Source: Candidatus Nanohalarchaeota archaeon
GTDB taxonomy: Archaea > Nanohalarchaeota > Nanosalinia > Nanosalinales > Nanosalinaceae
Assembly: GCA_022729235.1 (NCBI GenBank)
Contig: JALDAJ010000001.1
Location: 512,001-576,000, forward strand
DNA: 64,000 nt
Reading direction: 5' to 3'
Part shown: positions 1-64,000 of the stretch, one piece after another
Layout of the letters: each line of letters opens with the position of its first letter
Numbering within the stretch: the first letter of the stretch is position 1
Notes under the pieces: generated by a model
What the model saw: only the letters and a program-made list of their open reading frames with translations
The model's database searches: none
Told to the model about the DNA's origin: nothing
Program-made: the position numbers and the translations under genes

Positions 1-398
1 CTGGGAACTAAATCTTCTGCTAGTTCAAGAGTGTCTTGAGCTTCTTTCTTAGTAATATCTTCACCTCTGTATTTTGAATCGTTACGTAGCTCTCTGAACT
101 TGTTCAGTTTATTGACTTTTTCATAAGATATGTCGAGTTCTTCAAAGGCGTAAACTATTGATGCCTCATGATTGTAGGATTTGTATCCTTCTGATATGAG
201 GAATGCGTTGATTATTTCTCTTATGGATTCGTAGGCGTCCTCCAGTATCAGGTCGGCGTTTTCTTTACTTACCTCTCTGTATTTCACGTAATCTAGCCTT
301 TTCCGGGACTTGTTCTTCAGGCTTTTTCCTTGACTAGGATTAGGAGTCCTCTCCTGTACCGTTTCTTCTTCGATGAATCTTTCGAAGTCTTTCATCAT
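1..398 (-). CDS. HEPN-domain protein (toxin partner of the MNT), runs off the window edge
   Basis: Not in the ORF track. Hand translation from the ATG at 398, overlapping the MNT stop: MMKDFERFIEEE...LEDAYESIREII...GYKSYNHEA...FRELRNDSKYRG. This is a HEPN-like pattern with R-x4-Y. Confidence 0.75.
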   Translation of the reverse strand, partial: MMKDFERFIEEETVQERTPNPSQGKSLKNKSRKRLDYVKYREVSKENADLILEDAYESIREIINAFLISEGYKSYNHEASIVYAFEELDISYEKVNKLNKFRELRNDSKYRGEDITKKEAQDTLELAEDLVP

Positions 399-916
399 AT
401 CACTTTCAGGAAGCCTTTTAGCACGGTCCCGTTCGCCAGACTGTTTCGGAAGTTTTCGTTTACTTCATCCGTGCTGTCAATGTTGTGCAGGTTAATGTCT
501 CTTTTTAGTTTTTCCTCGTATTTAGAAACTTCTAGGTCTTTCTGTCTTCCATTTACGATTGCTATATCTATATCAGAGTCTTTAAGATCTTCTCCTTTCT
601 CAAAAGATCCGAATAAGACTATGGCATCAGCCCGAAGTTCTTTATCAATGAACGCTACTAGACCGGAGCTGTAAATAGTGTCTATGTTATAGAATCTCTT
701 TAATCTACTGAAATCTTTGCCGGTAGAGATATTCTTTGTTACATTGGTTTTCTCTATTTCCAGTACTCCTTCAGCTAGTTCGTCTGCAATCTTCGAAACC
801 CATCTGGGTGAAACGTTGCTTCTTCTTGAGAGTTCCCGTATAGATACCTCTAGCTCAGGATTATCAAAGAAAGGCTTCAGAACCTCTAACTCTTTTTCGT
901 TTAGTTCAGTAAACAT
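395..916 (-). CDS. HTH-fused minimal nucleotidyltransferase (MNT antitoxin)
   Basis: N-terminal HTH (SIRELSRRSNVSPRWV) and LFGSFEKGED..DSDIDIAI (GS...DxD). Likely start is MFTELN at 916. Confidence 0.85.
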   Translation of the reverse strand: MFTELNEKELEVLKPFFDNPELEVSIRELSRRSNVSPRWVSKIADELAEGVLEIEKTNVTKNISTGKDFSRLKRFYNIDTIYSSGLVAFIDKELRADAIVLFGSFEKGEDLKDSDIDIAIVNGRQKDLEVSKYEEKLKRDINLHNIDSTDEVNENFRNSLANGTVLKGFLKVI

Positions 917-1004
917 GTGTTTAGTTTGGTACACGAGTGTTTATAAAAATACACGTCTTATCCGGTCGAGAAACTTAAAACTGCTTTGTTTCTTATTGAG
1001 TTCC

Positions 1005-2150
1005 ATGTCCAGTATTTTTGATGACAGGATTAACCAGGTCGTGGGTTACAGGACACTACACGGTTTTGCTGTCGGCCTGGTCTCGATTTTCATCCCGATT
1101 TTTATAGCTCAGGAGGGCTTCCCTCCGGAGACAGTTTTCTCCTTCCTTTTCGTGCAACTTCTCGTTTTCACTCTTTCCGCTGTACCTATAGGCTGGCTTA
1201 CCTCAAGACTCGGTGTCAGGAATGTATTCCTGGGGTCATCGATTTTCTATGTTCTGGTTTTCCTGGTTTTGAGAGCGTTCACACTGGAGCCTCTCGTGAT
1301 TTATTCCGCCGCAGCTGTAATGGGAGTGGCGTTGGCGATGCACTGGATACCTGTTAATCTTGAGTTTACTGAGGGTAGCGAGGTTGAGAACCGGGGAAGC
1401 AGTTGGGGGCAGATTGAAGGCATACCTCAGATAGTTGGTCCGTTCGCGCCACTTCTGGGCGGTTTTATCTTGGACTACCTAGGTTTCAGCTTTCTGGTAA
1501 CTATATCCCTGATGCTGGCATCTATCTCGGTTCTGCCGATGGTTCTCGGCAGGAGTTTTGGAAAACCGGAGTTTGAGATCGGAGAGCATTTATCACCTAG
1601 GAAAGACATTGATCTCTGGCTTCTCTACTTTTTCGATGGGTTTTCTACTGCGGTGTACGCCTGGATATTCCCTCTTTTCATATTCTTCTCTGTCGGAGGC
1701 GTGATTGATGTCGGTGCAGTCCAGGCCCTCGCAGGTATAGCGGGAGGTCTGTTTTCTCTCGGCGCTGGCAGGCTCTCAGACAGGTTTGACAAGGCCAGAC
1801 TTGTTTTTGCAGGGGTGATTCTTGCCGCAGCAGTCTTTGTTTTCGTGCCGGGTCTTGAAGACCGGTGGGTTGCCTTCGTTGTTTCGTTTCTTTTGGGGCT
1901 TGTGTACATGTTCCACGTTATCCCTCTAGCATCAATTATAGCAGATATCGCTGATCAGAGAAGTGTTCTCGGGTTTTACTCGGTTAGAGAGATATTCCGG
2001 GGTATGGGATACGTTTCTCTGGTAGGTGCCACGGTGTTGCTGATATCGGCGTATTCCCTGGAAAAAGCTTTTTTGGTAGCGTTCTACGCTGGCGCTACGA
2101 CATTTATCGCTGTAGGAATACTTGTGTCCTTAGTTGACTCTAGGCGTTAG
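1005..2150 (+). CDS. MFS transporter
   Basis: About 12 hydrophobic segments and motif-A-like GWLTSRLGVR / GRLSDRFDK. Start re-set to MSSIFDD at 1005 because the upstream part overlaps the MNT gene. Confidence 0.85.
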   Translation: MSSIFDDRINQVVGYRTLHGFAVGLVSIFIPIFIAQEGFPPETVFSFLFVQLLVFTLSAVPIGWLTSRLGVRNVFLGSSIFYVLVFLVLRAFTLEPLVIYSAAAVMGVALAMHWIPVNLEFTEGSEVENRGSSWGQIEGIPQIVGPFAPLLGGFILDYLGFSFLVTISLMLASISVLPMVLGRSFGKPEFEIGEHLSPRKDIDLWLLYFFDGFSTAVYAWIFPLFIFFSVGGVIDVGAVQALAGIAGGLFSLGAGRLSDRFDKARLVFAGVILAAAVFVFVPGLEDRWVAFVVSFLLGLVYMFHVIPLASIIADIADQRSVLGFYSVREIFRGMGYVSLVGATVLLISAYSLEKAFLVAFYAGATTFIAVGILVSLVDSRR

Positions 2151-2163
2151 ATGCCGAGGTAAA

Positions 2164-3387
2164 TTAGCTTCTCAGCCTTTCATCGACCTGTTCCTGGAAG
2201 TCCATTACGTGTTCCATGATGACTCCGAATCCCTGGAAGGGATGGTCGAAGTAGGAGAAGTAGTTGTGGACTGCGTGGTCATCGTTCCATGACTTGGTGG
2301 CGATGTGGTGCAGGTGGTCGCTTGTCAATAGTTTCCTCCAGACCTCACTTACCTCCGGGTCGTCGAGTTCCTTGACTTTTTCCTCAAGTTTCTGCAGCCT
2401 GTCGAAAAGCCTTTTCTGTACAGGGTTGCCGAGCCATGCGCTTGCGTCCATCTCCTGGTCCGCCCATGAAACGGTGTTGTATTCGAACGCGTCGAACTCG
2501 CCGACCGGGTCTTTCTCCGCAACTTCTCTAACCTTTGCAAACCCGAGGTGGTCGTGTTTCAGGACTTCGTTCGGCAGTGATTCCAGAAACCAGAGAATAC
2601 CTGTTCCTTCCCAGTGGTGTTCGCCGAAGGTTTCGTAGTCCATGAAAAGGTTGACCATGTCGCCCTGGCACGCACTTAACCATGCGGCATATTTATCGGC
2701 GGTTAAAGGGTACTCGTTCCACCATTCCGCGGAGAAACGGTAACCGATATCGTCTGTTAGTTTCCTGTTTCTCAGTAGTATAGAGTTGCCGTTTTCCGTT
2801 ACGAAGTCCGGCTGAGTATAGGCGTGGTTCGGCGAGCGCCAGCCGAGTATCCTTGGAACACCTTCAGTGAATATGCCGCTGTATCCTTCCTCGCTTGCTA
2901 TCTTCCCTATCTCATTGTGGTATATAAGTTCGGTATTGGTCATGACCTGTGGAGTCACGCCAAAGGTATCTTCTATAACCTCCCGGTGCTTTCCCAGCTG
3001 GTGGCGGAACTCTCGCTTATCGTAGAAGAGTCCTGCAAGAGAGTGGTAGTGTGCCTGACCGATAAAATCAATGCTGTTATCAGGAAAGTCGCTGAGCATG
3101 TCGATGAGCTCCGGATGATACTGCTTTGCCTGTTCAACCCAGCTAGAGGAGATGGAGAAGTTGACTTTGAATTGCTCGCGTCTGTCTTTTCCCTCCCGTT
3201 TTTTTGCAATCCTGAGCAGTTTCTCGGTCGCGGGGAAATAGCAGTTTTCTGCGACGTCCTTGAAGAAGTGCTCGTTCATCGCATCGTCAAAATAACGGTC
3301 GTACAGGTTATCCGTGTCTTCGTTAACACCTTCGACTCTCAAGCGGTGAGGTTGATGCACCTCGAACGAGAGGGTTACTGGTAGCAT
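2164..3387 (-). CDS. Glycoside hydrolase family 57 (alpha-amylase-like)
   Basis: FEVHQP, HYHSL, NTELIY, FMDYETFGEH, SWAD and TSDHLH GH57 motifs. Confidence 0.9.
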   Translation of the reverse strand: MLPVTLSFEVHQPHRLRVEGVNEDTDNLYDRYFDDAMNEHFFKDVAENCYFPATEKLLRIAKKREGKDRREQFKVNFSISSSWVEQAKQYHPELIDMLSDFPDNSIDFIGQAHYHSLAGLFYDKREFRHQLGKHREVIEDTFGVTPQVMTNTELIYHNEIGKIASEEGYSGIFTEGVPRILGWRSPNHAYTQPDFVTENGNSILLRNRKLTDDIGYRFSAEWWNEYPLTADKYAAWLSACQGDMVNLFMDYETFGEHHWEGTGILWFLESLPNEVLKHDHLGFAKVREVAEKDPVGEFDAFEYNTVSWADQEMDASAWLGNPVQKRLFDRLQKLEEKVKELDDPEVSEVWRKLLTSDHLHHIATKSWNDDHAVHNYFSYFDHPFQGFGVIMEHVMDFQEQVDERLRS

Positions 3388-3468
3388 AGCCTTGAATTAT
3401 CCCGCGTGTTTAAATCAGGGTGTGATTCTACCGTGGCGTTAAAAATCGATGCGGTCAATTGAAGATGT

Positions 3469-3702
3469 ATGAACGTGGAAACCCGGGAGACTGAAAGAGG
3501 TACCGAGATAAGAGTCGGGACCTCGCAAAAAGTTGCTGTAGCGGTCAAAACAGGTGAAGGCGAGCGCATCTACCTCCCGGAAGCTGACGGCTCTGACTCC
3601 AGCTACTACGTTGAAGAACCGGAGAGTCTGAGGAAGACCGATGAAGGCTACGTGGTACTACACCTCGGCGCAGTCGAGGACGTGGAAGTTATCAGTGGTT
3701 GA
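3469..3702 (+). CDS. Small acidic conserved hypothetical protein
   Basis: 77 aa with GERIYLP; lies between GH57 and GT4 and overlaps the next gene. Confidence 0.7.
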   Translation: MNVETRETERGTEIRVGTSQKVAVAVKTGEGERIYLPEADGSDSSYYVEEPESLRKTDEGYVVLHLGAVEDVEVISG

Positions 3703-4322
3703 TTATGGATGATATGAGAAATGAAGTGAAGGAGGGCTACGAACAGGGAGACTATGAAGGCGAGTACCGGCAGGATAGAGAACTCCGGGATGAAGAAAAA
3801 CAGTTGCTTGATAAACTGTTCTCGGAGCTTGATCCGGGCGCAGAGATACTGGATTTAGGATGCGGTACAGGTCTACCGTTCGACAGGTATCTCGCGGAAA
3901 AAGGTTACAATGTTACCGGAGTGGATATCGCCGAGAACCATGTTGAAGCGGCGCGCCAGAATGTTCCTGATGCGGAGTTCCTGCAGGGAGACTTCTTTGA
4001 ACAGGAGTTTGGAGAGAACAGTTTCGATGCGGTTGTAAGTTTTTACGCCATATTCCACATCCCGAGAGATGAACATAGAGAGCTTTATGAACGGATTAAT
4101 TATTGGCTGAAAGATGCGGGTTACATGCTCGCCACCGTGGCAGGTGGAGAGATGGAAGAGTACAGGGACGAAGACTTTGTCGGTTCTGAAATGGTCTGGA
4201 GCTCCCATTCGCAGGAAAAGAACAGAGAGTTAATCGAGGATTCAGGTTTCTCAATAACTGAAACTTACGAGGAAAAAGATGACGAGCACCATCTCTGGAT
4301 ACTGGCCGAGAACACGGCTTAA
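3699..4322 (+). CDS. Class I SAM-dependent methyltransferase
   Basis: ILDLGCGTG, GVDI, FDAVVSFYAIFH. Confidence 0.9.
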   Translation: MIMDDMRNEVKEGYEQGDYEGEYRQDRELRDEEKQLLDKLFSELDPGAEILDLGCGTGLPFDRYLAEKGYNVTGVDIAENHVEAARQNVPDAEFLQGDFFEQEFGENSFDAVVSFYAIFHIPRDEHRELYERINYWLKDAGYMLATVAGGEMEEYRDEDFVGSEMVWSSHSQEKNRELIEDSGFSITETYEEKDDEHHLWILAENTA

Positions 4323-5353
4323 AGATACCTGTAGATATCCCGTGTTTCCTCAGCGACCTCTTTCCAGCTCCTTGACTCGAACTCCGGCACTTCTCGCTCT
4401 AGAGCTTTTCCAATTCCTGACGCGATCGAGTCGGATTCAGGCTCCACGCTCACTATCGCGTTATCAGGGAGTACCTCTTCCGCACCGTTCCGGGTCGCGA
4501 CCACGGGTGTTCCTGCCTCGATAGCCTCTGTTAATGTAAGTCCGAACGGCTCGTTTATGGACGGCGAGACGAAAACGTCTGCGCTCGTGTAGTAGTCACC
4601 GAGCTCCTCTTCCGGTATGAATCCTTCAAAAATAACGTTTTCCTCGATACCGAGGAGTTCCACGAACTCCTCCAGCGGCTGGCGCATGTGTCCGTCTCCA
4701 CCCAGTACGAGTGTTCCGTTGTTGTCCTCCAGGAATTTGGAGAACCCATAGAGTAGGTGTTCCAGTCCTTTCTGCTCCGCGTGCCTTCCAACGTAGAAGA
4801 TCATGGTGTCGATACCCTGCTCTTCTTTGATGTTCCTGCCGTTGGTTTGAATCCGTGAGAACCCGTTGTGGACGACTTCTGGTTTTCTCCCGTATTGGTC
4901 TGTGACTTCGTCGGCGAGCATATCACTCACTGCTATAAGTTCATCTGACTCTTCCACTACTCCGCGCTCCATCTTTTCAAGCCTGTGAGAGGGGTTGCGG
5001 GAGCGCTGAGAGCTGAGTGAGTGAAATGTAGAGACCCATCTAACGTCCGCGTACTTCTTCGCCTTTAATCCGGGCTCGGCTCCGAACCAGTCGTGCGTGT
5101 GTATTATGTCGTAGTCGCGGGCAAGTTCGACGACCTCGCTGCTCATGTTTCTGGCGCGCTCTATCATGTCGCCCTCTCCGGTCTCCAGGGCGATCACATC
5201 TTCATCTTCCGGAGCTCTTTCTTCCGGCAGCGCGAGATCGATGTTTACTCCTAGCTCCTTTAGTTCATCGAAGAGGCGGGCTACATGTATGTCAAGTCCA
5301 CCGTCGATGTTCGGCGGGTATCCCCATCCCAGCATCAGGATTTTTTGATCCAT
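4319..5353 (-). CDS. GT4 glycosyltransferase (glycogen-synthase-like)
   Basis: YPPNIDGGL, IHTHDW, VGRHAEQKG, PSINEPFGLTLTEA. Confidence 0.9.
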   Translation of the reverse strand: MDQKILMLGWGYPPNIDGGLDIHVARLFDELKELGVNIDLALPEERAPEDEDVIALETGEGDMIERARNMSSEVVELARDYDIIHTHDWFGAEPGLKAKKYADVRWVSTFHSLSSQRSRNPSHRLEKMERGVVEESDELIAVSDMLADEVTDQYGRKPEVVHNGFSRIQTNGRNIKEEQGIDTMIFYVGRHAEQKGLEHLLYGFSKFLEDNNGTLVLGGDGHMRQPLEEFVELLGIEENVIFEGFIPEEELGDYYTSADVFVSPSINEPFGLTLTEAIEAGTPVVATRNGAEEVLPDNAIVSVEPESDSIASGIGKALEREVPEFESRSWKEVAEETRDIYRYL

Positions 5354-5357
5354 GTAT

Positions 5358-5741
5358 CTAACTTTCTGGGTTGACGTCTTTTATTCCTGATATTTTCTCA
5401 AAATCCGTGTCTCCGGTTACTACTTCTGCTCCAACTTTTTGGGCTGTACCTGCTATCAGAATATCTGCGAGATTGATCTTTTTTCCTTGTTTTTCCAGAT
5501 TTTTCTCTATTTTTGCGGCTTCTTTTGCAGCATCATTACTCAGTTCCTTTTTATTTAGCCATTCTAAGTTTTCTTCCAGCGTCTCAAGATTATTTCCTGT
5601 TTTGAGTTCTCCTCTGAAGAGTTCGAACATTGAGATTGTTGAGGCATAGAAGGCTTCCTCGCTGTTTGCTTCCAGATAATTTATTGCGTATTCCTTACCT
5701 TTCAGGTAATCGACCAGAAAACTTGTGTCCAAGAATTTCAT
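5358..5741 (-). CDS. vapC: PIN-domain toxin (VapC family)
   Basis: FLDTSFLVD...EL...ADILIAGTA...TGDTDF. Confidence 0.9.
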   Translation of the reverse strand: MKFLDTSFLVDYLKGKEYAINYLEANSEEAFYASTISMFELFRGELKTGNNLETLEENLEWLNKKELSNDAAKEAAKIEKNLEKQGKKINLADILIAGTAQKVGAEVVTGDTDFEKISGIKDVNPES

Positions 5742-5956
5742 TCGTCTTTCCTCAGATCTCTGTCTAATTTTTCTCTACCTTCCTTAATTACTTCGTCGAT
5801 ATTCTCTTTATCTTCCCAGCTTCCGAAACCTTTTCTGAAGTTCTTCTTGTTTTCTGTGACTTTCATTATGACCTCGCTGAAACTCTCATTTTCTTCCTTG
5901 AAACTTTTCAACCGTCTATAAGCTTCTTCTCGTATAGACAAACTCTTAGTTGCCAT
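5738..5956 (-). CDS. vapB: Antitoxin (archaeal VapB / DUF217-like)
   Basis: TKSLSIREEAYRRLKSFK..ESFSEVI; 4-nt overlap with vapC. Confidence 0.85.
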   Translation of the reverse strand: MATKSLSIREEAYRRLKSFKEENESFSEVIMKVTENKKNFRKGFGSWEDKENIDEVIKEGREKLDRDLRKDE

Positions 5957-5972
5957 GTACGTATATACGTAC
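5957..5972. promoter_or_regulatory. Perfect 16-bp palindrome, probable VapBC operator
   Basis: GTACGTATATACGTAC directly abuts the vapB start codon. Confidence 0.65.
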
Positions 5973-6113
5973 GCATAAGTTAAGTGTCTTTGGACTGACT
6001 GGGATACCTTATAATCCGTTCTGGTACGGGGAAAGAGACTTTTCAGGCAGCGATTTCAGAAAATTTCGGCGATGTAAACTGCGGGAAGAGGAGAAAATAA
6101 ATAAGAAAGTGGG

Positions 6114-7148
6114 TTAAGGAACTGATTTGATCCTGACAGCGTCGTTCGTCTTTTTGATGCTCGTGTCTTTATCCTCAAGCTCGAACATAGCTCGGATCGC
6201 GTCAACGTTGTCCGGGACGACGATCGCCTCCTGGTGGACCATGTGGATCCAGTAAAGCGTTCCGTTCTCAACTGTTACGGTTTCCTCCCAGACCGCTGCT
6301 TCATGCATATCGCTTCTCTCGCTGTGAAGGTCGCGCATCCTCTCGTGTATCTTCCCTGTGGAGTCGTAGCCGTCTCCGGCAGAAACTAGCGAGACGCGCG
6401 GCTGTTCTTCGAACGCTTCCAGCACCTCTTCCTCGTTTGCTTCCTGTTCGAGTTCGACGTTGACCATGTGTACGTGCCCGTAGGTCACAGGGACTTTCAC
6501 CGCTAATGTCTTGATGTCTAGATCGGGCATCACTGCCTGGACGTCGGGTCCGTGGTGGCTTGGTACTTCTGTTACCGGAACCGTGGAGTTGATTGGTCCG
6601 CGTCCATCCTGGGGGATGTCGCCTCCACGTCTTACCAGCGAGGCGACTGCATGTTCGACTCCAAAGTTTTCGTCAACGGCGCTCATAGTCCTCGAGAGCG
6701 AAGTGGTGTTGCAGGATACGACTTTCACGAAGTCCTCACCTTCCGCTTCCTCGTAGTTTGCGTCGGCGTTGAATGCTACGGGCGCGATATCCTTGGGTGC
6801 TCCTCCCTGGAAGATAGCTTTAACATCGTTGGGTTCGTAGAGGTTCTCCTTGTTCTTCTCATCGATACCTGGCGGGGTACAGTCAACGACTACGTCTACT
6901 TCGCCGAGAACGTCCTCAAGGACGCCTTCGACATGCATACCGTCTTCTCTCAAGTTTTCTACTCCGTCCTCGCTGGACCCATAAAGAGAGGTCTTGTGAA
7001 GAGCTCCGTCTTCGCTGAGAACTGTTCGCAGCCCTCCGCTTGCAGATACGTCTGAAAGCCCGTAAAGCTCCATATCATCCTGTTTTTTGACGGCTTCCGC
7101 CACTCGTTTACCGATTGTTCCGACTCCGTTGACAACAACTTTTACCAT
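6114..7148 (-). CDS. gap: Archaeal type II glyceraldehyde-3-phosphate dehydrogenase
   Basis: VNGVGTIGKRVA, VVSCNTT (catalytic Cys), PSHHGPDV, HQEAIVVPDNVDAIRA. Confidence 0.95.
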   Translation of the reverse strand: MVKVVVNGVGTIGKRVAEAVKKQDDMELYGLSDVSASGGLRTVLSEDGALHKTSLYGSSEDGVENLREDGMHVEGVLEDVLGEVDVVVDCTPPGIDEKNKENLYEPNDVKAIFQGGAPKDIAPVAFNADANYEEAEGEDFVKVVSCNTTSLSRTMSAVDENFGVEHAVASLVRRGGDIPQDGRGPINSTVPVTEVPSHHGPDVQAVMPDLDIKTLAVKVPVTYGHVHMVNVELEQEANEEEVLEAFEEQPRVSLVSAGDGYDSTGKIHERMRDLHSERSDMHEAAVWEETVTVENGTLYWIHMVHQEAIVVPDNVDAIRAMFELEDKDTSIKKTNDAVRIKSVP

Positions 7149-7232
7149 ATTATCACGTAACATGTTACGCTGGCGGGAATAAAAACGTGACTCACAGAGG
7201 ATTTTTATCCTGAACAGGAAAATCTTTTCCTG

Positions 7233-8012
7233 ATGGAAGAACTGCTTTCAAAGCTCTCGCGCGACCCTGACTCTCACAAAGGTGAGAACGGTCGTGTCGG
7301 CATAATAGGTGGCAGTGTTGACTATACAGGCGCTCCGGCGCTCGCCGGTAAGGCTGCGTTGAGGACGGGTTGTGACCTGGCGGAGATTTTAACGTCTGAG
7401 AAGTCACGGGAAGTGGTCGCGTCATTCTCCGAGAACCTGATAGTAGACTCTTACCCGTCCGGCTACCTGCGGAGGGGTGGTGCTGATGACGCTATTGAGC
7501 TGGCGGAGAGGAGTGACTCTGTTGTTATCGGTCCTGGTCTCGGGGAGCCGGATGGACGGGCTGTGAAGAAAGTGTTGTCCGATATAAAGGTGCCGACAGT
7601 CGTCGATGCGGACGCGATAGAACCAGCACTGGAAGCTGAGCTTTCGGACGCGGTCCTGACACCGCACCGTGGAGAGGCCGAGGTCATCGAGGAGCGCTGC
7701 GGTTCGATACAGGCGTTCGCAAAAGAGCGCAACGCTGTCGTAGTTGTCAAAGGTCCAACGGACATGATACACACGCCGAGCTATGTTTTCGAGAACGAGA
7801 CAGGTACTTCTGCTATGACGGTCGGCGGAACAGGTGACACATTAGCAGGTGTGATCGCGTCACTGATGTCACAGGGTCTTGAACCTGTAGAAGCTGCAAG
7901 GCTAGGAACATGGATCAACGGTAAGGCAGGAGAGCTGGCGGCGGAGAAGTATGGAAACGGTATGGTGGCGACGGACATGCTGGAGAACATTCCTGAGGTG
8001 ATGTGGCAATAA
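7233..8012 (+). CDS. nnrD: ADP/ATP-dependent NAD(P)H-hydrate dehydratase
   Basis: HKGENGRV.IIGGS..YTGAP, DADA, LTPH.GE, GGTGDTLAG. Confidence 0.92.
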   Translation: MEELLSKLSRDPDSHKGENGRVGIIGGSVDYTGAPALAGKAALRTGCDLAEILTSEKSREVVASFSENLIVDSYPSGYLRRGGADDAIELAERSDSVVIGPGLGEPDGRAVKKVLSDIKVPTVVDADAIEPALEAELSDAVLTPHRGEAEVIEERCGSIQAFAKERNAVVVVKGPTDMIHTPSYVFENETGTSAMTVGGTGDTLAGVIASLMSQGLEPVEAARLGTWINGKAGELAAEKYGNGMVATDMLENIPEVMWQ

Positions 8013-8114
8013 GTATGTTTATCTCGTGGAGTTCTGTTTTAAGGGCTAAGTTGTTAGATAGGAGCGATGATGCGCTCCGAAGAATATTTAATTATTAGGT
8101 AGTGATGAACTAGT

Positions 8115-8561
8115 ATGCTTGGAGATGGTTATTCTTCTAGGAGAGATATATTACGAAAAGCTGCGATTTTTGGAGGAGGTTCGTTGGTTGCAGCTAGCGG
8201 AGTTATGGGGGGTACGTTCACTCTTGCCAGTTACGAAGAGAAGGATTTCGAAGGAGCATACGCCTTGCCCTACGGTGAAACAACTGAAATCACTGTTAGC
8301 GAGAATAATCACGGACAGTCAGTCCGGGAATCGAATCTCCCGTTTCCAGAGATTTATGATATGACTGCAGAGTCTGTCGGAGAGAGTCAGCTTGAGGTAG
8401 ATATACATAAGAGAGGTAGGGAAGAACCCGAATGGAGTTCTAGAGAAGTAGATACGGGTCAGCGCTACGGTTTTCCTGGGGAGGACTGGGACGTTAGTTT
8501 TCTACGTGACGAAGAGAATGAGAGAGCGTGGGCGATACTTGAATCGCCTGATACCTCCTAA
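8115..8561 (+). CDS. Hypothetical protein with twin-arginine-like N-terminus
   Basis: SSRRDILRKAAIFGGGSLVAA followed by an acidic domain. Confidence 0.65.
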   Translation: MLGDGYSSRRDILRKAAIFGGGSLVAASGVMGGTFTLASYEEKDFEGAYALPYGETTEITVSENNHGQSVRESNLPFPEIYDMTAESVGESQLEVDIHKRGREEPEWSSREVDTGQRYGFPGEDWDVSFLRDEENERAWAILESPDTS

Positions 8562-8725
8562 AACCTCTGATAAAGCCTGTTAATTTGAATGTGATTTACA
8601 AGGTCTTGACATGTTTCGTGAGTCGAAACCTTGTCTGGGCTCCTATAGTTGGTCACTTGGAGCGGATACCGGAGCCGAAAACGGTGGCGGCTGGCGACTG
8701 AGCCCGTTGCACTTGTATAGTCTCC

Positions 8726-9262
8726 CTATTTTCTCTTGATATTCTCCTTTTTCCAGCCGGGCTTGAACTCGTACTGGATGCCGGATTCTTCTATCTCTTG
8801 CGTGAATTCCTCAATTTTTCTCTTGGCGCATTTCGGTACAAGGTAGCTCCATTCCTCGCCGGAACGTATACGTCTCCTGACCTCGGTACCCGAGTATATC
8901 CCGGGGTCGAACAATTCCTGCTCTATAAGTTCTAGTCCTGTTTTTTCTTTCACGATTCTCTGGACTAGGTCGTTCTGCGACATCACCGTATCTATATCCA
9001 GTTCTTCAAGTTTCTTCGCCCATCTCTTGTTTCCTTCTTCCGTCTTCTCCTCGTCTTCCAGCGGCAGGACTTCTATCTCGGGAAAACATGTTTGAATAAT
9101 TTCCTTTCTCTCTTCGAAGCTGAGCGGGTTTTCCTCCTCCCGCTCCTTGTCGGCGCTACCAACTATTATCGCCAGTTCGTCGAACTCGTCCCTGTATTTT
9201 TCCACTACCTGCTGGTGTCCCTGGTGGAAAGGCTGGAACCGTCCGAGGAATCCGGCGGTCAT
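8726..9262 (-). CDS. Nicotinamide-nucleotide adenylyltransferase
   Basis: GRFQPFHQGH (HxGH), NPLSFEER, SGTEVRRRI. Confidence 0.9.
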   Translation of the reverse strand: MTAGFLGRFQPFHQGHQQVVEKYRDEFDELAIIVGSADKEREEENPLSFEERKEIIQTCFPEIEVLPLEDEEKTEEGNKRWAKKLEELDIDTVMSQNDLVQRIVKEKTGLELIEQELFDPGIYSGTEVRRRIRSGEEWSYLVPKCAKRKIEEFTQEIEESGIQYEFKPGWKKENIKRK

Positions 9263-9687
9263 TTTTCGGGTCTGTAATTTTGTAGATTGACGGCTTTTGA
9301 GAATGTCTCCACTATCTCGTCGTCTGTTGTCAGGAGAGTTGCTTCAAGATATTCTGCTAGTGCTGTGTAAGTTGCGTCATAGACAGTCATATCGAGTTCA
9401 AACGCTTTCTCGATTGCAAGCTGTATTACCTCGTTACTCGGCGCCAGTACGTCTATTTCCATATCAAGGATGCTCTGGTAGGCTTTCTGAACGTCTCCAT
9501 CGTCATATTTAGGATTGTATCTGAGTGCGTTGGATAGCTCGTAAAGTATAAGGTCAGGAACCACTATCTGCAGGTTGTCATCTATGTATGATTGTCTGAC
9601 TTCGAGCGCTTCTTCAGTAAGTTCTTCGTCTGAGAACCACTTAACGGCTACTGAAGCATCGACAACCACTATCTCTTTTGGCGCCAT
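9259..9687 (-). CDS. vapC: PIN-domain toxin (VapC family)
   Basis: VVDASVAVKWF, YELSNAL, TVYDATY.ALA, LLTTD. Confidence 0.9.
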   Translation of the reverse strand: MAPKEIVVVDASVAVKWFSDEELTEEALEVRQSYIDDNLQIVVPDLILYELSNALRYNPKYDDGDVQKAYQSILDMEIDVLAPSNEVIQLAIEKAFELDMTVYDATYTALAEYLEATLLTTDDEIVETFSKAVNLQNYRPEK

Positions 9688-9815
9688 TTCCTGATCTCCT
9701 CTTCTCCGTTCCAGTCGCTAGACTTAGATCTAAGTTCGTCCTGGATGGCTATAGCTCTTTCAATGCGTTCCTGATTCTTTATTCTCTGTCCGGCGGACTC
9801 TATGGCTGTACCCAT
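9669..9815 (-). CDS. Small putative antitoxin (48 aa)
   Basis: Below the ORF-track cutoff. MGTAIESAGQRIKNQERIERAIAIQDELRSKSSDWNGEEEIRKWRQKR overlaps the PIN start; W-x-G-EEEIRKWR tail is typical of archaeal VapB C-termini. Confidence 0.65.
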   Translation of the reverse strand: MGTAIESAGQRIKNQERIERAIAIQDELRSKSSDWNGEEEIRKWRQKR

Positions 9816-9856
9816 AACTTTTTTTCTCTCCCAACAAATAATAGCTTTAGGATTTA

Positions 9857-10453
9857 TTAACCGAAAATCCGGTCACCTGCTTCTATCACGTCTGAGCGTT
9901 TAAGCTCCGGTAATTTGTTGAGGTCGTGAGCTTCGAGTAGCTCCTGCCCGATGTAGTATGCGGTGCTCCAGATAGGGTCGTCTGCCTCGAACCAGACCGC
10001 TTCCTCGTCTAGGCTTTCCCTGACCTGTGGCCAGGCATCTTCTAGTTCACTTTTCGACCACTCCAGGTTTTCCGAGGCTGTATCTTCGTAAACCCTGTCC
10101 AAAAACTGTAGCGCGAAAGCTTCCATAAGGAGCTCCTGCCAGCCGAACTGCACCTCGTTTTCCATCCGTTCGGCGAAGAGCGATCGGCCGTATGAGTATG
10201 CGGTGACCGGTCTCAGGTCGTTTTTCCAGTCATCGACTGTAGAGTTGAACTCCAGGTAGATGAACTCCCTGTCCCCCGACGCTCCCGATGCCCCGCTAGG
10301 ATTCTCGATTTCTGGCGGGGGAAACAGCCATCCTAGCGATATCTCGAAATCTTTTTCCTTCTCCTCGACGGTTTTACAGGTCGCAATCGCTTCCTCAACG
10401 ATCTGCTTCGCCTGCCTCAGCTCGTGCTCCTCCGGCTTGATTGAATAGCTCAT
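9857..10453 (-). CDS. Hypothetical acidic protein (possibly degenerate zincin-like fold)
   Basis: Long ORF with host-like composition, 4-nt overlap with the upstream gene; no HExxH motif. Confidence 0.65.
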   Translation of the reverse strand: MSYSIKPEEHELRQAKQIVEEAIATCKTVEEKEKDFEISLGWLFPPPEIENPSGASGASGDREFIYLEFNSTVDDWKNDLRPVTAYSYGRSLFAERMENEVQFGWQELLMEAFALQFLDRVYEDTASENLEWSKSELEDAWPQVRESLDEEAVWFEADDPIWSTAYYIGQELLEAHDLNKLPELKRSDVIEAGDRIFG

Positions 10454-11007
10454 TTTTCTTCCCACTTGATACTGCAGCCCTGTGAAGGTTTTTGTTCTTT
10501 CGGTGGGTCGCGTCTTTTCAGCATGTCTTGGATAACCTCCTTCATCTCTCTTTCATTGACCTGCTCGTCCGGTGAGGTCTTGTCGTTCAGTCTTCCGTGA
10601 TAATGTAAGCGGTGGCGCCAGTCAAGCAGGAACGGGTCGGGTGTGCATTTCGCGCCGTATGCTTCTGCGACTTTCTGTTCCCGATCAGCGAGGTAGTAGA
10701 AGTTCTGGGAGTTAAGACCGTTCTCCTCCACTAACTCGCCCATCTTTTCCACCGCGTCGTCCGGGTGTGTTTCTGCGTTGGGGTTGATGCAGACTACCGC
10801 GATAGAGGAGAACTCTTCGTCTAGTTGCCTCAGTTCTTCCAACTGTGCCTTAACGTACGGACAGTGGTTGCACATGAATACTACTAGCACGCCGTCGTAG
10901 TTGTCGAGGTCGCTTAACGCAACTTTCTGACCGTTGTAAGATTCAAGTTCGAACTCTGGTGCGTTTTTCCCAACCTCGATCTTTGACTCGGACTGTGTTA
11001 GTGCCAT
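10450..11007 (-). CDS. Thioredoxin-fold redoxin (AhpC/TSA-like)
   Basis: FMCNHCPYV, AYGAKCTPD, PSQGCSIKW. Confidence 0.9.
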   Translation of the reverse strand: MALTQSESKIEVGKNAPEFELESYNGQKVALSDLDNYDGVLVVFMCNHCPYVKAQLEELRQLDEEFSSIAVVCINPNAETHPDDAVEKMGELVEENGLNSQNFYYLADREQKVAEAYGAKCTPDPFLLDWRHRLHYHGRLNDKTSPDEQVNEREMKEVIQDMLKRRDPPKEQKPSQGCSIKWEEK

Positions 11008-11038
11008 GTACTGTTAATAGGGATGAAAGAATTACAAA

Positions 11039-11323
11039 TTACCGGTTGTATAGTTCCTGGGTAACTTCATCATAGTCGAAGTTCTCCTTGAAGTAAGCCA
11101 AGACTTTAACGTCTTGAGGGATGAGATCACATTTCTTGGTTTCTACCGCGCTATAGTAATCGAATTCTAGTTTGAGTGTTGGTCCTTCGTATACGACTGT
11201 CTCTCCATTGAAGTTAACGTATTCTTCATCTCCCGATAATCTCTCGAGTTCTGCTCTTGCCTGTCGAACTTCTTCTCTCCAGTGAGGAGTCTCTACTTCC
11301 AGGTGTTTCTCTAACCAGGGCAT
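11039..11323 (-). CDS. Hypothetical protein
   Basis: 94-aa acidic ORF filling the gap between known genes. Confidence 0.55.
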   Translation of the reverse strand: MPWLEKHLEVETPHWREEVRQARAELERLSGDEEYVNFNGETVVYEGPTLKLEFDYYSAVETKKCDLIPQDVKVLAYFKENFDYDEVTQELYNR

Positions 11324-11408
11324 ATCTTCTATCTCTGCTAGCTGAATATTATAAATCGAGCTATCGCCGACAAGATTTTAAGTCTGCCATCATATTACTT
11401 CGTAATAT

Positions 11409-12197
11409 ATGAGAGACTTTGATGACTCCCCTATAGTCCGGAACGGAAACTCGTTAATACTCGCCTACGACCACGGTCTCGAGCACGGACCTGTGGATTT
11501 CGAACCCGTACCTGAAAGCGCTAATCCACGCCACGTTTTCGAGGTCGCGAAACATGAGGCGGTAACAGCTCTCGCGGTCCAGAAAGGTGTCGCGGAAACT
11601 TACTACCCTGAATACGAGGACGAGGTGAACCTCCTCGTGAAGCTTAACGGCACCTCCGATCTCTGGGACCCGGATGACTACTACTCGCCGAAGAACTGTA
11701 CGGTGCAGTACGCGGTGGAGGAGTTAGGTGCTGATGCTGTCGGTTTCACGATGTATGCGGGCAGTGATTACGAGGGCTCGATGTTCGAGGAGTTCCGTAG
11801 AGTGCAGGAAGAGGCTCGCAGGTACGGTGTTCCTGTCGTCATGTGGGCGTATCCTCGCGGAAGACCGATCAAGAATGACAAGAAAACATCTATAATTTCA
11901 TACGCTTCCCGAATCGGTCTCGAACTCGGTGCTGATATGGTCAAGTGCAAGTACCCGGGCTCGAAGACGGCGTGGGAAGAAGTAGTGGCGGTCTCGGGGG
12001 ACATGAAGACTGTGATGAGCGGGGGTTCAAAGACTTCTGATGAAGCATTCCTGGAACAGGTTCACAGCGTCATAAGTGCGGGCGGAAACGGTCTTGCCGT
12101 CGGTAGAAACGTGTTCCAGCGTGAGAACCCGGAAGCTATCCTCGACAAGCTTGAAGGAGTTATCTTTGAGGAAAAGCAACCTGACCAGGTACTATAG
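11409..12197 (+). CDS. fba: Class I (DhnA-type) fructose-bisphosphate aldolase
   Basis: LAYDHGLEHGP, WAYPRG, LGADMVKCKY, SGG, GLAVGRNVFQ. Confidence 0.92.
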   Translation: MRDFDDSPIVRNGNSLILAYDHGLEHGPVDFEPVPESANPRHVFEVAKHEAVTALAVQKGVAETYYPEYEDEVNLLVKLNGTSDLWDPDDYYSPKNCTVQYAVEELGADAVGFTMYAGSDYEGSMFEEFRRVQEEARRYGVPVVMWAYPRGRPIKNDKKTSIISYASRIGLELGADMVKCKYPGSKTAWEEVVAVSGDMKTVMSGGSKTSDEAFLEQVHSVISAGGNGLAVGRNVFQRENPEAILDKLEGVIFEEKQPDQVL

Positions 12198-12204
12198 CTG
12201 ATAC

Positions 12205-13062
12205 GTGATGGATAAGGAGGAGACTGTAGACGAAGTTGTCAGGAGTGTTGCAGAGACCGCGCCACATATTTCCTCGGGTCTTATGCACCGCAGGGAGTAC
12301 GTTGGCGAACAGAATCCGTCGGATGAGGAGGTTCGCGAGGCGGATGTCTGGGCGAATGAATTACTGAAGGAGCAGATCACATCTATCGAGGGAGTGGGAC
12401 AGTTCGCCTCTGAAGAGGAAAAGATCATAACCGACTGTGGGGAAGGTCTCGCGGTGGCTATAGATCCTCTTGATGGCTCATCAAACATACCGACCAACAA
12501 CCTTATCGGCACCATAGTCGGGATTTACGATGGCGAGCTGCCTTGTAAAGGGGAGAACCTTGTCGCCGCTTTCTACGTGGTTTACGGCCCTCTTACAACG
12601 ATGATGGTGGCGTTGAACGGAGATGTGAATGAGTACGTGATCGAAGAGAGACCAGGTGATGATATCGAGATGTATCTCGTGGGTGAGGATCTGGAGATCG
12701 AGGATGACCGTATCTACGGGTTCGGCGGCAATAAGAACTGGACGGAGGAGTTCCGTGAGTTCGAGTCAGAAATCGCAGAGGATTACAAGCTCCGGTACAG
12801 CGGTGCATTAGTCGGTGATGTTAACCAGGTCATGCATCACGGGGGAATGTTCGCGTATCCTGAAAGGACGGACGCATCGAATGGAAAGCTCAGACTGCTT
12901 TTCGAGTGCAACCCCGTTTCCTACATAGTTGAATCCGCAAGTGGGGCTTCAAGTGATGGCGCCGGATCAATTCTCAAGGTTGAGGTAGAGGAGCTCCATC
13001 AGCGCGTACCGTTTTTCGCAGGACACACGGATATGATAAGAAAAATGGAGAACTCTCTATAG
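12205..13062 (+). CDS. fbp: Class I fructose-1,6-bisphosphatase
   Basis: ASEE, IDPLDGSSN, LRYSGALVGD, GKLRLLFECNP. Confidence 0.95.
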   Translation: MMDKEETVDEVVRSVAETAPHISSGLMHRREYVGEQNPSDEEVREADVWANELLKEQITSIEGVGQFASEEEKIITDCGEGLAVAIDPLDGSSNIPTNNLIGTIVGIYDGELPCKGENLVAAFYVVYGPLTTMMVALNGDVNEYVIEERPGDDIEMYLVGEDLEIEDDRIYGFGGNKNWTEEFREFESEIAEDYKLRYSGALVGDVNQVMHHGGMFAYPERTDASNGKLRLLFECNPVSYIVESASGASSDGAGSILKVEVEELHQRVPFFAGHTDMIRKMENSL

Positions 13063-13063
13063 G

Positions 13064-15346
13064 TCAGTCGAAGTAGTCCATGATGTTCTCCCGGTCGAAG
13101 ATGTTTTCCTGCCCGACCTGTTTCTTCAGTTTCTCCGCAGTCCGTTTACCGATCAGCTTCTTCAGTTTCTCGAACGAGGTTTCCCGGATGTCTTCTTGAT
13201 CTCTGACACCATGATCATGTAATTTCCGGGCGCGGACACGTCCTATCTGGTCGTACTTCACCAGCGGCAGAAGCTCTTCCTTTATGCCGTGTTTCAGCCT
13301 CAGCCTTACTTTTTCCAGGTCTTTCTCGACATCCGAAGAACTATCTGTGTTCTCCGAATCCTTCATCCGCGCGAGCTCTTTAGACGCGTAGAGAAGCCAG
13401 TCCGCGTTTTTCATCTTCGCCCTTATACCGCCGGGCGCGATACCGTAGTTCTCCATGAGCTGTTCTTCTTCTATCTCAGACATCCAGCCCTGCATCATCA
13501 GCGAGGTCTTCATGCATTCCAGGAAGTGATCGTACCTCGGCTCCCACTCCTCCGGGGTGTCTTCCATGATGTAGTCGCGGGCATCCATCAATGCCTGTCC
13601 GACATCCGAGTGTTCCTTGTCCTTCACTCTTAGTCGGGGCGCCATCTCACTGGTCCGGGAGAGCATGAACAGATAGGTTACAGGTCTAGTAGTGTTATCC
13701 TCCGCGCGCTCCAGTGTCTCAAGGATGTGGTTAGCGGAGTCAGGGTCGATGTAAAGCTCGGAGACTCTTTTACCGACCTTGGTCGCATCCATCTTTTCCT
13801 TCTCAATAAAAGCGTAGTCTCTCAGCTGTTCCACAACCTCCTCTATCTTCCGCTCCACTTCATCCAGGTCGCGGAACTGGAACGCGTAGAACGTTTCCTT
13901 GTAGAACTCCTTCAGGTCGGGCATGGAGGTGCAGAAACGGGAGGCGACCAGTGACAGCGTGTGCATCCTCAGGATCGGCTCCGCGTTCAGCTTGGACTGT
14001 ATCCTCTCCGGTTCTCCTGCGATAAACCGCTCCAGGATTTCCTGCTTGTCGCTGTTCGCGACAGAGATAGCCTCCCCGCGGTCATCATACTTCGGTCTCC
14101 CGGCGCGTCCTGTCATCTGCTCGTACTCGAGAACGGGTATGTACTCCATCCCTCGCCCGGTGTACCGTTTCAGGTCCCTGATGATGACGCGGAACGCGGG
14201 AAGGTTGACGCCCGCAGCTAAAGTCGGGGTTGCGGAGACTGTCCTGACAAGTCCTTTCCTGAAAGTCTCCTCCACGAGCGAGCGCTGCTGCGACATCAGC
14301 CCCGCGTGGTGGAACGCAGCGCCTTTCCTGACATTTTCTGCCAAACGTTTGCACTGTGAGGTCGGCGACCCGAGGACGTTCTCAATCCTTTCCGCATAGT
14401 CTTCCAGCTCCTTTTTCTCTTCTCTCGACAGGTCGTCTCGTGTTATCTTTCCGGTACGGTCGCTGGATTTCTCCGCGCCTTTCCGGGAGGAGCAGAATAT
14501 TATCGCCTGTTTGTCCATCTCAAGGGTGTCGTCTACCAGGTTCAGCGTCCCGCGCCCGTGCGTGTCTTCTATAAAATAGGTCTCGGACTCGATTTTTTCT
14601 CCGCTGTCTTCCTTCACTTCTTTACCCGTCTGGAAACTATCGCTGTTCGCTTCTTTTGAACTCTCATCAGGATCTTCCATCTCGACCCCTTCCGGGTAGA
14701 ACTCGACCTCGTTTCCCTCGTAGATACCGTGGTTCAGCTCTACCGGTCTATAATCGCTTTCGACCAGCTCCGCGTCCAGCCAGCCCGCTAACTCATCGCT
14801 GTTGGAGATAGTTGCGGAGAGCCCGAGCATCTGGAACTCCAGAAGATCTCTCAACCGGGAGATCGTGACTTCCAACGTCGGCCCTCTATTTGGCGAGGTA
14901 AGCAGGTGTATCTCGTCCACCACGACGAGACCGATTTCGTGTATCCAGGACGGATTATGTCTTAACATGGAATCGAGTTTCTCCGAGGTCACGACTATTA
15001 TGTCCGCGGTCTCGAATCCTGCGCCTTCATCATCGTAATCCCCGACAGCCATCCTTACGTCCAGCTCTTCGTAGCGCTCGGAGAAGTCCTGGTATTTTTC
15101 CGAGGCGAGCGCCTTCAACGGGACAATGTACACTGCTTTCTTCCCCTCCTCTACAGCTTTCTTAGTCATCGCCAGTTCCGCGATAAACGTCTTTCCCGAC
15201 GCGGTAGGGCTCGCGACCACCATGTCGTCTCCGTCCATCAACCCTGCGTCGACAGCCTCCTTCTGCGGAGGGTTCAGCTCTTTGATACCTTCAGAAAGAA
15301 AGTCCTGCTTTATACCGTCCGGGATGTCGAGTTTGCTGACTTTCAT
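13064..15346 (-). CDS. hel308: Ski2-like DNA helicase Hel308/Hjm
   Basis: PTASGKT, DEIH, LSAT, AFHHAGL, TPTLAAGVNLPA, QMTGRAGRP and a C-terminal HhH (IGRVRARKL). Confidence 0.93.
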   Translation of the reverse strand: MKVSKLDIPDGIKQDFLSEGIKELNPPQKEAVDAGLMDGDDMVVASPTASGKTFIAELAMTKKAVEEGKKAVYIVPLKALASEKYQDFSERYEELDVRMAVGDYDDEGAGFETADIIVVTSEKLDSMLRHNPSWIHEIGLVVVDEIHLLTSPNRGPTLEVTISRLRDLLEFQMLGLSATISNSDELAGWLDAELVESDYRPVELNHGIYEGNEVEFYPEGVEMEDPDESSKEANSDSFQTGKEVKEDSGEKIESETYFIEDTHGRGTLNLVDDTLEMDKQAIIFCSSRKGAEKSSDRTGKITRDDLSREEKKELEDYAERIENVLGSPTSQCKRLAENVRKGAAFHHAGLMSQQRSLVEETFRKGLVRTVSATPTLAAGVNLPAFRVIIRDLKRYTGRGMEYIPVLEYEQMTGRAGRPKYDDRGEAISVANSDKQEILERFIAGEPERIQSKLNAEPILRMHTLSLVASRFCTSMPDLKEFYKETFYAFQFRDLDEVERKIEEVVEQLRDYAFIEKEKMDATKVGKRVSELYIDPDSANHILETLERAEDNTTRPVTYLFMLSRTSEMAPRLRVKDKEHSDVGQALMDARDYIMEDTPEEWEPRYDHFLECMKTSLMMQGWMSEIEEEQLMENYGIAPGGIRAKMKNADWLLYASKELARMKDSENTDSSSDVEKDLEKVRLRLKHGIKEELLPLVKYDQIGRVRARKLHDHGVRDQEDIRETSFEKLKKLIGKRTAEKLKKQVGQENIFDRENIMDYFD

Positions 15347-15424
15347 GGTTTAACTGGCGCGAGGAATTCTTTTCAGCCTATCGCGTCCGCAAACCTCTAA
15401 AATATCAGGGAGGGATATTCAAGC

Positions 15425-15802
15425 ATGGAGAGGCTGAAACAGCTCGCGCGCCAGCCCTACGTGATCGCGACTACAGGTCTAGGACTTGTCCTGCTTATCG
15501 CAGGTTTCACCAAGTTTACTCACCTCGACGTCTGGATGGGCTACAGGCCTGTATTTGTTTCCGAGATGCTGCCTTTAACCGCTGAAAACGTGATGCGTGC
15601 CGGCGGTGTCTTCGAACTTGCTCTCGGCGCGTTACTAGTCGCGAGGAAAAGAGTTCTTGAGGCATCTCTAGTATCCGCTGTCTGGCTGGCAATGATAACA
15701 GTCGCGATGTACAAGATAGGTCTCTGGACCACAGCTTTGAGAGACCTTGGAATAGTCTTCCTTGCACTGACCGTTGCGGTGATGGCGTATGAGAGGCGTT
15801 GA
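15425..15802 (+). CDS. DoxX-like membrane protein
   Basis: Four hydrophobic helices, G.FE...G, ALRDLG. Confidence 0.75.
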   Translation: MERLKQLARQPYVIATTGLGLVLLIAGFTKFTHLDVWMGYRPVFVSEMLPLTAENVMRAGGVFELALGALLVARKRVLEASLVSAVWLAMITVAMYKIGLWTTALRDLGIVFLALTVAVMAYERR

Positions 15803-15855
15803 GTACCAACCTCGGTCAAGAACTATAAATGGGCTTTACAAATATTTGTAACAGC

Positions 15856-18800
15856 ATGCATAGTTCTCCTGAAAATCTGAAGATACTTGTCTTATTCGCC
15901 TTCTCGCTGTTACTTCTAGCGGTTCCAGTGGCGGCGGATCCAGTCAGCGGATGCCAGACTATCGATACAGAAGGAGAGTACCAGCTTGAAAGCTTCACTA
16001 CGGAAGTGAGTGAGGGAGAGACATGTATAGAGATAACATCCAGTGACGTGACGCTTGATGGTGACAGCAATACTTTGACGGTGGACGACGAGGATGTTGA
16101 TGCAATAGCGGTGGAGGGTGACGTACCTCTCGAAAACATCACTATCAGAGATCTCGACATAGTGTATGACAGTGAGGTGGACACGGCGGGAACCGCGCTG
16201 ACATTCCAGGGCTTCTACGAGGATGACCGCTCAGATGATTACAAACTCGATAATATCCAGGTAAATGACGCGTACAAAGGCGTGTTTTTCAACGATGTTC
16301 ATTCAATGCAGATTCTCAACTCCGACATAACGGTGGAAAGACATGGAATAGAGTTTCATGACTCCTCGAATAATGTGATAGAAGACACATCGATCAGCAT
16401 GACAGGAGGAACTGATGAATCTCCTGTCGGAGTCTACTTGTATCCTGGATCAGAGTGGAACCACCTGGTCGTCAGCCAGGTCACAGGTCCAGGGATTCAT
16501 GATCCGACTTCGATAGGAGTAAGGATCGCAGGTGATAGCTCGGAGGATAGAGAGGACATGAACCAGAGGAACAACATACGGGGGAACACTATCACGAACA
16601 ACGATGTCGGGCTGGAGATGCTGAACACCCACAACAACCCGGTTCTTGAGAACGAATTCGACAACAATGATGTACACGTTACGCTGGGCGAGAAGCTGGG
16701 ACGTAACAGGTTCATGGACAACGGATTCCTCGATGCCAGCGGACATATATGGGCGGATTATGACAGTGTTGAGACCCTCTATGGCGACGATAACTGGATG
16801 GGAGCATTCTTCACCTCGAATTACTGGAAGAACGACGTGAGCGACTTCTGCTTCGACACGACCCTCTCCGGGACATGCAACGAACACGACGATGTAGATG
16901 ACGAGAAGTGGACGTATGCGGATGGAGACGAGAAGACGGTTGACCCGAACCCTCTATCCCTCATCGGAGTCGACCTGGTAAACGTCGCCTTCGATGACAA
17001 CGACCCTTCCACCCACACCTCCTACCCACGCACCGTCTCGTTCATCGGCAACGAACTCGATATAGTTGGTATAGACATAGATGACTACCACCTAGAGGAT
17101 TCTGACGGAGGCAATATTGAAACTGAAACAGGAGACGGTTCGTTTGACACTACCGGCATGGATGAGGGATACTACACCATCCAGCACGAGGGCGAGGCGG
17201 AGACAGGTTTCGAGCACGAACTCGAACTACTGGACCCTGAAGGATACGATGCTGTAGGAAGAGTTGGAGGACTTGAAGATACTGCTTCGCTGGAAGGAGG
17301 TGACCTTGAGGTCATGGACTGGCTGACTCTTGAGACCGTCGAACACGCGTTCAATATCGAAGGAGAGGACAGGTATAGTGAAATGGGAGGTCCGGATGAC
17401 ACTGATGATTTCCTGTACAGAGTTGACTTGGGTGGAATGGAGGAAGGCTGGATAACTGTTGATAAAGATGGTAAGGCGACAGGGTCAACAGCGCTCTCCC
17501 ACGTGATGCATAACTGGGAAGTCTATGACCAGGAACTGCCTGTGGTCAACGACTTTACAGTTGAAGAAGGACACACTGTGTCCGGAAGTCTGAGCGAAAA
17601 CCATGATGAAGCCGAAGTTTTACTGAAAAGACATGACCGCGACTTCACTAACTACCGTCTACCGTACACATTCAGACCTCCTGAATTATCAGCACAAGTC
17701 GAGGGAGACAGCTTCACGTTCAATAACGTCCCGGAGGGGCGCTACAGTGTCAAGATAGCGGATTCCGAGGGCTTTGTACGTGTCGCACCCAATAGCTTTG
17801 AACACGATATCGAGGTCGAAGGAGACGTAACTGAAAGCGACTGGAGTCCTATAGAGGTCTCTGGTACTACTACCGAGGAAGTCAATATCACGATCGACGG
17901 CCCCGAGGGAGATGAGTACAGGTACGCTTCGGCGGTCGAACGTGAGGATGCAGAAGGAGATACTATCAGCTACATGGAGCCAGGGCAGACATCCGATCAC
18001 TTTGATGCAGAGTTTACCCAGGAAGTCCTTAATGATGAAGTCTACACTGTCCTCGGTGTGATGATGGAGTTCGAAGACGGTAAGATGCAGAACGTCCAGG
18101 TAGATAGTGAGGAAGTTGACTTAACAGATGGAGAGCCTAACGAGCCATATTTCACCTTCACCGAGCCTATGGCGGTTACAGGAAAGGTCGCCGATCCTGA
18201 TGACGCGGTTATCCCGGGCGCCAGAGTTATCTTCGAATCCGAGACAGGGTTCGCGATGGATGAGACAGATCAGGACGGGGAGTACAACGTCAGCCTGATG
18301 GAAGGCGAGGAGTACAGTGCTACCGTCCACTGGGAGGGCGGCATGAACAAGTATGACGTAGAGTTCACCCCTGGAGAAGATTATGGCGGAACGGAAAAGG
18401 AGTTCCAGATGGATGAAGGATCCTCCCTGGAAGTAACGGTGGAGGACGAGGAGACAGGAGATATACTTGACGCCCACGTCCGCCTGGAGAACCCTGAGGT
18501 CTCGTACTATGACTCTAAGCGAACCCAGGGTGAGGAGATAAACTTCACCGGATTGAATTCGGGTACGGGAGACGATTACAGGCTGGTCGTACATCCAGAG
18601 GACTGGACGTACCCTGTTGCGGAGAACGACTCCGTGACCATAGATGAAGACTTTGAACAGGTCAAAGTAGAGCTCTCGGAGAGCGAGACCGAGACCGCAG
18701 GAAACGTCTCGCTTACTAACGGAACTAACATCGATGCCGACGTGACTTTCTACGAATTAAGTACTAGGGAAGAAGCGGAGTCCGTCGCCTCTGACAGTGA

Positions 18801-20001
18801 GGACGGTTACGCGGTCAATATAACTCCGACAGGCTACAGGATAGAGGTTGAACCACACGAAGATAACTATGCAGAATCAGAGTTTTACCGCCGCATCCCG
18901 GACCAGGACGAAGAGTTTGAGCTAAATCTAGAAGTATCTGAGCGGGTAACTGTTGAGGGCGTGGTAGATGATGCTGACGGCGGTATCGTAGTAGGCGCGG
19001 AGGTATTCGCCTGGAGCCGAGAGGCAAGACACAGCGAGTCCACAGTTACAAACAGCAGCGGACATTACCAGCTAGATCTTCATTCTGACGCAGAGTACAA
19101 CATGATGGTATCGGAGGAAGGATATATCGCGGAGGAAGAAACGGAGACGTTCGACAGTGATGAAAACGATGTCAATTTTGTTCTATCAGGCGGTGAGACG
19201 ATGAGCGGTACTGTCAAGGATGAGGATGGCGATCCGATTGGTTCAGGCATCATCTCGGTCTGGAATGATGATGGATCATTCGGTTCCGATGAGTTCGAGG
19301 ATGGTACATATGAGATAACTGGTCTCGAGGATGCGGAGCATGAGGTCTGGGTGAGGCCCGACAACAGAGAGCTGGAGGTTAACACCAGTGAGAACGTTGA
19401 GGTGGGAGAACAGAACTTCACTGTTGAGAGTCGAGGAGGACAGAAAATCGAGGTAACTGTGATAGATGATGCTGGTGAAGAAGTGGGGGATGCAGAAGTC
19501 ATCACCGATATGACCAGCGGAAGAACTAATGCTGACGGTGAGATCGAGCTGGAAAGACACAATGTTGGAGATATAGTGATTGAAGTGAGGAAGGAAGGAT
19601 ACGAGGGCGTGAAGCGAGAGGTAACGATAAGAGACCCTGACGGTCCTTATGCGACGAACGACACCAAGGAGGTTGAAATTGTACTTGAATCTACTACAGA
19701 AGTAGAGGTTGATTTCGAAGTTAAAGAAGGCGGAGACGCTGTATCCGACGCCTCAATCGTTGTTGTAAATACTGACGAGGACCTATCCGACAGCGGAAGC
19801 GAGGTAACGGATTCGGGAGGAGAAGCGACAATCGAGAACCTTGTTGAAGGAGATTACAGGATTATACTCGCGGTTGACGGTGACGAATCGTACTCGGAGT
19901 CCGGTAAAGATTTCAGTGAAGGCGCAGGTGAGAATACTATCAATAACTTTGGTGAGGGAACAACGGGATATGACCTTACTTACGAGGTGTCGCTGCAGTG
20001 A
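15856..20001 (+). CDS. Large secreted surface protein: NosD-like beta-helix plus carboxypeptidase-regulatory/Cna-B-like repeats
   Basis: Signal peptide, SSDVTLDG, NxIxxN repeats, then repeated VxGxVxDxDG...TDxxGxY modules. Confidence 0.85.
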   Translation: MHSSPENLKILVLFAFSLLLLAVPVAADPVSGCQTIDTEGEYQLESFTTEVSEGETCIEITSSDVTLDGDSNTLTVDDEDVDAIAVEGDVPLENITIRDLDIVYDSEVDTAGTALTFQGFYEDDRSDDYKLDNIQVNDAYKGVFFNDVHSMQILNSDITVERHGIEFHDSSNNVIEDTSISMTGGTDESPVGVYLYPGSEWNHLVVSQVTGPGIHDPTSIGVRIAGDSSEDREDMNQRNNIRGNTITNNDVGLEMLNTHNNPVLENEFDNNDVHVTLGEKLGRNRFMDNGFLDASGHIWADYDSVETLYGDDNWMGAFFTSNYWKNDVSDFCFDTTLSGTCNEHDDVDDEKWTYADGDEKTVDPNPLSLIGVDLVNVAFDDNDPSTHTSYPRTVSFIGNELDIVGIDIDDYHLEDSDGGNIETETGDGSFDTTGMDEGYYTIQHEGEAETGFEHELELLDPEGYDAVGRVGGLEDTASLEGGDLEVMDWLTLETVEHAFNIEGEDRYSEMGGPDDTDDFLYRVDLGGMEEGWITVDKDGKATGSTALSHVMHNWEVYDQELPVVNDFTVEEGHTVSGSLSENHDEAEVLLKRHDRDFTNYRLPYTFRPPELSAQVEGDSFTFNNVPEGRYSVKIADSEGFVRVAPNSFEHDIEVEGDVTESDWSPIEVSGTTTEEVNITIDGPEGDEYRYASAVEREDAEGDTISYMEPGQTSDHFDAEFTQEVLNDEVYTVLGVMMEFEDGKMQNVQVDSEEVDLTDGEPNEPYFTFTEPMAVTGKVADPDDAVIPGARVIFESETGFAMDETDQDGEYNVSLMEGEEYSATVHWEGGMNKYDVEFTPGEDYGGTEKEFQMDEGSSLEVTVEDEETGDILDAHVRLENPEVSYYDSKRTQGEEINFTGLNSGTGDDYRLVVHPEDWTYPVAENDSVTIDEDFEQVKVELSESETETAGNVSLTNGTNIDADVTFYELSTREEAESVASDSEDGYAVNITPTGYRIEVEPHEDNYAESEFYRRIPDQDEEFELNLEVSERVTVEGVVDDADGGIVVGAEVFAWSREARHSESTVTNSSGHYQLDLHSDAEYNMMVSEEGYIAEEETETFDSDENDVNFVLSGGETMSGTVKDEDGDPIGSGIISVWNDDGSFGSDEFEDGTYEITGLEDAEHEVWVRPDNRELEVNTSENVEVGEQNFTVESRGGQKIEVTVIDDAGEEVGDAEVITDMTSGRTNADGEIELERHNVGDIVIEVRKEGYEGVKREVTIRDPDGPYATNDTKEVEIVLESTTEVEVDFEVKEGGDAVSDASIVVVNTDEDLSDSGSEVTDSGGEATIENLVEGDYRIILAVDGDESYSESGKDFSEGAGENTINNFGEGTTGYDLTYEVSLQ

Positions 20002-21890
20002 GGAAGGCGGTCATAACACTGACTCTGATTTTGTTCACGTCCCTTGTTGCGGCATCGCTGGACGCAGATATACAGCCTTCATCGCCTGACAACATCACGC
20101 TTTCTCCAGATAACGATTACGAGGTTTTCAAGGAGTTCGACGGCACTAACTCGGACGGCGATATAGGCAGTTACGACTGGACGCTGGTCGACACAGATCA
20201 GTCCGCTTCAGGACCTTTAGCCAACTTCACCTTTGACCGGTCGGTCTCCGGTACCAGCGAGATCCGGCTAGTAGTTTCCGATGATACTTACAGCGATCTA
20301 GATTCAGTAACTCAGCGCGTACACGATGTTCCAGAGGTCACTATCTCCATGGACGACGCGGAGGCAGGGACTGGTGAAGAGACAGATTTCAGTGTTGACA
20401 GCTATGAGAACTCTTTCGACGACCCGGTGGAGTTCGAATGGGAAGTAGATGGTGAGGTTGAGGGAGGAGACGAGGAAAGTTTCGCTCACGAATTCACGGA
20501 ATCTGGGGAGCACACTGTAACCGTTACTGCCACGGATAACGCTGGTTATGAGGGCAGTGATTCTATCGACGTAGATGTCGTTTCTGATCATGTTACTATA
20601 ACAGGTACTAACTCACCGATAGATCCGGGCGAGACTCTTGAAGTTGATGTAGAGGTTGGTGGTGTAGAGGGTTATGATACAGATGATGAGCTCGTACTTG
20701 AGGTGGATGGTGATGAGGAAGATTCGGAAGATGTAGAGCTCGAGGAAGGAGATACTTACGAGACAACCCTCGAATGGGATACTGAAGACGGAGATGAAGG
20801 CGACTACGATATTGAGGTGCTCTATGACGGTTTCTCGGATACTACGGAAGTAGAGGTGGGTGATGAGGACGGTGATGAATCTGACCTGGATGCTTTCCCG
20901 CACCAGGATGACGAGGAGGATGAGGAGGATGAGCCGGAGTTTGACGAGGTTAAGACTATTGGAGCCAACAGCATGGTGCCTGCAGAGATTTCCTTTTCAG
21001 AGTCGCCTGTGACTCACGTGACTGTGAGTGTTTCCGAGCCAGTGGATGGAGAGCTGGGTTCGACAGCTACCGAGACACAGCCGTCTGGAGTCTCTGATCC
21101 TGGTGATGAGGTCTACAGGTATATAGAGTATGATCCTGACTTTGACACCTCCGCGGTGGAAGAGGTAGAGTTCGAGTTCGATGTAAGCCAGGGATGGCTG
21201 GATGACAACGATGTCTCTTCTGCAACGGTCGAGCTGCAGAGGTACGATTCGGGATGGACTGTCCTGGATGCGGAACGTGTCGATGAGGACGAGCTCAATG
21301 TTTATTATGAGGCAACCAGTCCCGGACTCTCAGTGTTCTCGATAACCGGTGAGACCTGGAGCGATCTGTTCCAGGTGACTGATATAGATGTCAACGAGAC
21401 TGATGTAATGGCTGGGGAAGCGGTTGAGTTCAATGTAACAGTGGAGAACACCGGTCCGGAATCCGGGATCTACGAGCTGGAAGTTGATATCGATGGAGAT
21501 ACGGAATCAGAAGAAGTTGAGCTAGGTTCCGGTGAGAATACCGCCCTGAGCTTTGTAACGGATTTCGAGGAAACCGGTACTAAAACTGTAGAGTCAAAAG
21601 GAGAGACAGTTGAGGTAGAAGTCCACGGCGAGGGGCTTCCATGGCTGATGATCTTTGGAGGACTGTTTACGGCAGTGCTGGCTGTTCTCGGTTTCATATT
21701 CTTCCCGGATATCAAGAATGCGGCAGAATCGGTTATCCCTTCGGAAATAGGTGATATCTCGGTTTCCCAGCCCTCGATGTCAGGGCGTCTCAATATAGGA
21801 GATGTACTGGGAGATTTGATGCCGGATGAAGATGAAAGATCCGGTGGTTACTCTTTCGAAGGGTTTGGGGATGACAGCAAACGTTCCTAG
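19998..21890 (+). CDS. Cell-surface protein with PKD, CARDB and PGF-pre-PGF-like domains and a C-terminal TM anchor
   Basis: HEFTESGEHTVTVTATD (PKD), VTVENTG (CARDB), YYEATSPGLSVFSI, TM near the C-terminus; GTGA overlap with the previous gene. Confidence 0.85.
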   Translation: MRKAVITLTLILFTSLVAASLDADIQPSSPDNITLSPDNDYEVFKEFDGTNSDGDIGSYDWTLVDTDQSASGPLANFTFDRSVSGTSEIRLVVSDDTYSDLDSVTQRVHDVPEVTISMDDAEAGTGEETDFSVDSYENSFDDPVEFEWEVDGEVEGGDEESFAHEFTESGEHTVTVTATDNAGYEGSDSIDVDVVSDHVTITGTNSPIDPGETLEVDVEVGGVEGYDTDDELVLEVDGDEEDSEDVELEEGDTYETTLEWDTEDGDEGDYDIEVLYDGFSDTTEVEVGDEDGDESDLDAFPHQDDEEDEEDEPEFDEVKTIGANSMVPAEISFSESPVTHVTVSVSEPVDGELGSTATETQPSGVSDPGDEVYRYIEYDPDFDTSAVEEVEFEFDVSQGWLDDNDVSSATVELQRYDSGWTVLDAERVDEDELNVYYEATSPGLSVFSITGETWSDLFQVTDIDVNETDVMAGEAVEFNVTVENTGPESGIYELEVDIDGDTESEEVELGSGENTALSFVTDFEETGTKTVESKGETVEVEVHGEGLPWLMIFGGLFTAVLAVLGFIFFPDIKNAAESVIPSEIGDISVSQPSMSGRLNIGDVLGDLMPDEDERSGGYSFEGFGDDSKRS

Positions 21891-21892
21891 TT

Positions 21893-22381
21893 TCAGATAG
21901 TTCCTTCACAGATGAATTCTCCGTGGTTCTCAAGTAAATCGTCCCGGGCATACACAGGTAAATCATGTCTGGCAGCGAGCGCCACGGCGTCTGAAGGACG
22001 CGAATCCACGGCTTCTGTCTCCAGGTCATCTTCAAGTATTAACGCCGCGCGATAAGAGCCGTCCTGGAGGCTGTGTACCAGGACACCCTGCGGTTCCATG
22101 CCGGAGGCATCGAGCGAGTCAAGGAGGAGGTCATGCGTCATCGGTCTTGGAGTTTCGATATCTGCCTGTTCGATAGCATGCACTTGTTCCGGCGAGACAC
22201 CCATGCTTAGCAACCAGCAGCCTGACTTGAGAAGTAGGTGGTTCTCCCCTGTTTCGATTTCCGTTACCTCGCTGTACTCTTCCATATCGACCTGGTGCGT
22301 CCAGAGCTGGAAGTTAAATCCTATGTAAACGCCCAGGATCACTGATACTGAAAGGACTGTAACCGCTATCTTGTTCATCAA
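21893..22381 (-). CDS. Bifunctional nuclease (DUF151) domain with N-terminal TM helix
   Basis: RPMTHDLL and DSRPSDAVALA motifs. Confidence 0.85.
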   Translation of the reverse strand: MMNKIAVTVLSVSVILGVYIGFNFQLWTHQVDMEEYSEVTEIETGENHLLLKSGCWLLSMGVSPEQVHAIEQADIETPRPMTHDLLLDSLDASGMEPQGVLVHSLQDGSYRAALILEDDLETEAVDSRPSDAVALAARHDLPVYARDDLLENHGEFICEGTI

Positions 22382-22410
22382 GACAGTTTTAGGTAGTAAA
22401 CCAGAAAACT

Positions 22411-22890
22411 TTATCCCCTCTCGTACTCCACGAAAGATAACTCGCCGCGGTCATCCCTGCTGACCTCTTTCCATTCCTCTTCACTCCAGTCCGGGAAAAA
22501 AGTGTCGCCTTCGTATTCTTCATGAACCTCGGTCAGCACCATTTTATCTGCGAGATCAATCGTCTGCTCGTATACAGAGGCACCGCCCATGATGAAAACC
22601 TTGTCCTTACCTGTATCCTCCGCAATCTCCCACGCCTCTTCAAGACTGTTCGCGAGCTCGACTTCCCCGGGAACATCCATCTCCGAGCGCGTCAACACGA
22701 TATTCTTCCTGCCTTCAAGCGGTCTCACGCTTTCTGGTAGCGAGAGATAGGTGGTGCGACCCATCACAACAGGAAAGCCCATCGTAGTCTCTTTGAAGTG
22801 CTCCATGTCCTCCGGGTAATGCCACGGCAGTCCCCCATTTTTCCCTATAACATTGTTCTCCGCAACCGCCGAGATGATTACCTTTTCCAT
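22411..22890 (-). CDS. folA: Dihydrofolate reductase
   Basis: VIGKNGGLPW, VVMGRTT, RPLEGRKNIVLTR, MGGASVY, EGDTFFP. Likely start MEKVII at 22890. Confidence 0.95.
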   Translation of the reverse strand: MEKVIISAVAENNVIGKNGGLPWHYPEDMEHFKETTMGFPVVMGRTTYLSLPESVRPLEGRKNIVLTRSEMDVPGEVELANSLEEAWEIAEDTGKDKVFIMGGASVYEQTIDLADKMVLTEVHEEYEGDTFFPDWSEEEWKEVSRDDRGELSFVEYERG

Positions 22891-22986
22891 AATCTCTTCT
22901 TTGTACTGTCTGCTATAACTCTTTTCCACGGATTCAAGAAACAATAAAATCTTCACTCCTTAAAACCTGTGATAATGTGGTAGGAC

Positions 22987-23196
22987 ATGCCAACACTGTA
23001 CTTCATACTCCTCGGCATAGCTATCTGTCTCCTGGCAATATTCTTCATGAGCAGCGGTAACAAGGAGTTCGGAGCGTTCTTCATGGTGGGCGGTGTCCCG
23101 TTGGTCATCGGAACTAGCCTCGGCGCTGTAGTTGAAGCGTTAGCACTCGGGGCAGGACTCGTACTTTTACTGGTAGTACTGGAAATGGCTATGTGA
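22987..23196 (+). CDS. Small membrane protein
   Basis: 69 aa, almost fully hydrophobic, GGVPLVIGT. Confidence 0.65.
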   Translation: MPTLYFILLGIAICLLAIFFMSSGNKEFGAFFMVGGVPLVIGTSLGAVVEALALGAGLVLLLVVLEMAM

Positions 23197-23412
23197 TACA
23201 TGAGGAATGTTGTACTGAACCACAACATTTATTCTATTTTCAAGACCTGAAAAGCCTGTAAAACCGTCTAAAAAGGATAGAAACAGGTAATAAACCACTG
23301 TTCAACACACCCGGATTTTTCCATAATCTTCAACACATCTACTTCGAAACCTATTAAAGAGTAAATGATTGAATCGGAAGATACGCGCAACCATCGGGGG
23401 ATGGGGTAATCA

Positions 23413-26400
23413 ATGAACACGACAACTATCCAATACACAAACAACGCTTTCACCAAGTCACTAACACTTCTAACACTACTTTTCGTAGCACTCGCACTTT
23501 TCACGACTGGTGTTGCAGCTGCAGATGTTGGTGCTGACTTATCGGTTTATAATCCACTAGATAATTACGACCATACTATTGAGTTAGATGAAGTCAGTGA
23601 TAACCTGGTGCTTTCAGATGAGGATATAACAAGCGGAGATGAAGTCCTGCTTGAAGGAACTCTTGAAGGAGATCTTATCATGGATGTGGAAAACGTGGTT
23701 GTCGAAGGAGAGAGTTATGAGAACAGCCTCCAGACCAGAATTGAAGGTCAAGTAGAGGTGGTAGCAGAAGGTGTGGAAGTTAGAGGTCTTCAGGTATCTC
23801 CAGATTCTGAAACAATTGAAGAGAAAAAATCTGGGATTTATATTGCTGAAAGTGATGTCCTCGTCGAATACAATGAAATTTCCGGAATTAACGCAAACGC
23901 GGAAAACTCTGAGCACAGCTCTATTCACGGAATTCACGTTTGGAGTGCCGAAGGAATCAGCAATATAGAGGTACGGAACAATTTAGTGAGGGATATCGAC
24001 TTTGAAGGTGATGTAGATGGTGAGTGGGGTGATTATGGAAATCTATATGCTATTCATATACAGGGTAATATTGATGGAGCGGTAGTAGAACATAATACCG
24101 TTCAAGATCTCTGGTCAGCAGGATATCTTCCAGCAATCACTTCAGGGCATACTGGTTCAGATACTGGTGACGATCCCAATACACCTCGGGATGTAAAGGT
24201 AAAATATAATCGCCTTGAGGACATAGAGACTGGTGACGCAGGAGATACGGAAATTCCTGCTGTCGGTTTCGAAATCAGTAGCGAGGGTGATGCAAGCGAC
24301 GTAAGTGTTCTTTACAACAGCTTTGAGACGCCTGTTGGTGCAGTGAACAAAGATGAAAGTAGCACGCTCGACGCAACTCAGAATTACTGGGGTTCCGCTT
24401 CACCAGACTTTGATTCTCTGGTTGAAGGAGAAGTTGACTACGCTCCCTGGTACGCGACTGAGGAGATGATAGAGAACGTCGAAGTTCTGGATGGTGATGA
24501 AACCAGAGCTTACTCCGCTACGATTCAGGGAGGGGTAGATGCCGCTCAGGAAGGCGATACTATATTTGTCGAGTCAGGTGATTACGAAGAAGCTGTCGAG
24601 GTTGATACTGGGGACTTAACTCTCTACGGTGTGGACGATCCGCTGGTCTACTATATGGAAGATGACGGAACTCCAGCGTTCTCTATAGAGGCTGCTGGTG
24701 TAGAGATGCAAGGATTTGAGGTTCACAGAGGTGGTCAGAGTCAGAGTATAGCACAGGGAATCCGGGTTTCTGCTTCCGACGTATTAGTCGCGAATAACGC
24801 TGTTAGGGGTGTAAGCGATGATGAGACCGATCAGGGTATCTCGGTGCTTGACGGATACGGCGAAGATCCCGTGGAGACCACTTCGAACGTTACTTTATAC
24901 AAGAATTACGTACACGGATTTCCTAGCGCTGTAGGAGTAGCCACCCAGGAAGAGGGAGCAGGTCTTACCGATGTCAACATAGTTGAAAACACGCTTGAGA
25001 ATAACGGCCTCGGTATAGGTGTAACCGAGTTCAATGAGGACTCAGGAAAACCTCAAAACGTCGATATAGTCGGGAACGTGATTGATAACAGCGGATTCGA
25101 TGAAGGAGTAGGCCTATGGATTTTCTCGAATGATAAATACGGAATTAAAGGAGTCGCAGATGCAGAAGAGGTCAACGCCTCCGGAAATACATTCAGCGGA
25201 AACAAGATTCATCTTCTGGACGAAACAGGAGTTGCCAGCGATGTAGATGTTCTTGAAGAGTTCATTGAAGACAACGAAGTGAATAACCCTGTAGTATCTT
25301 TAAAAAGTGAAACATCAGGCCTACCTGTCGTCTACGGTGAGATCCAACCTGCGATAGGTGACTCCGAAGAAGGGTTTGAAGTTATTGTTGGAGAAGGAAC
25401 CTATGAGGAGTCTGTGACTGTTGATGTTGAGAACTTGAATCTGATAGGTGTTGAAAGTCCTGTAGTTGATGCTGGCGGTGCTGATATCGGAATTAGTATT
25501 GAATCAGATCTCGGAAATGTAACTGTTGAAGGATTTAATGTAACTAACTGGGTTGCTGGAGGAATAGGACAGGGATGGGTGGACTATGAGGGAACATCAT
25601 CCCATATCCATAATAACGTCATAACTGCGGGAGATGAGACTGCCGAACATGGTAACTCTATTCAGGTTACTGGTAATGAATCGACGGTTGTCGGGAATAC
25701 ATTAACCGTTACCCACCAGGTTTCGCCTGATTGGAGTGCGTCAGGAATCCTTGTATTTAGTGCAAGTAGTGCTTACGTTGCGCACAACCACGTTATAGGA
25801 GAGGGAGGTGACCGCGGAATCGTTGTTGGAGGCGGCGGTCACTACGGCAGTGACGATGAAGGTCTGAACCGGCCTGTACAGGATGTTGTTGTCGAAGATA
25901 ATCTTGTCGAGGACTCAGAAGTCGGAATCACCACTCAATCTCAGGCGTTTGATACAGTGATGGTTAATAACACTATCAGGGATAATGAAGTAGGTGTTCA
26001 AGAAGATACAGTTGAGGGTTTAAGTCCTCAGAGGACGTTAATTGAAGATAATCATATATCTGAAAACAACGTTGGACTGGAGATAGTCTCTAAGGATGAC
26101 AGTGAGCTAGAATTCACTGGAGATGTTATTTCTAACGAGTTCATAGATAATGACGTATATCTTATTGATGACTCTGGAGAGGCAGACTTACAATCTATTT
26201 TAGGAAATAATATCTTCCAGCCCTCTGCCGTTCAGGAAGGAAGTACCTTAGTCCAGGAAGCAGACGTTGATGTAATCAATGTTGACATGAATGTCGGATA
26301 TCAGACGATTCAGGAAGCAGTTGAGGATGCAGAACAGGGGCATAGAATCGAAGTCCGGGAAGGGATTTACGAGGAAGAGAACATCCGGCTGAATACTGAT

Positions 26401-27801
26401 GGTATCACGCTTACCTCCGCGGATTCAGAGAACCCTGCTGAGATCACTCACGATGAAGGAGAAAAGGATATCCTGAAAGTGGATAACGACAGTATTACCG
26501 TCTCTAATATCGTTCTTACGGCAACAGAGGCTGGCGCAATTGATGATTCTGGAGGCAAAGGGTTCATGCTCGACAGCAGCGTTGTGAAAGCAGCATCTGA
26601 ATTTGATGAAACCTCAATTGTCAACATTGCACAGCCTGATGCAACTATCGCTAATTCAACAATTGAGAATCAACTTCGACTACAGGCAGGCGCAACTGAC
26701 GCGACTGTACGAGGTAACGAGTTGGAGAACATCAATCTGAACAGTGATGCAGAGATAGTGAGTAACAGCTTTACTGGAGAGTTTGTCGGTGTTACTGTAT
26801 CAGGTACGACAGTAGTTGATGATGCAGAAATAGTTGGAAACAACTTCAGTGGAGTTGTCGGTGTTGCCCTGGCAGATCACAGTAGAAGTGTCGAAGTCAG
26901 TGAAAATGTGTTTGAAGATACAGAATTTGGTGTCTTAGTGTTTGAAGGTGATGAATCTGCCGGAGAGGAGAATACAGTGACGAGGAATAAGTTTACGGGT
27001 AACGAACACGCCGTTTCTGTAGCCGGTGAAGGACATGGACCTGCAGACGCTACTGCTGTTGAGGTGAACTACAACAACATCACAGGTAACACCTTGGGAG
27101 TTGTCAACGAGGGTAGTGGAGAAATCGACGCAACCCGTAACTACTGGGGACAGCCTCAGGGTCCTGAGGATTCCCAGGTAGAAGGCGATGTTGTTTACAC
27201 GCCTTGGTTGCCTGTTCCGCATGCCCAGCAGGGTGTGCTTGAGATCGCCGAGGAGAATCCAAGTGTTACCAGGGGTAATACTCAGAGCTTCTCCGCAGTC
27301 GTCAGGGATGGCGGTGAGGAGTATGAAGTTGATGATGTCGAGTGGAGTATAGTTAGTGACTCGGCTGGCTCTGAGATAGATGGTAACTCGGTTACTACTG
27401 GTTCGCAGGGAAGTGTTGATGTTGTGGCTGAATATGTTGGCGACGAACTTGAGCTGGCTGTTGAGGAAGCCACGGTAACCCTGAATTCGGAAGGGAGAAC
27501 TCACTCTCCTTCAGGAACTCCGGTAACTCTTCCGGATGAGGCGGAGGCAGAGCTTCCTGACGAGGCAGAAGTAGATGAAGGGGAAGAACAGGAGGAAGAG
27601 ACAGATGAGGAAGAAACTGGTACCGGTGAGGATGCGACCGGAGATACTACGACCGATGAAGGTACGACCGGGGACGATACTACTGGTGAACAGGAAGAAG
27701 ACCCTGATACCCCGACCGGGCTGACAGGACTGTTCCTGGCTGATGCTCCGGACTTCCTGGTATCGCTGACGGAGTCTATCTCCAACCTCCTACCTTTCTG
27801 A
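23413..27801 (+). CDS. Very large secreted beta-helix (pectin-lyase/NosD-like) surface protein
   Basis: Signal peptide; three TIQxAV..A..G..I.V..GxYxE units; two DATxNYWG...YxPW caps; T/D/E-rich stalk at the C-terminus. Confidence 0.88.
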   Translation: MNTTTIQYTNNAFTKSLTLLTLLFVALALFTTGVAAADVGADLSVYNPLDNYDHTIELDEVSDNLVLSDEDITSGDEVLLEGTLEGDLIMDVENVVVEGESYENSLQTRIEGQVEVVAEGVEVRGLQVSPDSETIEEKKSGIYIAESDVLVEYNEISGINANAENSEHSSIHGIHVWSAEGISNIEVRNNLVRDIDFEGDVDGEWGDYGNLYAIHIQGNIDGAVVEHNTVQDLWSAGYLPAITSGHTGSDTGDDPNTPRDVKVKYNRLEDIETGDAGDTEIPAVGFEISSEGDASDVSVLYNSFETPVGAVNKDESSTLDATQNYWGSASPDFDSLVEGEVDYAPWYATEEMIENVEVLDGDETRAYSATIQGGVDAAQEGDTIFVESGDYEEAVEVDTGDLTLYGVDDPLVYYMEDDGTPAFSIEAAGVEMQGFEVHRGGQSQSIAQGIRVSASDVLVANNAVRGVSDDETDQGISVLDGYGEDPVETTSNVTLYKNYVHGFPSAVGVATQEEGAGLTDVNIVENTLENNGLGIGVTEFNEDSGKPQNVDIVGNVIDNSGFDEGVGLWIFSNDKYGIKGVADAEEVNASGNTFSGNKIHLLDETGVASDVDVLEEFIEDNEVNNPVVSLKSETSGLPVVYGEIQPAIGDSEEGFEVIVGEGTYEESVTVDVENLNLIGVESPVVDAGGADIGISIESDLGNVTVEGFNVTNWVAGGIGQGWVDYEGTSSHIHNNVITAGDETAEHGNSIQVTGNESTVVGNTLTVTHQVSPDWSASGILVFSASSAYVAHNHVIGEGGDRGIVVGGGGHYGSDDEGLNRPVQDVVVEDNLVEDSEVGITTQSQAFDTVMVNNTIRDNEVGVQEDTVEGLSPQRTLIEDNHISENNVGLEIVSKDDSELEFTGDVISNEFIDNDVYLIDDSGEADLQSILGNNIFQPSAVQEGSTLVQEADVDVINVDMNVGYQTIQEAVEDAEQGHRIEVREGIYEEENIRLNTDGITLTSADSENPAEITHDEGEKDILKVDNDSITVSNIVLTATEAGAIDDSGGKGFMLDSSVVKAASEFDETSIVNIAQPDATIANSTIENQLRLQAGATDATVRGNELENINLNSDAEIVSNSFTGEFVGVTVSGTTVVDDAEIVGNNFSGVVGVALADHSRSVEVSENVFEDTEFGVLVFEGDESAGEENTVTRNKFTGNEHAVSVAGEGHGPADATAVEVNYNNITGNTLGVVNEGSGEIDATRNYWGQPQGPEDSQVEGDVVYTPWLPVPHAQQGVLEIAEENPSVTRGNTQSFSAVVRDGGEEYEVDDVEWSIVSDSAGSEIDGNSVTTGSQGSVDVVAEYVGDELELAVEEATVTLNSEGRTHSPSGTPVTLPDEAEAELPDEAEVDEGEEQEEETDEEETGTGEDATGDTTTDEGTTGDDTTGEQEEDPDTPTGLTGLFLADAPDFLVSLTESISNLLPF

Positions 27802-27810
27802 TTTTTCCTT

Positions 27811-28992
27811 TTACTCGCCGCGCTTCTCTTTGACATTTCCAACGAGATAGAGAGAGCCGGTTACGACTACCGAGCCGTCTCTACCAGCTTCTTCAAGCGC
27901 GAGCTCGACAGCTTTCTCCGGGTCGGATTCGACTTCGTAAGGGATAGAAACTTGCGAGGCTATCTTCTCAGGATGTTCTGCAAGGAAGAAGTCCGACTTC
28001 GTGAGGTAGAACTTGGATGCTTTCTCCTCGAGCACTGACACCATCTCTCCAAGGTCCTTATTCTCCAGGGCGTTGAAGACGCAGATGAAGTCGTCAGGTA
28101 AGTCAGGCAGTATTTTCCTTAACGCCGCAGGGTTGTGTGCACCGTCTTGGATGTATGTCGGCATCCTGTCGATGACCTCCATCCTCCCCGGGCATTCAAG
28201 GTCGGAGAACGCTGTTTCAAGGTACTCTGGCACTCTGTCCAGCTCTTCTATCACTCTGAGAGCTACTTCCAGGTTCTCCTTCTGGAAGCTTCCTTCGACA
28301 GGTATTGAAAACTTTTTTCCATCGAACAAGTAGGAGTTCCCAATCTCTTCCACACTCTGGGGTTCCAGTACTTCCGCACCTCTCTCCTCCGCGACTTCAA
28401 GTATAGTTTCCAGGCGGTCACCTGCCACGACTTTACCGTCCTCCGGTATTATGCCTGCTTTCTCGCTCGCTATCTCCTCCGGCGTGTCCCCGAGGTATTC
28501 GGTATGGTCCTCGCTGATGTTGGTTATCGCCGCTACCTCTGGCTCCGCGGCGTTCGTTGCGTCAAGTCTCCCGCCCATCCCGACCTCCATGACCGCGCAG
28601 TCAACCTGCTTTTTCGAGAAGTAGAGGAATGCAAGGACGGTCATGAACTCGAAGAACGTTAGTTCTTTTTCCAATTCAAGGGATTCGATTTTCCTGTAGA
28701 GCTCTAGAAATTCTTCCTTTGAAATCAGCTCTCCGTTGACTTTGACTCTTTCCCTTGCTGACACCAGATGAGGTGACTTGTAGACACCTACTTTGCGGTG
28801 GTTCGCCTGTAAGCCCTCCGATACCATCTCCACAGTGGAACCCTTGCCATTGGTACCGCCTACAAGCACCACCGGGTAGTCTCTGTCAGGTCTCGAAAGT
28901 GCTTCCAGTGCCTCGCGGGTAGACTCCAGTGCAGGCTTCTTCCTGTCGGATCCTCGCGATGCAAGTTCTTCTATTACTTCTTTGTATTCCAC
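27811..28992 (-). CDS. folC: Folylpolyglutamate synthase/dihydrofolate synthase
   Basis: VGGTNGKGST, SPHL, TFFE, EVGMGGRLDATN, DGAHN, TGSLYLVG. Confidence 0.95.
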   Translation of the reverse strand: MEYKEVIEELASRGSDRKKPALESTREALEALSRPDRDYPVVLVGGTNGKGSTVEMVSEGLQANHRKVGVYKSPHLVSARERVKVNGELISKEEFLELYRKIESLELEKELTFFEFMTVLAFLYFSKKQVDCAVMEVGMGGRLDATNAAEPEVAAITNISEDHTEYLGDTPEEIASEKAGIIPEDGKVVAGDRLETILEVAEERGAEVLEPQSVEEIGNSYLFDGKKFSIPVEGSFQKENLEVALRVIEELDRVPEYLETAFSDLECPGRMEVIDRMPTYIQDGAHNPAALRKILPDLPDDFICVFNALENKDLGEMVSVLEEKASKFYLTKSDFFLAEHPEKIASQVSIPYEVESDPEKAVELALEEAGRDGSVVVTGSLYLVGNVKEKRGE

Positions 28993-29025
28993 AGGGAACT
29001 TTTCCGGCGGAACGGTTTAATTAGT

Positions 29026-30123
29026 TTATTCGGCGACGCCGAACTTGATGCCGTCGTGGGGATTGTAGTCCTTTACCTTAATGTCTTCGAACTCTAGCTC
29101 GTCAATTGACTTGTCCGCGACCTCTATACTTGGTCTTTCCCGGGACTCGCGTGAGAGCTGTTTCATCAGCCCTGGTACGTGGTCGTACGGGTTACCTCGT
29201 TTATCTGTCTCGCCTTCCGGTGCGTTCTGCTCTATCCAGTTCTTTACGTCCAGGAAGTCCTCGCTGCTCGAGGCTTCCCTGATCTTTTCCTTCAGCGTTT
29301 CCATGTTGTCGCCGTACCACTCGCCCCTCGCGTTTTTGCCACAGTAGAGGTGTGCGTCAACTATCGTGTGGGAGAACTTTCCTACTTCAAGCGAGGTCTG
29401 TTCCGCGATTATATGTGTTATCAGGGAATAAGAGGCGATGTTGAAAGGTATACCGAGAGCGGTGTCGCCTGACCGTTGCGTGAGATGAGTGTTCAGTTTA
29501 CCGTCCTGCACGTTCATGACCCACGTGAAGTGGCACGGAGGGAGCTTTGAAATCGCTGCATTAGCGGGATGCCACGCTGTTATGACTATCCTTCTCGACT
29601 CCGGTCCCCGGTAGGGGTGGTCGCCGTTGAGCGTGTCGATCGCGTACTGTACCTGGTCGAATGTTTTTCTACCGTCTTCCTCCTCGTTGATCCATCTATC
29701 TACCTGTTCTATCTTCTCTCTCGGCAGATCGTACCAGCTCTCCGCATCTCCGTGCCAGTCATCTCTGTTAGGCCACCACTCGCCCTCAAGCTGGTCCTTC
29801 CTTTGTGGAAGAGGATATCGGCGCCAGAAGCGTCCATATGCGGTCGGCAGGTTCCAGTCGTCGTCCGCCCAGGCGTCCCAGATCTTGCTGTGCTCTCTGA
29901 AATCTCTTATATGGTGTTCACCGGAGAAGTACCACAGCAGCTCGTATATAAGCGATTTCCAGCGGTATCCGGACATGTCCTTTGTAGTCAGCAGTGGAAA
30001 GCCTTCCTGCAGGTCGATGGTGTAGGACTCGGAGAACTTGGAGATAGTGTCCGAAGCTGTTCTATTAGGCTTGTAGTTTCCCTGTGAAAGAATGTTTTCA
30101 ACGAGCTGATGGTACTGCTTCAT
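29026..30123 (-). CDS. thyA: Thymidylate synthase (ThyA, haloarchaeal-like with insertions)
   Basis: GFPLLTTK, SRRIVITAW, LPPCH, QRSGD..LG.PFNIASY, DAHLY. Confidence 0.95.
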   Translation of the reverse strand: MKQYHQLVENILSQGNYKPNRTASDTISKFSESYTIDLQEGFPLLTTKDMSGYRWKSLIYELLWYFSGEHHIRDFREHSKIWDAWADDDWNLPTAYGRFWRRYPLPQRKDQLEGEWWPNRDDWHGDAESWYDLPREKIEQVDRWINEEEDGRKTFDQVQYAIDTLNGDHPYRGPESRRIVITAWHPANAAISKLPPCHFTWVMNVQDGKLNTHLTQRSGDTALGIPFNIASYSLITHIIAEQTSLEVGKFSHTIVDAHLYCGKNARGEWYGDNMETLKEKIREASSSEDFLDVKNWIEQNAPEGETDKRGNPYDHVPGLMKQLSRESRERPSIEVADKSIDELEFEDIKVKDYNPHDGIKFGVAE

Positions 30124-30165
30124 GTGTCGTTCTTCTGGTGAAACTGTTAATTATTTTTCGAGCCT

Positions 30166-31428
30166 TCAGTACTCGACTTCCGAGTCCTCGTAGAGAGGGA
30201 ACTCCTTCAATAACTCATGGACCCGGTTGTTGATTTCCTCCTCCAACTTACCGTCTCCAGGGTTCTTTACCCTCTCGGCTATCATCTCTCCTATCTCCTC
30301 CAGCTCGTCTTCCTCCATACCTCTTGTAGTAAGAGCAGGAGTACCAATCCTCACGCCAGAAGTTACTCGTGGCGATTCCGGATCGTACGGCACCATGTTC
30401 TTGTTGACAATGATGTCTACTTCCTCAAGTGCTGCTTCTGCCTCTTTACCAGTTATATCTTCGTCTCGAAGGTCGACCAGCACCAGGTGGTTATCAGTCC
30501 CGCCGGAGACAAGCTTCAGACCGTTGTCCTGTAAACCTTTTGCGAGCGCCTCCGCATTTTCCTTAATCTGCCTTGCATAGTCTTCAAACTCCGGTTTCAT
30601 AGCCTCGTTGAAACAGACGGCTTTAGCGGCTAGCTGGTGCATCAGAGGTCCGCCCTGCGAGTAGGGGAATACTGCCTTGTCGATGTCTTTCGCGTATTTA
30701 TCCTTGCAGAGAATCATTCCGCCTCTAGCTCCGCGGATGGATTTGTGCGTTGTCGTTGTAACTATATCGCATTCCGGGAACGGAGACTCATGTTCCCCTG
30801 CCGCCACTAGACCGGAGATATGGGCGATGTCGCACATCAGGAGCGCATCCACTTCATCTGCGACTTCTCTGAACATCTCGAAATCGATTTCACGTGGGTA
30901 CGCGGAGTAACCGCAGACGATCAGGTCGGGATCGTGCTCTCTCGCCGCCTCCAGTATGTCTTCCTTCTCGAACTCTTCAGTCTCCTTGTTTATCGGGTAG
31001 GTGCCGAAGTCGAACAGGTCGCCGGAGAAGTTAACGCCGTGACCATGGGTCAGGTGTCCGCCATGCGCAAGTACCGGTCCGAGCACCTTGTCGCCTGCCT
31101 CCAGAACTGAGAAGTAAGCTGCAAAATTTGCCTGCGAGCCGGAGTGCGGCTGGATGTTAGCATGGTCTGCACCGAATATCTCGCATGCCCGCTCTCTTGC
31201 GAGGTCTTCTATGGTGTCGTGGTGCTCGCATCCGGCGTAGTATCTTTTACCAGGGTAGCCCTCGCAGTACTTGTTGGTCAGGATAGAGCCCTGTGCCTGT
31301 AAAACCTGTCTTGGAACAAAGTTTTCTGAGGCTATCATCTCTAAACCTTCTTTCTCCTGTCTCTCCATCTCATTTTCCAGGGCTTTGTGTACTTCTGGGT
31401 CCGCGTCTGAAAGATCCTGATGCTTCAC
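30166..31428 (-). CDS. glyA: Serine hydroxymethyltransferase
   Basis: IASEN, NKYCEGYPGKRYY, GGHLTHG, TTTTHKS.RG.RGG, SGVRIGTP. Confidence 0.96.
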   Translation of the reverse strand: MKHQDLSDADPEVHKALENEMERQEKEGLEMIASENFVPRQVLQAQGSILTNKYCEGYPGKRYYAGCEHHDTIEDLARERACEIFGADHANIQPHSGSQANFAAYFSVLEAGDKVLGPVLAHGGHLTHGHGVNFSGDLFDFGTYPINKETEEFEKEDILEAAREHDPDLIVCGYSAYPREIDFEMFREVADEVDALLMCDIAHISGLVAAGEHESPFPECDIVTTTTHKSIRGARGGMILCKDKYAKDIDKAVFPYSQGGPLMHQLAAKAVCFNEAMKPEFEDYARQIKENAEALAKGLQDNGLKLVSGGTDNHLVLVDLRDEDITGKEAEAALEEVDIIVNKNMVPYDPESPRVTSGVRIGTPALTTRGMEEDELEEIGEMIAERVKNPGDGKLEEEINNRVHELLKEFPLYEDSEVEY

Positions 31429-31429
31429 G

Positions 31430-32701
31430 TTATTCGACCTCTATGTACTCCTGCCCGCCCATGTAGGGCTGTAGAGCCTCCGGTATCTCTATTCCGCGTT
31501 CGCTCTGGTGGTTTTCGATTATCGCGGTCATAGTCCGCTGTGTGGCGCAGGCGGTCGCGTTCAGGGTGTGAACGGTCTCGTTGTCATCACTGCCTCTTCT
31601 TATCCTTGCGTTCAGCTTGGTTGCCTGGTAAACGGTGCAGTTACTGCATGAGACGACCTCTCCGTACTCCTGGAGTGGTGGGCGCCAGACCTCGATATCG
31701 TATTTTTTCGCTGCTGTATCCCCGAGGTCTCCGGTACACACGTTGACGACGCGGTAAGGCAGTTCGAGCTCCTGGAATATCTCCTCCGCGTTCTGCAGAA
31801 GTTCCTCGTGTAGTTCCCACGAGTCTTCCGGTTCGGAAAAAATAAACTGTTCGATCTTCTCGAACTGGTGTACGCGCCAGATACCGCGCGTCTGTTGTCC
31901 GTGCTTGCCCGCTTCTCTCCTGAAATTGGTGGAGAAACCCGCAAGTTTCAGCGGTAATTCCTGTGGTTCGATTATCTCGTTGTGTTTCAGTGCTGCGAGC
32001 GTCTGCTCCGAGGTCGCTATCAGGTACTTGTCCTCGTCCTCTATCTTGTAGAGCTGTTCTTCGAAGTCTTCAAGCTCCGCGGCAGCCTCCATCGGCTCGT
32101 GTTTCAGCGTGTAAGGTGTCTGCATCGGGGTGTAACCCTTCTCCACGATGTGGTCCATTGCAAAATTAATCAGTGCCTGGTTAAGCCGGTAAAGGTCGCC
32201 TTTCAGGTAGTAGGCTCTCTCACCTGCTATCTCCGCAGCTTTTTCTGTCTCCGCGAGGTCGTTTCTCTCTATGACGTCTGCGCCGAGCTCTGCATCGTTA
32301 TCCTTGCCGTCTTCCGGCGCCCAGGTCTTTATCTCCACGTTGTCGTCCTCGTCTTCTCCCTGCGGCACCGAGTTGTGAACTATATTGCCTATTTTGAACC
32401 TTATCTCGTCTCGCTCTTCTTGGAGTTGTTCAACTTCGTCTTCCAGAGTGCTTATGTCTTCTTTGACCTCCTTCATCCGCTCAATCTTGTCCGAGGCGTC
32501 CTCACCTTCCTGTTTCAGCTCCGCGATTTTGTCTCCTACGCTATTTCTCTCCGCTCTAAGATCTTCCAGTTCCTGGAGTTTTTCACGCCACTTCTCATCG
32601 AGTTCTACTACTTTATCGACCCTTTCCGGGTCCTTGTCCCTGTACTTTTCAGACTCCTTTATCTTCTCGGGTTCCTCGCGGAACGTCTCCATCTCAAGCA
32701 T
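31430..32701 (-). CDS. serS: Seryl-tRNA synthetase
   Basis: LIATSE, FRREAG, RVHQFEKIEQF, EVVSCSNC, HTLNATA. Confidence 0.96.
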   Translation of the reverse strand: MLEMETFREEPEKIKESEKYRDKDPERVDKVVELDEKWREKLQELEDLRAERNSVGDKIAELKQEGEDASDKIERMKEVKEDISTLEDEVEQLQEERDEIRFKIGNIVHNSVPQGEDEDDNVEIKTWAPEDGKDNDAELGADVIERNDLAETEKAAEIAGERAYYLKGDLYRLNQALINFAMDHIVEKGYTPMQTPYTLKHEPMEAAAELEDFEEQLYKIEDEDKYLIATSEQTLAALKHNEIIEPQELPLKLAGFSTNFRREAGKHGQQTRGIWRVHQFEKIEQFIFSEPEDSWELHEELLQNAEEIFQELELPYRVVNVCTGDLGDTAAKKYDIEVWRPPLQEYGEVVSCSNCTVYQATKLNARIRRGSDDNETVHTLNATACATQRTMTAIIENHQSERGIEIPEALQPYMGGQEYIEVE

Positions 32702-32833
32702 AGAAAGCTACCTCTTGAAGATTAGTTGGATAGAAAGGGTTTAAACTATTGACAAACGTACCGACCGGAAAAACGTCCACCCTTCATTGGCACACCGCAG
32801 AATTCAGTCTCCAGTGTTAAATACGTTTTCCGG

Positions 32834-32974
32834 TTACTTGATGTCCTCAAGCACTTTTTCATATAGAAACGGTAGTACCTCTTCATCACTGAGTTCTCGC
32901 GTGACTGGTTCCTCGCCATCTTCTCTTATTATCTCCGGTATGCGGTCGCGGACGAGTTTCGGTAAGTCAGTCAC
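32834..32974 (-). pseudogene. Truncated MazG-like (COG4997-type) NTP pyrophosphohydrolase fragment
   Basis: Not in the ORF track. A GTG overlapping the NUDIX stop gives MTDLPKLVRDRIPEIIREDGEEPVTRELSDEEVLPFLYEKVLEDIK* (46 aa). The KLVRDxIPEII signature is present but the ORF stops before the ExxE...EExD catalytic part. Confidence 0.7.
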
Positions 32975-33387
32975 TTGTTCTCACCCCACTCGTTAAATGC
33001 AAGATTCAGGCTTTCCCGGAGTTCGTCATGCATGCTCAGGTCGTCGAGCTCTGCTATTTCGACCCATCGATAATCGGTGTGCTCGTCTCCAAGCTCTACT
33101 TCGGTCTCGTCTGTCTCACATAGAAAAGTTGTTCCGAAAATCTGCTCGCCGCTGTCTCTGGTAAAGGTCCAGGAATAGATAGGCTTTATGACTTCAACTT
33201 CAATACCTGCTTCCTCTCGCACCTCTCTTTTCAGTCCTTCAACAGGATGTTCCCCGTAGTCGAAGCTTCCTCCTGGCACGTCCCAGTAGTTCTGTAGATG
33301 GGTTTCATCATTAGCTCTCTTTATAACCAAGATCTTTCCGTCATCCCGTATTATAACTGCCTTTCCTGCGGCGGTAATCTCAGGCAT
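32971..33387 (-). CDS. NUDIX hydrolase (MutT-like)
   Basis: PGGSFDYGEHPVEGLKREVREEAG Nudix box; EHTDYRW. Confidence 0.92.
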   Translation of the reverse strand: MPEITAAGKAVIIRDDGKILVIKRANDETHLQNYWDVPGGSFDYGEHPVEGLKREVREEAGIEVEVIKPIYSWTFTRDSGEQIFGTTFLCETDETEVELGDEHTDYRWVEIAELDDLSMHDELRESLNLAFNEWGENK

Positions 33388-33390
33388 ATT

Positions 33391-34419
33391 CTACCTTAGC
33401 ATTCGGTTCAGGGCTCCTACTGCTTCAACTGGTTTTTCCCCAAAAGCGGTCTCGTGGCAGAGCATGAATCCGTTCGCACCCCGTTCTCTCCAGCGCTGGA
33501 TGTCGGATATCTCCGGTCTCAGCGGTACCGAGAATTGCTCTAGACCCTCGAGTAGTTGGGTTGCCATGACCCAGGGTGTGTCGTTCCTCTCCGCCGCGTC
33601 CACTATCTTCTCGCAGTTCTCCGGCATCTTCTCCCAGGGCTGCAGCAGCGCGAGATCGCCTCTAGCCACCATCACTGCGTCAGAAGCCTCTGCTATCTCG
33701 TGGGCGTTTTCCACACCACTCCCTGTCTCTATCTTCGAAACGACCGGAACCTTTTCTCCCGCTTCCTCCATGATCTCTCTAGCTTTCCTGACTTCTGAGG
33801 CTTCTGAGACGAAGCTCAGCAGTACAGCGTCAAAACTGTCGCTGTTCCTTGCTATGAACCTCAGGTCTTCCCTATCTTTCTCTGTCAGCGCGGACGGCTC
33901 GAACCTGTCGGACTGCGGCTGGACACCTCTCCGCGGGTTTATAGTTCCAGAGCTCTCCACGCGGCACCTGATTTCTTCGCCGGTGTTTTCCTTCGCAACA
34001 AGTATGACATCGCCATCGCCGATATAGATCCTGTCTCCTTCCTCGACCGCGTCGATGAGTTTCCGGGAGTCGACCGGTATCCTGAAGTTTTTCTCGTTGA
34101 AACTCGCCGCCGGATCTGCGAGCGTGAGGTTGTCTCCGTCCGGGACCTCCAGTCTGGTGTGGTGGCCGAGATCTTCTATCCGGACCTGTTCGCCGGCTAG
34201 GTCCGCTATTACGTCTATGTCTTTCCCGACTACTTCTCCAGCTCTCCTCATCATTTCTGAGAGCTGGGTCTGGAGTTCATGGTCTCCAAATGAGAATGTC
34301 AGTCTCACTCCGTCAGCTCCAGCATCGAACAGTTGCTGCGCGACGTGCGGAGTGTTTGAAGACGTAGCCTTGGTGAACCATATTGACGGCTTATCTTCGA
34401 GGAGATGTAGTCCTGACAT
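33391..34419 (-). CDS. Divergent short pyruvate-kinase-family protein (no C-terminal domain)
   Basis: LSFV, SKIE, VMVARGDL, ATQLLE, ML.HETA.G..PVEAV are retained; N-terminal motifs are altered. Confidence 0.85.
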   Translation of the reverse strand: MSGLHLLEDKPSIWFTKATSSNTPHVAQQLFDAGADGVRLTFSFGDHELQTQLSEMMRRAGEVVGKDIDVIADLAGEQVRIEDLGHHTRLEVPDGDNLTLADPAASFNEKNFRIPVDSRKLIDAVEEGDRIYIGDGDVILVAKENTGEEIRCRVESSGTINPRRGVQPQSDRFEPSALTEKDREDLRFIARNSDSFDAVLLSFVSEASEVRKAREIMEEAGEKVPVVSKIETGSGVENAHEIAEASDAVMVARGDLALLQPWEKMPENCEKIVDAAERNDTPWVMATQLLEGLEQFSVPLRPEISDIQRWRERGANGFMLCHETAFGEKPVEAVGALNRMLR

Positions 34420-34459
34420 ATGATTGACATGTGGAAGAAATTGTTAAACCAATTCTGAT

Positions 34460-35107
34460 TTACCGCCTTGCGAGTAGCCGGATGATTATCTGGAGTAGCA
34501 TGATGAATACGCCCATGAATGCCACGTAGATTCCGATACCGTTCACGTATACTTCGGAGGACTGTGTTTTCAGTTCCCAGATTTCGTATACCAGGAGGAC
34601 TATGAATCCGAGTAGAGCGGAGATGAATGCGAGTAGCAGGATGGGAGGTACTACTGTTCCAAGGGCTCCGAGTACCAGGACTCCGATGAAGAAGAATGTT
34701 GCGTAGAGGTTCCAGGATGAGAAGTCTCTGCCTGTCCCGTAAACTACTGCGGCTGCCACTACTCCGATAAGAGTTGTCAGGAGAGCTGTTACTGCCACGG
34801 CAATTGCCTGGAGTTCAAGACTTACCATAGCCAGTAGTCCTGCTCCAAATGATGCGTAAGCAACCTGCAGAAGCACTACTCCTAAAACGGCGAGTTCCAT
34901 CTGGTCTCGCTTCAGACCGCGTTCAGCCAGATAATTTCCTGCGGTCAGCATGGCTCCGTATACAATTATTCCGGCAATCGGGATGCTGAAAGCAATACCT
35001 AGAAACAAAGCAACCGGAGTGTAAGCCAGCGCCCACATGAAAGCAAAGTTTACAAGTATCAGCGCCGCGCTGACACCGATACTTTTCAGCTCGTTGGTCT
35101 CCAGCAT
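34460..35107 (-). CDS. Bax-inhibitor-1-like membrane protein
   Basis: About seven TM helices, TGRDFSSW, LLVYEIW, IYVAFMGVF. Confidence 0.65.
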   Translation of the reverse strand: MLETNELKSIGVSAALILVNFAFMWALAYTPVALFLGIAFSIPIAGIIVYGAMLTAGNYLAERGLKRDQMELAVLGVVLLQVAYASFGAGLLAMVSLELQAIAVAVTALLTTLIGVVAAAVVYGTGRDFSSWNLYATFFFIGVLVLGALGTVVPPILLLAFISALLGFIVLLVYEIWELKTQSSEVYVNGIGIYVAFMGVFIMLLQIIIRLLARR

Positions 35108-35230
35108 CCGTATACCTGTTTTCAGGACAGACCTTTTTAATCGGTGCGGCTGACCTGTCCAGGTTTCCCTCTGTCATAAGTGTAGTTCTGTAAAAAACGA
35201 CTTGGTTTCAGGTTGTGAAACTAGAGTTTC

Positions 35231-35644
35231 ATGAGTCTACTGGATAAGTTGAATCCTTTGAAGAGGAAAAAGAGTTACGAGCTACCGACGGGAGAAGTGA
35301 AGCCGGGTAGTGATTCGAGAGGAAACGGTCTGAGAAGAGATCAGTTTGAGATATTTGTGGATAGGTATCTTGATATACAGGAGAAAAACAGGGAGTATAT
35401 AGTGTCTCAACTTGAATCTGCTGAAAGCGGTTATGCGGAGCTGGAAGTTGAGTGGGACCGGTTAGAAGGAAAGGGAGAGTTAAACGCATACCTGGACGGT
35501 ACGATGGTTCTGACGACGGAAATCGGTGAACATGAGTTGGATGTTCTTGAGGAAAGCCATATAGCCAGGAGGAGGGAGGATGAAAACTCTGATTATCAGA
35601 GCAGAGAAGTTTCTCATTTTTTCAGAGATCTATCTCATATTTAA
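35231..35644 (+). CDS. Hypothetical protein
   Basis: 137-aa acidic ORF with no recognised motif. Confidence 0.6.
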   Translation: MSLLDKLNPLKRKKSYELPTGEVKPGSDSRGNGLRRDQFEIFVDRYLDIQEKNREYIVSQLESAESGYAELEVEWDRLEGKGELNAYLDGTMVLTTEIGEHELDVLEESHIARRREDENSDYQSREVSHFFRDLSHI

Positions 35645-35712
35645 TCAATTTTCTAGTGCTGTGATAGATTGTATTCGATGCGTACAAAAATGTGGTTTAC
35701 AAATCTGGATGT

Positions 35713-36324
35713 ATGAGGTCGCAGGATTTTCCCGGTACTTTTATCGTGGTAGAAGGTGCTGATGGAGCAGGTACAACAACTCAGGCTGAAAGACTGGCTG
35801 AGGAGCTCGGCGCTTACTACACTGCGGAGCACGGTGACAGGAGAGAGGAAGCGACGAAGATAGGTGAGAAAGTGGAGGAGATGATTTCCTCGGACAGTTA
35901 TTCCGCGGAGGCTATCGCCCTTGCGTTCGCCGCCGACAGGATGGTGCATCTTGAAGAAGTTGTGATCCCGAAACTTGAGAAGGGCAAAACCGTGGTCAGC
36001 GACCGCTACTATCATTCCTCGCTCGTTTACCAGCCTGCGCTTGGCGCAGATTTTGACTGGGTGATGGATGTTAACCGGTTCGCTGTTGTCCCTGATTTTA
36101 CAATCGTGCTTGACGTTTCCGCGGAGACAGGGATGTCCCGGATCGACTCCCGGGGCTCTGACGGGAACATCTTCGAGGAGATGAGCTTCCAGGAGGAGGT
36201 CGTGGAGCGTTACCGGGGACTACCTGATCAACTGGATGAGGACGTAGTTCTGGTCGACGGATCCGGGAGTAAGGAGGAAGTCTTCCAGGGAGTTCTTGAC
36301 AAAGTCCGCGGAGGTCTAGGTTAG
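35713..36324 (+). CDS. tmk: Thymidylate kinase
   Basis: FIVVEGADGAGTTTQ, FAADR, SDRYYHSSLVYQ, PDFTIVLD. Confidence 0.92.
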   Translation: MRSQDFPGTFIVVEGADGAGTTTQAERLAEELGAYYTAEHGDRREEATKIGEKVEEMISSDSYSAEAIALAFAADRMVHLEEVVIPKLEKGKTVVSDRYYHSSLVYQPALGADFDWVMDVNRFAVVPDFTIVLDVSAETGMSRIDSRGSDGNIFEEMSFQEEVVERYRGLPDQLDEDVVLVDGSGSKEEVFQGVLDKVRGGLG

Positions 36325-36360
36325 CTTTTTATTTGAAGTTGTTCTGCTACTCGAATAGAG

Positions 36361-36933
36361 ATGTCCGAGAACCTTGAGGAGACAAACGCCGGTGTAAAGA
36401 AAAAAGGTAACTGGAAAGAGGTCGCAAAGTTCGGCCAGAAAGTGGAAGAGGTGATGGAGGAGAGCGATATCGATGAGAGTTCTGTTGAAGAGTTCCAGGA
36501 GTGGCGTCCGAAAACTGACGAGGCAGAGAACGATATGAAGAAGAAGACTGTCGAAAGGGCATCTATGAACGAGAAAAGAGTTGAAGAGGAGAGTAACGGG
36601 GTCAGGAATGACATAAAGGATGCTTCGGAGAAAGCCGCGGAAGCAGGTAAGAAAGCCGCGCATAGAGAGAACCCTGAACCTGAGATCAAGGAGGCGTCTA
36701 AAGGAGTGCTGAGACCTTTTTTTGCGAAGTCTATAGAGTACCTGCGTGACCTAGAGGAAGATATCTATTCAAAGATTATGTTGAAGTTCAACCCGTTCTA
36801 CCTTGATACAGAGGATTTAACCGTTGACTTCAGAGCCAAGAGGGACGGCGACTACGAGATGGATGTAAACGTTTCCGGGAACGGGGCGAGAGAAAAGATA
36901 AAGAGGGAATTAAGGGAAGAAGAGAATGGGTGA
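36361..36933 (+). CDS. Conserved halophile hypothetical protein (DUF5828-like)
   Basis: G.W.EV, F.EWRPK, M.KKT.E.AS, E..IY..IM....PFY.D. Confidence 0.7.
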   Translation: MSENLEETNAGVKKKGNWKEVAKFGQKVEEVMEESDIDESSVEEFQEWRPKTDEAENDMKKKTVERASMNEKRVEEESNGVRNDIKDASEKAAEAGKKAAHRENPEPEIKEASKGVLRPFFAKSIEYLRDLEEDIYSKIMLKFNPFYLDTEDLTVDFRAKRDGDYEMDVNVSGNGAREKIKRELREEENG

Positions 36934-37861
36934 AATACTGACCGCGCTCGCCTTTGCGGCGGCAATTTTCATGGGTATTTCTATAGGTGCGTCAAGCATC
37001 GCGCCTGCTTTCGGACCCGTCAACTCTTCAGGCGCAGAGAATATCCTGCGTGCAGCTCTTCTGGGAGGTATCTTCGCTCTCATAGGTTCGGTGGTCCAGG
37101 GAAGGAATGTCACAGAGACCATCGGTTCCGGAATACTGATCGGAGAGATCACACTGCTTCAGGGAACAATCATACTTTTCATAGGTGCTGCGCTAGTGAT
37201 TATAAGCGTCCTGACTGATTACCCTATGCCAACCGCATTCACTGTAACCGGGGCTGTCATAGGCAGTGCTGTTGGCTTCGGTGACGCCCTCAACTATGAC
37301 ACTATCGCCATGATTATCGGGTACTGGGTGATGGTGCCTATAGTTGCGCTATTTATGAGCTACGGTATAGCGGTTGCTTTAAGGCATTTGATACCGAAAG
37401 AAGGGTCTGAGAGGTTTATCCAGGCATTGCTCCTGGTTTCCGGCGCCTACATGGCATATACCACTGGTGCCGGTTCGGTGGGGCTGGCAGTCGGTCCCCT
37501 ACAGTCGATGGACCTGGAGCTCAACGTCGTCCTCATCATAGGAGGGCTGGCGATTATGGCTGGTAGCTGGATGTACTCTCCCCGTATCATAAAGGCGGTT
37601 TCTCGTGACTACACCAATCTCGGTCCGAGGAGGTCTATCGCTGCACTCGGTACTGCGGCTGTCCTGGCACAGGTAGGAATCCAGATGGGTGCACCTATCT
37701 CCGCGAACCTGGCTATCATCGCCTCTGTTATAGGCTCGGGCATGGTGGAAGGAAAGTCCAACATGGAACGCGGCAAGATATTATTTACAGCAGTAGCCTG
37801 GGTCGGAGCGTTCTTTCTCTCAATAGCTCTAACAGCGGGGATAGGGCTGTTGATACAGTAG
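36926..37861 (+). CDS. Inorganic phosphate transporter (PiT family)
   Basis: G.SIGASSIAPAFGP, G..VTETIG, GAPISA duplicated halves. Confidence 0.85.
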   Translation: MGEILTALAFAAAIFMGISIGASSIAPAFGPVNSSGAENILRAALLGGIFALIGSVVQGRNVTETIGSGILIGEITLLQGTIILFIGAALVIISVLTDYPMPTAFTVTGAVIGSAVGFGDALNYDTIAMIIGYWVMVPIVALFMSYGIAVALRHLIPKEGSERFIQALLLVSGAYMAYTTGAGSVGLAVGPLQSMDLELNVVLIIGGLAIMAGSWMYSPRIIKAVSRDYTNLGPRRSIAALGTAAVLAQVGIQMGAPISANLAIIASVIGSGMVEGKSNMERGKILFTAVAWVGAFFLSIALTAGIGLLIQ

Positions 37862-37998
37862 ATGTGTATAGAGTTGTATAACTTATTTTAACTATCTGCT
37901 CTGCAGATAATTTATCCCGGTGAGGGCGTATCACAGAGACGGATAAAGAGTCTTTCGAGGATGGATATAAGACCTCTCTTGGAGAAAGGATAGAGGCT

Positions 37999-38667
37999 GT
38001 GTTCGAGCCGCGCCTAGATGCCAACATGTCCGATTTTCCAGGTGATACGGAGGGATGGAATGTTACTATCCTGAAGAACGGGAGTTCTTGGACACGTAGA
38101 ATGGAGGAAATTGAAGATGCGGTCGATCCAACAGTCGCGCAGATGTTGAAGGGTGAGCTTCATCAAGCCAAACAAAAGTATTCCTGCCTGACCGAAGCTA
38201 TTCTGAATGGCGAGATTGAAGGAGAAGACTTAGAGATTTCTTTAGAAGATACAAAGTCGGAGTATGCCCGGAAATTGATAGAACTGGAGTATATCCAGAA
38301 AGAACTGGAGAACGGCCGAGAAGTTGATTACCAGAATGATATAGATGTAAGCGATTCTGTTCTGGCAGAGGAGAATCCAGAGAAACTGGGTCGTATAATA
38401 AGCGGAGGTAAAACTGCTTTAGACACTAAAGACTGGATCGCCGGGTTACTCCGGTTGTCTGAGGAAGGCGGAGAGATGGTAGACGACTACAATCAGTTGA
38501 AGGAAGGACTCCTATCCCAGGATAACTTCATGGGTGATGTATACGATTCGCTCGATTGGAGCAGGAATAAGTTTGGAACAGGATTGAACGGTCAAAATGA
38601 ACTAGGATACGTAGAATTTGATCAGGAAGGTAATATCCGTGAATACGGGCTTAACTCCTTCCGGTAG
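37999..38667 (+). CDS. Hypothetical acidic protein
   Basis: 222-aa ORF with no recognised motif. Confidence 0.65.
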   Translation: MFEPRLDANMSDFPGDTEGWNVTILKNGSSWTRRMEEIEDAVDPTVAQMLKGELHQAKQKYSCLTEAILNGEIEGEDLEISLEDTKSEYARKLIELEYIQKELENGREVDYQNDIDVSDSVLAEENPEKLGRIISGGKTALDTKDWIAGLLRLSEEGGEMVDDYNQLKEGLLSQDNFMGDVYDSLDWSRNKFGTGLNGQNELGYVEFDQEGNIREYGLNSFR

Positions 38668-38682
38668 ATATAGGTCTTGAGG

Positions 38683-39528
38683 TCACTCGTCCTCCATCAA
38701 ACCGCCGGGTTCTGAATAGGCGATACTGGACGTCTCTACTCCGAGAACTCCTTCTTCAAGTTCCACTTCTCGACAGCTCTCGATCGGTTCAACTTCGAAT
38801 ATATCTCCGGGCTCTAACCCATCTATCTGCTCAAAACGGTGTGGACTCATACTGAGTTCCAGTTCTTCAACTGCTGTCTCTGGTGCGAAACCGGTCATGT
38901 ATCCGCCGGTGCTCGCACCTCCTAGGCGCTGGGTAGATTCATTTATACCGGCACAGACGCTAAACCTCTGTCTCTCTATATCGGCGTGAAGGTAGCCTGA
39001 CTTCCTGATTTCCAGCTCCCCGAACTTGTTCTCGCCTTCCAACATCTCTACCTCTTCTTCCAGGGTCAGGTCGTATTCGGCGTCTACTGCCGCCGCATCA
39101 TAAGCTACGAGAAGTGCTAGTACCGCTCCTATCCCAGCGACTATCTTGAGAGCCTGATCCCGGTTAGGGATGTATTCTTGCTTATTGGTTAACGTGTATC
39201 CGATTGCAGAGAACAGCACTGCGGAAAACAGGAGTGATGCAAGTGTTCCATCAGAGGTTCTCAGGAACCTACCGTTGATGTAAATCAGGAAGCCTAAATA
39301 GGATCCTGCCGAAACAAGGTAGGAAACAAGCTTTACGCCGCGAGCCTCACGTGAAACGCCTGCAACAAGCGTGGATGCGAACACTGCGAACAGCACCGCG
39401 GCGATAGTGAACGGCGACAGGTCCTGTATGTATTCAAACCCGAAGTAAAGCACTGCGAGAACCGCGAAAAACGCGGAGGCGCCGTAGAATATGCGTGAGT
39501 AGTCAAAGTTTTCTGAAGCCATAAACAC
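38683..39528 (-). CDS. Membrane protein (five TM helices plus extracellular domain)
   Basis: Hydrophobic N-half, acidic C-half containing two Cys. Confidence 0.75.
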   Translation of the reverse strand: MFMASENFDYSRIFYGASAFFAVLAVLYFGFEYIQDLSPFTIAAVLFAVFASTLVAGVSREARGVKLVSYLVSAGSYLGFLIYINGRFLRTSDGTLASLLFSAVLFSAIGYTLTNKQEYIPNRDQALKIVAGIGAVLALLVAYDAAAVDAEYDLTLEEEVEMLEGENKFGELEIRKSGYLHADIERQRFSVCAGINESTQRLGGASTGGYMTGFAPETAVEELELSMSPHRFEQIDGLEPGDIFEVEPIESCREVELEEGVLGVETSSIAYSEPGGLMEDE

Positions 39529-39608
39529 AGATTATGCTTATCCGATTTTATAACTGGTGTAGTGTCCGGTTAAGACCGGATAAAAGATAGAGGGAAAAGA
39601 AAGAGTTC

Positions 39609-39824
39609 TTAGATAATGCCGTACTCGTTGAGGACTTTTCTCCAGAAGCTGTAAGCCAGAACTCCAGCCACCACGACAGCGATCCAGGAGACAGACATCG
39701 GGATATTATGAGGTCCGGACTGTAAGCTCCAGCCCATCACCGCCCGCAGAGCGTGACCGGCAAATACTATCGTGAAAATGACTGCAGAAAGAACCTCAAC
39801 CTGTTCATGCTCAAGTAGCTCCAT
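39609..39824 (-). CDS. Small two-TM membrane protein
   Basis: IVFAGHALRAVMGW...IPMSVSW. Confidence 0.65.
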   Translation of the reverse strand: MELLEHEQVEVLSAVIFTIVFAGHALRAVMGWSLQSGPHNIPMSVSWIAVVVAGVLAYSFWRKVLNEYGII

Positions 39825-39866
39825 GTATGTAGAATTAGAGGATCCGAATATAAAGGGTAGTCAAGG

Positions 39867-41771
39867 TCAGAGCCCGGGCATCACGTCGGCAACTATCTCT
39901 CTTATCATCGATCTTATCTCTTCATCCTGGAGAAGTTCCTGGATGAAATCTCTTGCCCGCGCCATCTGAATATCTTCCCCTACCTCTTCAACCACTGCGT
40001 GAGCCTCCTCTACTTCGTGTTCTTCCAGCAGAAGCCGTTCGGCTTCGTCAATCTGTTGAACATGTTCTTCTTCCAGTTCATCTCTATCTCTTAGTCTTTC
40101 AATATTCTGGTAAGTATCCTCCGCCATTTTAATTCTCTGCAGGTCTTCCTGGCCCTCCTTTGTCTCTCTCAGTTCTTCTAGTGTATTCTGGAACTCTGCT
40201 TCGGTTATCTCTCCTTCAGCTACTTGACCGGCTTCTTCATATGCCTGATCAAATAAGTCTTGAACTTCTTCCGATCTTTCGTATGTAAGTTCGTCTTCCA
40301 GTTCTTCAGGAAGTCCGTCTCTCTGGATCTGGCGTTCCATTCTCGTGTCCATCATTCTCACTGTTCTATCGTCTGTTTCTGCATATTTGCTCTCGATTCT
40401 CTCAATCTGTCGGTAGTACTGCATAATTTCTTGCATCTCTTCCTGGTGCTGATGCATCTGGTCGTTTAACTGTGAAAGTTCTCTTTCCGCGGCTCCAGTC
40501 TCTCCCTGATTCAGGAGGTATTCTACCTCGCTTTTCTGACTGCTTATGTCTTCAGATCCTTCTATACCGGCTCTTTCCATCTGCTCGATTCTCTCCTCCA
40601 TTTCTCCAAGGTTTCGTTGGATTTCATAGCTTTCTACTATGTTCCTGGCTTCAGCGACTTCGTAGTCTTCTAGATGGTTCTGCACATCCACTCTCATTTC
40701 CTGGACCTCGTCCTCTGATAGATCAGTTCTTCTTTCCAGTCTGTCCAGCTCGTCAAGGATGCGGTCCTCCGATCTCTCCTTTTCCTGGTGAATGTCGCAA
40801 CTTACAGGAATCTCCTCCCATCCAGGAGGTATAGGGTCATCTTCTTCCAGTTCCTCGCAGCTCCCGTCAGGACCTGCCGCGAAACGTCCATGTTCTAAGC
40901 CTTCGGGATCTCCTGCTATAGCTATCATTTCTCCATCTTCTACGCTTGTATCTGCTTCCCTGTCAGTTCTCAGGTCTAGGTGCTCTTTTGAACCTCTTCT
41001 TATGTCTGAATCGATTCTATTCCAGTCACCGCCTTCTATACGGTAGAAGCTTACGTCGGCGTGTCTCCGTGTTATGAAAAGGTCGTTGCTTGAAACCCAT
41101 GCGCTGGAAACGTCCGCATCGATGTAAAGCTCGATAACATCGAGATTTTCACCGGAGACCTCTACAACGCTGTAAACGACGAGATCATCAGGTAAATCAT
41201 AGTCTGTTTCCTCTTCCAGCTCTACTACTACACCTCCCCTATCTCTTGTATCTCTGGCAGGTTGAACGGTTACTTCATGCCACGCGGATATGGACTCTCC
41301 CAGTAACACTCCCGGTCTTTCACGCAGTTCTTCTCCTGAAACTGTTATCTCCGCACCTGAATCATGATAATCAACTTCGAAACCTTCAACGTCTGGATCG
41401 AAAACTGGCTCGGGTTCTGGTTCGTCAACTACTTCTTCGCCAGTTACATTTATGTCTTCAGAAAGACCGGTCACGGTGTCCGCATCGGCATCCATTACTC
41501 TAACTCTTAGCCTCTCCTCCTCGCCCGTAACCCGGTGCTGGAAGTATGGATCTCCGGTTCTGTAAGACTGACCGTCTATCCGGAAAATAAACCTGTAGTT
41601 TTCTTCCACGTCTTCAGGAAGATCTACACGGCTCTCAAGGATCTCTCCTATCTCATACTTTTCCTGGTCAAAAACCAGCTCAAAATCTTCTTCCTCGACT
41701 TCTGCTGTTGCTGAAAGAGTTAAAGCCAGTATGAAGATTCCAAGTACGGCTATACGTATTTTATATCTCAC
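39867..41771 (-). CDS. Secreted acidic protein: PGF-pre-PGF-like domain plus long helical/coiled-coil C-terminus
   Basis: Signal peptide, VSSAWV...SFYR...W, C-x10-PPGW-x5-C motif, helical repeats. Confidence 0.75.
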   Translation of the reverse strand: MRYKIRIAVLGIFILALTLSATAEVEEEDFELVFDQEKYEIGEILESRVDLPEDVEENYRFIFRIDGQSYRTGDPYFQHRVTGEEERLRVRVMDADADTVTGLSEDINVTGEEVVDEPEPEPVFDPDVEGFEVDYHDSGAEITVSGEELRERPGVLLGESISAWHEVTVQPARDTRDRGGVVVELEEETDYDLPDDLVVYSVVEVSGENLDVIELYIDADVSSAWVSSNDLFITRRHADVSFYRIEGGDWNRIDSDIRRGSKEHLDLRTDREADTSVEDGEMIAIAGDPEGLEHGRFAAGPDGSCEELEEDDPIPPGWEEIPVSCDIHQEKERSEDRILDELDRLERRTDLSEDEVQEMRVDVQNHLEDYEVAEARNIVESYEIQRNLGEMEERIEQMERAGIEGSEDISSQKSEVEYLLNQGETGAAERELSQLNDQMHQHQEEMQEIMQYYRQIERIESKYAETDDRTVRMMDTRMERQIQRDGLPEELEDELTYERSEEVQDLFDQAYEEAGQVAEGEITEAEFQNTLEELRETKEGQEDLQRIKMAEDTYQNIERLRDRDELEEEHVQQIDEAERLLLEEHEVEEAHAVVEEVGEDIQMARARDFIQELLQDEEIRSMIREIVADVMPGL

Positions 41772-41816
41772 AAATCAACTTGAGAGTTTGTTTTATTAAA
41801 AACCTGAGGAGGGATA

Positions 41817-41839
41817 TGGCGGGGGGGTGATTTGAACCC
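41817..41839 (-). repeat. tRNA-Pro 3'-end copy 1 (att-like, 19/23 match)
   Basis: TGGCGGGGGGGTGATTTGAACCC versus the tRNA's TGGCAGGGCTGGGATTTGAACCC; followed by TTATCACG as in copy 2. Confidence 0.75.
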
Positions 41840-41995
41840 TTATCACGACTGATTTAGTAAATCAGTCACGAATTAACGGTTTAATAAACGGCTAAGGCCG
41901 GATATTCAACCTATTAAGGCATGTTCTATGTCAGTATAGTTCGAAATAATCACGTGATTAACTCCTAATAGAACTCCTTGTAAAGCGAAACTTTC

Positions 41996-42217
41996 TCAGG
42001 GTAATAGGTCTTCAGTATTATCCGAATTAATTCCTTTTCTATCCATATACCATAATCCTGCTCTAGCAGCTATGCCTGCAACGATGAGACTTATAGCAAA
42101 TGTAGGGTCTCCACTAGCATCAAGCTCTCTACCTCTCCAACTTCCTTGTATAAGAACAATACCTAAAATTATAGGAACATAAGTCAGTCTTGTTATAGTG
42201 GTTTTGAGGAAGGACAT
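41996..42217 (-). CDS. Small two-TM protein in the AT-rich cassette
   Basis: 73 aa with two hydrophobic segments. Confidence 0.5.
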   Translation of the reverse strand: MSFLKTTITRLTYVPIILGIVLIQGSWRGRELDASGDPTFAISLIVAGIAARAGLWYMDRKGINSDNTEDLLP

Positions 42218-42400
42218 AGTATTGTTTTGAAGTATGAAAATTATCGCTTAAAAATATTTGTGATGAGGGAGCTATTTTCTATCATAATATGGAGTTTACT
42301 TAGAATTAATAGCTCCAATCATAGTCTATATGAATAATATTTAGCCTCTGAACTTGTACATAGATATTTTGGATTCTAATACAAAATAGTTATCATTCTT

Positions 42401-42682
42401 TCATTTTGAGGTTGCAATCTTTAGTGTAAAAGCTATAGGTAGGATAAAAACGCCTATCATGGAAAAAACAAAGACAGCTATACCTAGATAGATATTAAGG
42501 TGCATGATAAGTCCACTTAACATTGCTAGAGCTATTATAGTCAAATGGTATTTGAAAGCATATTTGGAATGCTTTTTAGCGTATTCGCTTTCACTGATAA
42601 AATATATGGCGGCTGGAAGGATTACAGGAGCAAACCATATTGAAAAATGGCTAAGAATTGAAATCAGTTTTTCATTCTCCAT
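42401..42682 (-). CDS. DUF4870-like small membrane protein
   Basis: LSHFSIWFAPVILP..IYF...YAKKHSKYAFKYH; basic composition unlike the host proteome. Confidence 0.7.
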   Translation of the reverse strand: MENEKLISILSHFSIWFAPVILPAAIYFISESEYAKKHSKYAFKYHLTIIALAMLSGLIMHLNIYLGIAVFVFSMIGVFILPIAFTLKIATSK

Positions 42683-42772
42683 GAATAATCAGACTTTTTT
42701 CATGATTTAAATAACCTGATTTCTAGCTTCCAGAGTTTTCGAGTTAGAGGTCTTGATACTGGTTAATTTGGT

Positions 42773-42795
42773 TGGCAGGGCTGGGATTTGAACCC
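42773..42795 (-). repeat. tRNA-Pro 3'-end copy 2 (exact 23/23, att-like)
   Basis: TGGCAGGGCTGGGATTTGAACCC identical to 43626-43648. Confidence 0.9.
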
Positions 42796-42871
42796 TTATC
42801 ACGGCTAGGGATGAGTTCCAAGGCGTAGTTATTTATTATTTTATGACATCATTATAAACTGTGATAAACTT

Positions 42872-43117
42872 ATGCCGACTGTCAGTGTAAACATCCCTGA
42901 GAAAATGAAGGAAAAGATGAAGGAACTGAGCGAGGAAGGGATGTATCAGAATGAATCTGAGTACATCCGTGAAGCTCTTAGGAACAAGATCATGTCTGAT
43001 ACTGGTTTGACTCCTGAAGAGGAAGAACTAGTTGTAGAAAGACTTCAAAGAATGGATGAAAGAGAGAAAAAGGGTAAAACTCTGGAAGAGCTGTCCGAGG
43101 AACTTGGTTTAGAATAG
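42872..43117 (+). CDS. Ribbon-helix-helix antitoxin
   Basis: TVSVNIPE..K.....G.Y.N.SEYIREALR; C-terminal KTLEELSEELGL. Confidence 0.85.
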   Translation: MPTVSVNIPEKMKEKMKELSEEGMYQNESEYIREALRNKIMSDTGLTPEEEELVVERLQRMDEREKKGKTLEELSEELGLE

Positions 43118-43414
43118 ATGGAGTTAGTTGTAGAGCCTGAAGCTGAAGATGACTTGACGCAGTTTAAAGAAGAGCATCAGCAGTATGTATTGGAGCAGTT
43201 GAAAGAATTGAAACAAAGTCCTACTGGTCATGAAAGTTCTGATACCATCCGTGTTAAGGGAAGACCTGTGTTCAAATATAAGATGAAGGAGGGTGATAGA
43301 GGTGGTAAAGATTTTAGGGCTGTCTACGATATAATTGATAGTGAGGTCCGAGTTGTAGCTATTTTCCATAGAGATACAGGTTATGACAAGGAAGAGCTGT
43401 CTGAAAGGCTTTAA
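43118..43414 (+). CDS. RelE/ParE-family toxin
   Basis: EPEAEDDL, DFRAVYDI...V.VVAIFHRD.GY; abuts the antitoxin. Confidence 0.85.
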   Translation: MELVVEPEAEDDLTQFKEEHQQYVLEQLKELKQSPTGHESSDTIRVKGRPVFKYKMKEGDRGGKDFRAVYDIIDSEVRVVAIFHRDTGYDKEELSERL

Positions 43415-43500
43415 ACTCGTTTAAGTTATTTATCTATTTCTCTTTGGCGGAAAAAACTAGTTTTTTCTTTTCAGAAGGATTAATAATAGAAAAAATGCGT

Positions 43501-43625
43501 TAGCAGAGCTGGGATTTGAACCCCAGCCGCAAATCGGAGATTTGCTTGACGGCATCAAATCTTGGGCAGGGCCGCGATTTGAACTCACGCGAAAATCGAA
43601 GATTTTCTAAGTGGTTCTAAATCCA
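43501..43625 (-). repeat. Two tandem ~62-bp palindromic units, each starting with a tRNA 3'-end copy
   Basis: Copies at 43501 (21/23) and 43564 (19/23), each followed by a 7-bp GNA-loop hairpin (43529-43545, 43591-43607) and a closing TCAAATC/TAAATC arm. Confidence 0.8.
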
Positions 43626-43698
43626 TGGCAGGGCTGGGATTTGAACCCAGGTCCGTACCGCCCCGGGGTACGATGATAGTCCACTACACTACCCCGCC
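43626..43698 (-). tRNA. tRNA-Pro (anticodon GGG), CCA not encoded
   Basis: Cloverleaf: GGCGGGG-TA-GTGTAGTGGACTATCAT-C-GTACC-CCGGGGC-GGTAC-GGAC-CTGGG-TTCAAAT-CCCAG-CCCTGCC-A. Confidence 0.9.
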
Positions 43699-43855
43699 AA
43701 AATCACCTTACGCGATTTTGTGTGGATACAAAAACTCTCGCGAGTTTCGCACCCGCCGAACTTCTGAACTCGAAGACCTAGAGAGTCTTCTGTGACCAGC
43801 AACCTCGGAGAGGTTGCGGAGGTTCGATCATCATAAGGCATTCAAAGAATGCCTT
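43699..43855. repeat. Cluster of five short inverted repeats on the 5' side of the tRNA
   Basis: Hairpins at 43699-43719, 43732-43747, 43772-43790, 43799-43817 and 43835-43855. Confidence 0.75.
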
Positions 43856-43911
43856 CCAGTAGGATAGTCGCAGAGTAAAATTTTAAACGTGACCGCGGTC
43901 TTCTCGGATTC

Positions 43912-44295
43912 ATGAGACTCCTCTATATCTGCACCGGTAACTCGTTCAGGAGTCCGGTTGCTGAGGCGTTGACGAGGAAGTACCACCCAGACTGGGAAGT
44001 AGAGTCTGCGGGGACGGATGCTGTTGACCATGTCGCTGAAAATGCGAGGGTCTTGTTAGAGCAAGAAGAGGCTCTAGAATATGTGAAGCCGTCGCCGGAC
44101 CAGGTATCACAGCGAGCCGTCAGTGAGGCGGATTTGATTGTGGTGATGATGCCCTTGCATAAGGACTTCCTGCAGGAGAACTTTGACGCCGATGATAAGA
44201 TCGAGGTCTGGAGCATCGAGGACCCGATAAATCCGGGTGTGGAACCGGAGGAAGCTTTCAGGGAGATAAAGAAGAGAGTTGAGTCGATGGATTAG
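43912..44295 (+). CDS. Low-molecular-weight phosphatase / arsenate-reductase family protein
   Basis: ICTGNSFRSPVAE (CxGNxxRS), SAGT, WSIEDP. Confidence 0.88.
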   Translation: MRLLYICTGNSFRSPVAEALTRKYHPDWEVESAGTDAVDHVAENARVLLEQEEALEYVKPSPDQVSQRAVSEADLIVVMMPLHKDFLQENFDADDKIEVWSIEDPINPGVEPEEAFREIKKRVESMD

Positions 44296-44302
44296 AGAGT
44301 GC

Positions 44303-46198
44303 TTATCCGAGTTCGGATTTCCCGGGAGGAAGCGCCCGGATAATATAATCCAGGTCTAGTTCATATCCGTCATCGTAGAGATGCGACTGTATTTTTTTCG
44401 CGACCTCTGACTTCTTTTCCTGCCCGGGCTTCAGATCTACTGCTGCAGGGCAGTTTTCTCTAATTGCATCTCCCGGTCCACATATAGGTACGTGGGTGCC
44501 GTTCTCCATCTCATACGGTCCTATAGACGCCTCAACGGATACATTCCTGAGGTACTCCCGATCACCTCTTATGACGAACGCACCTTTCTTCAGGTACTCG
44601 CCCGGCTCCGGCTCCTTCGTGACCTGTTCTGGCTCTACATAGTAAGCTGAGCCGGAGGTTATACCTGCCTTCCAGTTCCTGGAAAATGTCACTGCTGCCG
44701 CAGCCGCTTCTTCGAGTGTTTTCTCATCAGCTTCCTGCCCGTCCTTCACGACAACGCTGGGACCGCCTTCGAAGTCGGCGTGGAAGTAGAAATCGTTTGG
44801 TTCCATGTGTTTCTTGACCAGCATCTCGTTGGTCTGCGCGTCTCTACCGATTAACACAAGATATTCTCCTGAGGAGTAGAACCAGCGGTACTTCTCGAAC
44901 CACTGCTTGGAACGTTTATCGGACTTGTCCTCCATGGATTCTTCGACTTCCACAGTTTCCTTTTCCAGTTCTTCAAGCTTCTTCTCGGTCTCTTCAAGCG
45001 CTTCCCGGGCATTCTCCATCTTTTCCTCGGACGCCTTCGCCTTGTCGTAGTACCGTGATGCTGTCGCTTCAAGGTCTTCGAAAGGTTCTACGCGGATGTT
45101 CATATCGCCGACCTCGACTGTCACGAACTTTTCCTGTTGATTGAATCCTTTGATACGCTCTGCTTCATCATTTTCTGATTCCCTGATTCTTTCCTCGGTC
45201 TCGTCCCAGTCATGTTCTTCGATACCGCTCTCGATGCTATGCTTTATTGATTCCAGTAACTGGTAGTTCTTGTATATCATCTCCGCCTTCTCACGGTTCT
45301 CCTCGCTTGACTTCTCCAGTCCTTCTATCTTTCTCTCCTGCTGTTCCTTCTGTCTCTCCAGTCCCTGTTTTTTCTCCTCATAGACCGCCTGCTTCTTCTG
45401 TTTCTTTTCTTTATGCTCTCTGCGGTAGAAGTATTCGTCCAGTGCTTCTGAGAACGAGTCGAATCCTTCTCTCTCGTGATCGCCGTAATTCTCAAGCGGG
45501 AACGGTGCTGCCCGGACAGGTTTTTCTCCTTCCAGGTACATCACAGGATTGATTTCCGATTTCAGTATCTCGGAGATAACCTCCTTTACCTGATTCTTTT
45601 CCTCTCCTGAGAGATCTGCTACTTCCCTGTCTTTCTCTACACCTGCTCTTGCACAGATCTCTTCGGCGTAAGTCCCTCCGAGCGATAGATCGGATGCAAG
45701 TTTTCTCACGAGTTCACCATCTCCCATCAACTCGAAGTAATCTTCTTCTCGTGGATCGTTCGCGGGCTCCGGCGGGTGGTATTCCTCGCCCACCACTACG
45801 GCTCTATCGGCGTATTCCTCCTGCCTTACTGCACCTATCACTTTTCCGTCATCGATGAGAACTACATTTCCCTTGCCGAACATCTCCGCGACCAGTTTCT
45901 TGTCACCGCTCTCGATTTCCAGTATCCGGTCGAACCCGCGTTGCTCTATCGAGTCAACGCGTCCGAGGTGCTTCCTCAGCTCCATCGCAAATCCAGGTGG
46001 ACGCTCCGGGTTGTCGCGTTTGTACTTCGAGATAAAGGTGTATGAGGGACCGATTATCATCCGTTTCTTCTCGTCGCCCGGCACGTAAATCTCCAGCGTC
46101 AGTTCGTTATCGCGCTGGTACACCTGCTGTACGAAGCCTTCCTCCAGCTCCTTCAGCTCTTCCATCAGGATGGAAAGGTCGAGACTGGTTATCTCCAT
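44303..46198 (-). CDS. rqcH: Ribosome quality-control factor RqcH/Rqc2 (NFACT)
   Basis: FAMELRKHL, FDRI, EMFGKGN, WFEKYRWF, GRDAQTNE, GEYLKKGAFVIRG. Confidence 0.93.
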   Translation of the reverse strand: MEITSLDLSILMEELKELEEGFVQQVYQRDNELTLEIYVPGDEKKRMIIGPSYTFISKYKRDNPERPPGFAMELRKHLGRVDSIEQRGFDRILEIESGDKKLVAEMFGKGNVVLIDDGKVIGAVRQEEYADRAVVVGEEYHPPEPANDPREEDYFELMGDGELVRKLASDLSLGGTYAEEICARAGVEKDREVADLSGEEKNQVKEVISEILKSEINPVMYLEGEKPVRAAPFPLENYGDHEREGFDSFSEALDEYFYRREHKEKKQKKQAVYEEKKQGLERQKEQQERKIEGLEKSSEENREKAEMIYKNYQLLESIKHSIESGIEEHDWDETEERIRESENDEAERIKGFNQQEKFVTVEVGDMNIRVEPFEDLEATASRYYDKAKASEEKMENAREALEETEKKLEELEKETVEVEESMEDKSDKRSKQWFEKYRWFYSSGEYLVLIGRDAQTNEMLVKKHMEPNDFYFHADFEGGPSVVVKDGQEADEKTLEEAAAAAVTFSRNWKAGITSGSAYYVEPEQVTKEPEPGEYLKKGAFVIRGDREYLRNVSVEASIGPYEMENGTHVPICGPGDAIRENCPAAVDLKPGQEKKSEVAKKIQSHLYDDGYELDLDYIIRALPPGKSELG

Positions 46199-46246
46199 AG
46201 AAGAAGTTTCGGGGATGAGCTACAAAAACGTAAGTCCGAAAGAAGC

Positions 46247-46783
46247 CTATTCAAACATCTCGATTCCTTCCTGCTGTCCGTCTCTTCCTTTCTGCTCGTT
46301 CTCGTACTGGTGCTTGAACTCGTCCACATCCTCCAGTTCGAAGTACTCCAGGAAGTGGTCGGTCACGTCCAGAATCGCGGTTCTGCCGTCCTTTTCTTTA
46401 CCCACAAAACCGCGTTTGACAAGCTCCTTGATGTGCTGGTATGCCCGGTTACCCCTGATCTCGACTATGTCTGCCTGCTCCACGGGTGCGTTGTAGGCTA
46501 CCAGAGAGAGCGTCCTCAGTTGACCTTCGTTAAGGTCCTGGTGTGGTGCGAGGTGTGATACGTGCTCCAGGTGATCCTTCTTCACTTTAAGTTCGTAGCC
46601 TTCAGGCGTCTCCACGAGCTCCAGTCCGCGGTGATCTTCGTCCAGTTCGTCTTGATACTCGTCTACAAGCATGTCAACGTAACCCATCGACCCGAGATCG
46701 AGTATGTCCGCAATCCGTTCGTTGTCTATCGGCTCGTCCGCGAGAAAAAGTGCTGCCTCTAACCTGGCTTTTTTGTCTTCCAT
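46247..46783 (-). CDS. scpB: SMC kite subunit ScpB
   Basis: LEAALF, LRTLSLVAY..PV.QADIVEIRG, T..FLEYF.L. Confidence 0.9.
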   Translation of the reverse strand: MEDKKARLEAALFLADEPIDNERIADILDLGSMGYVDMLVDEYQDELDEDHRGLELVETPEGYELKVKKDHLEHVSHLAPHQDLNEGQLRTLSLVAYNAPVEQADIVEIRGNRAYQHIKELVKRGFVGKEKDGRTAILDVTDHFLEYFELEDVDEFKHQYENEQKGRDGQQEGIEMFE

Positions 46784-46814
46784 ATACGATTCTTTGGCTC
46801 TGGTATTGAAAAAC

Positions 46815-47528
46815 CTAGTTGGCAACTTCGTCTTCTGGCTTCACGTGTAGGTCGCCGAGGAACTCTTCCTGTATGCACTGCACTTTCTTGTCGTTTTCCA
46901 GGTGGAGAACGTGCATGAATTTCTCTATCCGCTCCTCATTGCTGTTTTCTTCAAGTAGCCGGGAGAACTCTATCTTATCCTTTGAGGACACCATGTTTCT
47001 TACCCGGGAGAAAAGCGAGTTTATCTTATCATTAAGCGTTTCTTCCTGCATCTCGAACTGCTGGTCTATCTCGTGGCGTTCCTCCTGCCTCTCTTCTCTC
47101 CTCTCCTTGACTTCTAGCGCGTCTTCAAGCGCGCCTTTCAACTCGTCAAGCTCCATCCTGCGTTTTGGTCGTGCCTTGACCGGCATCTCGAGTTCAGGTC
47201 CTGTTTCAAGACCGGGACCTTCATTTTCTTCCTCGAAGACATCATCGAGGTCGCCCTCGAAGTCCATAGGATTCTCCTGTGGTTCTTCCTCCTGTAATGG
47301 GTCTTCTCCGTCGATAGCCATCGACTTCATGTTCAATAATGCGGCGCATATCCTGATGGCACGCGCGGATACAGTTAAGTCTAGCTCCTGTAATTCTTCG
47401 ATGTATTCCCTGTATCGACTTGCCAGGACCGTGATATCGACATTATGCGGGTCCATGTCCCGGGTCAGAAGTTCAAGAGTCTCCTCCCAGGGCTGTTCCT
47501 TCAGTACCTGAGCTTCGTGCTGTTCCAT
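46815..47528 (-). CDS. scpA: Kleisin ScpA
   Basis: MDPHNVDI..L...Y, AALLNMKS, R.MELDEL..AL, FMHVLHL, QEEFLGDL. Likely start MEQHE at 47528. Confidence 0.9.
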   Translation of the reverse strand: MEQHEAQVLKEQPWEETLELLTRDMDPHNVDITVLASRYREYIEELQELDLTVSARAIRICAALLNMKSMAIDGEDPLQEEEPQENPMDFEGDLDDVFEEENEGPGLETGPELEMPVKARPKRRMELDELKGALEDALEVKERREERQEERHEIDQQFEMQEETLNDKINSLFSRVRNMVSSKDKIEFSRLLEENSNEERIEKFMHVLHLENDKKVQCIQEEFLGDLHVKPEDEVAN

Positions 47529-47545
47529 TATTTGGGCCCTCCTAG

Positions 47546-47656
47546 AGACCCTTCCCCCGCAAATTCCAAAGGAATTTGCTATAAGGAGCAACGTGTTGCC
47601 ACGATGCTCCGCCGCATAGCAGAATTGGAGACAGGGATATTTAACTACAGGGGTCT
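47546..47656. repeat. Nested inverted-repeat element between smc and scpA
   Basis: GCAAATTCC-AAA-GGAATTTGC (47559-47579), GGAGCA/TGCTCC (47585-47610), outer AGACCC/GGGTCT. Confidence 0.6.
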
Positions 47657-50190
47657 TAAGCGTCTAGCTCGATGCTTCTGACCTTCGATACGCCGTCGCG
47701 CATTGATACCCCGTAGGCGCGTTCGGCGTGCCTGACTGTTATGTCGTTGTGGCTGATTACGATGAACTGGTTGTCGTCCGCGTAGTCCTTGAGTAGTTCG
47801 GAAAGTTTTTTGGAGTTGGTCTTGTCCAGCGCCGCATCTATCTCGTCCATGAGGTAGAACGGACTTTCTTCGTACTCCAGAATCGCGAAGACGAAGGCGA
47901 TGGCAGTAAGTGTTTTCTCTCCCCCTGACAGCGCCTGGATGATATGCGGTTCTTTCCCGGGAGGTTGCGCCCTGATCTTCAAGCCTTGCTCGATATCGCC
48001 GCCCTCAAGTACCAGTTCGCCGTTTCCGCCTCCGAATAATCGCTCGAAGATGTCGGTGAACGAGTTCTGTATCTCTTCTAGTGTGTCCATGAAGCAGTCC
48101 TGCTTTTCTTTTTCTATATCCTCTATCATGTCCTCTATCTCCAGCTTCTCCTGCCGTATCTCCGAGACTTTTTCCTTGAACTCCTCGTAGTCTTCCTTCT
48201 TCTCCTTGTATTCTTCTATGGCGCGCATGTTAACCGGTTGAAGGTCGTTCATCTTTCTAACAACCTTCCGCTTCTTTTTCTTCAAATCTTCGGGAGCGGA
48301 GTCGAGACCGGTCATCTCGTCCTCGTCGTAGTCGTATTCTTCCATTTCTTCCTTCACGTTGTCAAGCTCTGCCTTCATGTTCGCCTTTTTCGAGCCGGTA
48401 CCCTCTATCTTGGTCTTCAGTTTTTCTTTCTCGCTGTACTTCTCCTGCCGTTCCTCCCTCAGTTCTGAGAGGTCTTCCCGCAGCTGTTTTTTCTCGTTCT
48501 TCAGTTCTTCGTCGGTGGTCTGGTCCTCTTCTTTCCTTTCCTTCATCCTCTTCAGTTCGGCGATATCCTTCTGCAAGTCCTCTATCCCGTCTTCCAGGTC
48601 TTCTATCTCCTGTTTTTTCTTCTTCGGGTCGAGGTTAGAGGATAGCGATTTCTTCTTTCCACGTTTCCTTTTCTTCTTACCGCCTGTCATCGCCCCGCCC
48701 CGGGACATGATATCGCCGTCTAGTGTCACGACTCTCACACCGTTTATGTCCTTGACCGAGTCCAGGTCTTCCGCGATAAGGGTGTCGGAGAAGACGTAGT
48801 TGATTACTTTCTCGTATTCCGGGTCGTAATTAACGAGTTCGGCGGCGTAGTCTATGACACCTTTTCTTTTCTTCGCCATCTTCGACTTCGCGGACCGGGA
48901 TTTCTCCTTGAGCTTGTCAAGAGGTAGCATTGTCGCGCGCCCGATGTTCTCCCGTTTCAGGTAGTTGATAGCGTCCGTCGCCGCCTCCTTGTTCTCCACC
49001 ACTACGTTGTTCATGCGTCCGCCCGCGGCGGTGTCGATGGCGACCGCGAAACGGTTTTCCGCGGATATCAGGTCTTCGAATGTGCCGTGAATACGGTCGT
49101 CGTCAAGGTTGAGCACCGCGTTAACTGCTTTTGAGCCCCGTGACTTCCGGGACTGCATCTTCTCCAGTTCTTCGATAGTCTCCTCCAGGTCCTCTATCTT
49201 GTCCCTCTTGTTCTCTATCTGTCCTTTCTTCTTCTCTATCTTGTTCTCCAGGTGCTCGATGTCGGTATCTCCGCCCTGTTGTTCCTCGATTTCTTCTATC
49301 CTGTCCTGTTTCTCGTCGATTTCCGAGTCTATCTCCTCCAGCTCGTCTTCAAGCTCTTCTATCCGGTCCTGTTTCTCCGCGGTCTCGGTGTTGATGTTTG
49401 CTAACTGGTTTGACAGTGCGCGCTTCCTGACTTCGAGCACTGATGCCTCGAGCTTTTCCTTCCGCTCCTCCAGTTTCCTGTACTTCAGCGCGAGCTCTTT
49501 CTCTTCTTTCAGTTTCTTCAGGTATTCTTTTTTCTCGTTCAGTAGTATCTCCTGTTCCTGTAAACGCCGTTCAACCTCTTCCAGTTCTTCCTCTGCCTCC
49601 TCTTTCTTCTCGTCGAACTCCGCGACCCCGGAAAGCTCATCGATGACTCTCCGTCTTTCTAGATCACTCTGCTCCACTATCTCCGTGACCTTGCCCTGCC
49701 TTACGAAGTGGTAGCCGTCGGGGTCGATGTTTGCCTTCCTCGATATCTGGTCGATTTTCCTCTTTTTGCAGTTAGAGCCCTGGAACTTGTAAATCGAGCT
49801 CCCTGCCTGCGTCACCTTTCTCGCGACCTTGATCTCGTCAGCTTCCTCGTCTTCTTCCAGGAACTCGTCAAAAAGTCCGGAAGAGTTGTCTAGCGTGATG
49901 GTGACCTTTGCATAATCCGCGGGCTTGCCGTCCTCGCCACCGTTATATATCAGCTGTGTGAGTTTCTCCGCTCTCAGCTGTGAGGAGCGTTTTCCGAATA
50001 CGAAGCTTGTGGCGTCGATTATGTTGGACTTACCAGAGCCATTCTCGCCTATTATAGCAGTCATACCCTGGTAGAACGGTACCGCGGTCTTTCTCTGGAA
50101 TGACTTGAAACCCTTACAAGTTACCTTGTTGATCTGTGTATCGATTGTTCCCTTCTTCTCCTGTTCCTGGACCGTCTCTGCTTCTGCCAT
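47656..50190 (-). CDS. smc: Chromosome segregation protein SMC (short, 844 aa)
   Basis: GFKSF, GENGSGKSN, hinge GRATMLPL...VTLDGD...GAMTGG, PVNMRA, LSGGEK, MDEIDAALD, ISH. Confidence 0.95.
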   Translation of the reverse strand: MAEAETVQEQEKKGTIDTQINKVTCKGFKSFQRKTAVPFYQGMTAIIGENGSGKSNIIDATSFVFGKRSSQLRAEKLTQLIYNGGEDGKPADYAKVTITLDNSSGLFDEFLEEDEEADEIKVARKVTQAGSSIYKFQGSNCKKRKIDQISRKANIDPDGYHFVRQGKVTEIVEQSDLERRRVIDELSGVAEFDEKKEEAEEELEEVERRLQEQEILLNEKKEYLKKLKEEKELALKYRKLEERKEKLEASVLEVRKRALSNQLANINTETAEKQDRIEELEDELEEIDSEIDEKQDRIEEIEEQQGGDTDIEHLENKIEKKKGQIENKRDKIEDLEETIEELEKMQSRKSRGSKAVNAVLNLDDDRIHGTFEDLISAENRFAVAIDTAAGGRMNNVVVENKEAATDAINYLKRENIGRATMLPLDKLKEKSRSAKSKMAKKRKGVIDYAAELVNYDPEYEKVINYVFSDTLIAEDLDSVKDINGVRVVTLDGDIMSRGGAMTGGKKKRKRGKKKSLSSNLDPKKKKQEIEDLEDGIEDLQKDIAELKRMKERKEEDQTTDEELKNEKKQLREDLSELREERQEKYSEKEKLKTKIEGTGSKKANMKAELDNVKEEMEEYDYDEDEMTGLDSAPEDLKKKKRKVVRKMNDLQPVNMRAIEEYKEKKEDYEEFKEKVSEIRQEKLEIEDMIEDIEKEKQDCFMDTLEEIQNSFTDIFERLFGGGNGELVLEGGDIEQGLKIRAQPPGKEPHIIQALSGGEKTLTAIAFVFAILEYEESPFYLMDEIDAALDKTNSKKLSELLKDYADDNQFIVISHNDITVRHAERAYGVSMRDGVSKVRSIELDA

Positions 50191-50291
50191 CGTGCAAAGA
50201 TTTTATCGGACTAGAATAAAAAAGACCGGTAAATAGGATTTTGTAATACAAATTAGGCGTAAATAGGGATTTTACCTGTTTTTGTATTACA

Positions 50292-50594
50292 TTATTCTGC
50301 TAGTTCGTATCTCTCGTCTGTTACTACTATTTCATCTCCAGGCTCCGCTCCTTCAAGTGAAGGGATTAACGGCTCGCCTTCAGCGAAGCAGCTTTCTGGT
50401 ATAGTTAAAGTCTCTCCTGTTTCTGAAAACTGTACTGCCGAATTTATGCCTTGCTCACATGACTCTATTTGGCTCTGCGTGGCCATTTCTTCTAAATTAC
50501 TTTGAGTAGAGCCCATGAAGAAAATATTGGCTGCTATAAATCCGCCGACCAGTACTATACCAGCTACAAATAAACCGATAATTAACCTTGACAT
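50292..50594 (-). CDS. Small N-terminally anchored protein
   Basis: One TM helix followed by an acidic domain with two Cys. Confidence 0.6.
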   Translation of the reverse strand: MSRLIIGLFVAGIVLVGGFIAANIFFMGSTQSNLEEMATQSQIESCEQGINSAVQFSETGETLTIPESCFAEGEPLIPSLEGAEPGDEIVVTDERYELAE

Positions 50595-50637
50595 GTAATC
50601 AAACATTCTTATCCTGGTTTAAGTACTCTGGCATTGA

Positions 50638-50946
50638 TTATTCGATTTTCCCGACCTCCTCCTTTCTCAGCACGTACCTGACGAACACGAATATCAGCAG
50701 GGCGATTATCAGGAAGTCGATTAATGTGGCGAGGAAGCTTCCGACCCGGAGCTCAATGTTCATGACTGCGAAGGTCCACGCCTCCCACTCCTCTCCCGGT
50801 AGGAACACCTCTATAACAGGCATGATGATGTCGTCCACAGTCGAGCTGACCAAGTCCTGTACCGCGACGCCTATGATAAACGCTATCGCGAGCCCGAGGA
50901 CGCCGTACTCTTCAAGAAACTCCGTGAACTCTTCTACTATTCCCAT
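50638..50946 (-). CDS. mscL: Large-conductance mechanosensitive channel
   Basis: EF.EFL..YGVLGLAIAFIIG, DDIIMP, GSFL..LIDFLIIA. Confidence 0.9.
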   Translation of the reverse strand: MGIVEEFTEFLEEYGVLGLAIAFIIGVAVQDLVSSTVDDIIMPVIEVFLPGEEWEAWTFAVMNIELRVGSFLATLIDFLIIALLIFVFVRYVLRKEEVGKIE

Positions 50947-50978
50947 GCTAGGGGGTGCCGGGAGCGGTTGAAAACTAT

Positions 50979-52289
50979 TTATGGCGTCAACCGGTCAGGT
51001 GTTCTCGGGAACAGGATGGACTCCTGCACGTTGTCGAGTTCCGCGACCTGTTTTACCAGGCGGTCGATTCCGAGTCCATAGCCCCCGTGCGGCGGCATAC
51101 CGAACTTGAACGCCTCCAGGTAGAACGTGAAGTTCTCCGGGTCGACGTTCTGTTTCTCCATGTACTCCATCAGCGTGTCAAAGTCGTGCTGTCTCTGTCC
51201 GCCAGAGGAGAGTTCGAGACCCTTGTATATCAGGTCGAATTTCCGTGACGCGATTTCATCGCCTTCCACGTCCTGCATGTAGTAGAACTTCTCTCCGGGA
51301 TAGCCCACGACGAAGAACGCAGGGTGTCCTTTCTCCTCGAAGTAATCACCGAGCAGTTTCTCGCCTTTCGTGTCGAGGTCGCCCTCGTCGTCCGGTACGT
51401 GGTCGAACTCTTCTTCCAGTATTTCCCGTGCCTCTTCAAACGTGATACGCGGGAAGTCCTCCTCAGGTACTTCCAGCTCCACTCCGAGAATGTCAAGGTC
51501 GTCAGCGGCGCGTTTCTTGAGTTCTTTCAGCGTGTATTTCAAAGACTGTTCTTGGACGTCCATGACGTCGTCGTGATCTTCTATGAAGGCGAATTCGACG
51601 TCGAACATCGAAATTTCTGATACGTGCCTGGATGTCGCAAAGTCTTCCGCCCTGAACGCCGTACCGGTCTCGTACACGCGGTCGAAACCTGCTGCCATCA
51701 GCATCTGCTTGTAGAGCTGTGGTGACTGTGATAGAAACGCTTCATCACCGTAGTATACTACCGGGAAGAGTTCTGCTCCTCCTTCTGCCCCGCCTTTAGA
51801 TATGAGAGGTGTCTGGATGCGGATGAATTTGTTCTGGTCAAACCACTCCTCCATTGCTTCGACTAAGTGGGATTTGAGGGAGAAAACAGCATGTATCTCC
51901 GGTCTTCTGAGATCCATGAAACGGTTGTCCAGTCTTGTCGCGAGGTCAGAGTCTATATCCTTGGAGACCTCCATGGGAAGCGGCGACTCCGCCTCTCCTA
52001 TTATCTCGAGTTCTTCAGGCTTTAATTCCCTGTCGCCGGGCGCCTGCTGGTTCTCTTCTATTACATCTCTAACATAGATAACGTCCTCTCTGCCGATTTC
52101 CTGCGCTTTCTCGAACAGTTCCTCGTCATCGTCTTCTTTGAAGGTTGCCTGGATGGTTCCTTCACGGTCGCGCAGGATAATGAATGTGAGTCCGCCAAGA
52201 TCTCTTATCTCGTGAGCCCACCCTGCTACTGATACTTTTTCACCGTCCATGTCAGGTGTTATGTTGTGTGTGTATGTTCTTTCTGTCAT
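50979..52289 (-). CDS. aspS: Aspartyl-tRNA synthetase, probably non-discriminating
   Basis: [25 protein letters not shown]; GWAHEIRD and APG in the anticodon domain match the archaeal non-discriminating type. Confidence 0.95.
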
Positions 52290-52380
52290 TAAACGCCACA
52301 ATCAACTGCTGTTCAATCAATTTTTTAACAGCTTCGAGATGTGAGATGAATTTTTCAACAACGACTTCTAACTAACGGAT

Positions 52381-52896
52381 ATGGTTCTCAACCGTCAACA
52401 GGTAGAGGAAAAGATAGAAGAGGAAAACCTGGTCGAAGACTACCCGCACCTCGAGACCCAGATAACCCAGAACGGGTTTGACCTGACCGCAGGCGAGATA
52501 CACAGGTTCAAAGGTCCCGGGAAGCTCGACTTCTCAAATTCTGAACGAAAGCTCCCGGAAACTGAGGCTGTGGTGCCGGAGAAAAAGGATGAAAGTGATG
52601 ACTACGGCTGGTGGGTGCTGGAGCCTGGTGTATACAAAGTAGTTGCGAACGAGAAAGTTAACCTGCCCAACGACATGATGGCGTTCACTTTTCCACGCTC
52701 CTCACTGCTACGGATGGGTGTCTTCATCCAGAACGCGGCATGGGAGGCAGGCTTCTCTGGTACTGGAGAGTTTCTTCTGCAGGTGAACAACCCGGAGGGT
52801 GTTGAAATCAAGGAGAACGCGCGCGTCAACCAGATAGTGTTCCAGGAGATGGACGAGGTCGACGAGGGTTACGACGGCAGGTATCATGAGGCATAA
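52381..52896 (+). CDS. Trimeric dUTPase / dCTP deaminase family protein
   Basis: NGFDLT, PRSSLLRMG, WEAGFSG, QIVF, YDGRY. Confidence 0.88.
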   Translation: MVLNRQQVEEKIEEENLVEDYPHLETQITQNGFDLTAGEIHRFKGPGKLDFSNSERKLPETEAVVPEKKDESDDYGWWVLEPGVYKVVANEKVNLPNDMMAFTFPRSSLLRMGVFIQNAAWEAGFSGTGEFLLQVNNPEGVEIKENARVNQIVFQEMDEVDEGYDGRYHEA

Positions 52897-53024
52897 AAAG
52901 CTCTTCTGGCTGCTTATGTCTAGATGATGAGGAACTATTTCTGATTCCCGATAAAAAGGGAGATGATGAGAACGAACACCTCTGAGTCACTTTTAATAAC
53001 AGGCGAGCGAAATCCATTCTTACA

Positions 53025-53405
53025 ATGGCTCCGGAAGAGGACCAGTTATATGTCCGTGTAGACGGGTACAAAATTCTCCTGCAGGATTTGGAGGCGGTGA
53101 GACAGATAGTGCAGAATATCAACGAGTCCGCCGAAGTCCTGAGACAGGTCCGCGATGTCAAGGAGAAGACTATCGACACTATATACGAGAACCTGGACAG
53201 GATGAACGAGAAACTGGAGGACGTCCACATGGAGATGCCGGAGGTCGACGCCGCGGCGGGAGCAGGAAACCTGGAAATACAGCCCTCAGTTGAAATCGAC
53301 ACTGAGGAACGTGAAGAAAGAAACGAAATCGATGAATCCGTTGAGGAACTGCACGGCGAGCTGGAGAACCTCCAGGACGAGCTGAGTAATCTCGGCGGAG
53401 AATAG
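53025..53405 (+). CDS. Hypothetical coiled-coil protein
   Basis: LYVRVDGYK N-terminus and heptad repeats. Confidence 0.7.
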   Translation: MAPEEDQLYVRVDGYKILLQDLEAVRQIVQNINESAEVLRQVRDVKEKTIDTIYENLDRMNEKLEDVHMEMPEVDAAAGAGNLEIQPSVEIDTEEREERNEIDESVEELHGELENLQDELSNLGGE

Positions 53406-53464
53406 ACTTTTTTGTAAAGTCGCTGGCAGTATTTTTAAACGGGCTTCTCTAATTTTGAGGTACG

Positions 53465-53866
53465 ATGTTACTTGGACCGGAGTTTGCAGATTTAGGTCTT
53501 GCTGTTTTCAGGGTTATCGTCGGAGCTGTATTCGTTTCTCATGCTCTACCGAAGCTCAAGGATCCTGAAGGGACGCGCGAGTTCTTCGCGTCTGTCGGTC
53601 TACCGGACTCTATGTACCTGGTCTACCTCGCTCTAGGAATAGAGATTATCGCGGGAACGCTCCTCGCTATCGGTCTTTTCACGCAGATGGCTGCGCTGAC
53701 GCTTGTGGCGTTTATGGGCGTTGCGAGTTACGTCGCGATTGAGAAGATGGGCAAGGAATTCGAGGGCGGATACGAGGTTGACTTACTGCTTCTAGGAGCA
53801 ACGTTCATGTACTACCTTAACGGTCCTGGAAAGTATGCTCTGGACGCTATAGTCAGGCATGGCTGA
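53465..53866 (+). CDS. DoxX family membrane protein
   Basis: RVIVG..F..H...K, EIIAG.LL.IGL.T, GGYE, GPGKYALD. Confidence 0.88.
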   Translation: MLLGPEFADLGLAVFRVIVGAVFVSHALPKLKDPEGTREFFASVGLPDSMYLVYLALGIEIIAGTLLAIGLFTQMAALTLVAFMGVASYVAIEKMGKEFEGGYEVDLLLLGATFMYYLNGPGKYALDAIVRHG

Positions 53867-53950
53867 CTTTTATACCTGTGAAAACGGCTGTTAGAGTTTA
53901 CTGTAGAGCATAAGTGGTTAGAGTTCCGGGAAAGTATTCTTCGAGAATTA

Positions 53951-54505
53951 TTACTCTAGAAGCTCTGTCTTCCTGACTTCCAGCTCTCTGAATGGGTAAA
54001 TCTTGTTCGCCCTGTCTCTTATCTCTTCCTGCAGTTCATCGGTGAAGATTGACTCCATAAACTTGTCGTAGTCTGCGCTCTCCGCACCCTCGTCTATCGC
54101 ATCGTTGATTTCCTGTCTCGCTGCCTGGAGAGTATTGCTGGAAGTGTTGTTGACTGTTGCACCTACTACTTTGACCCGGACCTTTCTGTCGTCCTTTGTA
54201 GTAGTGTCGTGTACGAGATCCATTCGGTCTGATCTCTTGCGGACCATTCTGGAGACGAACTCTTTCGAGCATTCCATACCTGCTATTTCGGTGAAAGCCT
54301 TGTTGCCCTCGACATCCGTAACTTTCAGGGATACGTCAACGTAGTACTTGCTAGCTCCGTCCATAAGGTCGGTCAGGTCTTCGCTGACAGTTCTTCCGAT
54401 TACCTGTGATTCTTTCTCTGCAGGCGTCTCCCCGACCTCTTCAACATCGAAGATGTCAGGTACCTGGAGCTCGTACCAGTTTTTCTGTATAACAGCCTTT
54501 GCCAT
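53951..54505 (-). CDS. rps3ae: 30S ribosomal protein eS1 (S3Ae)
   Basis: K.WY...P..F, GETPA, IGRTV, MVRKRSDR, KIYPFR.LEVRK. Confidence 0.93.
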   Translation of the reverse strand: MAKAVIQKNWYELQVPDIFDVEEVGETPAEKESQVIGRTVSEDLTDLMDGASKYYVDVSLKVTDVEGNKAFTEIAGMECSKEFVSRMVRKRSDRMDLVHDTTTKDDRKVRVKVVGATVNNTSSNTLQAARQEINDAIDEGAESADYDKFMESIFTDELQEEIRDRANKIYPFRELEVRKTELLE

Positions 54506-54604
54506 GGTTTCTCTCACGGGTCAAAACTTTATAAACAGTATGATACTTGAGAGGTGTTTTTACCAGAGAATGTTTTTATAACTTTTGTCACTCATTGGTC
54601 GCAT

Positions 54605-55555
54605 ATGAATGAGTCGGAGGCGGAAGCTGTTGAAAAACAGCTTGAAGTCGAGCGCGTAGTTAGTATGGGTACACCTGCGGAAGTTATAAGCGAGGGAGCA
54701 TCGCTAAAGCCGGGTGACAGTGTTCCGCAGGATAGAATTGGCATCGAACCGCCTGCTGAGACCCTGAGATCTCTTAATAAGGCTCAAGATAATTATGAGG
54801 AATATGCGAAATGGCTTGGTGAAGATTCGTATAGTATAGGGGGTGTTTCCGGTGCAGTTAATTTCTTGGCAGGATCTTCTATCGCAGTTTTAGCTGTGAG
54901 CCCGTCTATGGGGGCGGTATACGGGGGAGCGTCGCTGTTAACATTTACGACCTCCGCTGCCATAGCCGATCGTAGACTGGGGGCTCATGGGGAAGAGATT
55001 GAACTGGCTGAGAGGAAGCTTCACGCTGACACGGGAGTTGAGGGCAGAGATATAACCAGTACCGGCTTTCCGGAATATGTTGAGCTGCCGGGGGGTATAG
55101 ACGAACTATGCGCTGATTTAGAGCAGTCAACGGTCAGCCCTGTCAGCGCTATACTATATGAAGAAGGAGGCTTTGCTGTAACCCATCACGGTTCGGCGAG
55201 TTCTAAAGGTTCTAGCGGTTACGAAGTTGAGGATGCCAGGACTGCGGCTAAGCTGTTTGAGGATTCTTTAAGATACCTAGAATATGATATAGAAGGGCTT
55301 GAAGGATACGAGGAAGGTGTTTTAGTAAGCGCTGTATTTATGGAGGATGAACCGATAGAATATAGGGGCAGAGAGTTTCCTTCACAGTTTTCCGTTACAG
55401 ATATTTCAGGAGATAAGCCGAGAGAGGTTTTCACTCTGTACTCTGAAGCTGATAGAGGTCAAGCTTCAAGATTTCTTAAAGGTCTAGATAGCGCTCCAGA
55501 GCTGACGTCCCACGATGTGGAGAATAAGGTACCCGAGGGTTACGGCTGGTTATAG
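54605..55555 (+). CDS. Hypothetical protein with two central hydrophobic helices
   Basis: Long acidic ORF on the opposite strand to its neighbours; likely start MNESEA. Confidence 0.7.
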   Translation: MNESEAEAVEKQLEVERVVSMGTPAEVISEGASLKPGDSVPQDRIGIEPPAETLRSLNKAQDNYEEYAKWLGEDSYSIGGVSGAVNFLAGSSIAVLAVSPSMGAVYGGASLLTFTTSAAIADRRLGAHGEEIELAERKLHADTGVEGRDITSTGFPEYVELPGGIDELCADLEQSTVSPVSAILYEEGGFAVTHHGSASSKGSSGYEVEDARTAAKLFEDSLRYLEYDIEGLEGYEEGVLVSAVFMEDEPIEYRGREFPSQFSVTDISGDKPREVFTLYSEADRGQASRFLKGLDSAPELTSHDVENKVPEGYGWL

Positions 55556-55569
55556 ACCCGATACTTGCT

Positions 55570-56946
55570 TTACTTTCTGTCTTGAACTTTTCTCGTTATT
55601 TCGTCTAGAAACTCTTCTTTCTCTTCTTGAGGTATCTTGGCGCCTGCTGCGACGTTGTGGCCGCCTCCTTCTCCACCGATTTCCTCGCATATTTCTTCTA
55701 TTATCTCCCCGAGGTTGAGACCGGCTTCTACTGCTTCTTTCGTGGCGCGTGAGGATACTTTCAGCTTGTCTTTCTCCGCCTCCGCGATACCCATGACCAC
55801 TGGAACGTCCGAGAAGATGCCGTTACTCATGGCTATCGTGGTTACTGTTCCTATGAATTCTTCGTCAATCTTGCTGCCGGCATCTATGAGTCCTATGGTG
55901 TCGTCTTCTCTAATAACGTCGGTGCTGTCTTTATTCTCCTCTACGACTCTAAGAGCGGCAGATATCTTTCTACCGTAGCGTCTGGACATCTTCTCCGCGA
56001 GTTCGAGGTCGTTTTCCAGAAGTATCTTGATACCTTTTCCTGCCTCTCCCATTCTTCCGCAGGCATTGATTATGGTGGAGAACTCGTCTATGCCATGCCC
56101 GTTTTCGAGTATGTAGACGTTTTGGAGCAGGTTTTCGGCGTCATATCCGTGTTTGATGAGACCGTGTATCAGTTTCTTCTCTTCCTCCTCTGTAAGGTCT
56201 TCAAGCGTCTTGAAGTCGCCGTTGTCCCTGATATCGAGGTCCAGGGATTTGAGGAACTGTATAGCACCGCTCTCGTTGTTGGTTATGCCGTCGAGATACG
56301 GATCAGATGTGTACATCAGCGACTTGTGGAGTGGCTTGGTCGAGCGCCCGTACAGGTCGAGTCCTTTCCTCTTCGTTATCAGGTCGCGCTCCTCGGCCCT
56401 TTCCAGCAAGTCCTTGTTCAGTCCCAGAAATTCGCCGTCCTGTTTCTGGACGTCGCCCGTTGCGCCGATGAGGGCGTACGTGACGAGGTCGTAGTTGTCC
56501 TCGTCCACTGCTTCCGCCAGAAGGTAGGTCATGCCCGCGGCGCTTATAGCCTCCCCGCCGTCGTGCCCGAGAAAGTGCGGGTTGAGGTGGATGATATTTT
56601 CGTCGTCAGTTCTCTCTGCCTGGGGTGAGTGGTGGTCTGATATTATTACTTCCTTGTCCGTTTTTTCAAGTATCAGCTCGTGTATGGCGCCTGACTTACC
56701 AGAGCCGATGTCCACGAATAACAGGAGCTCCTCGTCCTCCTCCGCGATTCTTTCCACGTCTTCCTCGTAGAGCTGTTTCAGTATCTCGAACTCGAAGTCT
56801 TTATCCAGTCGGTTAAGGAGTTCGTGGGCGATAGAAGTCGCGCAGATGCCGTCTGCGTCGTACTGTCCGATCAGCCGGATTTTCCCGTCAAAGTTCCTGA
56901 TTTTCTCCGCTGCTACTTCTGCTTCTTCGAGAATATCTTCGACCAT
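55570..56946 (-). CDS. RecJ-like DHH phosphoesterase (GAN/Cdc45-related)
   Basis: YDADG, FVDIG, SDHH, GATGD, INACGR, GGGHNVAAGA; conserved position after rps15. Confidence 0.9.
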   Translation of the reverse strand: MVEDILEEAEVAAEKIRNFDGKIRLIGQYDADGICATSIAHELLNRLDKDFEFEILKQLYEEDVERIAEEDEELLLFVDIGSGKSGAIHELILEKTDKEVIISDHHSPQAERTDDENIIHLNPHFLGHDGGEAISAAGMTYLLAEAVDEDNYDLVTYALIGATGDVQKQDGEFLGLNKDLLERAEERDLITKRKGLDLYGRSTKPLHKSLMYTSDPYLDGITNNESGAIQFLKSLDLDIRDNGDFKTLEDLTEEEEKKLIHGLIKHGYDAENLLQNVYILENGHGIDEFSTIINACGRMGEAGKGIKILLENDLELAEKMSRRYGRKISAALRVVEENKDSTDVIREDDTIGLIDAGSKIDEEFIGTVTTIAMSNGIFSDVPVVMGIAEAEKDKLKVSSRATKEAVEAGLNLGEIIEEICEEIGGEGGGHNVAAGAKIPQEEKEEFLDEITRKVQDRK

Positions 56947-56978
56947 GTAACTACACTGCTGTCGAAGTTTATTTGAAC

Positions 56979-57413
56979 TTATTCTCTGACGTACTTCCAG
57001 TCCTCAGGGATGTTTCCTTCTCCGCGGTGATAGTCCGCGAGCCTCCTGATCTTGGCTTCCGTAAGTTCCAGCTGTCGCTCTGACTGCGTGTCGTTCTCGT
57101 TCTCCTCCATGTGTTCGCTGAGTGATTCTGCCTTTTCGACAAGGTTATGGAGGTCTTCAGGTATCTCGGGCGCTACTTCTTCTTCCTCGAGTATGTCGGT
57201 GATTTTTTTCCCGGTGATCTCTCTTACTGAGGGGATTCCGTACTCGTCCCTGAGATCCATGCCGATTTCTGAAGGAGCGAGCCCGTCTTCTCTAAGTTTG
57301 ACGACCAGGTCGATAACTTCCTGTTCATCGTAGTCAACCCAGCGCGGTACTTTCTTGGAAACAGGTTTATCCGAACCTGAGCTTCCTCTGTCGTCGGAGT
57401 GCATGCGTGCCAT
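56979..57413 (-). CDS. rps15: 30S ribosomal protein uS15
   Basis: MARMH...GSSGS.KP, LRDEYGIP, PEDL.NL, EAKIRRL..Y, W.Y. True start at 57413 with GGTGA Shine-Dalgarno. Confidence 0.95.
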   Translation of the reverse strand: MARMHSDDRGSSGSDKPVSKKVPRWVDYDEQEVIDLVVKLREDGLAPSEIGMDLRDEYGIPSVREITGKKITDILEEEEVAPEIPEDLHNLVEKAESLSEHMEENENDTQSERQLELTEAKIRRLADYHRGEGNIPEDWKYVRE

Positions 57414-57646
57414 CCGGTTCACCTGCTGGAGATGTATCTTGCTGTCATAAGAATGGTTTTGGTGTATCTTGCAAGTTCGCGGTATACTTCGATTCTCATT
57501 GTTTATCACGTTGCCGATCCGGTTAAGCCCTCGTATCCGGACTTCACCGGTCTACGACCACAATAGAAAGGAAATCTTTTAAAGGAATATCTGTGAGGCT
57601 CTGTTCTCCCCGTCGTTTAAAATTGATTCGCGCCGAATAATTGCCT

Positions 57647-58099
57647 ATGACTGACCTGAGAAAACCTGATACGCGTATATATTATCTCTGGAACCTTGAA
57701 ATCGTTCTTTTAACGCTCTTTCTGGGTGCTGGAACCTTATTTTTCGTTGATGTTGCCTGGGCATTAACCGTGTCTGGCGCGGTTTTGCTGTTAGGACTGC
57801 CTTATACGTATCTCAGGTTCAGGGCATGGGGTTTCGAGTTGAGAGATGACCATCTCTACCTGGAGCATGGAGTCCTTAAAAAGGTGCGTTCCATGGTGCC
57901 TCATGTCAGGATACAGCACGTTGACACGCAGAGAGGGCCTGTAGCCAGGATTTTAGGGATATCTAATGTAGTCGTTTACACCGCAGGTTCCCGTGGAAGA
58001 GATGTTATTATCCCGGGACTTCTCCGTGAAGATGCTGGTGATATGCAGGAAAAGCTCCGTGATGTCGCTATCGAATCCGGAAGTAGTGACGCGGTATGA
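57647..58099 (+). CDS. Bacterial PH-domain membrane protein (YdbS-like)
   Basis: VPHVRIQHVDTQRGP..R.LG, VYTAGS, IPGL. Confidence 0.88.
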   Translation: MTDLRKPDTRIYYLWNLEIVLLTLFLGAGTLFFVDVAWALTVSGAVLLLGLPYTYLRFRAWGFELRDDHLYLEHGVLKKVRSMVPHVRIQHVDTQRGPVARILGISNVVVYTAGSRGRDVIIPGLLREDAGDMQEKLRDVAIESGSSDAV

Positions 58100-59502
58100 A
58101 GCTATCCAGGATATCTATCATCTATAGAAGTTTCCAGAGTCTCACTGCCATAATACTACTTGCGCTGATATTTGGAGGAGGTCTCACAGGGAGCGGTCTG
58201 TCCGCGGTGGCGGCATGGATTTTCTTCACGCTTTTCCTGGTCTCTGCGGTTGTTAGCTGGCAGTACCTGGTCTGGAGAAACTACGACTACTTCCTGGAAG
58301 AAGGCAGTCTTGACATATCCCATGGGGTTATCAGCAGGAAGAGGAGAGAGATTCCCTGGGGAAGGGTTCAGAACGTTGACATCTCCCGCACACTGGTCCA
58401 GCGCTTTTTAGGTATAGCAAAGGTCAACTTCGAGACCGCAGGCGGTGGTGCGACCGAGGCAAGTCTGCGCTATGTACGTTATGAGCGGGCGCAGGAGATC
58501 CAGAGAAAGGTGAGGCGGTTGAAACGGGAGGCAGAGACGGAGGAGGAGAGCCAGGAGGATTACATGTCGGAATTACTTTTTGAACTGGGCTTCAGAGAGC
58601 TGGTGTTGATGTCGTTTTTCTCGGTTAACCTTGGGATAGTATTTACTGCGCTGGTTGTGGTATCGGTCCTCGGTTCGACCGGTGTTCTAACCGGAGTCGG
58701 GACTCTTGCCATCTACGTTATCACACTACTGGTACTGGCGGGGCTATGGGTTTCGAGGGCTGCTACAACTTTCGCGAGGTTCTTCGACTTTAAACTGCAT
58801 AGGTCAGAGGACGCGCTGGAGTACGAGCACGGACTTTTCAACAGGGAGAGTGGTTCTATCCCGCTGGACAAGGTACAGTCGCTGAAGCTAGAGGAGAACC
58901 CTCTGAAACGGTTTTTCAACTATTCAACACTAAAAGTCGAGACCGCAGGTTACTCGCCTGTTACTGCTGCGGAGAAAGGTTCCGAGGTCGCTATACCGCT
59001 CGCCACTAGGCAGAGATCAATCGAGTTCGCGAGAAAGATACGTGACTTTGAAGACCTGGATTATACGAGGATTCCGCGTCGGGCGAGGAGGCGCTACATA
59101 GGTCGGTACTCTATCGGTCTCTCTGTTCTCCTCGCCCTTGGTTTCGCGGTCGACCATTACGTATACAGTGTCAACTACTGGTTACTCCTGTCCCTGGTAC
59201 CGCTTATCCCGGTTGCCGCGCATTACAAGCGGAAGAACCGCGGATACAGCCTTGGAGAAGAGCATCTCTTCACGGTGAATGGTTTCTGGAACCGCACTAC
59301 CGCTGTTGTTCCTTACTACCGGATGCAGAACCTTATCCAGTCGGAAACGATTCTCCAGAGACGGTGGAGGCTCGCCACGCTAACTTTCGACACCGCCGGG
59401 ACCTCGATACTGGATACGGGTATCAAGGTCGTTGATGGTGGACGTCAAGAGGTAAAGGAGCTGAGAGAAGAGGTTTATGATAGTTTCAGGGGGTCGCTGT
59501 GA
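58096..59502 (+). CDS. Multi-PH-domain membrane protein (YdbT-like)
   Basis: Three IP..R/KVQ...ETAG/DTAG repeats with TM helices; ATGA overlap with the YdbS-like gene. Confidence 0.88.
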   Translation: MKLSRISIIYRSFQSLTAIILLALIFGGGLTGSGLSAVAAWIFFTLFLVSAVVSWQYLVWRNYDYFLEEGSLDISHGVISRKRREIPWGRVQNVDISRTLVQRFLGIAKVNFETAGGGATEASLRYVRYERAQEIQRKVRRLKREAETEEESQEDYMSELLFELGFRELVLMSFFSVNLGIVFTALVVVSVLGSTGVLTGVGTLAIYVITLLVLAGLWVSRAATTFARFFDFKLHRSEDALEYEHGLFNRESGSIPLDKVQSLKLEENPLKRFFNYSTLKVETAGYSPVTAAEKGSEVAIPLATRQRSIEFARKIRDFEDLDYTRIPRRARRRYIGRYSIGLSVLLALGFAVDHYVYSVNYWLLLSLVPLIPVAAHYKRKNRGYSLGEEHLFTVNGFWNRTTAVVPYYRMQNLIQSETILQRRWRLATLTFDTAGTSILDTGIKVVDGGRQEVKELREEVYDSFRGSL

Positions 59503-59503
59503 G

Positions 59504-60076
59504 TTATTTGTACCGCCCGCGTTTTTCTACTTCTTCCAGTCTTTCAAGAACTTCTCCGCTCTTCGTGTATTTTTTGTAGCCTTCGAGGAATTTTTCCCAC
59601 GCCGCATCCGCGATTTCTGGGTGTGAGCTTTCCAGAACTTGCTTCAGGAGGTGGATGTCGACCGCCCTGTCTTCGATGCGCTGGGAGCGCTCCGCCAGTC
59701 CAAAGTCTATGAGGTAGAGCTTGTCTGATAGCATCGCGTTCCTTGTTGTCAGGTCGCCGTGGATGATGTCTGCTTCGTGGAGCTTGGCTGTGTTCTCTCC
59801 CAGATCCTCCATTGCGTCCAGATTGTCTTCGAGCACGTCCTTCAGCTGGTCGCCGTCGATTTTCTCGATCTCCAGCACGTGGTCTTCTACCTGTTCCACT
59901 TCTGGTACGGAAACGTTGTTTTTCCGTGCTTCTTTCATGATGCGGGCTTCTTTCTCTGTCCGTTCTTTTCTTATCTTCTGGTCGATTTCTCCTGCTCTAT
60001 AGCTCTTTGGCTCCCGTTTCTTGACTACTTTGTCGTTGATCTCCAGCGTTGCCTCCGCACCTTTGAACGTCTCCAT
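59504..60076 (-). CDS. bud32: KEOPS kinase Bud32 (stand-alone)
   Basis: KGAEA, KxR.PKSYR, IIHGDLTTRN, IDFGL, EVEKRGRY. Confidence 0.92.
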   Translation of the reverse strand: METFKGAEATLEINDKVVKKREPKSYRAGEIDQKIRKERTEKEARIMKEARKNNVSVPEVEQVEDHVLEIEKIDGDQLKDVLEDNLDAMEDLGENTAKLHEADIIHGDLTTRNAMLSDKLYLIDFGLAERSQRIEDRAVDIHLLKQVLESSHPEIADAAWEKFLEGYKKYTKSGEVLERLEEVEKRGRYK

Positions 60077-60108
60077 GGTAGAAGGTAGAGGGGTTAATCT
60101 TCATTAGT

Positions 60109-61692
60109 TTAGTTTCTGTACGCGTGGGTTGCGTATTCTCTAACCATTCTGTGGGTGTTGAAGTAGGATGCGTTAATAGCTATGCAGTGCTTCATCACTT
60201 CCAGCCAGTCCTCGCGCTCGTTGTGATAGAGATCCATGATATGTCCGAGCTTGAGGTAAAGGGATTTTGAGTCTATCCTGTTTTCGTCTTCTCCCTCCAC
60301 GTAGTCCTCTCCTATAGCCCAGCCTGTTACGTCTTCTATATGTCCTTCAAGCCACCAGCCGTCAAGTGTGGAGAGCTGTGGAGTTCCGTTGTGCGCCGCC
60401 TTCATCCCTGAGGTTCCTGAGGCTTCCTGTCCCCGTTTAGGATTGTTCAGCCATAGGTCGCATCCGGATATCAGTTTCATTGCATCCTCCATGCCGTAGT
60501 CTTCGATGAAATGGACGGTCACGTTCTCCAGTACCTCCCCGTTTTTCAGTATCTTTTCTATCAGTTTTTTGCCCTCATGGTCGTCAGGGTGTGCCTTACC
60601 TCCGTATACGAGCTGGAGTCCGCCGTGCTCCTTCGCGATCCTCTCAAGTTCTTCGGTTTCATTGAATATGAGTGTAGGTCTCTTGTACGCGGTGCTTCGC
60701 CGGGCGAAACCTACTGTGAATACGTCCGGATCTAGTTCTTTCCCGGTATGTTCTATCAGACTGTTTTTCGCCCCTTTTTTGGCGTTCCAGAGTTTTTGGT
60801 CAGGTATCTTCAGCGCTTTTGAAAGATGCCGCGGGTTTTTACGCCATCCGTGCATGTATTCATCGTACAGGTCTTTGAGAGGTTCTGCTGTCCATGTCTT
60901 CGAGTGCACGCCGTTTGTGACTCGGCTGAACTTATGTTCCGGGAACATATCCTCTGATACGTCTCCGTGTTTATCTGAGACAGCGTTAATATAGCAGGAG
61001 TTTTCCAGCGCCAGTTCTGTGGTGTTAAGGCGCTCTCCTATATCCAAGTTCTCCAGGACTTTTTCACTTAGGATGTCCATAACCAGTTCTTTCTCGAACA
61101 CGTCATGTCCTGCAGGTACGGGTGTGTGGGTTGTGAATACGTGTTCGCCTTCGGCTTCAAGACCTAGAAGGGCGGAGTGTCCTTCGTTCATGTGGAAATA
61201 ATCTGGTTTTATATCGCATTCTTCCAGTATTCTGGTTCCGCCGATACCCAGTAGTACTTCCTGGCTTAACCTTAGTTTCTCTCCGCCAGGATATAGTTGC
61301 GATGTTAAGGACTTGGCGTACTCTGAGTTTGTCTCTAGCCCGGTATCCAGGAAGTATATGTCAACCTCGCCTTTTTCTCCGTTCCAGCTAAACTTCCATG
61401 CCTTAACATCTACCTGTTCGCCTTTTACCTTGACTGATACAGTTTTTCCCGTGTCTTCCAGTATTTCATAAGGGTTCCAGTCCTGTTCTTCTTCTCTCTG
61501 CCAGTAGTCTTCCAGAACCTGTTTGAAGTAACCGTTTCTGTAGAGAAGAGTTACTGCGGTGAAGTCGAGTCCGAGGTCGGCAGCTGACTTGATAGTGTCT
61601 CCTGCAAGTATACCTAGACCTCCGCTGTAGGTTTTTATCTCCGGTTTGATTCCTATCTCCATCGAGAAGTACGCGACTTTTGAACTCATCAC
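60109..61692 (-). CDS. glgP: Alpha-glucan (glycogen) phosphorylase, short type
   Basis: YFSME, YSGGLGILAGD, NEGH, TNGVH, ARR.TAYKR, EASGTSGMKA. Confidence 0.93.
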   Translation of the reverse strand: MMSSKVAYFSMEIGIKPEIKTYSGGLGILAGDTIKSAADLGLDFTAVTLLYRNGYFKQVLEDYWQREEEQDWNPYEILEDTGKTVSVKVKGEQVDVKAWKFSWNGEKGEVDIYFLDTGLETNSEYAKSLTSQLYPGGEKLRLSQEVLLGIGGTRILEECDIKPDYFHMNEGHSALLGLEAEGEHVFTTHTPVPAGHDVFEKELVMDILSEKVLENLDIGERLNTTELALENSCYINAVSDKHGDVSEDMFPEHKFSRVTNGVHSKTWTAEPLKDLYDEYMHGWRKNPRHLSKALKIPDQKLWNAKKGAKNSLIEHTGKELDPDVFTVGFARRSTAYKRPTLIFNETEELERIAKEHGGLQLVYGGKAHPDDHEGKKLIEKILKNGEVLENVTVHFIEDYGMEDAMKLISGCDLWLNNPKRGQEASGTSGMKAAHNGTPQLSTLDGWWLEGHIEDVTGWAIGEDYVEGEDENRIDSKSLYLKLGHIMDLYHNEREDWLEVMKHCIAINASYFNTHRMVREYATHAYRN

Positions 61693-61734
61693 AGAACTAT
61701 TTTTGAGAGTTGTCTTAACAATTTAATCTGTTTT

Positions 61735-63390
61735 TCAGCCCTCTTCAGACTGCAAGTATCTTCTGACCTCTAAAAGATTTCTCCTTCTCAGCTCCTCGCG
61801 GTACTCTCTGTCGTTTAGGATTCCTCGGAGATGTTCTTCCAGGAGGTCTGCTGAGAGTATGTCTGGTACTGATACGTAGGATGCTCCATTGTGGAGGTGT
61901 TTTTCTGCTTCCTCGGGTTCCTCGGTACGGAGTATTTTTTCTGCATCAGTTTCCAGTTCAAGGATTTTCTCTGATACAGGTCCAAACGGTGCTGTAGAGA
62001 GTATGATGTCGGCCTTCCTGTAGTCCGCTTTCTCCCATGTCTCTCTGTCGATAGCGTTTCCGTATACGTAGTTCTCACCTTTTTCGCGTGCTTCGGCGAT
62101 TTTCTCCGGGTCGTTGTCTATCGTTATGAACGGTTTTTCCTGGTCTTTCAGGGTTTCGATAAGTTTTTTGCCCTGTATGTCGTATCCCAGTACTATAACG
62201 TGGTTCTCCAGTTCACCGTCCTTGTTTGTTGATGGCGTTATCTTTCTATTAGTCGTGTCAAACAGACTGTACTTTGAAAGTATATCGTATGTTCTGTTCC
62301 GGTATAGAGTGGTGTAGGAAGAGGTTATCATCGTGAAAGTTGCTGCCAGTATTATCCCCTGGAACATCGGTTCTGTCATCATCCCGGTCAAGTAGGCCTG
62401 TATAGCTATTATCAGTGAGAACTCGCTTATCTGGTCAAGGCTGAGACCGGTTATGTAGGATGTCCTGGAGTCATAGCCCTGGTGTATAAGCGCAGTAGCG
62501 ATCAGGAATGGCTTGAGTACCATGGTAAATATTATCAGCAGGGCTGCAAGTAGGAGAGTCTCGGCTCCGGGGAATGTAACAAGCGCGCCAAGGGTCACGA
62601 AGAATACAGCGGAGAAGAAGTCCTTTATCGAGCCCATGGTGTCGATTATCTCCAGGTTATGCGGGAACTTTGCTACCGCTATTCCTGCGGCGAAAGCGCC
62701 TATAGCTATCGAGAACCCTAGGTAGTCGGTCAGTGCTATGAAACCGACCAGGAAGGAGAGACCGGTAAGCATCAGCAGTTCTGTAGAGCCTTCTGCCTGC
62801 CTTGCTATGAAGTCGAAGATGTAACGTCTCACGATGAAAGCTGCCGTGAGGATTGCTATGCCGTATAGAAGAGTGTGACCTACTTCTGAGTATGTGAAGA
62901 CAGGTGTGGAGAGTATGATTATCGCTATGACGGCGAGTATGTCCTGGAACAGGTTTATGGATTCGGAGATTCTGCCGTGTATAAGCTCATAGTTCCGTTC
63001 CTTTTCAAGTAATTCAAGCCCTACCAGTGAGGAACTGAGTGTGGCTGCTATACTGAAGTAGAATGAATGCAGCAGTTCAAATCCCAGTATATAGGCAAAG
63101 ATGAAGCTGATTACGCCTATAACCAGTATCTGTATCGAGGTTGCGGCACGGGTCTCGGCTTCCAGTTTACGGAGTTTCTGGGGGTCGAACTTCAGCCCGA
63201 ATATGAACACTAGGAATGCTATACCGAGCTGGGCGAGTTCCAGCAGGTTAGAGTAGTCTATGAAGTAGCTTGAGGTTATACCGGCTACGATGTATGCAGG
63301 TATAGCGGGTTGGTTGAACCTGTTAGCGATGAACAGGGTTATCGAGGATGCAAGGAAGATGATTGTAAGCGAAGAGATGATTTCGCTCAT
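61735..63390 (-). CDS. Kef-type K+/H+ antiporter (CPA2 plus TrkA-N)
   Basis: QDILAV, GAFAAG, DFF..VFF, QISEFSLI, cytoplasmic VIVLGY. Confidence 0.9.
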   Translation of the reverse strand: MSEIISSLTIIFLASSITLFIANRFNQPAIPAYIVAGITSSYFIDYSNLLELAQLGIAFLVFIFGLKFDPQKLRKLEAETRAATSIQILVIGVISFIFAYILGFELLHSFYFSIAATLSSSLVGLELLEKERNYELIHGRISESINLFQDILAVIAIIILSTPVFTYSEVGHTLLYGIAILTAAFIVRRYIFDFIARQAEGSTELLMLTGLSFLVGFIALTDYLGFSIAIGAFAAGIAVAKFPHNLEIIDTMGSIKDFFSAVFFVTLGALVTFPGAETLLLAALLIIFTMVLKPFLIATALIHQGYDSRTSYITGLSLDQISEFSLIIAIQAYLTGMMTEPMFQGIILAATFTMITSSYTTLYRNRTYDILSKYSLFDTTNRKITPSTNKDGELENHVIVLGYDIQGKKLIETLKDQEKPFITIDNDPEKIAEAREKGENYVYGNAIDRETWEKADYRKADIILSTAPFGPVSEKILELETDAEKILRTEEPEEAEKHLHNGASYVSVPDILSADLLEEHLRGILNDREYREELRRRNLLEVRRYLQSEEG

Positions 63391-64000
63391 TTTTTATCCC
63401 TCCAGTGAATCCTTTCAAGTTCGCCTCTAACTTCTTCCCTGAAAAGTTCAGAGTCCTTAATCAGTAGTTCTAGGTAGTCGGATAGTCTATCGCCGGAGAG
63501 AACGTTCTTCATCATGACGTAGTGTGCTCCCGTCTCGTAGAGTTTAGCGGCGTCCTCGAAGTTCTTTGCCTTGACGAAAGCAGTCGCGTCGCGCTGCTTG
63601 TCCTGCAGTATCTTCTGGTTCAGCTCGAAGGAGGGTGCAGCAGAGACCACTATAGAAGCGTTCTTTAGTGCCGCGGATTTCCTGATTTCTCCGTGCATGA
63701 AGTCGCCGTAGATGTACTCGATGTTCCGCTCGCTTAAATCATCTGATTTTCGTGGGTCATCATCCACAACTACAACCGTGCCGAATTCCCTTCTCAGCAG
63801 AGGAATGGCATCTCTCGTTAGCTCATCGTACCCGACCACCACTGCGTGGTCCTCGAACTCCTTGAGCTCTACGTCCTGTTTATCCTCGGACTCAAACCTT
63901 TCCAGATAAGGTCTGGCGCGCTGGTATATCTGCTGGTTGTAGTTGATAAGATAGGACGAGGTGCTCATCGTCAGTAGAGCCATCAGGCTGAGATAGCCGA
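63387..64000 (-). CDS. Second Kef-type K+ transporter, 5' part outside the window
   Basis: Last TM (TMSTSSY) plus TrkA-N domain (HAVVVGY, YIYGD, LYETGAHYV). Confidence 0.8.
   Translation of the reverse strand, partial: GYLSLMALLTMSTSSYLINYNQQIYQRARPYLERFESEDKQDVELKEFEDHAVVVGYDELTRDAIPLLRREFGTVVVVDDDPRKSDDLSERNIEYIYGDFMHGEIRKSAALKNASIVVSAAPSFELNQKILQDKQRDATAFVKAKNFEDAAKLYETGAHYVMMKNVLSGDRLSDYLELLIKDSELFREEVRGELERIHWRDKK

Follow-up and report, generated by a model that had tools for sequence, protein, structure and literature searches.

The tRNA-Pro(GGG) locus and its displaced 3' ends

The analysed window, a stretch of 64,000 nt from one contig of a small salt-lake archaeon (Candidatus Nanohalarchaeota), contains a single tRNA gene according to ARAGORN, tRNA-Pro(GGG) (Rfam RF00005, 48.6 bits). 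The final 23 nt of this gene (43626-43648) are repeated four times on its downstream side, and between the repeats lie two gene-free spacers and two gene cassettes. From the tRNA outward the features are as follows.

43625-43699, minus strand: intact tRNA-Pro(GGG), the anchor gene
43587-43625, minus strand: spacer 1, the proximal mini-unit; trailer with GGATTT, palindrome GAAAATC-N3-GATTTTC at 43591-43607
43564-43586, minus strand: copy 1 of the tRNA 3' end (19/23), T-stem altered to CGCG..CGCGG
43524-43563, minus strand: spacer 2, the second mini-unit; trailer with GATTTGA, palindrome GCAAATC-N3-GATTTGC at 43529-43545
43501-43523, minus strand: copy 2 (21/23), followed in the tRNA direction by a T6 run
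42796-43500, plus strand: cassette 1, 705 nt, GC about 0.40
43450-43467: palindrome GAAAAAAC-TA-GTTTTTTC of cassette 1
43118-43414, plus strand: ParE-type toxin gene of cassette 1 (Pfam ParE_toxin, 25.1 bits, E 3e-5, above cut-off)
42872-43117, plus strand: RHH antitoxin gene of cassette 1 (Pfam RHH_1, 26.2 bits, E 7e-6, above cut-off)
42773-42795, minus strand: copy 3 (23/23), preceded on the element side by CGTGATAAG (42796-42803, plus strand)
41840-42772, minus strand: cassette 2, 933 nt, GC 0.29-0.37
42401-42682, in the tRNA's direction: DUF4870 membrane protein gene of cassette 2, about three hydrophobic stretches
41996-42217, in the tRNA's direction: 73-aa ORF of cassette 2, one marginal hydrophobic stretch
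41832-41893, minus strand: element-side arm of cassette 2, 62 nt, with CGTGATAAG, a 10-13-bp hairpin and an AT-rich box; abuts copy 4
41817-41839, minus strand: copy 4 (19/23)
37862-41816, no strand assigned: outer part of the insertion, with four accessory genes (222, 281, 71 and 634 aa) and host-like GC

Recomputation of the four co-oriented copies that the first-pass annotation had placed at 41817, 42773, 43501 and 43564 gave identical 23-nt scores. Searching with a 22-mer of the tRNA 3' end gave same-strand matches at 42774 (0 mismatches), 43502 (2) and 43565 (3), against 0 matches in 100 shuffles, and a 19-mer common to the two distal copies occurs exactly at 41829 and 42785, where 0.03 would be expected by chance. 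All four copies lie downstream of tRNA-Pro(GGG), as displaced fragments do in the Islander definition of a tRNA-integrated island. Their mismatch counts with increasing distance from the tRNA are 4, 2, 0 and 4, a series that is not monotonic. The join falls on the 5' border of the T-loop (..CGTGATAAG / GGTTCAAATC.., the stroke marking the join), and the acceptor strand of copy 4, CCCCGCC, was seen by direct reading to pair perfectly with the tRNA 5' strand GGCGGGG.

A reading of the copies as 3' halves of split or permuted tRNAs was rejected. Copies 3 and 4 have ..ATAAG in place of the 5' T-stem strand, which makes pairing impossible; no tRNA was called at the copies by ARAGORN or Rfam; and for the triplets TTC and TCC that would be the 'anticodons' of the hairpins, normal genes for tRNA-Glu(TTC) and tRNA-Gly(TCC) exist elsewhere. 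In annotation such tRNA-end copies can be mistaken for tRNA fragments or pseudogenes.

Two low-GC gene cassettes and an outer island

Cassette 1 carries a ParDE-type module of adjacent RHH and ParE/RelE-fold genes, in which the antitoxin stop (43117) is directly followed by the toxin start (43118). The RHH/RelE pair that had been noted in a ~0.7-kb cassette was recovered by Pfam as RHH_1 and ParE_toxin. Relatives of the ParE protein are distributed patchily (18/70 genomes of the phylum). Cassette 2 had been described as an AT-rich unit of ~0.9 kb with two membrane ORFs; this is firm for the DUF4870 gene but weak for the 73-aa ORF. DUF4870 was not found in the other 69 genomes of the phylum save for one weak match, and a large protein collection held a single homologue (65% identity), located on a 1.8-kb contig.

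The genes of the two cassettes point in opposite directions and both cassettes have promoter-like AT boxes of their own. Their GC content (0.29-0.40) differs from that of the flanks (0.47-0.52) and of the genome (0.485). Searches of other genomes and of phage, plasmid and viral contigs did not recover the same cassettes, nor was ParE detected in viral contigs, and an alignment of the left cassette ends did not convincingly reveal conservation. In the outer part of the insertion no repeat could be recognised at the far end. The 634-aa protein encoded there occurs in only 6/70 genomes; Pfam searches of the four ORFs assigned no family to three of them and gave one weak sub-threshold match for the 71-aa ORF.

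Hairpin units behind tRNA genes

The two spacers are each ~40 nt long, contain a palindrome of 7 bp with a 3-nt loop, and are 72% alike when aligned as a 62-nt tandem unit. Such a unit combines a GGATTTGA-containing trailer and a GAAA..TTTC palindrome with a second copy of the 3' end of its own tRNA; its outer arms are GGATTTGA / TCAAATCC, its inner arms GAAAATC / GATTTTC, and the spacers are unequal. At least 12 instances of the spacer 1 palindrome were found in the genome, 5 of which lie 19-69 nt behind tRNA genes, while 6 occupy non-tRNA intergenic sites. Mini-units follow at least 8/35 tRNA genes here and 5/22 in the same-genus relative G001, mostly behind different tRNAs: those at Pro-GGG, Gly-GCC and Glu-TTC are present here and not in G001, those at Ala, Met and Tyr in G001 and not here. 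The palindromic spacers noted in the first pass are present between the copies but are not cassette separators specific to this locus, being members of a family behind many tRNA genes.

Across the phylum, a hairpin-plus-T-loop pattern describing one sub-type of the unit matched 27 places in 17/70 genomes and gave 0 matches in a reversed control; a matching upstream copy was present at 19/27 places. A genome-wide count of own-3'-end copies within 15 kb yielded 14 on the downstream side, all co-oriented with their tRNA, a single one upstream and none inverted; 3 of these 15 are cross-matches between neighbouring tRNAs. In one genome of the phylum (G038) a stack of three units is directly followed by an integrase ORF. 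Rfam returned no family for the mini-units, and literature searches at the level of article texts returned no paper on these units or arrays in this phylum. If tRNA tails do act as docking points for small units, the gene-free hairpin units would be a simple and countable marker of such docking and could be used for finding the responsible enzyme.

The unit sequence is conserved across three families of the phylum, which could also mean that the two proximal copies did not arise by insertion but form a structured 3' trailer of the tRNA gene. This trailer would serve in termination or processing, or be an uncommon type of intron or alternative 3' exon; it would have arisen by local duplication and been maintained by selection or gene conversion, and only the distal copies would be integration scars. 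Such a function would suit the terminator- or operator-like occurrence of the palindrome at the 6 non-tRNA sites and the oligo-T run that usually comes after the last copy and not after the first. Pairing is kept in the palindrome variants GAAAATC/GATTTTC, GCAAATC/GATTTGC and GAAGAA/TTCTTC, and the 211-nt transcript of tRNA plus units folds better than its shuffles (z = -3.35); in the fold of 43490-43700, however, no bulge-helix-bulge is evident, and the lack of a matching Rfam family also speaks against this reading. It is further at odds with the presence of units, which differs between congeners and between orthologous tRNAs, and with the second copies, which decay or are split by further hairpins. 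The GGATTTGA arm complements its own tRNA no better than it does other tRNAs (permutation p about 0.95, n = 23), which counts against a structured trailer and by which templating of the hairpin arm on the local tRNA was rejected as well. Overall, we consider a structured trailer improbable.

A 62-nt arm at the element side of cassette 2

The element-side ends of both cassettes share CGTGATAAG, and cassette 2 carries the full 62-nt arm. The non-tRNA extension common to the two distal copies, earlier taken to point to a donor-side site, proved to be the edge of this conserved element-side arm. On the tRNA-sense strand the arm folds with z = -3.9, and G-U pairs occur only on that strand. The arm recurs twice at 75-77 kb of contig C1 of the same genome, at 75219-75280 (87% identity) and at 76649-76706 (79-86%). 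These two arms (C1:75219 and C1:76649) are 1,430 nt apart and bracket two ORFs. A further relative with 77% identity is found in another genus (genome G008, C9:3344-3405) beside an RHH-PIN pair.

An order-wide DNA search detected the arm in this genome (G000) and G008 only, and a pattern scan gave 0 viral contigs, 0 metagenome contigs and 1 genome contig, which is the same G008 contig. At the arm sites at 75-78 kb neither ARAGORN nor Rfam identified an anchoring tRNA, and no parent for the displaced end was found in the genome.

The insertion site in relatives and a second array

The array (41817-43698) is the tRNA-proximal ~1.9 kb of a 5.76-kb insertion between tRNA-Pro(GGG) and a PiT gene, whose orthologue here ends at 37861; the neighbours of the array are the tRNA on one side and a phosphatase gene on the other. 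The gap between PiT and tRNA measures 40 nt in the same-genus G001, where the site is empty, about 0.34 kb in G009, about 1.4 kb in G012 and about 1.8 kb in L116, compared with 5.76 kb in the present genome, and the genes within it are different in each genome. Absence of the island from the same site in a relative together with deviant composition (the 40-nt gap of G001; GC 0.29-0.40 against 0.485) is what the Islander definition describes, and the array is best read as part of a strain-specific flexible island of 5.76 kb at a tRNA-Pro(GGG)/PiT hotspot. The first-pass reading of the copies as boundaries of insertions at a single tRNA is supported; in the same-genus relative nothing is inserted at this site, and other relatives have other contents there. 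Comparison of the locus across relatives, as proposed with the initial reading, confirmed that the filling varies, but the same cassettes were present in no relative. Extra tRNA-end copies were not detected in the loci of 5 relatives (at most 5 mismatches of 23) or in L116 (at most 6 mismatches of 22). A search for strain-level relatives in metagenome contigs, by way of the neighbouring phosphatase gene, gave one locus only, of 60% identity and without the repeats.

A second array was found in the same genome at tRNA-Pro(TGG) (C1:155.9-159.7 kb), where three toxin-antitoxin cassettes are split by tRNA-end copies. Their cargo consists of MNT-HEPN, RHH-ParE with two more ORFs, and a PIN-antitoxin pair, and the genes lie 13-112 nt from the copies. 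Together, 4/5 cassettes of the two arrays contain a toxin-antitoxin pair. The one toxin-antitoxin module that is shared between genera, present at tRNA-Pro(TGG) in both this genome and G011 (80% over 595 nt), is not bounded by repeats.

Recombinases and the possibility of decayed elements

No recombinase was found in the island by Pfam searches of all island ORFs and by a PF00589 search of the window, so that the integrase belonging to the Islander definition is missing and the initial description of the inserts as tiny and integrase-less holds for every unit. Since the units have no recombinase gene, they are non-autonomous. In the whole genome, the search for a tyrosine recombinase suggested in the first pass found two PF00589 proteins only (C1:841 kb and 862 kb). 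Both, one of 461 and one of 365 aa, sit in a 32.6-kb low-GC element adjoining tRNA-Thr(GGT), the ends of which are an 11-nt acceptor-end repeat, as opposed to the 22-nt T-loop repeat of the array. Other insertion mechanisms were rejected: the genome has no serine recombinase or resolvase domain, 0 matches to Cas1 (PF01867) as expected for a CRISPR- or casposon-type insertion, no Y1 transposase for a REP/RAYT mechanism, and only a sub-threshold TnpB-like match.

The tRNA-Thr(GGT) element shows that a complete integrase-bearing element exists in this genome, and tyrosine recombinases occur in 39/70 genomes of the phylum, several of them beside tRNA genes. Both observations favour a history in which integrase-bearing elements of several kb, proviruses or plasmids, were integrated serially and then, in a streamlined genome, deleted down to toxin-antitoxin genes and a few small ORFs. 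Integrase-less att-flanked units that arise by decay followed by further integration are described in PMC5704250. The toxin-antitoxin pairs that make up the remainder in most cassettes of both arrays would on this account have survived because their loss is harmful. Several features are not easily reconciled with decay: all five cassettes are trimmed tightly, with 13-112 nt between genes and repeats, which would be a rare outcome of random deletion, and neither an integrase fragment nor any other element gene remains. Copy 3 is still identical to the tRNA, indicating that the event was recent, and the ~62-nt gene-free units are conserved in make-up across the phylum and therefore cannot be random remnants. 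Decay is a tentative alternative that we regard as rather unlikely. Should the units have arisen by decay, this would be a common kind of integration hotspot, of interest only for how closely deletion cuts back islands in such genomes.

A model for the origin of the array

The reading that we prefer, with a probability of roughly one half, is that small non-autonomous units were inserted serially and site-specifically at the tRNA 3' end, in the manner of CIMEs or tycheposons. At least four insertions would have entered the tRNA gene one after another at its T-loop/3' end; every one of them would have given the tRNA a fresh 3' end and shifted the old end downstream as a dead copy. The inserted material would have been of two types, two gene-free hairpin units of ~62 nt and two low-GC self-contained cassettes (the RHH-ParE pair, and DUF4870 with the small ORF). 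Insertion may have been performed by a tyrosine recombinase acting in trans, or by one that has since been lost. Both this order of events and an entry as small units are inferred, and the toxin-antitoxin pair may aid persistence of the array. If the units do enter small and without a recombinase, tRNA tails would be general docking points for minimal cassettes in these symbiotic archaea with 1-Mb genomes, and such docking points would explain the exchange of toxin-antitoxin and membrane genes in very reduced genomes.

A more far-reaching proposal, which we hold to be doubtful, is that archaea of the phylum with small genomes have an undescribed cassette system. In such a system the T-loop/3' end of ordinary tRNA genes would be the docking platform, the units, whether or not they carry genes, would each end in a folded palindromic site and bring their own tRNA tail, and a recombinase would stack them in trans, making the whole a functional counterpart of integrons. 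If true, this system would supply toxin-antitoxin and other accessory genes to genomes otherwise poor in mobile elements.

Comparison with known systems

Cassette 1 resembles ParD(RHH)/ParE modules in that an RHH antitoxin gene is followed by a gene for a ParE/RelE-fold toxin; this likeness concerns cargo only and is silent on the movement of the cassette. The mini-units are comparable to REP/BIME and MITE-like elements, being short, gene-free, palindromic, multi-copy and intergenic, but differ from these in standing specifically behind tRNA genes with the last ~20 nt of that tRNA, in a genome without Y1 (RAYT/IS200).

With integrons the array shares small cassettes stacked one way from a fixed platform and imperfect palindromes at the unit ends. 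In a strict form of this comparison, the tRNA end would be the platform, the palindromic ends would take the role of attC, and a dedicated recombinase encoded elsewhere would insert, excise and re-order the cassettes. An imperfect palindrome does adjoin the T-loop copy in each unit, a hairpin plus CGTGATAAG is borne by cassette 2 and the two 75-kb sites, at two tRNAs the units are stacked unidirectionally from a fixed gene, and the cargo is rich in toxin-antitoxin pairs, which are common in chromosomal integrons. However, no recombinase gene or attI-like site adjoins either platform, and beside the array no IntI-type gene, attI or Pc promoter was found. Sites of attC type with paired 7-bp cores (RYYYAAC ... 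GTTRRRY) were likewise absent, the GTTRRRY core being missing from the joins, where GGTTCAAATC does not fit it. Unlike in integrons, the repeat is a copy of the end of the platform gene, the genes do not all point the same way, and each cassette brings promoter-like boxes of its own. In addition, the end of cassette 1 has no hairpin but a 9-nt motif only, this motif occurs in 2/4 units, and no cassette was seen at two places. Nor was any circle, excision junction or variant gaining or lacking a unit at exact repeat boundaries seen. The integron-style capture platform inferred in the first-pass annotation is not borne out by a locus with no adjacent integrase, no site common to all four units and opposite gene directions, and a strict integron-like capture is very unlikely.

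Units formed as CIMEs and by accretion of the ICESt1 type (reviewed in PMC5704250) are att-flanked, lack integration and transfer genes, and stand in tandem at a target gene's 3' end; the units of the array likewise are bounded on either side by copies of the attachment site and have no genes for integration or transfer. CIMEs differ in being defined by a known helper of the same site specificity. No such helper was found for the array: the genome's only integrase element uses tRNA-Thr and an 11-nt repeat, and the collections searched contained no arm-bearing element.

Tandem islands separated by partial tRNAs are described for the tycheposons of Prochlorococcus in 10.1101/2020.12.28.424599. 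The tandem ssrA islands of Dehalococcoides described in PMC3146451 are inserted at the T-loop; a conserved motif that does not belong to the target directly precedes every repeat, and some of these islands may be cis-mobilizable. Islands of both kinds range from kb to tens of kb in size, mostly with an integrase module of their own, whereas the units of the array measure 62 nt to 0.93 kb, none has a recombinase, and the host is an archaeon with a 1-Mb genome. Both kinds of island match the array in that one end is formed by an RNA gene left intact, partial copies of its 3' end, all co-oriented, lie between the inserts, older inserts are pushed outward and the site varies among strains. The Dehalococcoides islands have further likenesses, sharing the T-loop join and an upstream non-target motif comparable to CGTGATAAG.

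Displaced tRNA ends and the intervals between them

The source genome (G000) is a single contig (C1) of 1.03 Mb with a GC content of 0.485, in which the window spans C1:512001-576000; counts for the phylum refer to a set of 70 genomes. The sole tRNA gene of the window, tRNA-Pro(GGG), was predicted by ARAGORN and confirmed by Rfam, and its last 23 nt recur four times downstream in the same orientation (0 matches in 100 shuffles). The positions and identities of these copies in the first-pass annotation were reproduced exactly when the window was searched again, as was the 19-nt match between the two distal copies, which extends 9 nt past the tRNA-derived part.

Features of the tRNA-Pro(GGG) array (window coordinates)
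43625-43699, minus strand: tRNA-Pro(GGG)
Start 43564: copy 1 of the tRNA 3' end, 19/23
Start 43501: copy 2, 21/23
Between copies 2 and 3: cassette 1, 705 nt, RHH gene and, immediately after it, a ParE-family toxin gene
Start 42773: copy 3, 23/23
Between copies 3 and 4: cassette 2, 933 nt, GC 0.29-0.37, DUF4870 membrane protein and 73-aa ORF
Start 41817: copy 4, 19/23

The tRNA, copy 1 and copy 2 are separated by two spacers of about 40 nt, each with a palindrome of 7 bp and a 3-nt loop, and spacers and tRNA end together form a 62-nt tandem unit (72% identical). Both proteins of cassette 1 scored above the Pfam cut-offs, and its genes run opposite to those of cassette 2. Relatives of the ParE toxin are patchily distributed (18 of the 70 genomes), and a tRNA gene was located within 1.5 kb in 3 of 13 inspected loci.

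These data fit serial insertion at the 3' end of tRNA-Pro(GGG), in which each insertion would regenerate the tRNA and displace the old tail. The acceptor strand of copy 4 pairs perfectly with the 5' strand of the tRNA, versus one G-U pair in the present tail, which points to copy 4 as the original tail. Across genomes, tRNA-Pro(GGG) falls into two sequence types, distinct over the full length of the gene; the type of G000 is common to G009, G014 and the metagenome locus L116, and not to G001 of the same genus. The T-stem of copy 1 is that of the other type.

The insertion site in related genomes

On its 5' side tRNA-Pro(GGG) is preceded by LMW phosphatase and NFACT genes, which are conserved in relatives, and its ancestral 3' neighbor is a PiT-type membrane gene.

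Gap between the PiT gene and tRNA-Pro(GGG)
G001: 40 nt, no repeats
G009: about 0.34 kb
G012: about 1.4 kb
L116: about 1.8 kb, two unrelated genes
G000: 5,763 nt (window 37862-43624)

In G005 and G014, genes other than PiT follow the tRNA. No extra tRNA-end copy was detected in the loci of five relatives (up to 5 mismatches of 23) or in L116 (up to 6 mismatches of 22). GC in the outer 4 kb of the insertion is host-like, and a 634-aa protein encoded there (window 39867-41771) is present in only 6 of the 70 genomes at 30-44% identity. It follows that the 3' side of tRNA-Pro(GGG) is an insertion hotspot, and that the repeat array is specific to G000 among the genomes compared. The 634-aa protein itself is very acidic, starts with a hydrophobic leader and matches no Pfam family.

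Gene-free hairpin units behind tRNA genes

The proximal palindromic spacers are members of a widespread gene-free unit. In G000, the 3' end of 8 of 35 tRNA genes (Gly-GCC, Leu-TAA, Glu-TTC, Cys, Phe, Pro-GGG, Lys-TTT and Trp) is repeated 38-130 nt downstream, and Ser tRNA genes carry partial versions of the unit. Its make-up is constant: the tRNA end and a short trailer are followed by GGATTTGA (an inverted T-loop), a GAAA..TTTC palindrome, a few bases, and the T-loop with the remaining tail of that tRNA. The GGATTTGA arm is generic and does not fit the individual tRNA. Oligo-T often follows the last copy, and no Rfam family matched the units. That the proximal ones function as a structured trailer of the tRNA is considered unlikely.

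In G001, perfect second copies were located 51-106 nt downstream at 5 of 22 tRNA loci examined (24 Rfam hits minus two truncated or sub-threshold), namely those of Ala, Glu-CTC, Met, Tyr and a tRNA not called by ARAGORN that has an intron and a Lys-like 3' end. As these are mostly tRNAs other than those in G000, the units are gained and lost quickly. One sub-type, defined by the palindrome GAAAATC-N3-GATTTTC, 5-8 nt and TTCAAATC, was found at 27 places in 17 of the 70 genomes from three families, with none for the reversed pattern; 19 of the 27 have a matching upstream copy within 260 nt, and most of the others represent these palindromes read on the opposite strand, or copies that have diverged. 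The units also stack, with two at Lys and at Pro-GGG in G000 and three at tRNA-Lys(CTT) of G038 (L093), where the last copy is split by two further hairpins and an integrase ORF lies about 50-140 nt beyond.

Displaced copies interrupted by extra GAAA..TTTC hairpins of 19-55 nt were seen both in L093 and at tRNA-Phe of G001 (L032), and such hairpins seem capable of inserting on their own. GAAAATC-N3-GATTTTC further occurs between protein genes at six non-tRNA sites of G000 (C1:148488, 202329, 217860, 223024, 486650 and 487341). In three cases examined closely it precedes a Shine-Dalgarno-like GAGGT and ATG by about 20-25 nt; at these sites it may be a terminator or operator.

A conserved element-side arm

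The extension shared by the distal copies forms the margin of a conserved arm on the element side. This arm, the 62 nt adjoining copy 4, consists of CGTGATAAG, a hairpin whose G-U pairs occur on the tRNA-sense strand only, and an AT-rich box. It is 79-87% identical to C1:75219 and C1:76649, which lie 1,430 nt apart and bracket two ORFs beside another RHH/ParE-like pair, and 77% identical to one site of G008, which has an RHH-PIN pair next to it within a patch of low GC; cassette 1 has only a 9-nt motif in common with it. At three of the four sites in G000, tRNA-tail-like sequence adjoins the arm at an identical position, with GGTTCAA directly after CGTGATAAG, which puts the join at the 5' edge of the T-loop. 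In the surrounding locus (L053, C1:74642-78217) the RHH/ParE-like pair is followed by the two arms, which bracket ORFs of unknown family, and then by a region of low GC that encodes coiled-coil proteins. The locus has no tRNA gene in its vicinity, and no parent of the displaced tRNA-like end was found in G000.

A second array and the resident recombinases

When the last 18 nt of the 35 predicted tRNAs were searched within 15 kb at up to 3 mismatches, 14 downstream co-oriented copies, one upstream and no inverted copy were obtained, 3 of these 15 being cross-matches between neighboring tRNA genes. ARAGORN predicted 35 tRNA genes with introns allowed (up to 203 nt) but only 15 otherwise, and Rfam 30; tRNA-Asn was not predicted.

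Copies at kb scale occur only at two proline tRNAs. Behind tRNA-Pro(TGG) (C1:159627-159699), a 3.7-kb low-GC stretch (array C1:155900-159699) is divided into three cassettes by copies of the tRNA end at 158730 and 156522, with genes just 13-112 nt from the copies.

Cassettes of the tRNA-Pro(TGG) array
MNT-HEPN
177-aa ORF, RHH-ParE, membrane protein
PIN and antitoxin

Before the copy at 158730 lies a longer tRNA fragment, its T-loop split by a GAAAATC..GATTTTC hairpin. The RHH-ParE module (C1:157433-158026) shares 80% DNA identity (about 85% for protein, estimated by eye) with L078:2019-2612 of G011, across two genera, and in either genome it sits behind tRNA-Pro(TGG). Homology ends at the module ends, with differing neighbors and no bounding repeats.

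Two recombinases, both of the tyrosine type (461 and 365 aa), were identified in G000, whereas searches for a serine recombinase, Cas1 and a Y1 transposase gave nothing. The pair sits in a 32.6-kb element of low GC immediately downstream of tRNA-Thr(GGT) (C1:831263-864053; L054, L055); at its far end (C1:831263) the last 11 nt of this tRNA are repeated. Tyrosine recombinases occur in 39 of the 70 genomes.

We favor insertion of small non-autonomous units (probability about 0.5) over decay of full-size elements at the tRNA, which we regard as rather unlikely, because little sequence flanks the genes within the cassettes, further small cassettes carry the right-hand arm too, and gene-free units of fixed architecture exist. 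Against small-unit insertion count that no cassette was seen a second time in searches of other genomes of the phylum, a protein collection, and phage, plasmid and viral records, that the toxin-antitoxin block common to G000 and G011 lacks bounding repeats, and that the integrase element of this genome occupies a different site. The first-pass annotation had read the array as an integron-style capture platform; its repeats and boundaries were confirmed and its interpretation is supported in part, but a strict integron is very improbable, as the integron hallmarks open to testing were not found.

Comparison with known systems

In archaea, partial tRNA copies from integration are common, according to the available part of PMC9897764. 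The available parts of the other sources describe tandem elements separated by partial tRNAs, plus degraded remnants, in Prochlorococcus islands (10.1101/2020.12.28.424599), and tandem ssrA islands of Dehalococcoides that join in the T-loop, with a conserved motif upstream of each repeat and some members that may be cis-mobilizable (PMC3146451); CIMEs are by definition att-flanked units without integration genes (PMC5704250). 'Att site' and 'direct repeat' are absent from the available part of a preprint on nanohaloarchaeal viruses and satellites (10.1101/2025.02.15.638363), and a literature search of main texts, without supplements, found no description of these units. The array is best seen as a variant of tRNA-anchored islands, composed of recombinase-less mini-cassettes and gene-free hairpin units.
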